Assembly: GCA_951406725.2 (NCBI GenBank)
Contig: OX597814.1
Span: forward strand, 40,238,001-40,302,000
DNA length: 64,000 nt
Source: Octopus vulgaris
Taxonomy: Eukaryota
Reading direction: 5' to 3'
In this document: in pieces, positions 1-64,000 of the stretch
How the letters are laid out: each line of letters opens with the position of its first letter
Position numbering within the stretch: the stretch's first letter is position 1
The notes under the pieces: model-generated
What the model was told of the DNA's origin: nothing
Databases searched by the model: none
Seen by the model: the letters and a program-made list of their open reading frames with translations, nothing else
Translations under genes and position numbers: made by a program

Positions 1-1904
1 CCTCAAATTCGTATTACATACTGAGCATGTTTTAAACTGTTAAATTTTCTGTGTAAAATAGACAGTGTAGATAAATTTCATTTTATACTTATTAGCAACA
101 ACTCAATTAGAAATATTCAAATTTTACTTTTCTAGGAACAATGTCACAACTGTGTAGAAAAGGCATGAACATTTATATTGTTGTTATGGCGTACGGTATC
201 ACTGTTCGCTCTTGGAAGCATGTAAACTAACCGGTCTGGGTATTTTTGTAATACAAGGCAACTGCAGTTTTAGCATTTTGTACAAGTATATATTCTCTTA
301 TTTATTATTTGCTTAAGTTTAATTGCACTTACATTTACTTTAAATATTTAACCGCTGTTGTTTGCAACATTCATCCGCATATCGGCCATTCATATTATTT
401 CAGATTCTTGGTCTATTATTGGAAACGATATTTTTTTTTGCTTTCTCTAAGCACTATTAATAAAATATGAGACCAAATACTACATTCGATTTCGATTCTT
501 AATTCAATTTGTCAGTAACTTATATGCTAACAATTTGCAAGATTCTCAATCTCGCAAATGTAATGCATTTTAATTGCAACACAAGAATAACCTTGATAAT
601 ATTTCTAAATATTTTGGATGTAAAGTTTCAAACAATTTTAACGTAGTTCTCGGAAACGAAGAAGAACAAGAAGAGTGAACTGAGACATGTCAATGTCAAC
701 ACTTTTTTGTAATAAAAGTTGAAGTTATGAATACTTTTTCAATTCTCAGAAATACTCACGCATCTAAAAATTCATGTGACTACATCAAAAACATACACAT
801 TCAGTTTTGTGGCGGAGTTTAATTAGACTGTTGAACGAGGAGAATTTCTTTCAATAAAACAATTTAAATATTTCAATCAGAAATGTCATACCTGTCTTAC
901 TTTTATATTTACATTGAATGGGAGAAAATGATGAATAAACATCTAAGATAGCTAAAACAAAAATAAGAGAAAGACACTGGAGGAAAATTGAAATAAAAAT
1001 GTAAAATTCACGAAGATGAAAAATATTTTTACGTGTATTATTGTAAATATAACAAAGAGAAAATTAATTAAGTTTTGAAACAACTATGACACATTAACTT
1101 GTAATTAATTTTCATGGAAGAAATTGCCTCTGGTGACTATATATTAGCAAAAAAAATGTATGTTACGTTGAGGCAATATTAATGTGTTATTCTTTCATTA
1201 TTTTCTTTTCTTTTCGCCGTTTTTCTGAAGTTATTACAAGCAATTAGATGAGAATATGAATTCATCTTTCCGTTGTAGAAGTAAGATGACTGATTCTTTG
1301 ACTAAATTCAAGCAATGCTACATATACAATTTTATTGTTTTCAATTTTTTCTGGTTTGCAAGTTTTAATGATATTTTCTATATATTTCATTGTTGTCTGC
1401 GAAAGTACATGCCTATTGCGACGTAACCAACTCTCATTCATATCAATAATTATATCAGAAGCATTTACTATGATGTCAAGGCAATCCATTTTAATTTAGA
1501 ATGCATTAATAATTCTTAATTCCAATAATAATGGAAATAATAATGGTAGAGATATTTCGCAGATAGCTAGAAATGAATCAAAATAAAATGTGAAGGTATG
1601 GTGATACTGATGCTGTGGCTTTGCTGTAATTGATGATAATGATGATGATGATGATGGTGATGGTGACGGCGGCAATGGTGTCGGGGATGTTTAGCATTAT
1701 TATGGTATTACAAAATTCATGAGATTGTTAATGACGTTTCCGAAAGTTGGAAGGAATAAAATATATATAGAAATATAAGAAACTCAGTAAAATACAGCAT
1801 TATAATTATATTTATCTTCACCAATTATGTAAATATCTCTAACGTTGTAGAAGGATACTTTATGGAGTATTTGAAGTTCACTTAAATCAGATTTAAACAC
1901 CGAA

Positions 1905-2020
1905 ATGTAATACAGTTCTATATTTAAGAGATGAGGAATTATGTACCTTATTTACATTTGACGGATATTTGTCTTCATCTTGTTTATTGTTAACACAACG
2001 TTTCGGAAGATATACCCTTA
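1905..2020 (-). mobile_element. Truncated copy of a PLE terminal repeat (same family as 48268-48470); only the 3' half of the hammerhead remains
   Basis: Visible similarity to 48285-48400 (cagttctatatttaagagatgag...acggatatttgtc...acgtttcg..gatatacc). The minus strand reads ccGAAAcgTTgtgtt. Confidence 0.55.
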
Positions 2021-2109
2021 GTTCGAGACACAGTTTTCACTCCCAGTGAGTACAAACTTCAGTAAAACAAATCCTTCAACTTAATTCACTCTCTCCCATA
2101 TTTTTGATC

Positions 2110-2935
2110 TCTAGATTCCTATGAAACTGGTCATCGTAATGCGCGTGGAGGAGTGATTTAGTTTCTTCTGTTTGAGTCTCAAACATAGGTGCAACTATGT
2201 TGTTGGTTTTCTGCTCTACGTTCCTACTACAACATACAAATTTTTACTTTTGAGAATGTACACTCTAACACAGATGATATGGATTATCATTCCTCTTCCA
2301 ATTTCCGTAGATACGCACAACCGTCACGCACACTCGACAGAAAAAAAAACTACCTGCACTGCTTCATTGAACGGGATCCGCTAAAGCATTGTGCAACGGT
2401 TAATATACAAAACTTGTTTCCACAGCAGAAATGTGTAGCAATGATGAAATCTAATCACGTCACGAAACAAATATAGTCAATCCCTCGCTAGATATTTCCC
2501 AGTCATTCAATATTTTAGAATCACTATCTACGAGGACATCACTTTGGGAAATGCTGCATCTCAAAGTTTAGGCGAGCTCTTCAAGAACAAGAATTGCAAC
2601 CTCTTCCTACAGTTATTGATGTTGTACAAAGCCAAGTGAGACGGCAAATGAGGTATTGCTTACACATCGGGAATAGTGTTTCTACTAAAATCATAGACAT
2701 TCAGGATTGCGTCACTCACTGAATCGTCTCAAGCTCTGGACTATAGATGTGCTGTTTATTTCTTAGATCATTCTATGGATTACTGCTGCAGTAAACACCT
2801 TTTTGGACAAGAAAGTGTTACTGAACTCTATTTTCTACTCAGGAAATCCTGTAGAGCGTCCTTTTTTTCATCTTAGTATATCGGCATCAAATCCCACCAG
2901 ACTCTGCATTTATCTATATGCCATGAACATAAGCA
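2110..2935 (+). pseudogene. Decayed CR1/L2-group LINE reverse-transcriptase C-terminal fragment
   Basis: Frame-broken translation gives NVHSNTDD (YADD-like), then LYKA(Q)VRRQMRYCLHIG, resembling the CR1/L2-type LYKAQVRPHMEYCSHIW motif. Many stops and frameshifts. Confidence 0.5.
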
Positions 2936-2957
2936 TTTGAATATATTTTCTGATCAA

Positions 2958-3250
2958 AGGCGGCGAGCTTGCAGAAGCGTTAGCACACGGGCGAAATGCC
3001 TAGCGATATTTCGCCTGCCATTACGTTCTAAGTTCAAATTCCGCCGAGGTCGACTTTGCCTTTCATCCTTTCGGGGTCGATTAAATAAGTACCAGATACG
3101 CACTGGTGTCGATACAATCGACTTAATCCGTGTGCCTGTCCTTGTTTGTCCTTGTTTGTCCTCTCTGTGTTTAGCCCCTTGTAGATAGTAAAGAAATAGG
3201 TATTTCATCTTCAGCTACGTTCTGAGTTCAAATTACACCGAGGTCGATTT
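2958..3250 (+). mobile_element. tRNA-derived SINE, family B
   Basis: tRNA-like head (ggcggcgagcttgcagaagcgttagc...gttcaaattcc, box-B-like) and central motif gcctttcatcctttcggggtcgat-aaataagtacc, which resembles the MetaSINE domain. The box-B region is partly duplicated at 3215-3250. Decayed relatives at ~5868-6050, ~20030-20230 (-) and ~26490-26680. Confidence 0.7.
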
Positions 3251-3259
3251 TGAGAATGA

Positions 3260-4740
3260 CTTGGAAATGTTGTTGCCATCGTGTTATAATGTGATTAATA
3301 TATTTGAGGTTGTTATTGAAAGATTTCATATATGTGGCCATTGTTGTTATGTGTAGCTAAATAATCTAGTGTTTTACTCTTAGTTTTCTAATTTATGTTG
3401 GACACAAAATTTACAACCTATCTGCATTTCTATGGCTTATTTTGTTTGTTATTTGTGTATTCGTTGTTCAATCCAGAATTTTATTTCAAAATGAGTGGAT
3501 TATTTTGTCTGGGGTTTTCAGTAAGTTTTAATCAGATTGACGGACGATTTTGTGTAATTGGACTTGTATTTTTCATTTGCTGTTCTGAAAGATATACAAG
3601 TTCCACGGCTTTATAAGGATTTTCAGTAAAGCCCCTTATTCAAACTGTTAATAGCTTTGTGGTGAATACTTGAAAATTTAATTCAAAATTGCTTTTTGTT
3701 TGGCTGTTTTAAATTTTTTGAAATTGATCATACTTTGATGAACGTGCTAGTTTATGTGAAGATAAAAATATACAGAGTATACGAGGAATATTGAGAATGC
3801 ATTTATTGATTCTGGTTTCTGTGTGTGTGGAGAATATGATGTGTATGAAAGATTTGAAGCTGATGGGAGGAATATTTGACTTGGTGTGGTATATACGGAA
3901 TATGTATATCCAGTTTCGTAGGATGTGTTAAGGTCATTGACATCATTCTTCTTCTAAGCAAATGCCAAATTGCTTAAGTTCTCAAGCCAATTGCTGTTTA
4001 AAATGACTGCTCTCAAATATCTGACAGCATCAGCATCGCAAAATTTATGGAGTTTTATATAACGATTAATGAGTGGCTGTAAAATTAGAAATATATATTC
4101 ATATAGGATTTTGGAAATCAATTGTACATTTCACAATACTAAATTTTCCTCACAAATGTTTCCTTATAATTTATCCAGTATGCTGGTATTTCAAAAATAT
4201 ATCTTGGAGTGGATACCGTTCTCTGTATAGTTACGGACTGCCCTTTGACAAAGGATAGTGCTCGTTCAGCCATTCCGCCACGGATACGGTGAAATCAGGG
4301 AACTGGAGCAAGGCGGATTATGAAAAGGCAGCTGAAGAGCTCAGCAGTGCAATCGCTGCGCCTTATGTTGATAAATTGCGGTGGAATCCTAGATCAACAG
4401 TCAGGCTCACCAACCTATATCAAAAGATAACTGCAACGCGTTAATAGAAACGGCGTCAGTGGTAGTGTGTGCAATCAGCTAAGGACATATTCATTGAGGC
4501 TTAAGCTTGTTAAAGGTTGTATGATCAGCTAATGAGAGACGCCCTAAGACTCAAACTTGAAACAGGGTGGTGATCCTGATCGTTGATCTTGTAGGATCCC
4601 TCCTCCCGTCATCAATGTAAGGAGCATCGTTGGATCTGTTGACCTGTACCATTACCTCTTCATAACCTGTCATGCTGTAGTCCAATGACTGGGTGGCGTC
4701 AGAGCAACACGTGTGCATGCAGTGCTACTAAAATCCACAC
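3260..4740 (-). pseudogene. Heavily decayed RTE-like LINE remnant (AP-endonuclease-like part 4200-4740, RT C-terminal-like part 3260-4000)
   Basis: GC-richer island with weak motif remnants on the minus strand (GDFNA-like, HPRSK-like, KxxVYxAV-like). No intact ORF. Confidence 0.3.
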
Positions 4741-7288
4741 ACCCAAAACTAAAAATAATTATACTTTTAATTACTAACATAAAGTCGATATTTAGAGGCA
4801 ATTTCTATAGTTATAATGATCTACAGCTTTACTACGTTTATTATTCTCAAATTTTGTGCTCGTTATTATTTCACCTTTTTCATTCTTCACGTGCATATAT
4901 GATATGGAAAGTAACTCTAATAATTTTGCTTGTTCTATTATTTATCTATATATGGTACGATTTACATGTATTAGTATTTAAGTACACTTTGTTATTTGTA
5001 GCATTTGTTTTTTTATGCATGCCTTCATTATTAATACAAAATCAGCATCTTATAATATTTATGCTTGTCATTCCGTTATTCAGCCAGTCGGTAACGCTTT
5101 CACATGATTAGAGAAAAAGAGGAAGAAAGTAAAGTTGGGGAGAGATAAAGCAGAGAAAGAGAAAAAGGAAAGATATGTGTCCATGATGTGAGGTAGGAAG
5201 AACGTAATATTTATTATGTGGTTAAAAAAGTTAGTTGAAGTTAGTGATGATATAGAGGAAGACAGTTAAAAATAGACGTTTAACAGAAGAGCAATGTTTT
5301 GAAGCTGAGGCTAAAGAAAGGCAGAGACAGAGAGAGGGAGAGAGAGAAGAAGAAGAGAGAATTGGGGGAGAAAGAGAGATGATAATGGTGGTGGTGGAGG
5401 AGGTGATAATAGAGGAAGATATGGTGGTGATTGGATAATGAAATGTTTATCTTTTAAAAATTGAGCTACTTTCATTTTATAAAACCTATCATGTAACGCA
5501 TGAAATATTTCGTGAAATATTCGTGAAATATTCCCGCTTTTTTACGTGGCAGATATATGCAATTTAATTAAAGGTTGTATCATATGTACAGGATTGTTTT
5601 TTTTTTTTTTGGTTATTGGGAAAATAAGTGTGAATAGTTATTTTACGTGTGCTGTGTATCAAATATATAAAATTGTGCATAAATATATAGTGTATATATA
5701 AAATGCATTAAGCAATCATCGTATTCCAATTTCTTTCACTTTTCAGTAGGCAGTAGATGAGCGACTAGCATTCCATACAGACACAACACAGGCTTAGCTT
5801 TCAGGCTTTATGGATACATTTTTCAGAAATAACCGAATACCTTTACCTCTAGTCATTAATGTCAGTAAGGCTGCGAGGTGGTAGATCCGTTACCGTTCCG
5901 GACGAAGTACTTCCTAAGTACAAATGCCACCAAAGTCGCCTCTCCTTTTGATCCTTTGAGAGTCCATAAAATATGGAGCATTGGACATAATGATATTCCA
6001 GGCCTTCTGCCTATAGGCGGCAGAAATATTACCATCAGTATAAAAATCCATGTATAAATAGAAGTTTTAACGAACTAGTATCAAGTGTGCCCTCTTCCAA
6101 CAGGTATAGTCTTATTGCCATTTTTTCTTGTAGTTGTCGTTGTTAATGATGTTGTTGTTGCTGTTGTTATTATTGTTGCTGTCCTTCTCTTCCTCCTTCT
6201 TGTTCTTCTTCTTCCAATCCGCCTAGTGCCCCTCTCCCTTGTCCTCGTCACTACCGTCGTCGTCATAATCTTCCTCTTCCTTCTCCTCCAAACTGATCCG
6301 TATTCCTGCCCTCCTTCTCACCCCACGTCGTCGTTGTCCACTTGCTCTTCCTCCGTCTCCTCCACCACCGCTCCTTCCTTTCTTCGCTTCCCATCTCCCG
6401 CTCCTTCTACTTCTTCAGCACACTGGACAAGGTCTTTATCAATACATTTTTAAGCCCTTTACGCTATAGGTTCATATTTTACTAAGATCGAATTTGCCTT
6501 AGGTTCTTCGGGCGTTGCTAAAGTAAAGGACTAGTCTTACTAGTCCAGCTCAATCACCTCTCAACCTACCATTACGCTTAGCTCATGCAACATTTTGTGT
6601 TATATCTTACTGTATGTTTGGTGCTCTTCTCCTTGATTAGACTTCGTAAGTCGAAACAACGCAAATTCATATGTGTAGCATTAAAGGTATTCTCATGCCA
6701 TAGAGTCCTGGATACATTTCCCTTCCGTCTGCGTGGAAGGTATCGTTTCCAACTACCTCAGTCTCATTAGATTATTTTACCGTTATTTAAATGATTAATA
6801 TTATATTCATATTGTATTCTGTTTACGTTTTTCTCTCTATATAAAATTAATGTGTTATATGCTATTCTTCATTTATCAATACTAATTCTATCATTCTCAT
6901 AACAGGCAGCATAACCCTCTTCATCTGTGTCACCTTCGCCATTACCACCAGTATAAACATCTTTCCATGACATTTGTTTATTTCAGTTTGCTAATTTATG
7001 TTTGCTTTTGTGTTTGTTTCTTATTTGCCACTAATTTCATCATGTCAGTTTTTAATAATTTGTCGAAATACTACAAAACAATTTGAAATTATGGACATCT
7101 TCGTGAGAAAAATGACAAGTTGGCATTAGCTTCTTTCTTAATCAAATGGATATTCGAAATTGCTTAAAAGCGTGTCACGGTTGTTTTTAATATTTATATA
7201 TTAATTTAAAGAACGAATGTGTCACTTGTATGATTAAAACATTTCTCAATTAATTAAGGTTCATAATCAATATTGCTTTGTTTTGCAG

Positions 7289-7333
7289 AATCAATTTCAA
7301 GAAGGGGAATATGAATTGTAACTTGGCATAATG
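7289..7333 (+). other. Candidate 45-nt exon ending in ATG (possible 5'UTR/start-codon exon)
   Basis: Acceptor tattgctttgttttgcag| and consensus donor ATG|gtaagt. All three frames contain a stop before the terminal ATG. Confidence 0.3.
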
Positions 7334-7424
7334 GTAAGTTCCCAAGGAATGGTAGGTGCGATATAAAACACGTATTTATTTCTATAAGTATAAGAATAAC
7401 ACAATTTTTTTGACCTTGCAATAT

Positions 7425-7666
7425 CTTTTTATTCTTTTATTTGTTTCAGTAATGTGACTGCGGCTATGCCAGAGCAACGCCTTTTGTCGAGAAAATCGAC
7501 CCCATGACTTATTCTTTGTAAGCCGAGTAATCATTCTATCGGTATCTTTTTCTAAATGCTAAATTATGGGAAGAGAAACAAACCAGCATCCGTTGCCAAC
7601 CAATGTTGGGGATATAAACAGACACAGAACTATATATACACCTATATATACATATGAATATATATA

Positions 7667-7746
<80 letters not shown>

Positions 7747-7761
7747 TGAAAGAAGCCCGTC

Positions 7762-7763
<2 letters not shown>
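7425..7763 (-). mobile_element. SINE family A, partial (3' half plus internal (TA)n)
   Basis: Matches the copy at 32832-33268 (ttgtttcagt..tgactgcggc.atgc..gagca.cgcc...acttattctttgtaagcc). Confidence 0.75.
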
Positions 7764-7798
<35 letters not shown>

Positions 7799-7850
7799 AA
7801 CTAATGAATACAGTTGAGTTTGTGCATGTGTGCGTATGCGCATTTTAATG

Positions 7851-7909
7851 CCTGCAGGTGCCTGCATGTGCCTGCATGTGCCTGCATGTGCCTGCATGTG
7901 CCTGCATGT
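7851..7909. repeat. Tandem 10-bp repeat (cctgcatgtg) x6
   Basis: Seen directly in the sequence. Confidence 0.9.
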
Positions 7910-8324
7910 TCATCCAAGTCTATATGCGTGAATGTGCAGACGTGCGCGTCCACGCACATGTAGAAATGCACAAACTCGCATCAGTACACATATGCACGCA
8001 AATTTATATGAGCACGTCTACACACCCATATATAGAACTATTACCTGGACATGCCACCCCTTCCTACTTCACCCCAATAACCTAAACGATTTCCTATCCA
8101 CCGCATGGTCGTTTTCCTCTCCTGCACGTGATCAATTTCATGTTCACCATTCGGTATTTTCCAACTAATTGTTACCCATTAACCTACATCTAACCACGAC
8201 ACCGCGTTACCTTCCTCGATCAATTGCAGCCCACGTTAAGCTAATAACAATCAACTTCATTCAAATTGAAAACAGTTGATGACTAGTACCAACGAATTTG
8301 AATCAATTTGTTTTGATTTATATA

Positions 8325-8365
<41 letters not shown>

Positions 8366-8399
8366 CTTGATTTACTGACATTAAACAGTTGGTATGCAT

Positions 8400-9060
8400 C
8401 ACTCACTGTCGTACGGTCAGTTTTTTCATAACTTTAGTTGGTTGTGCTAAGAGTTTAGAAGTATTATCTGAATCCGACGATGCTTGTAAACCAGTAACAA
8501 ATGTAGGACTTAAACGGAATATGATTCAATCAATTCAAATTGAAGTGTTCGTATTTGCGATTTACTTCACCGGCATAGCTGACAAAATCCTCCTTATTGG
8601 ACTTGGTTAATTCTAAAACAATTGCATCCAATGTGAAACTAAATTGAGTCTGCAGTAAAAATCTTTTTAAGGTATTTCAACTGTCCCATTGAAATTGATG
8701 TATCGAGAATTCTTCTGTAGAATACATTTGATATATTTCATGCGTTCGTTAGATTCGAGCTTAGTTAATAGTAATCTGACCTTCGCATGCACGTCACGAT
8801 TCAAAAATTTTACTCGAAAATCATCTTTGAAAGGTGCGAACCATGAGTCAAATGTGATATCAGCAAATGTATCAAATGTAATGTCTGTAATGGAATTTGA
8901 AAGTGCTGGATATTTGTCACCAATTCAGTTGATAGATTATTTTGAGTTAGTAATTCAAAAGACTTAAACTGTGCTGCCTGAAATTGTTTCTGTCGACGTT
9001 CGAGAAGCGTTTTTATTTGCTGAAAAGAAGTAGCCATTTTACCTCATCCGCGTAGCATTT
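8400..9060 (-). pseudogene. Gypsy/Ty3 LTR-retrotransposon gag relic
   Basis: Minus strand MATSFQQIKTLLERRQKQFQ..., then frameshifted ITFDSWFAPFKDDFRVKF...AKVRLLLTKL...FVTGLQASSD, typical of invertebrate Gypsy gag. A degenerate PBS-like sequence (..gatgaggtaaa) precedes the ATG. Confidence 0.7.
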
Positions 9061-10684
9061 TTTGTAACTGTAACGTGAATTGTTATTTGAGTCTTGAGGA
9101 CTAGACTAATAAAATATAACTCACTAAATTCCAAGAAAGTGGAAAAGAACGCGTAACCTGTTTTACATCTCCCACCATCACCACCAAAAAAAAATGATAT
9201 CATAACAGGCAAATAAAAAAATTGCACCGGCAAAACTCAGATATGGAGCAGAGACTGACTTCCAGTTTTGCGACAAATTGAACTCTGCATCCACGTGCTT
9301 ACTCCTAACAATAAATTCTTCAGATATATTACCTTTCGCCCGTAAACAAAATTAGGGTATTGTAATCACTGGTCGTTGTCTGTTTGTCTGTTTTTGCCAA
9401 CCACTGGATTTTCACCAAATTTAGGAGAAATACTCATTGGGTGAGTGCCTCAAAATGATGAATATTCGGTTTGATTATCTACAAACAACGTACATAGATA
9501 CATTGTTATGCAACTCTGTGTATGAGTGTGTATGTGCGTGCGTGCGTGTGTGTATTTGTATTTGTGTATGTGTGTATGTGTGTGTGTGTGTGTGTGTGAG
9601 TAGGTTTAGTAATGGATCCGAGGGTTTCGTTTGTTTGTGAGTTGATTTGATCTCACCAGAGTATGAATACCTATACTGTTGAAGTACTTCACAAAACCTA
9701 TGCGATATTTTCTATATGTATTTGATTTTCTTGACATTTTTCTTATGAATCACCCCTCGATTTCGTGTGTATAAACCATGTTGTACCTATGCGCGTAGAC
9801 ATGTGTGGTTCCATTCATACATATAGAAATGCATATATGTGACAGTGTGTGTGTATGTGAGTGTATGTGTATGTGTGTATATATGTGTGTGTGTGTACAG
9901 GGATGGATTCGAATGTTTCATTGATTTACGAGTTGACTTCGTAATTTCACGGTGTATAAATACCTATAACAGTGATACTTAAAAACAAAAAGAAACGAAT
10001 TCCGTTCAATTAAAAAGCATGGTAAGAAACGCATTGTAACCCACACTATAATTTCCGAAAAATATTTAATTGCCCGCAAATTATGCATCGCCCCTACGAT
10101 GTCTTTTATTTCTCATTCACACTTTAATCAGCCAGTCTCCGAAGCTCGTCGTTAATGAACATGCCCGTTTAGTCTTTTAGGTGAGGAAATTATTTCACTT
10201 GGCTCCATTCCATGCTCTGCAACATGCGGGAATGCGTAACCCATGTCTTGGAACTCAAAATTAATCACGTTCCGTATGCATAGGCCACAGAGCAATTTGC
10301 TATTTAGCCCATAACTAGGGCCCTTAACAGCTACAGTTATTGAGATAGTTTTAATAATTATCAGAAGAAATGAGTGCATTAAGTTTAAGTGCCTCTCATA
10401 GATTCTTTCTGTGTCAAGCCATTTCTGAGTGTTAATTCACCTTACTTCGTTTTAACTATCGATTCATAAAATAATCGTTTCCCTAAATACAGAAGATAAA
10501 TGAATGAAAAATTTCAGAATATAGAAGATTAATGAATGAAAAATTTCAAAATGCACTAGAAATATTCAAAGATATGCATCAACATGTGCAAAGCGAATGG
10601 ATGACTTAAAAAATGTAAGCACAGATATCTTTAAAATATAAAATTTTAAGGTGTACAAAGCTATAAGCCGCTGCTTATACTCTC

Positions 10685-10890
10685 CTTTCTCTCTTTTAAT
10701 TGTTTCAGTTATTTGAATGCGCGGCCATGCTGGAGCACCGCCTTTAGTCGAGCAATCGACACCAGGATCTATTCTTTAAAAGCCTAGTATTATTCTATCG
10801 GTCTCCCTTGCCGAGCCGCTAGGTTACGGGGACGTAAACACACCAGCATAGGTGTCAAGCGATATTGGGGGGACAAACACAGACACACAC

Positions 10891-10900
<10 letters not shown>
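10685..10900 (-). mobile_element. SINE family A, 3' half (interrupted at its internal microsatellite)
   Basis: Collinear with 32832-33060. The missing 5' half resumes at 17855. Confidence 0.85.
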
Positions 10901-10937
<37 letters not shown>

Positions 10938-11003
10938 GGTCCCGGGTTGATTCGGGGTTAACCACAGTAAGTAAGGTACTCAATACATAGCAGAGTAAAA
11001 TTA

Positions 11004-11386
11004 ATTTATTATATAGAAGGAGCTTCTACAGGACTAGTACTGTTTCATTCAAGAGAAATCTTCAGGAAGCTATTTAACAAGAATTGTATTAGCATTTATA
11101 CATTTAGGCAGGTTTAAAGGAGTGGTGGTGGGGGACTTTTTGGGGGTAGGCATAGCGCAAAATATCATACTTGGGGGAGTGGTCAAGGAGTCAGTGGTAA
11201 GTTAGATGAAAGAATAGATAAATAAAAAAATAAAAAAATAAAAAATATATATAAAAAATATATATATATAAAAATATATATATAAAAAAAGGGGGGATAG
11301 AGTTATAGGTAAATAAGGAGATTCTCACTTATACCTATACACACATGTATACGTATCTACACACACATACATACACATATATATAT

Positions 11387-11433
<47 letters not shown>

Positions 11434-11737
11434 CACACATACATACCTATCTACATACACACATACATACACCCGCCCACATATACAAATTTATACACAT
11501 GCACATGCCTATACCTGTCTACACATACACACACGTATATATGCATACACTCACTCCCATGCATGCACGCATACACACATGTATATATATATATATATAC
11601 CCACGACCACACATACATATATACACAGAAAAATATATATTCATACGCACATACACTCATGCACACACAACACACCTAGTTCCCTATATACACATATTTA
11701 CACCTATATATACATACACCCACATACACCTATGTAC

Positions 11738-11768
<31 letters not shown>

Positions 11769-12294
11769 CACGCATACATATATATCCATACATACATACA
11801 CACATATACATACACATACACATACACATGTGTACCTATACATACCTACACATACACACATACATACATACAAATATATATATATATATATATATATACA
11901 GTCCAATACAGGCCCATTCCCTAATTTTAATTTTATTATCTTCATTTATACTTTTGTTATCTTTGATCGCTAGATCTAAGAATCCTGGCTATGGCTGCAT
12001 GTCCATTTGTCTGTCTACTAGAAGGCAAGTACTCATTCCCGCACGCACACTCATTAGCACGTACATTCACCCATTCGTACACTCATACACATACACGTAC
12101 GCACGCGTTATATTCATACATACAAACATCTACATACGTTCACGTATATACACATACGTACTCGTACCTACAGATTCGTGTCTACACTTTAGGAGGCTAG
12201 TCTATACATATACACCAATAAATATACATATATATATATATACACACACATACATACACACACACACATATATACTCCTACATACAGATACATA

Positions 12295-12340
<46 letters not shown>

Positions 12341-12512
12341 CATACACATACACACATACATATACACACACATACATACACATATATATACATACACAAA
12401 CATATATACACACATATATATACATACACACATACACACATACATACGTATACATACATACATACATCCATACATCCATACTTACATGCATTTATACGCA
12501 TACACACACCCA

Positions 12513-12551
<39 letters not shown>

Positions 12552-12828
12552 TCACACATACATATACAAATCTACGCACACACATACATACATACACGTA
12601 TACACATACACGCACATACACATATACATGCGTACCCATACACGTGCACACACGCACGCGCATCCATATATATACACACACACACATATATATACACGTG
12701 TGCAAGCATACATACATACTCATACGCGCACACATACTTACATATACATATATGCACACACTTACACACATATATATACATACACATATACATGCATACA
12801 TACATATATGCATACATACACACACGCA

Positions 12829-12896
<68 letters not shown>

Positions 12897-13039
12897 CATA
12901 CACATACACATACATACACACATATACACATATATATATATATATATACACCCATACACATACATATATACACATATACATACATATACATACACACACA
13001 CATACATATATACATATACACTGATACACATACCCATAC

Positions 13040-13072
<33 letters not shown>

Positions 13073-13186
13073 TATATACACATGCATATACTTATATCAC
13101 TACATACTCACATATATAAACATATATACATATACACACATACATATATACATGTACATACATATACGTATGTGTATATATATACA

Positions 13187-13236
<50 letters not shown>

Positions 13237-13885
13237 TACATATACACATATACATGTATACATACGCAATAATGATACACATATATACACATACACACAC
13301 ACAGACAGATGCATTTACATACATATATATATATAAATTACATATCTATATAAATACATACATAATACACATATACACACACATATATATACATTCATGC
13401 ATATACATATACAATACAAGTATACATACACATACATACACACACACGCGCACACATACATATACACACACACATATACAAATACATACATACACACATA
13501 CACACACACATATATATACATACATGTACACATATACATATATATATATATATCAACAAGGGAGGGTAAAGTTAATTAGTTATTAATCAATTTCATCAAG
13601 TGTTCAGTATGTAAAGGGACCATTATTATTTTGAGTAAACAATGTTAGAGGGAAAAAATTCTCTAAGTAGTGGAAGAGGCTAAAAACTTTATTGGCTGCT
13701 ATTTCTAGAAAGTTTAGTATGTGGCAAAGTAATTTATTTTATTTTACTAAGCCCTAATTATATAATATTTTATACATACATACACATACATAAACACATA
13801 CATTTACACATACATATGCATATACATATATACACATATACATACAAACACATGTACACATATACACACACACACACATACAAGC

Positions 13886-13926
<41 letters not shown>

Positions 13927-14099
13927 AATATATATACATATATATTTTTACATGCATACATACACACACACACACATAATACATGCGTATATTCCTACTG
14001 TACCCATGCATTTCTATACATATATACATACATACGATACACATATACAAGCGTGCACATATAATATGTGAAAGGTCTTAGGAGAAAAGGTAATCGGGG
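11004..14099 (-). repeat. Left inverted arm (~3.1 kb) of the PLE
   Basis: Reverse complement of 14976-17371. The non-microsatellite islands (e.g. 11900-12220 vs 16160-16483, 13553-13770 vs 15305-15522) read as identical, and the mirrored ORF translations in the ORF track are the same. Confidence 0.95.
11021..11071 (-). ncRNA. Minimal type I hammerhead ribozyme (mirror copy)
   Basis: Exact reverse complement of 17304-17354. Confidence 0.85.
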
Positions 14100-14109
14100 G
14101 TATCTTTAA

Positions 14110-14912
14110 GATATCTTTAAGGCCGCAGCCCCCTATTACAACGAGGCCCTGGCCCGCAGTGGTTTTAAAGATAAGATTACCTACACTAGTATAGCCCCAC
14201 GCCAACCCAGGAAAAATAGACGAAGACACATTAGCTGGTACAACCCCCCTTCAACCGTGAGGTCGCTACACCTGTAGCTAAGATCTTTTTCACTCTCCTA
14301 CAGAAACACTTCCCCACCCAACATAAGTACTACACTATCCTAAATAAGAACACTATTAGACTCTCCTACTCTACCACGCCCAACCTAGCCAGGAACCTAG
14401 CCAACAACAATGTGAAAAAACTTAACATATCTACTTTCTCCGGGGCCCATCCAACGTCCGATAGCAATTGCAACTGCCATGATAAAACCACCTGCCCCCT
14501 CAACAACAACTGCCTACAGAGGGACCTAGTATATAAATGCGAGGTAAGATCAGGCCTTGACGATAAAAGTAAATCCTACATTGGAATGACGTCAAACAGC
14601 TTTAAGACCCGCTGGTACGCACATACACACTCGTTCCGGCGACAGGATAAATCCAACCAAACTACCCTCGCCGCCCACATCTGGTACCTTAAAAGGAACT
14701 CAATCCCCTTCAAGACCAAGTGGAAACTACTACAGAAGGCGCGCTCGTACACAGGAGGACATACCTGCTGTGACCTATGCATATCAGAGAGCCTAGAGAT
14801 CTTGTTCGCCAAAGGCCCTCTCCTTAACAAATTTTCAGAACACTCCCCAAATTGCATGCATAAGAAGTATGCGAACTACAAGAACTATAGACCTACCCGG
14901 CAACCTGATTGA
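14110..14912 (+). CDS. PLE polyprotein C-terminus: RT thumb/linker plus GIY-YIG endonuclease (5'-truncated, one frameshift in the C-run at 14244-14249)
   Basis: DIFKAAAPYYNEALARSGF...RRRHISWYNPP/FNREVATPVAKIFFTLLQKHFP...LSYSTTPN...CNC....CPL...CL..LVY...YIGMT..FKTRW.AH...CDLCISE...LLNK. The GIY-YIG Y/G/R/H/E/N residues are present. Confidence 0.9.
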
Positions 14913-14975
14913 TGACAACCCCCACCCCTACAACCCCCCCCTACAACCCCCCCAACCCCACTGTTCCCCTAGCAA

Positions 14976-15148
14976 CCCCGATTACCTTTTCTCCTAAGAC
15001 CTTTCACATATTATATGTGCACGCTTGTATATGTGTATCGTATGTATGTATATATGTATAGAAATGCATGGGTACAGTAGGAATATACGCATGTATTATG
15101 TGTGTGTGTGTGTATGTATGCATGTAAAAATATATATGTATATATATT

Positions 15149-15189
<41 letters not shown>

Positions 15190-15826
15190 GCTTGTATGTG
15201 TGTGTGTGTGTATATGTGTACATGTGTTTGTATGTATATGTGTATATATGTATATGCATATGTATGTGTAAATGTATGTGTTTATGTATGTGTATGTATG
15301 TATAAAATATTATATAATTAGGGCTTAGTAAAATAAAATAAATTACTTTGCCACATACTAAACTTTCTAGAAATAGCAGCCAATAAAGTTTTTAGCCTCT
15401 TCCACTACTTAGAGAATTTTTTCCCTCTAACATTGTTTACTCAAAATAATAATGGTCCCTTTACATACTGAACACTTGATGAAATTGATTAATAACTAAT
15501 TAACTTTACCCTCCCTTGTTGATATATATATATATATGTATATGTGTACATGTATGTATATATATGTGTGTGTGTATGTGTGTATGTATGTATTTGTATA
15601 TGTGTGTGTGTATATGTATGTGTGCGCGTGTGTGTGTATGTATGTGTATGTATACTTGTATTGTATATGTATATGCATGAATGTATATATATGTGTGTGT
15701 GTGTATATATATGGATGCGCGTGCGTGTGTGCACGTGTATGGGTACGCATGTATATGTGTATGTGCGTGTATGTGTATACGTGTATGTATGTATGTGTGT
15801 GCGTAGATTTGTATATGTATGTGTGA

Positions 15827-15863
<37 letters not shown>

Positions 15864-16037
15864 TGGGTGTGTGTATGCGTATAAATGCATGTAAGTATGG
15901 ATGTATGGATGTATGTATGTATGTATACGTATGTATGTGTGTATGTGTGTATGTATATATATGTGTGTATATATGTTTGTGTATGTATATATATATGTGT
16001 ATGTATGTGTGTGTATATGTATGTGTGTATGTGTATG

Positions 16038-16087
<50 letters not shown>

Positions 16088-16942
16088 TATGTATCTGTAT
16101 GTAGGAGTATATATGTGTGTGTGTGTATGTATGTGTGTGTATATATATATATATGTATATTTATTGGTGTATATGTATAGACTAGCCTCCTAAAGTGTAG
16201 ACACGAATCTGTAGGTACGAGTACGTATGTGTATATACGTGAACGTATGTAGATGTTTGTATGTATGAATATAACGCGTGCGTACGTGTATGTGTATGAG
16301 TGTACGAATGGGTGAATGTACGTGCTAATGAGTGTGCGTGCGGGAATGAGTACTTGCCTTCTAGTAGACAGACAAATGGACATGCAGCCATAGCCAGGAT
16401 TCTTAGATCTAGCGATCAAAGATAACAAAAGTATAAATGAAGATAATAAAATTAAAATTAGGGAATGGGCCTGTATTGGACTGTATATATATATATATAT
16501 ATATATATTTGTATGTATGTATGTGTGTATGTGTAGGTATGTATAGGTACACATGTGTATGTGTATGTGTATGTATATGTGTGTATGTATGTATGGATAT
16601 ATATGTATGCGTGTATATGTATATATATATATATATATATGTACATAGGTGTATGTGGGTGTATGTATATATAGGTGTAAATATGTGTATATAGGGAACT
16701 AGGTGTGTTGTGTGTGCATGAGTGTATGTGCGTATGAATATATATTTTTCTGTGTATATATGTATGTGTGGTCGTGGGTATATATATATATATACATGTG
16801 TGTATGCGTGCATGCATGGGAGTGAGTGTATGCATATATACGTGTGTGTATGTGTAGACAGGTATAGGCATGTGCATGTGTATAAATTTGTATATGTGGG
16901 CGGGTGTATGTATGTGTGTATGTAGATAGGTATGTATGTGTG

Positions 16943-16989
<47 letters not shown>

Positions 16990-17365
16990 ATATATATATG
17001 TGTATGTATGTGTGTGTAGATACGTATACATGTGTGTATAGGTATAAGTGAGAATCTCCTTATTTACCTATAACTCTATCCCCCCTTTTTTTATATATAT
17101 ATTTTTATATATATATTTTTTATATATATTTTTTTTTTTTTTTATTTTTTTATTTATCTATTCTTTCATCTAACTTACCACTGACTCCTTGACCACTCCC
17201 CCAAGTATGATATTTTGCGCTATGCCTACCCCCAAAAAGTCCCCCACCACCACTCCTTTAAACCTGCCTAAATGTATAAATGCTAATACAATTCTTGTTA
17301 AATAGCTTCCTGAAGATTTCTCTTGAATGAAACAGTACTAGTCCTGTAGAAGCTCCTTCTATATA

Positions 17366-17371
<6 letters not shown>
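14976..17371 (+). repeat. Right arm / 3' pseudo-LTR (~2.4 kb) of the PLE
   Basis: Inverted copy of the left arm lacking about 0.7 kb (left-arm ~12695-13390). Confidence 0.95.
17304..17354 (+). ncRNA. Minimal type I hammerhead ribozyme
   Basis: agcttc-CUGAAGA-u/uuc-ucuu-gaa/u-GAAA-cag-uACUAGUc-cug-UA-gaagcu. Stem I is 6 bp, the core is canonical, loop III is palindromic, and the GUA triplet predicts a cut after 17348. The first stem II pair is U-U. Confidence 0.85.
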
Positions 17372-17430
<59 letters not shown>

Positions 17431-17437
<7 letters not shown>

Positions 17438-17713
17438 TGGGCTTGACTGCTAGCAACTCGGCCGTATGCTAGAAACAGATCATCAACGATCAAACTACAA
17501 GGGTATTTCTAGAGGAAAAATTCAGCGAACACCAGAACCAAATTTGGCGGGGAGGACAGATGAAAATTTATATTTTCATCTGTCCTGCCCGCCAAATTTA
17601 GTTCTGGTGTTCGCTGAATTTTTCCTCTAGAGAATTCCTTTGTAGTTTGATCGTTGATGATCTATTTCTAGCATACGGCCGACTTCCTAGCAGTCAAGCC
17701 CTGCCAATATACA
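17431..17713. mobile_element. MITE-like fold-back palindrome (~140-bp arms, 4-nt loop)
   Basis: tgtatattgggcttgactgctag...gatgaaaat-ttat-attttcatc...ctagcagtcaagccctgccaatataca. Few mismatches between the arms. Confidence 0.8.
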
Positions 17714-17814
17714 CATATATTAGAATTTTCTCTGACTTCTCAGATTTTTTGTATGCTAGACTACTGGTTTTAAATTGATATTAAAATTAATATTAATTTA
17801 TCTCCCTCATTATT

Positions 17815-17854
<40 letters not shown>

Positions 17855-17857
<3 letters not shown>

Positions 17858-18012
17858 GACGTACTTCTTTCAGTTTCCGACTACCAAATCCACTCACAAG
17901 GGTTTGGTTTCCCCGGGGCAATAGTAGAAGACACATCAGTCACGCAGTTGGACTGAACCCGGTACCAGGTGGTTGGTAAGCAAACTACTTACCATACAGC
18001 CACTCTCGCGCC
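17855..18012 (-). mobile_element. SINE family A, 5' half (continuation of 10685-10900)
   Basis: Collinear with 33115-33268. The tRNA-like head reads ggcgcgagagtggctgtatggtaagtag...gggttcagtcc on the minus strand. Confidence 0.85.
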
Positions 18013-18654
18013 TATTATAAAAAACATTTTGCAAGAACCCCTCGAAATAAATCGAAATATAAGACATAGAAATTGATAGACATTACTAAACAAATGCCTG
18101 GAGGGATTGCTCAGAGAGATGTAATTCATGACAGTGGCGGAAACGCAAAGAGATGACCGTGAAGAAAGAAATACTTGTTTACTGGAGAAGGAAATAGTCT
18201 CATTCATATTGTTCTTATGCTGTCTTTGTAATGAGAAGAAATGACAGTGTTATTCAAATGAGATTTTTTTTATAATCTCTGCCGTGTTCTAATTTATTTG
18301 TATAATTATGAGTCTGGTTTGAGACGTATTGGTCAAAATTATGTTAAAAATTATTGAATGGTAAAATAATTATAAGTAAATTTTATTTCAATTATTAGCT
18401 CGGGTCAAAGCAACATTTTAAAACCAATTGATTGTGCTCATCATACAAATTATAGTATTCTGACGTAATCTGTAATTTACGCTTATTCGAATCTAGCTTT
18501 TAATAAAAGTTGCTTTGCAAGTAGAGTCTACAAAAATTATTGGCATTCATTCAGCGAAAATAAGCGTATGCTGCTTACATAATATATTTACGTGAGAACA
18601 CGTATATTTATGTACACATGCAAAGTACATATATATATATTCTCTTCTGTGTGT

Positions 18655-18713
18655 ATTCTACTGACGAGGAAAAGCATTACTAAATGCAAATTCAGAAATC
18701 CGGGACCTAGAAT
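18655..18713 (+). ncRNA. Hammerhead-like motif, probably decayed, in a PLE-type terminus ending at (TAA)n/(TA)n
   Basis: attcta-CTGACGA-ggaaaa.gcatt.acta.aatgc.aaattca-GAAA-tccggga-CC-tagaat. Stem I is perfect, but U16.1 is replaced by C. Confidence 0.6.
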
Positions 18714-18832
18714 TATCCATTAATTTTTTACTAGTTTCATCTTTTCTCTTTGATTTCTCTCCGTATTGATATATGGATAATTAAGGTGGTTTTAGAGTCA
18801 GATCATGGTGGTATGTCGTAGATACCCACATT

Positions 18833-18900
<68 letters not shown>

Positions 18901-18924
18901 ATATCTATATATCTATATATATAC

Positions 18925-18980
<56 letters not shown>

Positions 18981-19014
18981 GAAGGTTTGAAAATGCAATT
19001 TAAAAGATGTTTAT

Positions 19015-19059
19015 TTACTTAACCGGTTTCACTCTTTGGTAAAAGATTGTCAAAAGTAA
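19015..19059 (-). ncRNA. Type I hammerhead, U3-A8 core variant (mirror copy)
   Basis: Exact reverse complement of 19688-19732. Confidence 0.65.
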
Positions 19060-19687
19060 CATTGAATATTATGGACTCAAAAAAGTTTTTTACATAATTG
19101 CCACATTGAATATTATGAATTCAAAAAGTTTTTTACATAATTGTCACATTACATGTATAAATATAGTGTTTCGTAACAGAGATATGTTAAGGGCGAGCCA
19201 TAAACAGAACAAAACTGGGTACACATTTTTTTCTCTCAATTCAACATTTCTGCTGAAGCGAACAGGTCAGTAAAAACAAACTCTCGCCTTCAATTCAAAA
19301 TATTCTGAGATGTATAAAATACTCATTTTAATTTTTTCTGTCAATATTACAAATTTTCTCACCATACTATTGCACTTCCTTATGTCTTTAACATGTCCTT
19401 TCTACCAAAGACTGTATATATATACATGTAATGTGACAATTTGCGACAACCGATAATTAACGCAACCAAATTTCCAATAATATATTTGTTTTATTCTTTT
19501 CTGCCAATTTTTTCCAAATATTCTCATCACACTATCGAACTTCTTTATGCCCTTAACATATTTCTGTTACCAAACACTATATTTATACATGTAATGTGAC
19601 AATTATGTAAAAAAAACTTTTTTGAATTCATAATATTCAATGCGGCAATTATGTAAAAAAACTTTTTGGAATCCATAATATTCAATG

Positions 19688-19732
19688 TTACTTTTGACAA
19701 TCTTTTACCAAAGAGTGAAACCGGTTAAGTAA
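19688..19732 (+). ncRNA. Type I hammerhead, U3-A8 core variant
   Basis: uuacuu-UUGACAA-ucuuu.uacc.aaaga.gu-GAAA-ccgg-UU-aaguaa. Stem I is 6 bp, stem/loop III is the palindrome CCGG, and the triplet is GUU. Confidence 0.65.
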
Positions 19733-19808
19733 ATAAACATCTTTTAAATTGCATTTTCAAACCTTCTTTCGTATATAATTCCACTCGTGCGATACCCCAC
19801 AACTCAAC

Positions 19809-19892
<84 letters not shown>

Positions 19893-21104
19893 CATACATA
19901 CATGCGTGTGTGTGTGTGAAGTTTTAAATGCGTTACTGCACATATAGTCGTAATATCAAATATATATTCTGGAGCCTCGTTTACACTGGGAATTTTCAAA
20001 CGAACACTTATATATCACTTGCATTGTTTATGTATTTCAAATTTGGGGCTAAGACCAGCAGTTTTGAGGAAGTGAAATCGGTTACATCCACACCAGTGTT
20101 CCACTACTACTCAATTTATCGATCATGAAAATATGAAAGGGGAATATGAATTCAGAATTTGAAGAGGGAGAAAAGAGCGCTAAAATGTTTGCCCGGCGTG
20201 CTATCGTTTTTGTCAAGACGCTGATTTAAAACTGGATTCATTACTTAAAACATATGCTTATATGTCTTTTTACTTTGCTTTTAAAGGTGTCTTCTAATCT
20301 AATCTATAAGACATGTATTCAATATTTGCATGAATTCATATCGCATTCAACTGTTTGTACATTACATTATACATTTTGGGGATAAAAAAATTAATTGATA
20401 ATCCCAGTTGAGGTAATTTTAAAAACATTTTAATGCATTTACTTCACACTAGTGGGTTTATATTCTGTAACAGACAAGAATTACGTGCTATTTTCTGTTA
20501 GTGATTTTTAAGTGATTTCTTACATTGCCTATAGTTTCTATGATGTACTATGCTATTATGCTAGTATTCGCATGTTACATTGTGATATGTTTAATTGGAT
20601 GCGGAGGAAACAATAAAGGAGAAAAGGGGATAGAGATATAGAAGCGTATTTACTGGAGGAGAATGCAGTTGCGATAGAAGATAGTAGGCAGAGAATGCAA
20701 TTATATTCAATGATTAAATGCGTAGTTTTAGGAAGATGAGCAGACAGAAAATGGGAGTGGGAGAGTAACAGAGGGGGAGATAGTGTTCAAGAGAATAAGA
20801 GAGGGGGAGACAGAGTGAGAAAGTAAGAGAGGAAGGGAGAGGGAAAATATTTTACTGGAGGTAATACGATGGCTGTGAAGTTTAAGGAAATAGAATGCTA
20901 CGGAAATTAAAACTATCGATAACTACTTTTTAATCGCCACTAACTTAACCAGGATGATTTACCGCAATTAATAATTGTAATCTACTGAATCGAACTTTTT
21001 TTTATAATATACATAATTATTATTATTCTCCCGACTTGGTATGTAATTTTCTAATTCTGGAAAGGAGGCCTATGATATACCATATTAGAAATGATTAATC
21101 CTTA

Positions 21105-21600
21105 TTTACAAACATGTTACCAGTTCAAATATGCTCCAGGAACAGTCGAACCTGTGAAGAGGCCATTCACTGTATTTCATCAGGGAGTTAATTTCTGAAT
21201 GCAGAAAAATACATGTCAATATTTGAACGGGCAACAAGTTTGTATTTATACACATCACTCCTTAGCATTGTCAATAAGTATTCTATTTACGGTGGGTCAC
21301 TGAATAGCACAACCGTCATTTCAATGATGACGGGAATATCATAAGAGTGACCTATCTTTCGTGTCAGTGCGAATCGTCTGCCTTTCAGGTGTCTTGCTGA
21401 AAATGAGATAAACACTCTGAAATACATGCATTCTACATTCTAGTTAATGGACCTAAGAAATACTTTGTGTATTTACATCTATTAATCTACAGCGAGAAAT
21501 TTTCTCCATGACAAATTACAGTGAATGGTTTGCTTACGAGTCCGAATATATCTGAAGCATATTTGTAATGGTAACAAGTTTGTATTAATACATACACATC
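21105..21600. repeat. Old diverged inverted repeat (21105-21200 vs 21490-21590) with an extra direct partial copy at 21218-21260
   Basis: Shared blocks tacagtgaatgg and gcatatttg.a.tggtaaca.gtttgta occur on opposite strands. Confidence 0.55.
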
Positions 21601-22166
21601 ACTGATTATCACTGTTATCCTGTATTATAAGTTATGTAATATTATAGCTTACACAATAGATTGTTAAGTGAATATAAGCTCTTATATTCATGATTATTGG
21701 ATTTCGGCTAGTAGCTGAGGCACAGCCTTTAAACATAGGGCCTAACTTAGCGACAACAGTACATATTTTGAAAATTACATTATTTTAGCAATTTGCATTT
21801 AATGAAGAGCTAAGTTTCAGAAACATAAGAATATTGACATGCTTAAACGCCATAATAGAAATACTACGTCACACCTATGTATTATTAACTTTAAAAGAGT
21901 TTCTATCTAGCAAACTTCTCTCAAATAATTGTAATACTTTTAGAACTTTTTTGCATTTCTCCAGCTCTCAAAGACAGTTATACAGTAGCAGCATGTTAAA
22001 GTGATGGTGTGTTGCCAACTTAAAGAGGTAGTCCCAGGAAAGGAAATAATGCTGCTGCTATTTAGCCCCAAGAAACACCGTTTCAGGTTGGGTACGTGTA
22101 AAAGAATTCTGTGTCCTTAAGTTTTCAAACAGGACAGATATGTACCCCCAGCAAACATAGCCAGCA

Positions 22167-22209
22167 TCCAGAGACTAGTTCCAGGGTAGTTGCCCTTTAT
22201 CAGTCTGGA
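22167..22209 (-). ncRNA. Decayed type I hammerhead
   Basis: uccaga-CUGAUAA-aggg.caacua.cccu-GGAA-cuag-UC-ucugga. Stems I and II are intact, with palindromic CUAG and a GUC triplet. Two core substitutions (G8A, A13G). Confidence 0.65.
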
Positions 22210-22230
22210 GTAGCTTGGCCTTGCTACCAT

Positions 22231-23700
22231 ATTTCTTTATTAAGAGCATACAGCTCTTACAGAGAAAGGACGAACAAAGAGAGACAACACAATACAGTGG
22301 GGTACATAACGCAAAAATCGAATGGATATGAATATAGCGATAAAATGAAAACCATGAAATGTCTTACTTCAGTCACATACGCAAGTAGCGTCATTTATCT
22401 CTTTATGTAATTCATGTTCGTGTACAGTTTATTGCACTTCTCTTTTTTTTAAATACGTTTCAATTTTGCAAATTTTACTTTTATATTCATCGACAAAGTA
22501 TTGCACGAGGACTTCGAATTACACCGCTGGTGGCAACTAGTCACATCGAAACCACTGCTGTGTCAATTCAATCTGCTCACCGAACAATTCTTTCAATATA
22601 CACACCCTGAAGTTGTTGTTGACAAAGAACAGCAGTAATTTGATTCCGCTGAATACACGTCACTGATTGGTTGAAATTACTGAAATACGAGAAATTTTAA
22701 CACGAAATAACTTCGTAAGCATAAACTTTTCTCAAAAACGCTAAGAGTAAAAGATATTTTATATGAAACATTCTAACAATATACGAAGTTTGAAAGTGTT
22801 TAGTTACAAAAATTATTTTCTAAATCTACCGGTCAAAACGTAAATAATCTTTTGCCGTCCTCCGGTAACAGATCTCATCCACAATTTTATGCAGATCCGG
22901 GACGCTGATTTGGACAGTCACCTCAAGGTCGTATCCAAACTAGTTCACCTCCGTTGTCCTCGTGACATTCAAGAAATTGGTTTCCTCCTCGGTGTTGAAG
23001 AGTATGGCCACCACAAGCCATGTTTCATCTATTTCTGAGGTAGTCTGCATATCCTAATTCTGGCCGCTCTTTTCCAACAATAGGTCGGCAGCAGTGCCCT
23101 CTCATCCGACCTTAATGGCACAGTGGAGTACATTAGTGCGTCTTGTTCGGTCGCAAACTGTACCTCCACAGTGCCGTACTTCTTGCCTCTAGTGTAGTAC
23201 GTGGTAAGGTGCATCATCTCTTTCACGCACTCCTCAATTTTTTCAATACTTGCTAATTGGATATTTGTCTGCTGTTCGACAGTATTCTATAAACAACTTT
23301 TTTTTTGGAGGGGTCAGTCTCATGGTGACTCCTTTAGCAATTATCTTATTCGGTTTTTTAAGTCTTCTTTTCTCAAACTTGACTTCTTTGACTTGTAGAG
23401 CATGGCCATTTGCTCTCCTTCCTGCTGCTGTAGCATAGCTCACGTCTAATTGAGTGTCCAATTGAGCGTCGTAGGTTAACATAATTTCCAGAAATTCTCT
23501 TCATAAATTCACAATTCAATAAATAAGTTGCACAAATCTTCAAACCCCGATAGAACGAAAATTACTATTTTCTACTGGAAAGCAATTCAAATCCCTAAAA
23601 AATCTTCAATATAAATATAACAAAATTCACAATAATAGAACAGGAAACGAACTTACATACCGCAGGTAATAACTGAGAACACCTCCGTATCGTAGACGAA
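22231..23700 (-). mobile_element. Tx1/L1-type LINE derivative with a frameshifted ORF1 (23482 to ~22860), apparently interrupted by unrelated sequence at ~22420-22850
   Basis: ORF pieces VSYATAA... and YYTRGKKYGTVEVQF...LLPTYCWKRAARIRICRLP are similar to the ORF1 at 44910-45284. The 3' end has AATAAA (minus strand) at ~22236, and a second similar 3'-end copy lies at 23715-23780. Confidence 0.6.
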
Positions 23701-25620
23701 AAAGGCGTGCCTTGTTCCTTAAAAGCATATAGCTCTTACAAAGAAGGGACGAACAAAGACAGACGGCAAAATTCAGTGTCTTCCACTATGTTCATTTCCC
23801 TCACGTCCCGTTATCTTAGCTCTTATGACATTTCTCATCTTCGTAACCCTCTTTTAAATCACTATACTCTCCTTAAATTCCACCAACCTTCTCAAATGTC
23901 CTCTTTTCGCTTCGTCTTTCCTTCTCTTCTCTGTCCCGATGTTCCTGGTACTTGTGTGTCCACCTCACTGCCGCTCCTCGTTGTTTCTTCCTTTCCTTTC
24001 TGAACAGTTTATTTTTCATTTGTTCCCTCTTCTGCAATTTTCTGTTTTGCTACCTCTGCACATTCTATCTGTATCTCCTCCAAATTGCCTTTTCTCTTTT
24101 TTCTTTGAACTTTTTGGAGGAGATGATGCAAAATCTTTATTCTTTTAGAAACTTGTTATTTGTTTACATACCATTTCTTTATAACTAATACTCAGTCCAA
24201 TATTAAGTTTACATTTGATGACTTCCCTTTGCTTTTACAATAATGAATACTAACAGATGGCATTTTATAACAATTTGCTACTTAAACGAATTATCTCATT
24301 CCATCTAGTAGTGATAAATACGATAATTCTATTGGAGATATATTGGGTTTATTACACATTTGTTACTTCTTTTATTGATTTCATTCACTCCTCAGGCATA
24401 TAGGTAGTATGGTGTATAAATTCCTATCTACGCCTACCGTAATAATTTTAATTCATGTTCCTCTCCTCATTGCTTCATTGAAATTTTTCTAACTCCTGTC
24501 TATAATGAATCCGAATACTTCCTGAAATATGGTTTACCACTTAAAATATTCAATTTCAGATTTTTAAAATACAAATATTGGTTAATTGAACTTTCATCGA
24601 TGTTGATGCTGGTTAGTTGTTTTAGAATCACACAAACGTGGATAAAATTAGTCTTAGATTATGCGTTTTCTAAACAAAAACGATAACTTTTTAATACTGT
24701 TTTGTTCAGCGGGTTGATGGAATTGTTTGGGTTCCGTTCAAAATTTGTTGCTTTCACAGTATATGGCCGAACCTGTTTTACACATAACTGGTATATCAGG
24801 TATCCATCAGTGGTCAAAATGTAAAATACACCCTGGAAATCAATAACGTCAAAGCATCTAATTTCGTTGTGAAGATACCGTCTTTCAGAGACACCTATAG
24901 ACACCCACATAGAGACGCAAACGCACACAAATGCACCCCCCACACACACACATATTTACGCCCAAACACATACACATATATTCGTTAGATCATATTGACG
25001 AATTGTTTTTGAGTAACCGCTTTTATAAATGTATGAGATTCTATCATAGGGTGTATGAGTTCAACTCTTCTACAATTGCTATTATACCGTGAGGGAAAGG
25101 GGAATGAAAATAATTCTATTTAATTAAAAATTTGATGAAGTATAATTAATTCTAATCAATTGATGAGGATGAAGAACTATCAGAATATTGATTCAGTTAA
25201 GTGTAGTTCAGAAAAGTTAACGCATTTAGAAATCCACGAGTATGAGCAGTGCAAATAACTATTTATTTTTCATATTCTACAAGCACTTATTCCATAATTT
25301 CAGTTAATCAAATTGTCAATGACATCAAATTCTTCCACATAGCTTGCTAAAAGTTCAAATATGTTGTGACCTTACCGTATCTATAATGATTTAAACAAAA
25401 GTCTTCATCACAATTTTTCTTTTCATTTATCATATTCGCACGGCTGCTGTCTGCTTTATGAATTTCAAGCGGCATACTGCCTGTCCATAATAATTTATTC
25501 ATAATCATGGTTGCAGTTGTTTAGCTCTTACACGCAATTGCATTTTATTTTAGTACGTACAAGATAATAAATCGTAATATGAAATATATTTGAAATTTGA
25601 TATCAATCATTCTATAACAG

Positions 25621-25816
25621 AAATCTCAGTAGAATATATCAGTTCACACACACTACAGACAATGATGGACTATTGGAGTTATGAGTCAAATAAAATCGAT
25701 AAAATATTGAAAATACTCCAGCGTTTATGGCAAAAAGAAGATTCATTGCGTAAAGAGAATAGCCACAAAACTCTTTCGGATTACATACTGACTAAAAATA
25801 GGACATATTTCATAAG
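25621..25816 (+). CDS. Candidate internal coding exon of an unidentified host gene
   Basis: cattctataacag| ... AAG|gtaaat. The open frame EISVEYISSHTLQTMMDYW...KNRTYFI is phase-compatible with 30584. Confidence 0.45.
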
Positions 25817-25920
25817 GTAAATACGGATATCTGCATGAAGAGGGAGCGTCGTTCACGGATCCTCTAGTCGTTCGTACGCATCAATAAAAACATATATAAC
25901 AAGAACAAAAAGAACTAAAA

Positions 25921-26236
25921 AAAAGGTTTTAAATTTACTACATCTGTTTCAATAGCATTTTATTGATGCATTCATAGATTCCATCATAGCATAAATTCAC
26001 TATCCTTAGGTAAGATTTTAAACATGTATAAAAATTAGTTAAAATTTTGATAATGTCTTATTAAACAGCTATCACGTTAACATGTTAATGATAGAGATCT
26101 TAATCTTCAATTTTCATCTTTTCTGTTTATACATGCTTAAAAGTTTACCTGTAAATGATGGATGCATATTGTGTTGTAATCTAAGAAACTGTTATTAAAG
26201 TACTACCGAAACAGCCGTAGCGAATATTAAAACCTA
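25921..26236. repeat. Ancient inverted repeat with hammerhead 3'-half relics (old inverted PLE ends)
   Basis: Arms ~25921-26035 and ~26120-26236. Both read GAAACAG(a/c)(t/c)GTAg..aat.ttaaaacc outward. Confidence 0.5.
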
Positions 26237-26974
26237 CTTGTGATCTTCGCATATAACCACGCAGTATCTGGAAACCAATCTTATACTGATCTTGCCTTAT
26301 GCTGAATTTCGTTCAATATGGTTATTTGAAGATATTTAATTCAGAAATGCGTTTGTAAATTTTAAGATACTTTTGAATATGTTAGGAAGAAATCATTCAA
26401 CGTCTGAAAATTTCGCGTTCAAGATATGTGATTTATTTATTTTGTGATTTATTTATACTTTCTACAAGACATCTAGATGACAGTATCATGTGCAGGCTGG
26501 ACAATATGCTTACCGACATTCTGTTTGTCTTTACGCTGTGATTTCAAATTCCGCTGAGATCCACTATGCGTCTCATCTCTTTTGTAGAGAATGAAATAAG
26601 TACTAGTCTAGTAGTGGCTTGGTGTAATCGAGTAGACACCTTACCAAAAAGTTCGGGCCTTGTGCATAAAGTAGAAAGGATTTGTATGCCTGCTTGTGTT
26701 GGTGTTTTTGAATATTAGTAAGCGTTTGAGAAATCATGTATATTTGTGGATACCATAAACCATTCTAAAATATCTGACATCCTTCTCTTAAATTCACAAG
26801 CGAAACCAACTGTCGTGACCACTTCTTACGTGCAGAAATACATATACAATTAAGTATGATATATTTTACAAAACAAAAAGTAAGAAAATACACACACACA
26901 CACACGTACTTGAACTAGTCACCATATCTCACTCGTTAATTGTATGGAAAATGTAGTTCCTCTGTAGTATATAT

Positions 26975-27330
26975 GTTTCTTTATTAGCCACACAGGACTG
27001 CGCACAGACAGGAAAGATTACAAAGTAGAGCTTTTCTTTTTGTGGGAGAAGAAAAAAAAGAAGAAAAAATATAAAGGTGGTGTAGGTTTTCGATCAAAAG
27101 GAATCGTAAAAGGAAAAGCAGAAAGAAGAAAAAAAAGGGAAAAGAAACATAAAAGGAAAAACAACAAAGAAAGAAAAAACAACGATCAAGGTATCGTGTA
27201 TCACAGATGTAAGGTGTAAAGGGGAAGCAGATAAGGTTTATTCGTGGGAAGAAAAGCCTACGGAAAAGACCACTATAACCTCGGCCAATATTGTAACATG
27301 TTACCACATTTGTTTGCAAGTAGATAACCC
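26975..27330 (-). mobile_element. 3' end of a Tx1/L1-like LINE
   Basis: Pyrimidine-rich 3'UTR ending gtcctgtgtggctAATAAAgaaac on the minus strand, the same terminal style as 22231. Confidence 0.45.
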
Positions 27331-27994
27331 TCCGTTTTCAATTTCCGGGTTCATAGGATTATGCTCGTCCGAAATTTCTTTCGAATATTCGAATAAAAAC
27401 ATTACTTTTCTTGGGATGACGCAAATCGATTATATCCCCGTCCTAGTCTGCAACACATCGATTCCAATAAAATAACGTAAAGCCTAAAGAAATGACGCTA
27501 ACCATTATGTTTTACTGGACATCAAGTTATAAGAGGATATAGCTAATTCAAGACTTAGAGAAATACAATTGACATATTAAAACATTTAAAACAAAAGTCC
27601 CGCTGATGATTCGAAATACAAAAGAGGACTATAAACACAAATTCTCAAGCAATTTACTCCAAACGTTACGTGTAAAATCTCTATTTATGGAAATAATTTT
27701 CTCAGGATGTGATCGGTGAGACAATGATGTCAACTATTTGACATTAATACAGCCCGGACCCGTGAAGAACAATAAACATAATCTTGATTCGCCTGAACTA
27801 TTCCGTGAGAGGTTATTTGCGAAACTGGAGGGAGTTGTGACAAATATCTGATTCACCCACGGCCACAAAATGGGCTCGGTGTCTGTGGCTTGAGGAAAAT
27901 TTGCCATTAATACCTAAGAATACTGTCCTCTACAAAATGAGGCAAAACTCTGACTAGTGGGAGGAAATACGCATACATACATGCACGCATACGT

Positions 27995-28103
<109 letters not shown>

Positions 28104-28839
28104 AATATTAAAGGAAATGGGAAAATAAAAAACACATAATAAAAAATGTATTTACATTCTATTATAATATAATTGTATCATATATATCCCTATTCATTAA
28201 TTGTTTTCATCCTAGCATATAGTAATTTTTAATAAAATATATTTCCTACTCCAACATAAATTCTCAACATATTCTATACATCCTATTATATAAAAAAATG
28301 GTCAGTGATTATTTTCGTTTAAAATATCTTTAGATTCATATTATTGGAGATGCAGAAGAACACTTTATTAGTGTTCTAATTTTTCTTTACTTAATTATTT
28401 CATTTATTTGAATTTTGTTTTTGTCTTTATTATATTTCTTATATTTTTGAGTTAATAATACTCACAATTGTAAACATATGTATATTTCAAATTAGTCTCT
28501 TTTATGATTTAGCAGTTCTAGTATGGAATTTTGGTCTGCTTTTTGAACAAATATTACCCGTAAGAAACTCATATGCATAAATGTGAATTTTATAAATTCA
28601 CTAGTGGATATCAGTCGGAACAAGATTTGGAATTATATTTGTTTTATTATGAGTTATATTATACAATATTTGTTTTGTATAGCTGTTATAATATAATGTA
28701 AATTGTTTAATATGTCAATTGTATTTCTTTATTTCTTTGAAAATTTTATTTTGTAATTTTATTCGTGGCATACAGCTGAAGTACCAATGATAATTGAACA
28801 TTTTTTATCCCCATGAAGGATATAGTTTTTTCCTTGTTT

Positions 28840-28884
<45 letters not shown>

Positions 28885-28926
28885 GTGATAATGATGATGA
28901 TGATGATGATTATGATGATGATGATT

Positions 28927-28973
<47 letters not shown>

Positions 28974-28992
28974 AATGCTGCTGCTGCTGATG

Positions 28993-29060
<68 letters not shown>

Positions 29061-29061
<1 letters not shown>

Positions 29062-29611
29062 TGCCCTGATGAAATACCAGGTAGTGACTCTCGTGGCTTC
29101 TGATTTTAACTGAATGGAAATATTATCATGTACATTGTTTTGTCTTGCTGCAAAAGATGGGCTACAGCAAATATTCTGCTCATTACCACAGATTTGCTTG
29201 TCAAATGTTTGACCTTAACCAGTTGAGCATGTTCCTTATTGGCTGACGATATATGCATCTCTGATCACAAGCAGTAGTGGGGGAGCATCATAGCCATATG
29301 TTGAGAGGGACTCTTTGGGATTTGAATAATTCACCTCTGGAAACATGGATGTTTCATTCAACATCTTTAAACAACCCTTATTCAAGGACCTTTTGAGCGG
29401 GATGGGTTACTCGGCCAGAAGACACTTCTAATTGAGCCCCACCTGCAAGGTCATATGCCGTTTATCTTGATATGAGAGCACCAGGTCACGCACATATGGC
29501 TGTGATGCATATGCCTGGTGTATCCTTATCAGACGGGTAGTCATGATGGGTATACTGGGCTTCGTATATTTTACCCCAGTGTCACTTTGATGGCATGCAC
29601 TGCTCTGTCAC

Positions 29612-29612
<1 letters not shown>
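29061..29612. mobile_element. ~550-bp non-coding insert inside (TAA)n (probable non-autonomous retroposon)
   Basis: GC-richer block with (TAA)n directly on both sides and no ORF. Confidence 0.5.
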
Positions 29613-29669
<57 letters not shown>

Positions 29670-29671
<2 letters not shown>

Positions 29672-29936
29672 TAACAAAAACACCAGGACTTACAAACACA
29701 TATAACATACAGAAAATTGCACTACTAGGCACTACTAGATGAAGAAGAAGTAGAAGAATACATGGAACAGATAGGGGCTGTATAAAGAGTGGTGTACTTG
29801 CTGAAAACAGTACTGCTTGGAGCCGCTGTAATACTCCGGAAAGTGCTCGAAAAATAAGAGGTGTTACCTTTGTTCACTGGTAGTGAACAGCTTACACAGT
29901 AGTAAATATCCAGCGTTAAAAGCTGTGCAAAGGCAC

Positions 29937-29937
<1 letters not shown>
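29670..29937 (+). mobile_element. Two fused R4/Dong 3'-end fragments
   Basis: 29670-29733 matches the reverse complement of 48748-48810 (ITKTPGLTNTYNIQKIALLGT). The next piece encodes a paralogous C-terminus (LLKTVLLGAAVILRKVLEK*) and ends in (TAA)n. Confidence 0.75.
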
Positions 29938-30025
<88 letters not shown>

Positions 30026-30583
30026 TATACATACGAAGAGGGAAAAGGTTAGAAAGAGAATGACCCTTCCAGCTAAGTACTTACTTTCATACATTCACAA
30101 GTATCTCATGTACTCCCATAAAAGCATAGAAACATATACAACTAGAATGATGTTTATAGAATCGATTCCTTGGAACAGTTCTACAACGAAATTTTTGCCA
30201 TCGTTATCCTTTACCATAAACAATTCTGTTGTACAGGAACGCCTAACAATGGATGATACATATTTATCCAAAGAGATGTTTAGCCATTCCTATCATTGAA
30301 CAGTTTTCCTTTCCTTCCATATTTCCTTATTTGCTCTCTGTTTAAAACCTTTTTGCCGTTGCCTTCCTCTCTTTCTTTGTCTCTAATCTATAAACGTATA
30401 TGCCTTCATAGACTTTAAAATCAATATATCGGTAGAACTGTGAATATACGTGGATTTTTGTCTATATGCCTATTTAAGCACTTGTAATCGGGTACACAGT
30501 TTCTAAATCAATGATGTGGAACTATATTGATCACACAAGGAACTATGTTTCCTTCAAAAGTATTTAATTACTTTCGATATTAG

Positions 30584-30722
30584 CGACGTGCGCAAAGAAA
30601 TTCTTGCCAAGTATTCTCAGGCTTTAGATATATTCACGAGATATCTTTTCAGACATAACATTTTGAAGGTTCTTAATGAAGTGAAGAATATGTTTAATGA
30701 TCTGCAAAATAAAATTGATTAA
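30584..30722 (+). CDS. Candidate terminal coding exon of the same unidentified host gene
   Basis: ctttcgatattag| then (S)DVRKEILAKYSQALDIFTRYLFRHNILKVLNEVKNMFNDLQNKID*. AATAAA follows at ~30749 and ~30974. Confidence 0.45.
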
Positions 30723-31238
30723 TTAGGCATAATGTTCCATTAACAGATAATAAACCGAAAATATAGGATTATTTAAAATCATTATCTTCAAACGAATTAA
30801 CCAACCTAAGGAAGCTATAAATCTTTAGCTTCAGTAATATGTGTGCCAAATATTTATTATATTGAACATGGTGAAATATAAAAGAATTTTTTTTCCAGAG
30901 ATTAATGTAATGTTAATGGTTGTTTGGAAGGCAATATTTCTTTAATACTTTTATATTATTGTACTTTGATTTAAATAAAACTGAACTTTATCGTAAGGCT
31001 GTAGATTCTCAAATGACATATTATAGGCAAATTATTTGCCTTTTTTAAAAATGGTTTCTTCATAACATGCACAGCAACGCTTTGTAAATTTGCTACACGT
31101 AACAAGCTTCAATTATGAAACGAAACAATGAACTTAGGCATTTTATTGGTACAGATGGGTTAATTTTTGCAACGCTCAGTCAATCACAAAGGATATGTGG
31201 ATATTTGCCTCTTCGTATGTGTATGTCTGTGTGTGTCT

Positions 31239-31291
<53 letters not shown>

Positions 31292-31676
31292 TGTGTGTGT
31301 TTGCTGTGAACTTGCTAGCTGCTCGCTAGAAAGATATATTGAAAGATAGATTAATTGAATAATAAAGATAGGGCTAGATTGATTCATTGGTTGATAGGTG
31401 AAAGGTAGCTAGATTGATTAATTGGTTGATAAACAGATAGATAGATAGCTTGATATATAGACATGTTGCAAATGAACAGAGAATGAAAGAAAACCTCATA
31501 GATCGGAGAAGTTTTATCTAAAACTTTATAGTAGAAGTTTTAAAAAGAAAGGGAAGAAACTTAATGTTTCGTACTCCAAGCATCGTCAGAAATATATACG
31601 AGGACAATTATCTATGTATGCATTTATGTATGTATGTATGTATGTATCTATCAATCTATAGATATATATAGATATG

Positions 31677-31723
<47 letters not shown>

Positions 31724-32789
31724 ATTCCCTTTCATTCATCTCTCTCTCTCTCTATTTATCTATCCCTCCATCTACCTACCTACCTTCCTACATAGCCAGC
31801 CAGCCATCATCTATCTATCTACCTTTCTATCTAGAAATATATATACGCCCGTTCATAGAAACCTCTATGAGTATCAAAATATAACACAATATAATCTACA
31901 TACTTTTAGTTGTCGGGTAAAGGGTTGTAATCTTCGTGATGTTTGGTAACATGTAAGGGATTCAGGAGAAAATGAAACATGTTTCACTTTATAATGATAG
32001 GTAACTGGCTTTCCTAAACTATGTTTTAATAATATATATCATGAAAATTTATTATATACGTCTACGATTCTTCTGCTAGACACTCATATATTCAAATTTA
32101 TATCAAAAAGGTAGAATATTCTTACTTGGAAAATAAAATACCATGTACGGAGTGTCTTGTAAACGAATATGCGTAGAGACGTCTTAGTAAAGATTTCCTG
32201 TAATTGATTATAAATATAATTCTGACTTATTTTCGCGGATAAATCGTATATACTCTCATGTCGCATCCTACTAGTATTTATATCCAACATTTTACACGGC
32301 AATTTCCTGTGTTATTCTCCTTTGTGGTGTAAATATCAGTATGATTACCATTTAATAACTTATAGCTTGATGCATATCCAACAACTGTACATAAAAATCG
32401 CCAGACAAAATAGCTTTGTAATTGATTTTATTTGAGAGGTATTACAATTACAAAGACAAAATTTGAGAACTTTATATTTCATGGCTACCATTCGATGAAG
32501 TATAATAGGTAAAATAGGAATGTTACTACTATTTGAAAGGGAGATAATTATGTATATATCCAAGAAAGCTGAACTGACATTGAAGAGTACTCGGGAATAC
32601 CTGTACGCATGAACGTATACACTAGTATTATAATGTATAAAGGTAATCATAATTAAAATGTTACCCATATATAATACATGCATGAACATGAGATGCATAA
32701 CGTTGTAACACGTCCATATAAATACACACATATAGTCATGCGTTGGAGTGAGCATATGAGTATGTATACACATTTTTGAGTCTCGGAAG

Positions 32790-32829
<40 letters not shown>

Positions 32830-32831
32830 AT

Positions 32832-33040
32832 TTACTCTTTTACTCTTTTACTTGTTTCAGTCATTTGACTGCGGCCATGCTGGAGCACCGCCTTTAGTCG
32901 AGCAAATCGACTCAAGGACTTATTCTTTGTAAGCCCTGTACTTCTTCTATCGGTCTGTTTTGCCGAACCGCTAAGTTACGGGGACGTAAACACACCAGCA
33001 TCGGTTGTCAAGCAATGCTAGGGGGACAAACACAGACACA

Positions 33041-33109
<69 letters not shown>

Positions 33110-33268
33110 GTATATACGATGGGCTTCTTTCAGTTTTCGTCTACCAAATCCACTCACAAGGCATTGGTCGGCACGGAGCTATAGCAGAAGATACTTGCCC
33201 AAGATGCCACGCAGTAGGACTGAACCCGGAACCATGTGGTTTGTAAGCAAGCTACTTACGACACAGCC
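32832..33268 (-). mobile_element. SINE family A, near full length (tRNA head, CORE-like cttgggcaagt, internal (TA)/(TG) microsatellite, (gagtaaaa)n tail)
   Basis: At least five copies in the window. Resembles octopus OR-type SINEs (inference). Confidence 0.85.
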
Positions 33269-36106
33269 AGAGAGAGAGAGAGAGAATATGATAGTTTTAA
33301 TGGGCATAAGTCTCTAGTATATGGTACAACTGTATTTCGCTCGTATATTAGCTAAACTTTAATAAAATTTGGTATAAGATAAACATTTTAGATATTAGTC
33401 TTAAACATTCAGACAAGCAACATCATAAATCAGATTATGATATGAGATAGTGTTCCATTCAAATTACCAAATATTTATATTACGACATAAATGATAAAGA
33501 TATATAAATATAAGAATATAAGCATAAAAATCTATAAGGAGTACCATGATAGTAGAAAATATAGAATAAATTAAAGGAAGCGATTGAAAAGATCAGTCCA
33601 AACCTGTGGCCGTTTCAGAAAGGTAAGGCAATACATGTTATAATTCTATTTGGTCATTGAATCATCGAATGGAGGAATAATAATAGAAATATAAATATAA
33701 ATGACAGAATGAATCCGGACAGACCAAATTCAAAAGTATAATTATTTGTATACAAAAATTAAATAAGAAATTAAAAGGGTTGACGGGTGAGCTTTATTTA
33801 ATCATGTAAATACTAGCCTATTAGAATATTCAATTTGGTATATATATAAATGGACATAAACGCAGGTGTTATCCAAATTTATTTACTTCTGCAGTATATT
33901 TCGAATACATCATTAGTATTATCCAAAAAGGAATAACATGGTGTAAAACAATGCAATCTTCTCATCAGGGAAAGAATGAAACCAAACTCATCAAGAAGAA
34001 TTTTTTACAAAAGGTGATGACTGGGTATATGATAAAGGTAAGACTATCAAGTTTATTTTAAAGCACCATAAGTTGATATAACATCAAAGGTAGTATATAG
34101 AAAGAGAAGAGAAGAGGAGAAAGAATGAAATTAGCAGAAGACTAACAGTGGAGAGATATAGAGCGATAAGTGAATTAGAATAAAGCTTAAAGGAATGAAA
34201 GTAGATATATGTAGTGGAAGAGCAATGTAAGAAGACATTCAAAGGTTGGATTTTATAGAATGATAGAAATCACTTATAGAAACTAAAGGTATTTTTCTAC
34301 TGAACATTGCAACGACAAAAGCGTTCTATGAAGGTGTTTACAAGGGGTGTCTTTGAGAATAGGATGAAGGAATCAAAAAGGTTTACCTTTGTCATAAGGT
34401 AAAGAAATGGAGAGAAAATTCCATTCCAAATTAAATTGCTTATTATGATCAGATTATTAATTTACTACACCCAGTATTGGTGCGTTTATTGATATGCCTA
34501 AATATAGAGTAAGGATTAGATATTCTTTTGGACAACTGAGATGAAGAACTATCGATATCAAACCATCTGTCAGAACTAGAATTAATTTTACATTGATAAA
34601 TAGAGTTTCTAGTCTTAGAATTACTACTAAGAGAGCGAATGCGATTGGAGTTAACTTCAGAAAAAATAACCCCCTTCTATTAATATTATTTAAAAAATGG
34701 TTAGTTTTAACAAAATCAATCCTAGTATTAAATGGAGTTGTATTTAACAACTAATTATTATGCGAAGAGGTGATTTGTGAAAGAATGTGTTAGAAGAACC
34801 GATCCTAATTCGGTGTGAGATAATAATCGAATTGTATCTTGCTTTTCAATAGCATCACGAAACTAGTCAGGGAGATTAAAATTTTTATCTGCTTACTATA
34901 CGGAATCATTATGGACACAATTATGCTAGGACGTACGTTGTTATTAGAGTAATTATCTTTAATAGTCTTCGATGTACCTTTATAATGAAAAAAAATGTAT
35001 TAAATTACGGTTATCTCCCTTACGCTGCAGAAATACATTACTCGATCTGGTGTTGTTGCTCGAAAGAAAATTAAAGTTGCAACTTGATCTCATGTTCTGA
35101 TTATTAGAGGCAGAATTAATATCAATAGGGTTAATATAGGATTTTTTATATATAGCCTGCTTTAAAAAAGACAAATTTTTAAAAATCAGCTTTATCGTTG
35201 AAGATATCAACACTGTCATATAATCTAGAATGTGTAAGTGATGTATTCCTAATTAAATCGTTTGTTATAACCTTAGAGTTAAGAATACCTTAGGATGTCG
35301 TGCAGGAAAAGAAAGGTGATCACATGAGAAAAAGAAAGATGGATGCTGCTCACGTGTGCGCAGCGTGAGATAAAAGAGAAAGAGGGTGACAGAGAGTAAA
35401 ATATTAAACGATAAAGGGGAGAACTAGGTAATTAGAGAAGGATAGAGGTTGCATTATGTATAATGCTCTTCAATATTTGTATGACGATGCGACTCTGACT
35501 CCATCATATAATACACTGACGTATTTTAGAGAGAATCGGAAGCATTCTAGAGGACCTTGTATATAGCCTTTGTTCTTCCAGAGTCGTAGTAATGCAATAG
35601 GAACACGTGTGGATTCTGTTAAATATGGGCAAGACTTTTTGTCATTAAGTGTTTCATATTTCATTTGAGATTTTTTTCCCTATATAAATACATGAATTTA
35701 TAATTTCTCTGCTGTTTAGCAAAGCCTTTGAGAACCTATTTTACATTTCTCAAGTTTCTCACTTGAATGAAATGCAATATATATGGAATTTACATGCATA
35801 TCTGTGAATTTTGCAGAAACATGAAAGGAAATTATTAGCTTGATAATATGTAACAACATTCATGATTGTGATTCATATAATTTCATAACAGGAAGCTGAT
35901 TGATACGTTGGAATACATCATATAACTCAACCCAATAAGCTATCTGATTTATTGATATATTAATTTACAGCGTTATACATTGCTTTCTTACCCCCGAATT
36001 GATCAGTTCTTTTACAGAACAACTGCATAATGGCCGTGATATAAGCATTATTAAACTTTATATTGATACACACAAGCGCGCGCATATACACAAACATGCA
36101 TATATC

Positions 36107-36189
<83 letters not shown>

Positions 36190-36237
36190 TGGTTTATGTT
36201 TTTCACCGTTTGATTTGCCTAATAGTGGTTTTATCTA

Positions 36238-36277
<40 letters not shown>

Positions 36278-37397
36278 TATATATATATATAAGTATGTTT
36301 ATAGATTTTTATGTGGATGTACGTTTGCACATATATGTATGTATGAGCATATGCATGTGCGTAAGTGTGTGTGCTTGTGTATTTACATTGTGCATCTGCA
36401 GAAACCTAAGTATGATTTTACCTGGGGGGCTAAATTCCGACTGCTTTTTTTCTCTAAATTAGGAATATCATTTTGAAACACCATTGTTCATGATCATTTA
36501 GTATGGGTAAAATCCAATATGAAATCCAGCATGAGGCGTTTCTTATTTAAATCTTTCCCATTGTATTTTCGCCGGCATATTATTAAGATCTAAACGTAAT
36601 AACTGCGCATAAAGGTACATTCCTTGCATATTCTGCAATATTACACAATTGTATACTAAAAATATTCTTATATATCAGATAGGAATATACTAAGGAGTTT
36701 TAAAGGTTACGTATTTCTCTTCCTTTTCTTTTAGATCTTATCATGTTAACACAACAATTTTTGGGTGATTATTATTTGTTATTCAATAAAATAAAATATC
36801 ATTTATCGAGAGTGTCAAACATTTATTAAATATATTACCGAAATGCAATGCAATTTAAAAAAAAAAAGAACAATATAATGAGCGCTGTTGCCAATAAGAA
36901 AATATATAATTATTTTCAACATATATTTCACTTTTCATATTATTTTCATAAGAATTTTTTAAAATAATAAAAATAAGACACGCAATCAGTTTCTTTAAAT
37001 TGGGAACGTAAATAGTATCTTCACATAGTTAATATAAGATGCAATATTATTCGATGAAAATCTTAAATACGTCACATTATTAAAATCGGTGTCAATAGAT
37101 GTCATGTATGCACACATGACAAAAATTTAAGGCTTATTCTAAGGATATGCAATTGTTTACTTAGGATTGATATAGATCTAGTTCATCGAAGTGAATTTTG
37201 TGGGTTTTTTAAAAATTTCTGATCTATGAGCAGGTATTGATTTTGTATTCTGTGCACTGTTGATTATCTATGGTTTAGTATTTGTATGTTTGTATGAATG
37301 TATGTTTGTATGTATCTATCTAACTCTTTATCTACCTAGACACGCACACATGCATATAGATATATTTACCTATATATACATGCATAAATAGGTAGGT

Positions 37398-37441
<44 letters not shown>

Positions 37442-37915
37442 GATGTATTTCTGGAAATTCTGCTTTCAAAATCATTGAAGGAAGTAAACTAGAGATAGAT
37501 CGACTCCGATACATGTTCTTATCTTGTCCTTTAATGATTGAAGCATTATAATTCCCCAGGAGATACACTTGCAATAATTTATCATTAATTCAGATTATCA
37601 GCAATGCAAGTATAATAGTTCATTTCAATGTTTAATCTGAAATTTTGTATTCATTTTGTATCTGGAGAGTTTTGTGTAAACTATGCTATGTTCCACTAAG
37701 CTAATTCATATTAGGCATCCTCAAACTTGCATAGGCTACAGATATTAATACACTACTTATGTTCGAACGATGGTTTCAGTCTCATAATTTATTTCACATA
37801 ATGAGTGACGATCCTGCTGGATTACGTGGTTACATGTGGTAATTCTTTGTGAAGTGAATTTCAAAAATTGATTGTCTCCTTTATATCCATTGGTCCAAAA
37901 ATTAATACAATCTCA

Positions 37916-39798
37916 TCTAATATAAAGAGATGTGTGTGTATTGGCTTTTCACGTGAAAATGGCTTCACCAGTTGCTTCCATAATTTTGATGCGTGAATAA
38001 TTTGACCTCAGACATATGTTAGGCTCTTTATTTGATTATTTATTAAACATTTAAAAGGAAAGTTTTTTAAAATTAAATTCGCATCTCTGAAAGGCTTTTA
38101 AATTATTTACTCCCGGTTTTCTAGCGTCAGTCACATCTATGTCGCCCTATCAATATCTCTCTATCCATCTCTATATTTATATCTGTCTCTCTGTATCTCC
38201 CTGTCTATATCGTATATATCTATCTTATTTGATAAACTAGCTAGCTCTCTGTCTCTCTCTTTCTCTTTCCCCCATCTCGCTATTTTTCACTAACTGTCTA
38301 TTTTTTCAGATTCATTTTTCAGACACTATTAGTTCACTGTGAGTTTTCAATCGCTATTTAACTTCAACTATGACAAATTACTGACAGAAAGAAGTTCACA
38401 ATTACTGATGAAAATAAATTCCTACATAATTTACTGACAGAAGTAACATCATAAATGTCACTTCAATCCGTACACTTCGCTGAATCCGCCTACATATTTC
38501 TTATTTAGATTTGCAATATTGTTTTTTTTTTTGTTTTTTTTTTTGTTTTCGTATTTGACGGAATTACTGATAAAAGTAAGTGCATAATTTGCTGACGGAA
38601 GTATCTTCGAAAATGTTACTTAAATCCGTGCACTTTGTTAATTTCCCTAAAAATTTCTTATATTTATTTTTGCTACGGTTTTGTGATTTTCTTTTGTTAA
38701 GGGTTTTTTTCTGGTTCCCTCGATATTGATTCTTTGGTTCATTAAGTAACACATTTCGCTTCAACCCGCACAAGACTTTATTTTCCGTAAAATATTTCTT
38801 ATTTACTATCTGCTCGTCTTATTAAGAAATGTAATTATCGTCACATGGTTGTTTTCATGTTTACTATCTTTTGCACCCGTGCATTTCTGTATGCGTATAT
38901 AAATATGCATAGAAGGAAAGTATCAAATTTATCAAACATATCAAGGTCAACCAAAAAATATTTCTGTTCAGGGAAATAGAGACAGCTTCAGAAAGGGGAA
39001 AAAAACAAGAATCGAACAGACTGTGCACTACAAAAGCCATACCTTCTCAAAGTGATTGACAGAAGTATTCACGGTTGACAGAGGTATGCACGGTAAAGGG
39101 CAATTGCAACAGCTCAGAGAAGCAACTTCTATGAACCAGTTTCAATTATGATCCAGCAGTTCATTATAAAGATGACACTAGAGATACCATTAGTGCAATG
39201 ACAACTGAGTGCATATATTATAAAGCGAACACGTGGCCTGGAGAGACACCTGCTCTGTGCTGCAATGTTGGAAATGTTAAACACCATCCAATCCCCCCCA
39301 ACTCCAGAGTCATTGAAGAAATTGTTGTCGTCAACAGACCAAGAATCCAAGCAATTCCAAAACAAAGACAATACAAAGCTACACTGCAGATGACATCATT
39401 TGGAACCACAAGATATTTAACAGAGTTAGGATTCATGCAAACTTTCAAAATACAAGGTTAGATTTATCATCGGATAGGCTTTCTACTGCCTCTGTCAAAT
39501 AAATCACTAAAATCGGCCTTTCATAGTTTAATAATCTGTACCTGTTTTTGGTTACGAAATAAGCTAGACAAACCCTGTTTGTGAATTACGTGTATTTACT
39601 TTAAATATATATTAGAGTTGCAAAATTTATTTTAACATTTCACTTAACGACTATGTTCCATGCTGGCATGGGTAGGAGAGTTTTTAATGTAAAAAGTTGG
39701 TAACTCAGCTACTAACAGTTGAGACCTACGTAATCTAGACGGCGTTTTAAAATTTCATTATTCTTTATAAGCCGGGCGACGCTGGGTATTACTGCTCG
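37916..39798 (+). mobile_element. Non-autonomous Helitron with a Rep-helicase N-terminal relic
   Basis: 5' A|TCTAATATAAAG; 3' gccgggcgacgctgggtattactgCTCG|T, matching the Helitron ends at 61670-61699. Internal WPGETPALCCNVGNVK...RQY...LQMTSFG...GFMQTFKIQG*IYHRIGFLLP at 39198-39495. Confidence 0.8.
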
Positions 39799-42448
39799 TC
39801 CTGTTATAAAGCAAATACAAAGTTTAGATGCATAAGTAAATCTACCACTCACTTCACATATCCTTATACAAATGCCATTGTTCATCATCCATCTATTAAG
39901 GAAAGACTGGAACAAAGAAAGGATAATTAGCTAACGAATTGTTTGGAGGTAGGTAATACTTAATTTAATTACTGAATATTGCATAGATACATGTTCATTG
40001 CGTACAGCAATATCACATTGGTTTTAAAAAATGTTTTAGATAATAAGATTATTCCCTTACTAATAAGTATGACGGATATCGATATATATCTCTTGCAATA
40101 ATTAATATCTTGCATGCGTTTGCTTATTAAGGTGGACAAAAATATTTTGGATGCAACAACATTATAAAATTACTTCAATAAAAATACAAATACTGTTAGT
40201 AATTAAATTGGATTATATTAAACTAATTCATGAATTCCAATTTATCTACGATGGAACAAGAAGGAGCAATGTTTTCAGTGGTGTGATGGCAACACAGTAT
40301 GTAAAGTGTCTGACATATTTTTATTCTGTCAGTATGTTGTATTCTTGCAGTATCACAATTAATATAATACTTATTTAACAATGCATTTATCAGCACATTG
40401 TATTTGAAGAATTATATTTACCATGTACAACACTATGTGACTACGGTTTGGGATTTATTAATTCTAGAATTCAATTTATAAATATTACACATCTGGTTTA
40501 TATATATTTCTGTCGGTATTTTTATAGTTATTACCAGCAAGTTAATTATTAAGATGATATTTGTGTTTGGACTCGAAAACTAATAATTTTGAAAAATACA
40601 TGGTTTTTGAATGACATCTGTTGATATTCATTAGAATATAAAGAAACTTAAGTGAGAATACTTATTCATACATTTCGGAAGAAAGATTGCATCTTTTCAT
40701 TCCTCGTCACAACACAATAGGTAGTTGGCCCTTTTGACACTAGGTTTTTATTTATAGTAGGTTAATGACATCAGTAAAGAGTACTTCTTGCACGATTCTT
40801 AGAATTTATATATCATATGACACGAGAACTCACTGCAAAAACAACTTGTGATATTCGTGTTGGCATGAATACATATATGTTCCCAATATTAGAAATGCCA
40901 TTATAAAACGCAAATGAGAAGTCATACTCATGGTAAATGTATCGAAAGAAAAGCTAATAAAAGCAAGCATATTCTGTATTCTGAGAGGTTCATATTTATT
41001 CATGGTATGTGAAGAAACATACGATGCCATCTTCATAGTCAATAAACAAAGTATAAGCCAATAACTATGTTTGAACTTCTTTTGTGTTTTTAGTTTGGAG
41101 GAATCTTAACGTGCATTTGCGCGTTGGAAACATTTTTTGTATCTCAAAAGGGTCGCTACGGCAATAATAAACACACACACTAGTTCTATTTTACCTTATT
41201 ATTCGTCGACTTGGTAAAATATTCCCTTAAATGTGTGTTTGATAAATCGTTCGGCCAATCAATCAGTCATTCAGGGAAATCAAACAATTATTCCTATAAT
41301 GCGTGACTTTATCAATGACATGCCTCATATGATTCATATGCACATGTATAGGTGTGTGCACGTGTGGGTGAATATGCGTGTGTGTATGTGTGTGAGTGTG
41401 TGTGTGTATGCATGTGCGTACTTATGTATGTGTGAATATTATTGATATCGAAATTTAAATTTATATTCTAAAAACAATTTTATGTTTCCGTTCGAAAGTA
41501 AAATGAAAACTGCATAATTTGTAGAAACAATTTGTTAATGAGTGTTAGAATTTCGTCATCCAGAATTCGGACGCTCATAAACAACTAAAGCACGTGATTA
41601 TATCTTCAAGTATTCTTCATATCTCAAAAGCACTAATTGATTATTGCGAAACCATGTTAAGAATTTTTGCAGTTTTTTGAGACACTACATATTTCTCTTT
41701 GTATGTAAGGCGTTATGTAAATGTAAGAAGAGAAATATTCATAAGAAGAGAATATCTGTACAGGAATCCCTTGACTATCGAGGGTGTTATGTTCCAAAAC
41801 CCACCACGAGAGTTAAATATCCCCTTGGTAAAAACAGTACTGTACTATTGTACTGTATTTTTGTTATTTTTATAATTTGTTATATATTTATTTTATTATA
41901 AATGCAAAAGAAACTAACGCCACAGTGGAATCCACGTAAGCTTAAATAATAAACCGCGATAGGTGAAAAGCGATATGTTGAAGGATTACTGTAATTAGAA
42001 ATTCTATTGCTTTCCTATTTCATAGAATTACTTTTAAATATAAATATCGATTTCCTGCATTTCCTAAACATATTCAGGCCAAACATAAATGACTAACCTA
42101 CTCTTTATGGGCAACAACTGAAAACAGCGTCTAGAATAATATTTTGTCTTTTGAATTGCTGCTCTCTCTATAGTGTGTGACAGACACCAATAAACTGTAT
42201 GCTGACGAAGTGTAAGACCACATGTTCTATATTAACTAGAATATACACTATGATCACTAAAATTCAGGAAGAATGTTATGTTTCTTTTTATTGTTTAGAT
42301 TCATTTGGCAGATTAATGATCAAGAACTTTGAAGTCACTTGCTTTAATGAAAATATTTCTTATTTAGATATGTACTTTTGTCTCTTTTATCGCAGTCACG
42401 TATAGCATTTAGTCTCTAGTTTCTGCTCATCGTCTTTTCCTCTCTTGT

Positions 42449-42489
<41 letters not shown>

Positions 42490-44074
42490 GAATAAATGAA
42501 AGAATGGAGTCGAACGAAGATTTTAACAAAGTTCCTTTACTTTCAACACATGTTTCGAATACTTCATATTCTCAATTCCGAAGGAATAAAGGGTGCATTA
42601 TGCCGTCTCCTCATCAGGAAGGACAAGGAACCTCTATCAGCCTCAAGACGGACAAACACTTTTTTATGGATTCCTATAAAGTGCTCACAGTGATAATGAG
42701 TGTTTTTTTTAAAAATCCGTTATAAGCAATGACGTCAAAATTGGTTGGAAAGAGGAAATTATAAAAATAAGAAGGGGATAGCATGCATGCTGTATGAGTG
42801 CATGTATATAACTGCATTTATGTCAATGTATGTGTGGGTGTGTAATTATGTTTGTGTTGGGGACAATTGTCAAATAAATATAGCAGTAGGGTGAGAAATT
42901 TGTGTCTGTGTGTTTGATTGAGCGTGTGACAGAGATAGAGAGGGAGAGAGAGAGGGAGAGAGGTAGAGAGGAAGAGATAAACATACGCTAATGACATTTA
43001 GTATTATTGTTTTATGTAACGGAGTAGACATAAAAGAGACGTGAAATTAATTACTAAAACATAGAAGCTATCTGTATTATTTATCATTTATATGAATGGA
43101 AGGAGTGTTTTTGCCAGTGCTTACACTTATAGGATTTTTTCTATTAATGTGTTAACCAAGGGGAACTTGGCGAAAATGATATAGAAGAGCTCGGAATTAC
43201 AAATTCCGCAAAATTTCCTGCCCTTATCAAAATTCGATTAACCGAATTATCAATACAAGGATAATTCATTCACCTACATATATATATATATAATTTTCCA
43301 TATTTTAAAATATTGAGTCGTATTTAATTCCCACTGACTGTTTCTAGAATGCGTCTACTATACTTCAACTTCTCATATAAAATTTATCGGGATATTTCCT
43401 GTTAAACATGGAAATGGCAAGATAAGACCCATTTCAAAACTTTGGTAAAATGCATTTTAAACAAACACCAATACCAATATTCCTTACATCCTATTCAGTT
43501 AAAGCATCGTACGCTAACTTAAGGCCAACTGCAATGACATTTTTAAACATTTAAAATGTATTTTCAATTTATATATTTGTAAGAATTTGTAGAAATTCGT
43601 TGTAACATTTTTCTAGTTATACACACGTGCGATCATTCTTGTAAATCGTTCTGGTTTGAGGCACGAAACACTAATTCCAAAGTCAGTTAAATATATATAA
43701 ATGAATGGCATAATGCTTATGTATGTTTTCCGAAGATGAATAATATATAATTTTATTTTCATGTATGTATTTTCATTGCATTTTAATAGGCATTTCACAT
43801 GTATATATTGTTAAAAATTAATGCAATACATATACAATCACTTTCCAGTGTGAAACTATTAATGATAGTAACTTTTATAGATAACCAGATGAGCAGAATT
43901 ATGTGTGTCACTTCACGTAAAAAATATTTCGTTGGTTTTGCTTTATTTAATATAATCTACGATATAGATGCAGCTTCTTTGGTTATTTTATAGTTTATTC
44001 TATCATACCTTCGCCATAAGTTTTGGAAATCGAACTTATTGTGATATAGTTATACAGTGTGTATAACGATTTAG

Positions 44075-44163
44075 GATTTAAGTTTTGAAGAACTTCAATT
44101 AACCTTAAAGCGAGAATTTGAAAGCCGTCTTAAATTGAAGACTTTTGAATACTCAGCCGTAAG
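44075..44163 (+). CDS. Candidate 89-nt coding exon
   Basis: acgatttag| ... AAG|gtaaga. Open frame DLSFEELQLTLKREFESRLKLKTFEYSAV. The polypyrimidine tract is weak. Confidence 0.3.
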
Positions 44164-44229
44164 GTAAGAATTTGGGGGGTCTAGTGGGGACCTGTTGTAT
44201 GTTGCAAATTATCTTTACAAGCAACAAGT

Positions 44230-46168
44230 CTTCACCAGGCTCTAATATGCCGGAGGCTGAGTGAAAATATTATTCACTTAATTGTGAAAATTATTGGTTT
44301 GGTAGGCGTATTCTGCCAAACTTTTGTTTGAAAATAGGGTTTTTCCTGTTAAGGAGTACCTAGAAGAAATTTGGAATGATTTTTTAACTGTTTTACAGTT
44401 GTGTTAAATTTTGGCCGTAACGATGAATTGAGAATTTTCGTTTGAGAATTCTTCTTGTGAATTCTAGTGGGCGTATCTCGCCAGAAAAATATAAGAATAA
44501 GCCAGTTCGATTACCCTTTTGGATTACATTTTGGATTGCCTTTTTGGAGTATTATACAAAGGATTCCCTGTCTGTGCTATTTTTCCCTTCTTCTATCATT
44601 TCTTTCTTTCTAAATTTTGGTTCATTCTTTTCATTTCAGTTTCCTCCCCTCCCCTTTATTTTGTTTTATTTTTATTCGGTTTAATTTTTGGGGGCAGACT
44701 GTCTTTTGAACTACTTTTGAACTGTTTTTTGACATGACAGAGAAGGAACATAAAAAGAAAAACTGTGCCTTAGAGTGGGAAATTAACCCGCATAAGCAAT
44801 GTTTAAAAGATATGGAGGAGAAGACGATCGTACTTAGAACGTATTCTAAAGTTCTTAATTCCATCACCGTCTTCCCAAAACAAGTCATAAAAATGAACTT
44901 AAAGAACATTTGTCCTCTGTAAAATATATCCCCCGTGGTGTCAAACATGCAACCGTATGGTTGCTGCTTGACAACGGGGAAAATGCTCGCCAGTTTGTGA
45001 GTCAGCCTTTAGAAGGCAAGGAAATCCTGTTTCTCCCGTCATATTGTGGAAGGAAATTAATACGAGCCTGGGTATGTGGGCTCCCCCAGGGCACAGAAGC
45101 GGATTGGATTGAAGATACCATCCGACGGGGACAGGGGGATTGCGGGCCCAGGCTCTTAAATGTAAAGGTATTGCCGGCGGTCGATTGGGAAGGGTCAAAA
45201 GCGATTTTGATTCTGTGGAAACCATCGGCCGCAACAGAACTGGTTTTTCAAGATTTCTGGCTGCAGATATCCGGTGATGCTTGAGGGACGTCCCCCAAAG
45301 TGTCACTCGTGCCTGCAGCCAGGCCACATTAAAAGGAACTACCCCAAGGACCATGGTAAGGTCCTGGAACAGTCACCAGATGCCACCTCCCCTACCCGGT
45401 CAAAGGGAGAGGTGGATGTGGTCGAGGAGGCTTCAGCCTCCTCTACTCTAAAAGGATTAAAAAGGAAGAAGGTGAGCAACAATAGTTGCCCGCCGAAGGA
45501 ACCTAAGGCTTCGCGAGGTGGGGAAGAGTCTCCGGACAAAGCGGAAGAGCTCTACTCTCCCGAAGCCAGGAAGAAAGAAAAAAGAAAAAAGAATGGCTCA
45601 TCTCAGCAGGGAGATGATGTGCCGACTGCATGCCCCGAAGTTGTGCCACCCACGGTGGAAGAAACCACCCCCACCCTTAAAGATGATCAATTGATTATCT
45701 TTTTCTACAAGGGCGGGGATGTGCAAAAAATAGTAGAAGAACATAAAGAAACAGTCGATATTCCCTTCACACGGGATCCCGAATGGCCTCCGCAGATAGC
45801 TGTGGGGGTCATAAGGTTTCACTTGTGGGAAAGGCTTAAAGGATTTGGGGAGGCGAGTCGCATATGGCTGGGTGGCCCTTACACGACTTACATGTCCTAC
45901 ATGAGTGAGGGATGGGAAATGGCGGGATACAGGAACTCAAGTGGCACTGAAGATAATGATCAATATATCGATGGATATATCGAAGAGTAGGAGGTGAAAG
46001 ACCCTCGTTACAGCGTTTGAAACCTCACCTTATTGGACTATTTTGTAGTTCTTTATAACCTCAATTTTGTGTTTTAAGAAAGAAAAAAGAAAATATGTTA
46101 AGTAAGAGGTTTTAGTGCCTCCTTGTAAAATGTTTGAAACCTTATATTGATTAAAAAAAAAAAAGAAA
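44230..46168 (+). mobile_element. ORF1-only Tx1/L1-type retroposon (HAL1-like); 5' boundary approximate
   Basis: ORF1 at 44734-45990 in three frameshifted pieces, with zinc knuckle EGRPPKCHSCLQPGHIKRN(Y)P. A ~160-nt 3'UTR and ATTAAA/poly(A) follow at 46150-46168. No ORF2. Confidence 0.65.
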
Positions 46169-46308
46169 ATATATTTTCGAGAAAAATCCAATCGGCGGGT
46201 GTTGGGTTTCGTCTCTCATCTATTCATTATAATTCATATCATTCATTAATGTGTTTGTCCAGCCCGCAATGCTCTTTGTACTGTCTATATGACAAATTTA
46301 TGAAATAA

Positions 46309-46707
46309 AGTAGCTTGTTTAACAACCACACGGTTCTGGGTTCAGTCCCACTGCGTGGCACCTTGGGCAAGTGTCTTCTGCTATAGCCTCGGGCCGACCA
46401 AAGCCTTGTGAGTGGATTTGGTAGACGGAAACTGAAAGAAGCCCGTCGTATATATGTAAATATATGTATGTACGTGTATATGTATGCGTTTGTGTGTTTG
46501 TGTTTGTCCCCCTAGCATTGCCTGACAACCGATGCTGGTGTGTTTATGTCCTCGTCACCTAGCGGTTCGGCAAAAAGAGACCGGTAGAATAAGCACTGGG
46601 CTTACAAAGAATAAGTCCCGGGGTCGAGTTGCTCGATTAAAAGGCGGTGCTCCAGCATTGCCGCAGTCAATTGACTGAAACAAGTAAAAGAGTAAAGAGT
46701 AAAGAGT
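46309..46707 (+). mobile_element. SINE family A
   Basis: Reverse complement of 32832-33268, with the tail gtaaaagagtaaagagtaaagag. Confidence 0.85.
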
Positions 46708-48267
46708 ATACAATAGAAATATGACGGCTAATATCGACGGAATATCAAAACGCTTTCTGTAATGACAATACAAGGGAAGGATAAGTAGAAATTGACATTG
46801 TACTATAGAGAGCATGCTAATTTCTTAAATTACCACAAACATTGCACACTCACGTGCGCGCGTGCTCACGTGTGTTTGCGTTTGCGTTTGGGTCTGCTTA
46901 TGTGTGTACGTGTATGTGCGTGTTTTTGTGCATAATATGTATTTATAATTGTGTATATATAATTATGTACGGATGTATGTAAATATGTAATGGACGGCTG
47001 CAGGTTATGAGGGAAATAGCAACCTTGCAATAATTATTGATTAGAAATTAATTTCAGTTTATTTACGAAGTATTTTGCGCTTCCTATATGCGTATTAGAA
47101 ATTTATTTTAAATCATTTAGATTTACCTCTGTTGCCAATTATTTGTCCCATAGTGTTATTAAATCCATTATTATCTATCATCAAATGAGACTTATTTTGT
47201 CAATATATCTCATTTTCATGAACCTCTCAGGAATAGTTGATTCTGCGTGTAATAAAAATACTTTCTAAAATCAGCTGCATCGTAAATGATAGACACATAC
47301 AAAGTTTCTAAGAGCAAAATTCAGCTGCTATATATGGTTTCACATCACCTTATTAATATTGAACTATCAACCCCTCTCTGCAATATGAAATTGTACAATT
47401 ATCATCGCTGCTCTTTTTCAAATTTTGCATGAAAATGCTATCAAACTACAAGGAGATTCGTTCGACAGATAAATAGATATATTTCTCTAAAGAATTATCT
47501 ACTTTACTTATAAAGTTGTTATAAAAAAAAACATGCATTTCTTGAGAAATAAGTCTTTGAAATGATCACAGCAAAAAACGCTTGAAGCCGCTGCAACAGA
47601 CGTGCATTCATCGTATACCATATATACGTTAGTGACATATAACTTCGTCAAATGTAGATTATCAAAAAAAAAATCAACTTTGCATCTACTATTATTAATA
47701 ATTTGGTACAAATATTTCGTCTTTCGTCCATCCTAGGGTCATATCGCATTTTATAACTTATGTGACTTCACCTTCAAGCTTGTAGGTCATGCTCAATGTC
47801 AAAGTAACTGCAACGCTAAACGGAGTTTGAAATCTCTAGCATAACATTATCAAATGTGAAAAAAAATGCTTATGTATATAGCTTAGTTTTTGTCCACCAT
47901 GAATCCAGTTGCCCAATTTTATTGTTTGCTCCGTCACAGTTAACGTTTGCGATATCAATCCTATTCATTATTGATTTAGCCAAGCAATTAACATCGTGTA
48001 AGCAAATCTCATGAATGTTACAGTCACATCATTTATCCTATAATTTTTAGTAAAAATTTCATAATTACAACCTCTGAGAGAACAGATAAAATACGCACAG
48101 ACAAAATACATTAATACAGCTATTGGTAGTTATTATCGTCCAGGCAAATGAAGGCCAGTTGCACTATTAATGCAAAAATGTGTATGTGTGTGAACAAACA
48201 TCAAAGTAAATCAAAGACGACGTACTTTAGACTTGGTCAAATAAAGATTTGAGCAGAAGTTTTAATC

Positions 48268-48470
48268 ACAACATAAAAGATAATTCAGTTCTATATTTAA
48301 GAGATGAGAAGTAATGTACGTTGTTTTTATTATTTACAATTAACGGATATTTGTCCTCGTCTTGATTGTTCTTATCAAAACGTTTCGACTGATATACCTT
48401 CCAGCCTTCATCAGGCGTCCTGGGGAAGTTTCGAACCTGGGTTGTCATTCCTAAGCTATTTTCGATGTTT
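48268..48470 (-). mobile_element. PLE terminal repeat with a hammerhead relic (48375-48420)
   Basis: Minus strand ggacgc-CUGAUGA-a.ggcug...caguc-GAAA-cg-UU-uuga. Core and stem II are intact, stem I is eroded. Second copy at 1905-2020. Confidence 0.65.
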
Positions 48471-48520
48471 TATTGTTGTTGTTGTTGTTATTATTATTAT
48501 TATTATTATAATTATTATTA

Positions 48521-48613
<93 letters not shown>

Positions 48614-48616
<3 letters not shown>

Positions 48617-51600
48617 TAGTTTTAATTTTATAGCGTGCTTTCACTTCACTACCGAGCGCAGCACTGTGTGCCTTGGGTATGTGCTGTGATTTGTTGTGAT
48701 GCTCTGATGGTTATTGTATGGAAAGTGTTCTGCGTAGGATGTGTGCAGTGCCTAGTAGTGCAATTTTCTGTATGTTATATATGTTTGTAAGTCCTGGTGT
48801 TTTTGTTATGTATTTGTCTGAATATTTTTTATCATGCCTAATGTACCTACTATGATAGGAATTGTTTCTGTTTTCAGATTCCACATTCTAGTTACCTCTA
48901 TTTCCAGGTCTTTGTATTTTGAAAGTTTCTCCTTTTCTTTTAGAGAAACGTTGTCATCTGCCGGTATTGATACATCAATTAGAAAGCATTTTTTTCTTCA
49001 TAGTATCTGACAACTATATCTGGTCTGTTGGCCTTAATTTCTCTATCTGTGTGCATCGGCATATCCCAGTGTATGGTTGCTTTCTCATTTTCTGTGACCT
49101 TTTCTGGTGTGTGCCTATACCATCTATTTCTGTTGTTATTCCATAATTTTGGCATAGCTTCCAGTGTATGTAGGTTCCAACTCTCTCGTGTCTGTGTATA
49201 TATTTCGTCTTAGCCAGGACTGGGCAGCCAGAGATAATATGATTTATTTTTTCTTGTCCATCTCCACATATTCTGCAGTTACTTGTTATATTTCTTTTCA
49301 TTACATGTTTTTGGTAATTTTTGGTGGAGAGGCTTTAGTCTTTTGCTTCAAATAATAATCCCTCTGTCTCTGCTTTGAGTCCTGAGCTTCTCAACCATTG
49401 CTGGGATTTTCCTTTGTCTATTTCTTTTTCGTTTAGTTAATCCAGTATTTACCATGAAGGGGCTTTTCTTGCCATCGTTTTATCATGGTTCGTTGCCGTT
49501 CAATTTTTAGTGTGGATTTCATTAGTTTTATAGCTTTTGTTGTTTCTTTATCTTTTCGTATTTATTAGGTGGTATGATTTTTTGTTTGTATTTGTCAGCT
49601 TCCTAAATACTGAGAACAGTTTTTTGTTTTGCTCGTGTTTTGCCGATATTTGTATCAGTTTTCCTTCGTTCTGAAGTAGATAATTTTGCAGTCCTATGGT
49701 GGTTATTTTATAGTAGTTTTCCAGCTGTATAAGGCCTCTACCACCTTCTATACGTTGTATATATAATCTTTCTCTGTCAGATTTTGGGTGACGCATCCTA
49801 AATCCTGTCATTATTTTTCATGTTTTCCTATCTATTTTGGTCAGTTCGTTTAGTGTCCAGATAAGGATATTGTAGCTGTAACTTATAACTGGGACAGCTA
49901 AAGTGTTAATACCTATTATCTTGTTTTTAGCATTGAGCTCTGTTTTTAGTATTGATCTAACTCGTCTATAATATTCTTTTTTTATTTTGTCTTTTATTTG
50001 TGTGTGTTGTGTCTTATCTAGTTCATGGATTCCTAAGTATTTGTAAGTTTGGCTTTGGTCTAATTCTTGTATTTCATTGGTTTTATATAGTGTGATGTTG
50101 TTACTCTTAACTAGTTTTCTTTTTTCATGGTTACTTTGGCGCATTTTTCTAATCCAAATTTCATATCTATTTCTTTGGTGAATCCATGAACTGTCTTTAA
50201 TAGTGTTTCTAGCTGTTTGTCATTAACAGCGTATAGTTTTAGGTCATTCATATATAAAAGGTGACTGATCGTTTTGCCGTAACATTTATATCCGCATCCA
50301 GTTCTATTTAGCATATCAGATAGAGGTGACAGTGCCAAGCAGAAAAGGAGTGGAGAGAGCGTGTCTCTCTGGAATATTCCTCTTCTAATGGGGATGTCTT
50401 TGGTTTTCATGAGTCCCTCTTTTGTTTGGAGCTGTAGCACTGTTTGCCATTTATTCATAAAGTGCCCTATGAATTTTATAATTGTTGGTGCTACGTTGTT
50501 AATGGCTAGTGTTTCGAGGATCCATGAGTGGGGCATGCTATCAAACGCCTTTTTGTAGTCGATCCTTGCCATACTGATGTCTTTCTTCTTTCTACGGTTG
50601 TCTTCAGTTATGGGTTTATTTATCATTAGTTGAACTTTACAGCCATATGAGCCTTTGCGCCATCCTTTCTACTCTTCTGGAAACAGGTTGTTTTCGTCCA
50701 GGTGCTCGTTCAACCTTTGCGATAGCACTGCAGTAAATGCCTTGTATATTGTAGGGAGTCAAGTCTGTAGGTCTCTGGGTTTGCTGTCTTATTTGGTTTG
50801 GGAATTAAGACAGTTTTCCTCTTCGTGAGCCATTCAGGCATTGTCTCTGGCTCTACTAGTATGTTGTTAAATTTTTCAGCCAGCTTTTTGTGCATTCCTG
50901 TTAGATATTTCAACCAGAATTTGGGGATCTTGTCATGCCCAGGTGCCTTCCAGTTGCTTTGTTTTTTCAGTGCCTGGGTGACCTCTTCAATTGTTATGGG
51001 GGTCCAAAGTTGCTCAGATGCTGAGTTTGTTGTTTTAATACTCCTTTTTTTTGTTGTTTGTTCGCCGACCATATTTCTTTCCAGAATTCTTCCACTTCTT
51101 CTGCCGTTGGTGCTGCACTTATTTCTATTTTATTTTTGCCAAGTTCTTGGTAGAACTTTTGGGGGTTGGAGTTTAACTTTTTGCCTTGTTCAAAGAAGCG
51201 CTGGCGTTTCTCGTGCCGGTGTATCCTTTGTGCTTTGGGAAGGATATCTTACTTCAGCTTTTCTTTTATCTCAGTTAAATCTTTTTCTGTGATGTTATAT
51301 TTGCGGAGTGTTTTTGTTTTCTTTTTGTTGCTCTGTAGCGTTGATTGTCTACTGATTTCATTAAGAATCGACAGATCGTTTCTCATTTTTTGTATTTTGT
51401 TTTGGATGTTATTTATCCACAAGGTTTGTTTTGGTGGTGGTACTCCTGTTTGGATGGGTTTGAGTGAGTATCCAGCTTCTTTTTGGCTGCAGTGGTTGCT
51501 GCGTATACTAAGTCATTTAGCTCAGTGATATCGCTTTTTGTTTCAGTGGCTATTAGTTCCGTGACTGCTAGGTTTATGCTGTTTATAATTGGTGTTGTTG

Positions 51601-52760
51601 TTTCGTCTATTTTAATTTTTGGGAGGTATGGTCGGTGGTCCATTTTGAGCTCTGTGGTTTTCAGTTCTTTGACTATTTTACTTTTTATATTATCATAATC
51701 ATTAGGCTCCCCTTCGTTGCTTCCAGGTTTTAGATTTGTGTCGCTTTCTTTCTTATTTATATGTTTGTTTGCCCTGTTTTTGCTTGCTGTTTGTCGTGTA
51801 TTATTATGCATCGTTACGGTCTGGGTTTGTTGTTTTTTGTTTACATCGTGTTTGTTGGAAATGTTACGTTTGTCTTCGTGTTTTATCGTTTCAGTGTTTA
51901 TATTATTGGGCATTGTTGTGTCGCTTCTATCTACATTTTCTTGGTGTATTTTTTTCTTTTAGATGTTCTATTTCTATTTTTTAGATGTTCTAGTTCTATT
52001 TCTATTTTTTTTGCGTTGAGAATGTATGATCATACCTTAGCTAGTTGATTAGGGTTCATTGCTGTATCCAAGCCTATATTTATATTATTTTCCTTCCAGA
52101 TTTTATATGCATGTGTTGTGTTTTCATTTTTTGTGTAGAGCACTGTTGTGAAGTATGCGTGTAGGATAGAAATGTATTCCTCACGTGTCCATTTATGTCT
52201 TTTGGGTTTTATTTGCGGGACATGAGGAACAGCGTCCGGTCCATTATTTTGACGGTCGTCATTTTCGTAGGGTACCGGTTCGTTCATTTCTGTTGTCACA
52301 TTGTTTTGCACGTGTAGTTTTTCGTACATTTTGTGTTGTAAGTTTCAAGTACGTACCTCCCGATTGTTATTCTTGGGTTGAATAATATCGGTGGTATTTA
52401 ATTTCTTCGTAGTTCCTTTGTACATGATGTTTGGGGTCGGGGATGATCTGGTGTTGATGGATCGTAATGTATCACACATGTTTATATGTGTTGTTTTTGA
52501 GGTGGAGATGATATCGAGTCAAAATACATCATTTCGTTTCGAAAATAGTAATAAATTTCAATGAGTATTACTTACTCCGGTACAGTCCAATCCTTTGTTA
52601 GTAAATCTTTGGCTCCATACGATGTCCTTGTTTTCGATGTTTGTGGATAGATTGCAGAGCTCTCTTTTATCGTTCTTACATCTTAAACGTCCCCCAGTGT
52701 ATCTTCGTCCCCCGGTGTATCTTCCGTCCCCCGGGATTATGGTAGGTGGGCTCCATTTTT
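48614..52760 (-). mobile_element. R4/Dong-clade non-LTR retrotransposon (RT plus restriction-like endonuclease), near full length, frameshifted
   Basis: NWKAPGHDKI, IDYKKAFDSMPH, RGIFQRDTLSPLLFC, HLLYMNDLKLY, YKYLGI, EGGRGL, CRICG...HIISGC...RH and RPDI motifs in order. The 3' end abuts (TAA)n at 48490-48613. Confidence 0.92.
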
Positions 52761-53590
52761 CGTATATGATCAGCTATAACCGATTTATCAATATCTCCCC
52801 ATGTCACAACTTTGTGATGTTTCTCTACACTTATTTTGAGGGGGCGTCTTGTTTAGTCTTTGTATAACCTATTACGCCACATCGACTAACAATAAAATTA
52901 TTGTAAAAAAATGAGAGGCAAATCCAAACACAACAACTAGTACAGCCACACACCAATCATGCTATTTCTCATACAAATGTGGGAGGAGACTGCGAACATA
53001 ACTCTTCCCAGGAAGATTAGCAACTGCGAAGTAAGCAAATCGGTCTCATCAAGGCAAACCCATTTGAACTGAGATATATAAAAGTGGTCACCGACAGAAT
53101 TAAATATGCTTAGATGATATAGTAGGACTGCCTTTAAAGGCATTCCGCATCCGAGGCATTGAGTTTATTATCAGCAAGTCTGTTCGTATAATGTATATTA
53201 AAAGAAATACTGCTTTACTGGTTTCTGATTGAAGTAGACTTTCTTGAAATACATAAAAGACAAAATTATTATTCATTTGAATTTTCCATAATCTCTTTAA
53301 TCAAGTACGTGCTATTCAAAACATTTCTATGAACAAAATAAACGCTGGGTCAGATGGGCCCACACAGTCTACAACATTATTCTCTCGCCGCTTCCAGATG
53401 TCCTTTTCCTTTTGTTCACATATCTTTGAGAAATGTAAAAAAAACATTTTCCCACTATTAGCCTACAATAATTGTACTCATTCGTAGGGGAATATTACAT
53501 ATGAAAACACAGAATCGTCAACCTATTTCCATAGAAGCAGAATCATATACTCATTCCAATACAAAGTAAAAACCCCAACACTGTCACATG

Positions 53591-53680
<90 letters not shown>

Positions 53681-53695
53681 TGCGTGTGTGTGTGT

Positions 53696-54544
53696 CCAAT
53701 TAGAAAAAAATTACCTAATGTAAATTAAGTCTAACCGTACAAAACAGTATTTTTTGTAAAAATAATATAAAGATGAACAAAGTTTAGCGTAAACATGTCT
53801 TTAATGCCTACTCTAGAGAGTTAATGTCGTCATTTATGAAAATATAAAGGGTGGAGGATGAATTAAAGAGAATGAAGTATATGTGTAATAAAAATTCTTA
53901 TTTACTCAAGATCCTTATTTAACATGGAATTATAATGTAAGAGAAAATGAGGAGTAGTGGTAATTCAATTAGAAATATGACGATTAATGATGTATTATAC
54001 TTACGAAGTCAATTGTTAAAAAGAGAGATATTACAAAAGCATTTCAGGAGATATAGAAAGAAGAAAAATATAGAAACGATAGGGTAATTTATTTCTTTTA
54101 TTTATCTCCCCTACACTAGTAACATTTCGTTTCCTTTTCACCCTCTCTAATTTATTAACGTATCGCTTCTTTATTTTCTTCTTACTACATCTATAATTTT
54201 TAAAAATCTCTCTTATTAACAATAGACTTTGTGAATATAATGCAACGTTAATCGTCATATTTTTCGATTGAATTTCACATTTATTCCTTTTCTCCTTTAT
54301 TGTGTTTCCCAGTTACCATAATATTTATCTTGAGTAAACAAGAATCCTTAATACCCATCCACCGCAATTCATTTTAATTCCTCCTCCTACCGTATATATT
54401 TAATAACTGACTATATTAACTTTGTAGTGTAATCTTTACAACCGTAATTTTTTACGATAGACCATCTTCTGCTTATGATATAAAAAATACCAAGTATTGT
54501 TTTCAACAGATTTAATTTACATTAGGTAACCATTTCTCATTGGA
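53696..54544. repeat. Old fold-back/MITE-like element with ~350-bp diverged inverted arms
   Basis: ttacctaatgtaaattaa vs ttaatttacattaggtaa, tttactcaagat vs atcttgagtaaa and aatatgacgattaa vs ttaatcgtcatatt occur in mirrored order. Confidence 0.7.
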
Positions 54545-55039
54545 TATTTCTCTAGCTCGCCTATACTGCATATATGGAGATTCGATTAGCAAATCTATAC
54601 TAATATATAGAGAGAAAGTTATCGATATCTCTATATCTTTAACGTTCCCTAACCTTTCAACCGTTAGTTGTGGTTAATAATTGACATGACCTCCATCACT
54701 ATAACACATAGATAGGAACGAATAAACATGAAACTCAGAGATTCAACTTCTCTGCTCTTTTTTTAAGTTCCTATTATTTTTCTATGCACTGATGATTACT
54801 TTGATATTTGCAAATTCTAAAATGAAGTTATATCTATGTACGAAATGATTATATGCATGAATAAACTTCTTAGAACTTTTTAACATTTTATCTCCTCCAT
54901 TTTTGACAAATAAGATTGGATTTGTATTGTTTCATTCCATAAATCAATCATACTCCTAATATACTGACAGATGTATGTATATATAGAGAGAGATATGTAT
55001 AAACATATATATCCATCTATCTATCTATCTATCTATCTA

Positions 55040-55132
<93 letters not shown>

Positions 55133-55137
55133 GCATA

Positions 55138-55213
<76 letters not shown>

Positions 55214-55232
55214 CATGCATATACTTGCATAC

Positions 55233-55278
<46 letters not shown>

Positions 55279-56389
55279 ATATATATATATGTATATATAT
55301 TAGATATATGCATGTAGATGCAAGTATTCCTTTAGCTCTGATTTGCATATAGGAATTTCCCAGAATAACTATTGTTTGATAGACTATGACGCCGTAAACG
55401 AATTCCAAGTACTGAAAATCAAAAATATTTTATGAATGCTGGTATGTGGTCTCATTAGTTATGCATTTCATGCAATAATTTGCTGTGTACTATACATAGT
55501 AAATCGACATTTCCAATTTATATGAAACTGCATTTAATTAATTTTATTTTATATTAGATAACTATATATTCTTTTAAAGTTGTGTTTCAATCTAATTCAT
55601 ATCCTCTTAAGGCAACATTGAATAATTTAATCATCTTTACGGGGTATGTGTACTTGATCATTTAGTCACATGATTTATATTCACATTCTATGTTTAAAAA
55701 TCCTTTGCCACGAAAATCGTATGATATAAATAGTTGCCACTAGTTAACTTAAAAGTTATTATTTTCTTATTTTACACACCCTGTTATTCCTTGTAAATGT
55801 AAATTCATTTCTTTCTATTATCTCAAATTTATCTGATTGTTATAGTTTTATCTATATTTTAATCTATTATAAATTAATTCTAGAAATGATACTGTTTTCT
55901 TAATTTCATACAGCGAAATATAAGTTTTACTCATTGATAGATGTTCCGTTATTTACCATTGGTTGTAACAAAAATATGAAATATATTATTTTGAAAACTA
56001 CGTGGAATTCTGTCAAAATATTATGTGCTGTTTGTAATATTTCTCCGAATTCCAGATTAGCATAAACATATGAAACCTTGCTTTGCTCAACAGGTGTTTA
56101 ATCCATTCAAGACCCGATTTGAACCCTCATAACAGAATAAACTCCATTTTTTCCCTGGCTTCTTCTAATATTTTGAAACTCATCACGGGCCCTGAAACCT
56201 TTCATACATGCAAACACACATATATGTATATACACTACAATCAATGTATAATGACGATGATGATGACGACAACAACGTTCATGATGATGAGTATGATAGT
56301 GGTGGTGGTGTTCGTGGTGGCAATCTCTCGTAGTACGAGATTTAATGCTCTACAATTTCTGAAAAACTTGCACAAACGATGTTTATAGT

Positions 56390-56585
56390 GTTTAAGTTTA
56401 TGCCCTGTGCCTTAGTTTGCACCCACCATAAAATCGGCATTGGTTGAACAGGTGCACTGTGCACCATATGAGCGGTGTGGATGTGAGTGCACAGCAATGT
56501 GAAATTAATCGTTTTGCTCAGAAACAGCGCATCAACCGGTCCAGGAATTGAAACCACATGTGTGCAAAACCTAAATACTAGGCCT
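56390..56585 (-). mobile_element. Decayed tRNA-type SINE
   Basis: Minus strand has the box-B-like ggtttcaattcctggaccgg followed by CORE/V-like ctgagcaaaac..ttaatttcac. Confidence 0.4.
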
Positions 56586-58744
56586 TACACCCTCAACGGC
56601 ATACAATAATATGACTGGTTATGGAAGAGAAAATTATAGTAGCTATAATTACAGACTATATACTATTTTTTCAGTCACTGTTTAACATTAAAGAAAGGTC
56701 CTTTCATATCTTGCGAGGCTCTGGAATTCAGCTGCAGCTTTTAATTTCTGTATCATTTCATAGGAATACAAAATCTGCCGTGATGTTGTCTTCTTGATTG
56801 AAAATATCATACTCCTCGTTTTCTTGCCCATTGTTGATCCTTAAAATTATTTTGCTGAGTGATCTACATAATAGAGTATATAATAAGTATAAAATTAATT
56901 TATTTCATGCCTCTTCCTCGTACTTGTTATGTAGGTATCCAAGTCACTCTTGTACAAAATTGTTGCTTTGATTTCTCTGTATGAGTGGACTCATATATTC
57001 TAGTGTTCCGTTCTTCATTTGACTTCTCTAGTTTGAATGTAAACACTTGACATTTTCTTTCATTTTGTTTAGCTGTTTCACGTCTTTAATTTCGTTCAAA
57101 TGGAACTGCATTAAATGATGTGAGAATAAAATGTACAGTGTCAGTATTTCGACGATCCTGCAACGATTAAACACAGTGTGATAAACATTAAGTTAAAAAA
57201 AAAACTTTTCAATATTCACTCAAGGGCATTAGATTCGTTTCTCATGTGTTTCAATATAAAAATAAATAAATATTGTTACTGATTATTACCCAGGAAAACT
57301 TTAAAACAAAATCATATTTTTTGTGAACAAAAACAAATACTGTCATCCTCGGGCTCGAATCTTGTTTGAATTTAAAAGAAAATGTGATGAAAACGTCCTG
57401 CAGGATATGTTAATGTGAGACTATAATGTGTGATGCACAAAAATGTGAAACTGTAAAATAATAAGAAAATATACCAAATAAAGAATAGTAAAATACCTTT
57501 TATGTTCCCTTATTACCTGTTCTCCCACTTGAATTAAAAGTGTGTCATTTCGTTATGTGCATCATGTAATGTGGCCTAGAATATAACATTATAAGGAACG
57601 ACTAAGTACCTTGAAAAGTGTTATGATCATCATTTATATCGAGAAACAGGTGATATACTATCAGCAATATAGTGATATATAATCATACTGAATCACGGGG
57701 GAAATGTGTAATTAGAAATATTAGATTCCATCCAATTAGAGTCTTCTTTCATGATGTCTTTGTGGGTTTACAATTTTCTAATGATGTCTTTACACATTAA
57801 TAACCAATCTTCCAAAAGATGGATGTGAGTAATTCTTCAAAAATATTAGATAGATTTAAGTTTATTACTAAACAAGTATATTTTTATTTTAGGCACATCG
57901 ATTGCATCCGCTACATTAGAGGGAAAATATGTCAACCTTAATGTGGGAACCTATTTTTCAAATTCAAAGTAAATCACTTTATCATTCTGTTTGAAGCTGT
58001 ATCCATTCTTTTATTTCCCGTATATCAGAACCATATCTGATAACTGGATATATATTTTGCTTCACATCATAATCTCTTAGGCTTTCTCCTACTCTTGTTC
58101 CCCCGCATCACTTTCATTTTTGATCTTCTTCATCGTTATCATCTTTGATCTTCTTCATCGTTATATTATTCGCCATTAAAGTGATTATCATTTCCTTCTT
58201 CTTCCTTGCAGTTACGTGGACGTAATAACATCTGGTGGAAGGTTTAATGATACACCACCGTAATCTAAGAAGTTGTGGCCGAAAATTAGGCTGGGATAGA
58301 AAAATTGTAGTCTTCTCGCATTCACCATGTCTGACCGTTCATATAAATCTTACGAAAGCGAAATATTCAATACGTGAGATTTATGCGCAAAACCCTAGTA
58401 GCTATATATTGAAAATTGAGCTACTAGATTAAATCGTTGTAGTTATGTCCACAAACAACGATTATAAGTAGATGCATAGAGCACAATTACTAGTGAATTT
58501 ACTGAAGCAGTCGTGACTAACAGACGCAAACAAAATATGTTGAATAAGTATTATACGAAGTTCAGAACTTACTGGACCTTTGTAAAAATGAAAACATGTC
58601 TGTAAATTACACGTTCCACAACGAAATTGAGAATGGAAATTTACATAAATATACATTGTGGCCTACGTAGGAAGGGGATAGGAAGACAATATTTGTTGCT
58701 TGATATAGATCAGAAAAGAATGTGAAATTAAACGTTTAATTAAA

Positions 58745-59596
58745 AATATAATCCATTGGTAGTAGTTCAGTGGAAGGAGTCGGTGATGAGATAGGGTCGA
58801 AGATGGGTGCCGGTGAGGTGGGTGGTGTTAGAGGGGTAAGGGTATGTCTGGCAGCTAGAGCGGGAGCAGGGGAACGAGCCAGGTTGGAAGGTTGGGTTAG
58901 GGACGAAGCTATGTACCAAGAGGTCTCGTATGTTGTGGGATCGTTTGAAAGAGGTGAGGGGTCCATTAGAGAAGATGTGCGAAGTGGAGGAGTCAGACTG
59001 GAGTCACCAGACCAGAAGGCTCGGAAAATGGTGCGGTGGAGAGGTAGGGTGGTGAGGTGGTAGGTGAGGGGAAACACGAGACGGGACTGGTGCGAGGGGA
59101 GGGAGCAGATGTACAATCCACAGAACGTGCTCTGGCAAGAGCAGAGGGGATATTGTTGAGGGGATATCCACGTAGGATGAAGTGGCGAGCTATGAGTTGA
59201 GGCTGAGTCTCAACGTCATGGTCGTCACTGCAGGTCCGGCGTAAACGAAGGAATTGGGAATAGGGGATGGAGAGCTTGGTTGTTTGAGGGGGAGAAGTTG
59301 AGGTATGAGTGTGAGTCTGTGTGTTGGTAGTGGATGGAGGTGGTGAGAGTGGAGTAATGAATGCTGACCGAAATGTCAAGAAAGGAGACAGAGGTGTCAG
59401 AGGTAGTGCAGTAGAAGTGGAGGGCAGGATGGAAAGATTTGACAAAAGAGAGAAAGAAGTCTAGATGTTCGCGGGCGAGTGAGGTCGCACCGATAGAGTC
59501 GTCAAAGTAAAAGCCGTAGTGTTTGGAGTGGGACCAGTGAAACTTGAGAATATTTGGGCCTCAACGTAGCCAACGAACATATTCGCATAGTTGGGG

Positions 59597-59598
<2 letters not shown>
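58745..59598 (-). pseudogene. Neptune-like PLE relic (RT C-terminus, Cys linker, start of GIY-YIG)
   Basis: SPNYANMFVGYVEAQIF, SIPYSQFLRLRRTCSDD...F..RGYP and GSFPCSRSSCQTYPY...ITDSF. Truncated upstream at (TA)n. Confidence 0.8.
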
Positions 59599-59667
<69 letters not shown>

Positions 59668-59740
59668 TAATATAAAAATTAACAGAATGAGATAAAATTC
59701 CAAGGTTATGAAAGCTTTTCCGAACATTTATAGGTAGAAG

Positions 59741-59788
59741 GTCTTACAGCTGTTTCCCGGATATTTTATATATCCCTTCATCGGAGAC
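59741..59788 (-). ncRNA. Decayed type I hammerhead in a PLE terminus (~59663-60230)
   Basis: gucu-CCGAUGA-ag.ggauau.auaaa.auaucc.gg-GAAA-cagcug-UA-agac. U4C substitution, palindromic CAGCUG, GUA triplet. Confidence 0.65.
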
Positions 59789-60246
59789 GTTATGAGAAGA
59801 TGGTTAAGCAATAGTTATTATACATAAGACATGAAATATAGATTGAAGTGGAGGAACGAAAATACACGAGATATGCAGGGATTTAGTATCTTCAGTTCCA
59901 TTATTTATGCAGAATGGTATATATATAAGATTCCTTTATTTTGTGATAAAGTTCCAATAGTATTTGAAATTGGTCATTCCAAGCATAGAGTTTGTAAATT
60001 GTGTTAAGTAAATACATATATAAATATATAGATATTTGTCACAAAATAGCTAGTACTAAATTCATTGTAAGAGCAGGACGTAGTATTTGTACTAGCTAAT
60101 AATGTTCGTAGCCGCATCAACATAGCAGTTCCGTTCGAATGGACCTCACTGCGGTGCTTTACACTAAGAGAACACCACTTTCAGCTGGTTAACGATGCAC
60201 AGCTGCATCCGATATATTGGCTACAAACATTATATACATACATATT

Positions 60247-60301
<55 letters not shown>

Positions 60302-60459
60302 AAATATATGTATGTATATATATTAATATGTATGTATACATACATTTATGTGAGTGTGCATGTGTGCGCGCACGCGTGTGTATTTCTTAGGTTTGCAAGA
60401 AATGCATAAGATTCTTTCCAAGGAAACATTATATATATATATATATATATCTCTTATTA

Positions 60460-60970
60460 TCTTATTATAAAAGGCAGATTTTATCTGCCTCCCTTTGTCA
60501 CTTATAGAAATCTACAATATAGGATTCCTTCAATTACAATTTACCTAGCATTTTTAAGAGTAGAATGCCTCGGGTCATGCCAGGTCCAGATTTTAAAATT
60601 TAAATTAAGCAAAATTTACAGAAAACTCATATTCTGGTGTGTATGTCAAATGCTTTTCTTAGTCTGGTTTACAGCACACGCAAACGCACACACACAGTGT
60701 GCAACGAATAAACTGAAACTAATTCACTGTGTGTGTGTTGACAGGTAGACAATAGAATGCGATGGCGATGTAATATTTGTTTCTGTCTATCACGCTGATA
60801 GATACATGAGTAAAATGTATGGCAAGCTAAGAGATAAGAGTGAGTGAAAATGTTCTTGGAAGAGAGTAAATAGCGACAGAGTGATTTGAGGAAGACTAAA
60901 CTGAAAGTATGAAACAGTGTTTATATATAAACAGACGACATTTATATATAGTTATTAATAAATGTATGCA
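60460..60970 (+). mobile_element. Helitron-like module A, copy 1
   Basis: Starts A|TCTTATTATAAAAGGCAG with the hairpin aggcagat-ttt-atctgcct. Repeated at 61742. Confidence 0.65.
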
Positions 60971-61304
60971 TCCGTTTAACCCTTTCGTTACCAAACCGCC
61001 CGAATTTACCTATTCATATTTAAATGAGAATATCAGAGTAATTCTCTTTAGTACATTCGTGAAAACCCGTATTATACTTCGTAAACACTTCAAATACAGT
61101 TTTGTACAAAAATCGAAGTGTAATTTTAATTCCGTGATTTATGGGAGATTTCTTTCCGAAATTTGTTCCTATTGTGTTTTCAAAATTTGTAATTCTGACA
61201 AAAAATGGATACGAATTTCATTATATCAAGCAGCGAGTTAGAATTCGAAGGATTTTCTACTGAAGACCTTCATAAATCTAACTCTATGACTGAAAAAAGA
61301 AGCA

Positions 61305-61698
61305 TCTTTATATAAGAGTGAAGTTGTGTGTCTGTCTCCTACGATTTAGATTCCTAACTACTCCCACATTTTGCGGTGCAGTTTAACCAAAAGCGGGTAT
61401 CTTATAGTCATGATTCATATCGAGCCCTTCTGGGTATTAGCGCGCGTCTACGATGAGTCTACGATTTAAAAATATTTTTCCATCATATTTTTCCATTTTA
61501 ATGCATTTTTTAGCTTTTATATAAGGGAAGTAACGCTCTAAAAATATCTACGATGTGTCAACGATTTAAAAAAAAAATTGCCTTAATTTTTTTTCAATTT
61601 TTAATGCATTTTTTTGCTATTTTTTGGCTATAACACTCTAAAAATGCTTATATAGTTATTTCCCTTACAAACCCGAGCAACGCCGGGCGATACTGCTA

Positions 61699-61699
<1 letters not shown>
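61305..61699 (+). mobile_element. Non-autonomous Helitron module B, copy 1
   Basis: A|TC start, 3' hairpin cccgagcaacgccggg and CTAG|T end. Confidence 0.8.
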
Positions 61700-61741
<42 letters not shown>

Positions 61742-61744
<3 letters not shown>

Positions 61745-62040
61745 TATTATAAAAGGCAGATTTTATCTGCCTCCCTTTGTATCTTATAGAAATCTACAAT
61801 ATAGGATTTCTTCAATTACAATTTACCTAGCATTTTTAAGAGTAGAATGCATCGGGTCATGCCACGTCCAGTTTTTAAAATTTCAACCCCAATTAAGCAA
61901 AATTTAGAGAAAACTCACATTGTGGTGTATATGTCAAATGTTTTTCTTAGCGTGGGCTACACCACACGCAAACGCACACACACACAAACGGAGTGAACTG
62001 TTTCACTGACGCTATCACCCTTCTCCTCCTTTCTCTTTGC
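61742..62040 (+). mobile_element. Helitron-like module A, copy 2 (truncated)
   Basis: Near-identical to 60460-60700. Confidence 0.65.
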
Positions 62041-62818
62041 AAGTTTGCAGCTATTAAAGTGAAAACAGTGAATCCGACAGCGATTAAGAAAATGAATTGG
62101 TACCTGAATGGAGTTAAAATTTAAAAACTGTTTCCTTCGGTGATTTTTCTGAAGAAACTGCACCAAGCCACAGACTTTCCCAGAAGTGTAAAGCCTTAAA
62201 CTATTTCTTTTTACTTTTTCGAATGAGCCCATTTGAAATCATTACGGCAGAAACGAACTGTTACGCTAAACGTAAACAAAACGAAAGAAAGGATAGTTTG
62301 TGGTTTCCCACAACCTTAAATGAAATTAAGGCCTATTTTGCCATAAATATTATTATGGGTATCAGAAAGTTACCCAGAATAACAAATTCTATCGTAAAAT
62401 TTTGTTGTATACCCAATTGAATATTAGCTAATAACCCATTTTCTATAGCGATGTTTGAACAAAATTTTAATAATTTTATATATTGTTGAATTTACCTGTA
62501 TCTACCTGCAATTAGAGTCACTTTGTGACAAAAATTATAGTATAGAATTGGTTGAGGACATTTCATTAAATTATTTTCCAAAAATCACATTAATATATTG
62601 ATAAATAAAAAAGTTTAATGAAACCAGACTAAATTTATCATTACGTTAGAAAATAATTGAAACACATAAGGGGTGTATTTTGAACAGAAATATAGTAACG
62701 AATGGGTTAAGAAAAACAAAAAAATATTTTATTCTTTATAAATGTTGTGTTCAAAATAACATTTTCTTTTAAGAATGTGTATATTACAGAGTATGTGTAT
62801 ATAACTACATGACTTATA

Positions 62819-63217
62819 TCTTTATATATAAGAGTGAAGTTGTGTGTCTGTCTCCTACGATTTAGATTCCTAACTACTCCCACATTTTGCGGTGCAGTGT
62901 AACCAAAACCGGGTATCTTATAATCGTGAGTCATATCGAACCCTTCTGGGTATTAACGCGCGTCTACGATGAGTCTACGATTTTAAAAATATTTACCATC
63001 ATATTTTTCCATTTTTATGCATTTTTTTCGCTATTATATAAGGGAAGTAACTCTCTAAAAATATCTACGATGTGTCAACGATTTAAAAAAAAAATACCTT
63101 AATTTTTTTTTTCCATTTCTAATGCATTTTTTTCCTATTTTTTGGCTATAACTCTCTAAAAATGCTTATATAGTTATTTCCCTTACAAACCCGAGCAACG
63201 CCGGGCGATACTGCTAG
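62819..63217 (+). mobile_element. Non-autonomous Helitron module B, copy 2
   Basis: Near-identical to 61305-61699, ends CTAG|T. Confidence 0.8.
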
Positions 63218-63269
<52 letters not shown>

Positions 63270-63599
63270 CAAAGAACATCGTGCAGTTACAATGTACACA
63301 CAATCTTTATTTTCTTTTTCTCAATCTTAGGTTTCACCTGTATGTCCAGTTACAGTTGTGTATCTCTTACATTATTTTATCATTAAATATCACTTCGAAA
63401 ATGAGCAAGACATATTTTTGATTGCAAGAGTTGAAATATTACCGTCCTGAATAAGTGAATAATTTCCACTGTCGCATAAATTATCACTTTCACATATATA
63501 ATTATTGCTTTGACAAACTACACGTCTTTTGTCACACACACAAACACACACAAACACACACAAACACACACACACACACATACACACTCACACACACAT

Positions 63600-63955
63600 T
63601 ACACTTTTACTCATTTACTTGTTTCAGTAATTTGTATGCGGCAATACTGGAGTACAGCCTTTAGTCGAACAAATGGCCCCATGGCCTATTCTTTGTAAGC
63701 CTAGTACTTATTGTATCGATTAATTTTGCCGAAACGCCATGTTACGGTGACATAAACACACCAGCATTGTTTGCCAAGTGATGGTAGGGGGAACACAATA
63801 TAGACACAGACACACACACACATACGCACACACATATATATATACGACAGGCATCTTTCAGTTTCTGTCAACCAATTCTAGTCACAAGGATTTATTCAGC
63901 CCGAGGCGATAGCAGAAGATACACAAGATGCCATACAGTGGGAATGAACCCGAAG
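63600..63955 (-). mobile_element. SINE family A, diverged copy
   Basis: Collinear with 32832-33230. Confidence 0.75.
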
Positions 63956-64000
63956 CCGGCGCCTGTATCTGTGAGTAATTATTTCACACTTTGATATACA

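Follow-up and report, generated by a model that had tools for sequence, protein, structure and literature searches.

The window, by which we mean the whole 64,000-nucleotide stretch of Octopus vulgaris DNA that was analysed, carries an insertion of 836 nt (18977-19812) lying within a (TA)n target microsatellite, which flanks it on the left at 18861..18976 and on the right at 19813..19889. The direct part of the insertion (19189..19812, plus strand) is a 5′-truncated copy matching the terminal 624 nt of the 3′ UTR/pLTR in an autonomous PLE of approximately 5.8 kb. To its left is an inverted second copy of the element 3′ end, the left arm (18977..19194, minus strand), which is 218 nt long and has no tail. 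The two meet at an inversion junction (19189..19193), where comparison of the window with a related locus, L094, reveals microhomology, with approximately 5 nt belonging to both the inverted arm and the direct copy. The right arm (19549-19770, plus strand) has approximately 95% identity with the left arm and is followed by a 42-nt PLE tail, found on the right side only (19771..19812, plus strand). An earlier note on this DNA, made from the sequence alone, had reported arms in inverted orientation, a 42-nt tail on one side, flanks of (TA)n and the sequence UUGACAA in both arms; all of this anatomy was confirmed, and its description of the insertion as non-coding also holds for the 836 nt, in which the longest ATG frame is 52 aa.

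Both arms contain the identical 45-nt minimal type I hammerhead motif, located at 19688..19732 (plus strand) in the right arm and at 19015..19059 (minus strand) in the left arm, where U3 is at 19053 and A8 at 19048. A relaxed search of the 64 kb for hammerheads, covering both strands, returned just these two motifs, while an Rfam scan of the window motif gave no hammerhead match at E≤10. The motif consists of stem I, the core U3 U4 G5 A6 C7 A8 A9, a 16-nt stem II region, GAAA, the palindrome ACCGGU and U17. In the right arm stem I pairs 19688-19693 with 19727-19732 over 6 bp, the core positions U3, A8, A9, G12 and U17 are at 19694, 19699, 19700, 19717 and 19726 respectively, and the palindrome occupies 19720-19725, with cleavage predicted after U17 (19726). 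Stem II opens with a U10.1-U11.1 mismatch (19701/19716) and continues as a 5-bp stem. Directly upstream of the hammerhead are two tandem units of approximately 45 nt (19593..19687, plus strand), mirrored at 19059-19150, and the copy number of this unit varies between subfamilies.

The core that marks membership of the PLE U3-A8 subtype (U3 U4 G5 A6 N7 A8 A9, G12 A13 A14 A15.1, U16.1 H17) is present, as are a palindromic helix III and a stem I within the 4-6 bp range, with 6 bp in the window and 4 uninterrupted pairs in one subfamily. Judged by its sequence, the motif is a PLE minimal hammerhead in every respect except the consensus G10.1-C11.1 pair, and the reading of it as a minimal type I motif in a PLE-type insertion was borne out. 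Folding predictions are less clear cut. The lowest-energy fold of the motif monomer is non-catalytic and is not better than those of shuffled sequences (z -0.57). With stem I formed, two registers of stem II differ by just 0.5 kcal/mol, and in isolation a bulged hairpin is 0.6 kcal/mol more stable than the U-U register. The palindrome can also lengthen to 8 bp, capturing A14 and U17 (-12.1 vs -9.7 kcal/mol).

The variant U3-A8 pair would have been discredited by a family consensus with C3-G8 or with random core changes, and neither was found. A pattern with positions 3, 7 and 8 free gave 758 genome matches, and one in which stem II was also free gave 1,001; the reversed control gave 0 in each case, so the matches are not due to chance. 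Position 3 was U in 100 of 100 and position 8 was A in 98 of 100 of the matches listed for the first pattern, while all 100 of the matches listed for the second had both U3 and A8, C3-G8 being absent among them. Exceptions sought genome-wide comprised five motifs lacking U3 (2 C3-A8, 3 A3-A8 and 0 C3-G8) and ten lacking A8, of which six were U3-G8; these patterns were bounded differently from the 1,001-match pattern, so the ratio of exceptions to total is approximate. UUGACAA is the exclusive core in 14 of 16 intact elements with an open RT-EN frame, and contigs of four runs with three organism labels showed no difference of at least 3% at position 3 or 8.

A canonical C3-G8 subfamily was sought using CUGANGA..UGAAACCGGU, which gave 29 matches, none with the flanks of the window family. 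As no C3-G8 subfamily was found, no true 3-8 covariation has been observed in the families examined. Two loci, L065 and L075, were considered as a C3-G8 subfamily of a sister family, a reading dropped because a further locus, L229, has C3-G8 and U3-A8, one per arm. In the sister family C3-G8 occurs in rare and sporadic copies, and L073 and L074 look like decayed U3-A8 copies matching by chance. On the evidence of these sequence comparisons U3-A8 is a fixed family trait, not decay. The presence of the variant in both arms, which had been offered as evidence for this, carries no weight because both arms derive from one template; L014 has a mismatched C3-A8 in both arms.

The extent of the family was examined by searching 2.8 Gb of genome with the 3′ 153 nt, which gave 2,318 first-look candidates, 40 of which were scored. 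Comparison of 30 family loci revealed that both length and inversion point differ from locus to locus; many of these loci extend upstream through a low-complexity stretch, and the larger ones reach the RT frame. The 624-nt direct part in the window is 95.9% identical to L094:8288-8913, which is downstream of a 675-aa open RT-EN frame. The match to the 3′ end of this ORF-bearing locus identifies the window insertion as a 5′-truncated, inverted copy of an autonomous element; the window sequence also continues upstream into the ORF in L092, and L105 likewise argues for autonomy. The insertion had been described as a small non-autonomous mini-PLE, but its direct part is the 3′ UTR end of an ORF-bearing family, and the features that would define a non-autonomous mini-PLE or retrozyme (a short non-coding unit, with fixed ends or same-sense tandems) were not found.

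The full unit of approximately 5.8 kb contains a pLTR with a hammerhead, the tail, an ORF1-like frame, an RT-CxxC-GIY-YIG frame, a 3′ UTR and a further hammerhead in the same sense; the spacing of these same-sense hammerheads is 5,817-5,830 nt in L130, L135 and L136. The ORF1-like frame is 480 codons from stop to stop and overlaps the RT-CxxC-GIY-YIG frame of 776 codons. Its start is within approximately 40 nt after the tail, with the hammerhead approximately 150 nt upstream of it, and the 3′ UTR is microsatellite-rich and approximately 2.2-2.5 kb long. Stem I is interrupted by a mismatch in the commonest full-length subfamily, with 4 contiguous pairs left. The two frames in L136:2911-6623, ORF1-like and RT-EN, share approximately 60 nt, read in different phases, and within the tail are 6 nt whose complement lies immediately ahead of the ORF1-like ATG.

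An open RT-EN frame of 776-847 aa is present in 16 of the 19 family loci that were the best matches to the 5′ region, a set that includes two overlapping pairs and from which a 20th locus, holding the ORF of a sister family, was left out. All 150 scored matches to the EN part have 92-100% identity, so the family is young. The 776-aa frame contains a DKG motif, YLDD and a C-terminal YVIRCEGC..YIG region. Pfam RVT_1 matched the RT frame with E=1.3e-6, just under the cut-off; Pfam GIY-YIG gave no match at 0.01 on the RT-EN frame, and the endonuclease call consequently rests on motifs. RT and EN are joined by the linker CGRPNCKTC, which fits the CX2-5CxxC linker that, in the sections of Craig et al. 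2021 cited here, defines the Neptune/Nematis type (PMC8557442). Inverted truncated arms, a tail and TA targets are described there as the PLE footprint, and the window family has pLTRs from partial tandems, an inverted truncated arm, a one-sided tail and a (TA)n target. From its linker we assign the element to the EN+ PLEs of Neptune/Nematis type, leaving the choice between the two at type level. Its 3′ UTR is long and rich in microsatellites by comparison with those EN+ PLEs as described in the same sections.

A search excluding C at position 7 found 59 relatives, mostly older, and all 59 were analysed: 49 are U3-A8, seven C3-A8, two U3-G8 and one U3-U8. U is present at both 10.1 and 11.1 in 50 of the 59, as it is in the window, in place of the G10.1-C11.1 consensus pair of published PLE hammerheads. 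Of 51 distinct stems, 41 form the 10.3-11.3 pair of the U-U register (25 U-A, 15 A-U, 1 G-U) and 8 form the second pair of the bulged register. Because MAFFT displaced one stem when aligning 7 motifs, the pairs were counted by script with A9 and G12 as fixed points. Clustering of the 59 relatives on flanks alone gave five clusters of at least three members (28, 8, 6, 3 and 3), one pair and nine singletons. U3-A8 and the U-U junction are in the majority in all five clusters, although in one of them 3 of 8 copies are C3-A8. The stems that follow U-U differ, being CG-UA-UA in one cluster, CG-AU-GC-AU in two, CG-UA-UG-UA-UA in the young family and UA-AU-UA in the remaining one. Compensatory changes across these five flank-defined clusters support stem II, a covariation that rests on approximately four lineages and on a search pattern that fixed the rest of the core. 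The conserved structure, as read from the sequences, is U10.1-U11.1 followed by a compensated stem. The 2-nt GU bulge proposed earlier can be drawn as one of two near-equal registers, but it pairs in the young family alone and fails in all older clusters, and family covariation supports the U-U register instead.

The position before the predicted cleavage site also varies. A search for motifs without U17 gave 295 matches, with 99 A and 1 G among the first 100, and by depth in two large runs A accounts for 44-46% of N17, C for 8-15% and G for 0-0.07%. At the sequence level, then, N17 is U, A or C and hardly ever G, which obeys the hammerhead rule, and N7 and loop II are variable, as hammerhead rules predict. 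The A17 (GUA site) subfamily (L231-L260; up to 295 matches) carries deletions inside the 3′ UTR, has ORF sequence within 1.5 kb in just 2 of 30 loci, both belonging to one insertion, and could include true non-autonomous derivatives. 5′ ends near the cleavage site were seen in 1 of 30 loci examined (of 295), 29 of the 30 being A17 copies; a control position gave 4 matches.

Two sister autonomous PLE families (L101:2000-4760, minus strand, L152-L169; L146:417-3360, plus strand), whose RT identity is 57-67%, likewise carry U3-A8 together with U at 11.1, the 10.1-11.1 pair being A-U or G-U. One has a 4-bp stem II, A17 and 1,220 matches, and the other has the palindrome CAUG. Different PLE families are found stacked in each other's terminal (TA)n tracts (L093/L146, L101, L106). 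Broken cores have also been copied, namely the C3-A8 in both arms of L014 and a U3-G8 in the pLTRs of L139 and L142, two C17 loci with an intact 776-aa element. The latter two are 96.5% alike over 7.9 kb, lie 11 Mb apart in opposite orientation and are probably one duplicated insertion.

The U3-A8 variant is not new for PLEs: it was already described in 2014 by Cervera and De la Pena in PLE minimal hammerheads of Schistosoma mansoni, with approximately 1,300 hits (PMC4209133). The window family resembles the Cercyon PLEs of that species in having a type I minimal hammerhead in the pLTR, U3-A8 and a palindromic helix III, and further in its opposite-strand pairs 100-700 bp apart, with most copies in truncated PLEs (PMC4209133). 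In the Cercyon consensus A9 is followed by one additional nucleotide and the G10.1-C11.1 pair is conserved (PMC4209133), whereas the window family has U-U then C-G at the junction, and its common site is GUU or GUA. Natural hammerheads with U3-A8 and with U10.1-U11.1, compatible with cleavage, were reported by Perreault et al. 2011 (PMC3088659); in the parts cited these are separate, rare and not linked to PLEs, while here both are present together in >1,000 copies. The non-LTR retrozymes of metazoans (Li et al. 2026, bioRxiv 10.64898/2026.07.22.740005) likewise have a type I hammerhead related to those of PLE pLTRs, but, in the part of the preprint cited, they are non-coding tandem units, in contrast to the coding window family and to the window copy with no same-sense tandem. 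A literature search on U3-A8 and U10.1-U11.1 gave only PMC4209133 and PMC3088659 as relevant, and on this basis we make no claim that their combination is unpublished. A search combining Penelope, hammerhead and octopus found nothing specific. Lunse et al. is said to be a catalogue of PLE hammerhead variants. U3-A8 PLE hammerheads are thus already in print and the window copy is an ordinary truncated insertion; descriptors that require C3-G8 or a paired 10.1-11.1 would nevertheless miss >2,000 motifs in this genome (1,001 + 295 + 1,220).

The explanation we consider probable is that the 836 nt are a 5′-truncated, inverted 3′-end insertion of a young autonomous PLE, whose U3-A8 hammerhead is a slow ribozyme that depends on dimers or protein and is inert at this locus. 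The endonuclease of the element would nick the (TA)n tract, the RT would start at the two sites delimiting the tail (downstream of the predicted cleavage site by 86 and 44 nt), and the two RT products would be joined head to head at the 5-nt microhomology. Starts 86 and 44 nt past the predicted cleavage site would mean that the template was uncut there, and full 3′ ends derived from RNA uncut at the 3′ hammerhead fit a slow or conditional ribozyme. Where a transcript has the form pLTR-ORF-pLTR, its two same-sense motifs might create helix III by base-pairing at their ACCGGU palindromes, and motifs paired in this way may cleave slowly, probably with the help of the element protein. Dimers of PLE minimal hammerheads cleave weakly in vitro (PMC4209133, in part). 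In PAc, a Poseidon element of Anolis, the sections of Frangieh et al. 2024 cited here report that the tail lies between two RT starts, that uncut RNA is the main template and that the hammerhead cleaves only with protein (PMC11167929). The window family is like PAc in having a tail bounded by two 3′ ends, AT-rich targets and a hammerhead inside the copied region (PMC11167929). The two differ in that the C3-G8 core of PAc overlaps the ORF start, as described in the same sections, while the U3-A8 motif of the window family is well upstream of the ORF1-like start.

At the window locus itself the outlook for cleavage is poor. In read-through RNA, models pair the sense arm with the opposite one (P=1.00), giving a predicted hairpin of approximately 220 bp that buries the motif. 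Because just one arm is sense in either direction, and because of this predicted pairing, the copy is likely to be inert, and a function of its hammerhead appears unlikely on these models. The proposal of a functional variant rather than decay is therefore half right: the variant is fixed, hence not decay, but that this copy functions is unlikely. Contigs of presumed-RNA runs cover the motif. At 19713-19748, A>G is the commonest change in X13 and X19, two small runs of organism B (8 of 16 and 7 of 13 places respectively); it affects core A14 and A15.1 in X13, and is not the commonest change in two large runs of other organisms. If these runs are RNA, as presumed, the pattern in X13 and X19 looks like A-to-I editing of arm-paired RNA.

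The alternative that survives best, though we think it unlikely, is that the motif is a conserved non-cleaving RNA, a hammerhead-derived site for binding or positioning a PLE protein near the RT starts. Every full 3′ end reaches past the cleavage site (44 or 86 nt), templates with U3-G8 and C3-A8 were copied, and U3-A8, U-U at 10.1-11.1, the GUU site and the 8-nt palindrome would each lower activity. In the anole system, moreover, catalytic mutants of the PLE had no effect on insertion in vitro and no RNA-seq reads end at the cleavage site, according to the sections of PMC11167929 cited here. What such a site would leave unaccounted for is that 3-8 stays Watson-Crick in three families, that N17 avoids G and that N7 and loop II vary, at catalysis-relevant positions that were free in the searches; the anole motif also cleaves once protein is added (PMC11167929, in part).

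A non-autonomous 0.84-kb mini-PLE, with a functional variant ribozyme and a GU bulge in both arms, is largely refuted and in our judgement highly improbable. That the 836 nt are non-coding and U3-A8 is fixed would suit it, as would the 0.6 kcal/mol advantage of the bulged hairpin in isolation, and the deletions and scarce ORF (2 of 30 loci) of the A17 subfamily suggest that short derivatives may exist. The copy lengths and inversion points, however, vary by locus, the window sequence runs on upstream into the ORF in L094 and L092, the two arms run in opposite senses and would, by prediction, pair with one another, and the bulged register fails outside the young family. It is equally hard to credit that the motif is a dead relic, in which two drift mutations in one founder were spread by amplification of the young family. 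In its favour, nearly all copies of that family come from a few sources, so that fixation there is identity by descent only, and drift from C to U and from G to A is favoured in host DNA that is very AT-rich. Against it, U3-A8 and U11.1 are retained across subfamilies with flanks differing by 37-74% and across three families with 57-67% RT identity, and stem II changes on both sides in a compensatory manner.

A more speculative suggestion, which we hold to be doubtful, is that a whole PLE clade of this host has kept a purposely attenuated hammerhead, tuned to leave the 3′ copy uncut until the element protein has bound and primed. The attenuating features meant are U3-A8 and, in the window lineage, U10.1-U11.1 with a GUU or GUA site. 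If this were true, the subfamily series (U17/A17, broken 3-8 pair) would make the role of the PLE hammerhead directly testable; good material on that role is in any case offered by a young, intact autonomous family whose natural variants affect N17, loop II, stem I and the 3-8 pair.

Several other elements are present in the window. A second, unrelated PLE-like insertion occupies 10935-17371, with long inverted arms at 11004-12875 and 17371-15522 that are 96% identical, a one-sided extension on the left and a GIY-YIG-like frame of 225 aa at 14235. At the level of the core motif it has a canonical CUGAAGA..GAAA core near 17310, so that C3-G8 and U3-A8 families sit side by side in the window. 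Labels taken from translation identify a decayed gag-like zinc-knuckle ORF region at 44859-45990 (plus strand), a decayed non-LTR RT in pieces at 49800-51960 (minus strand) and a weak, decayed PLE RT fragment at 59291-59542 (minus strand).
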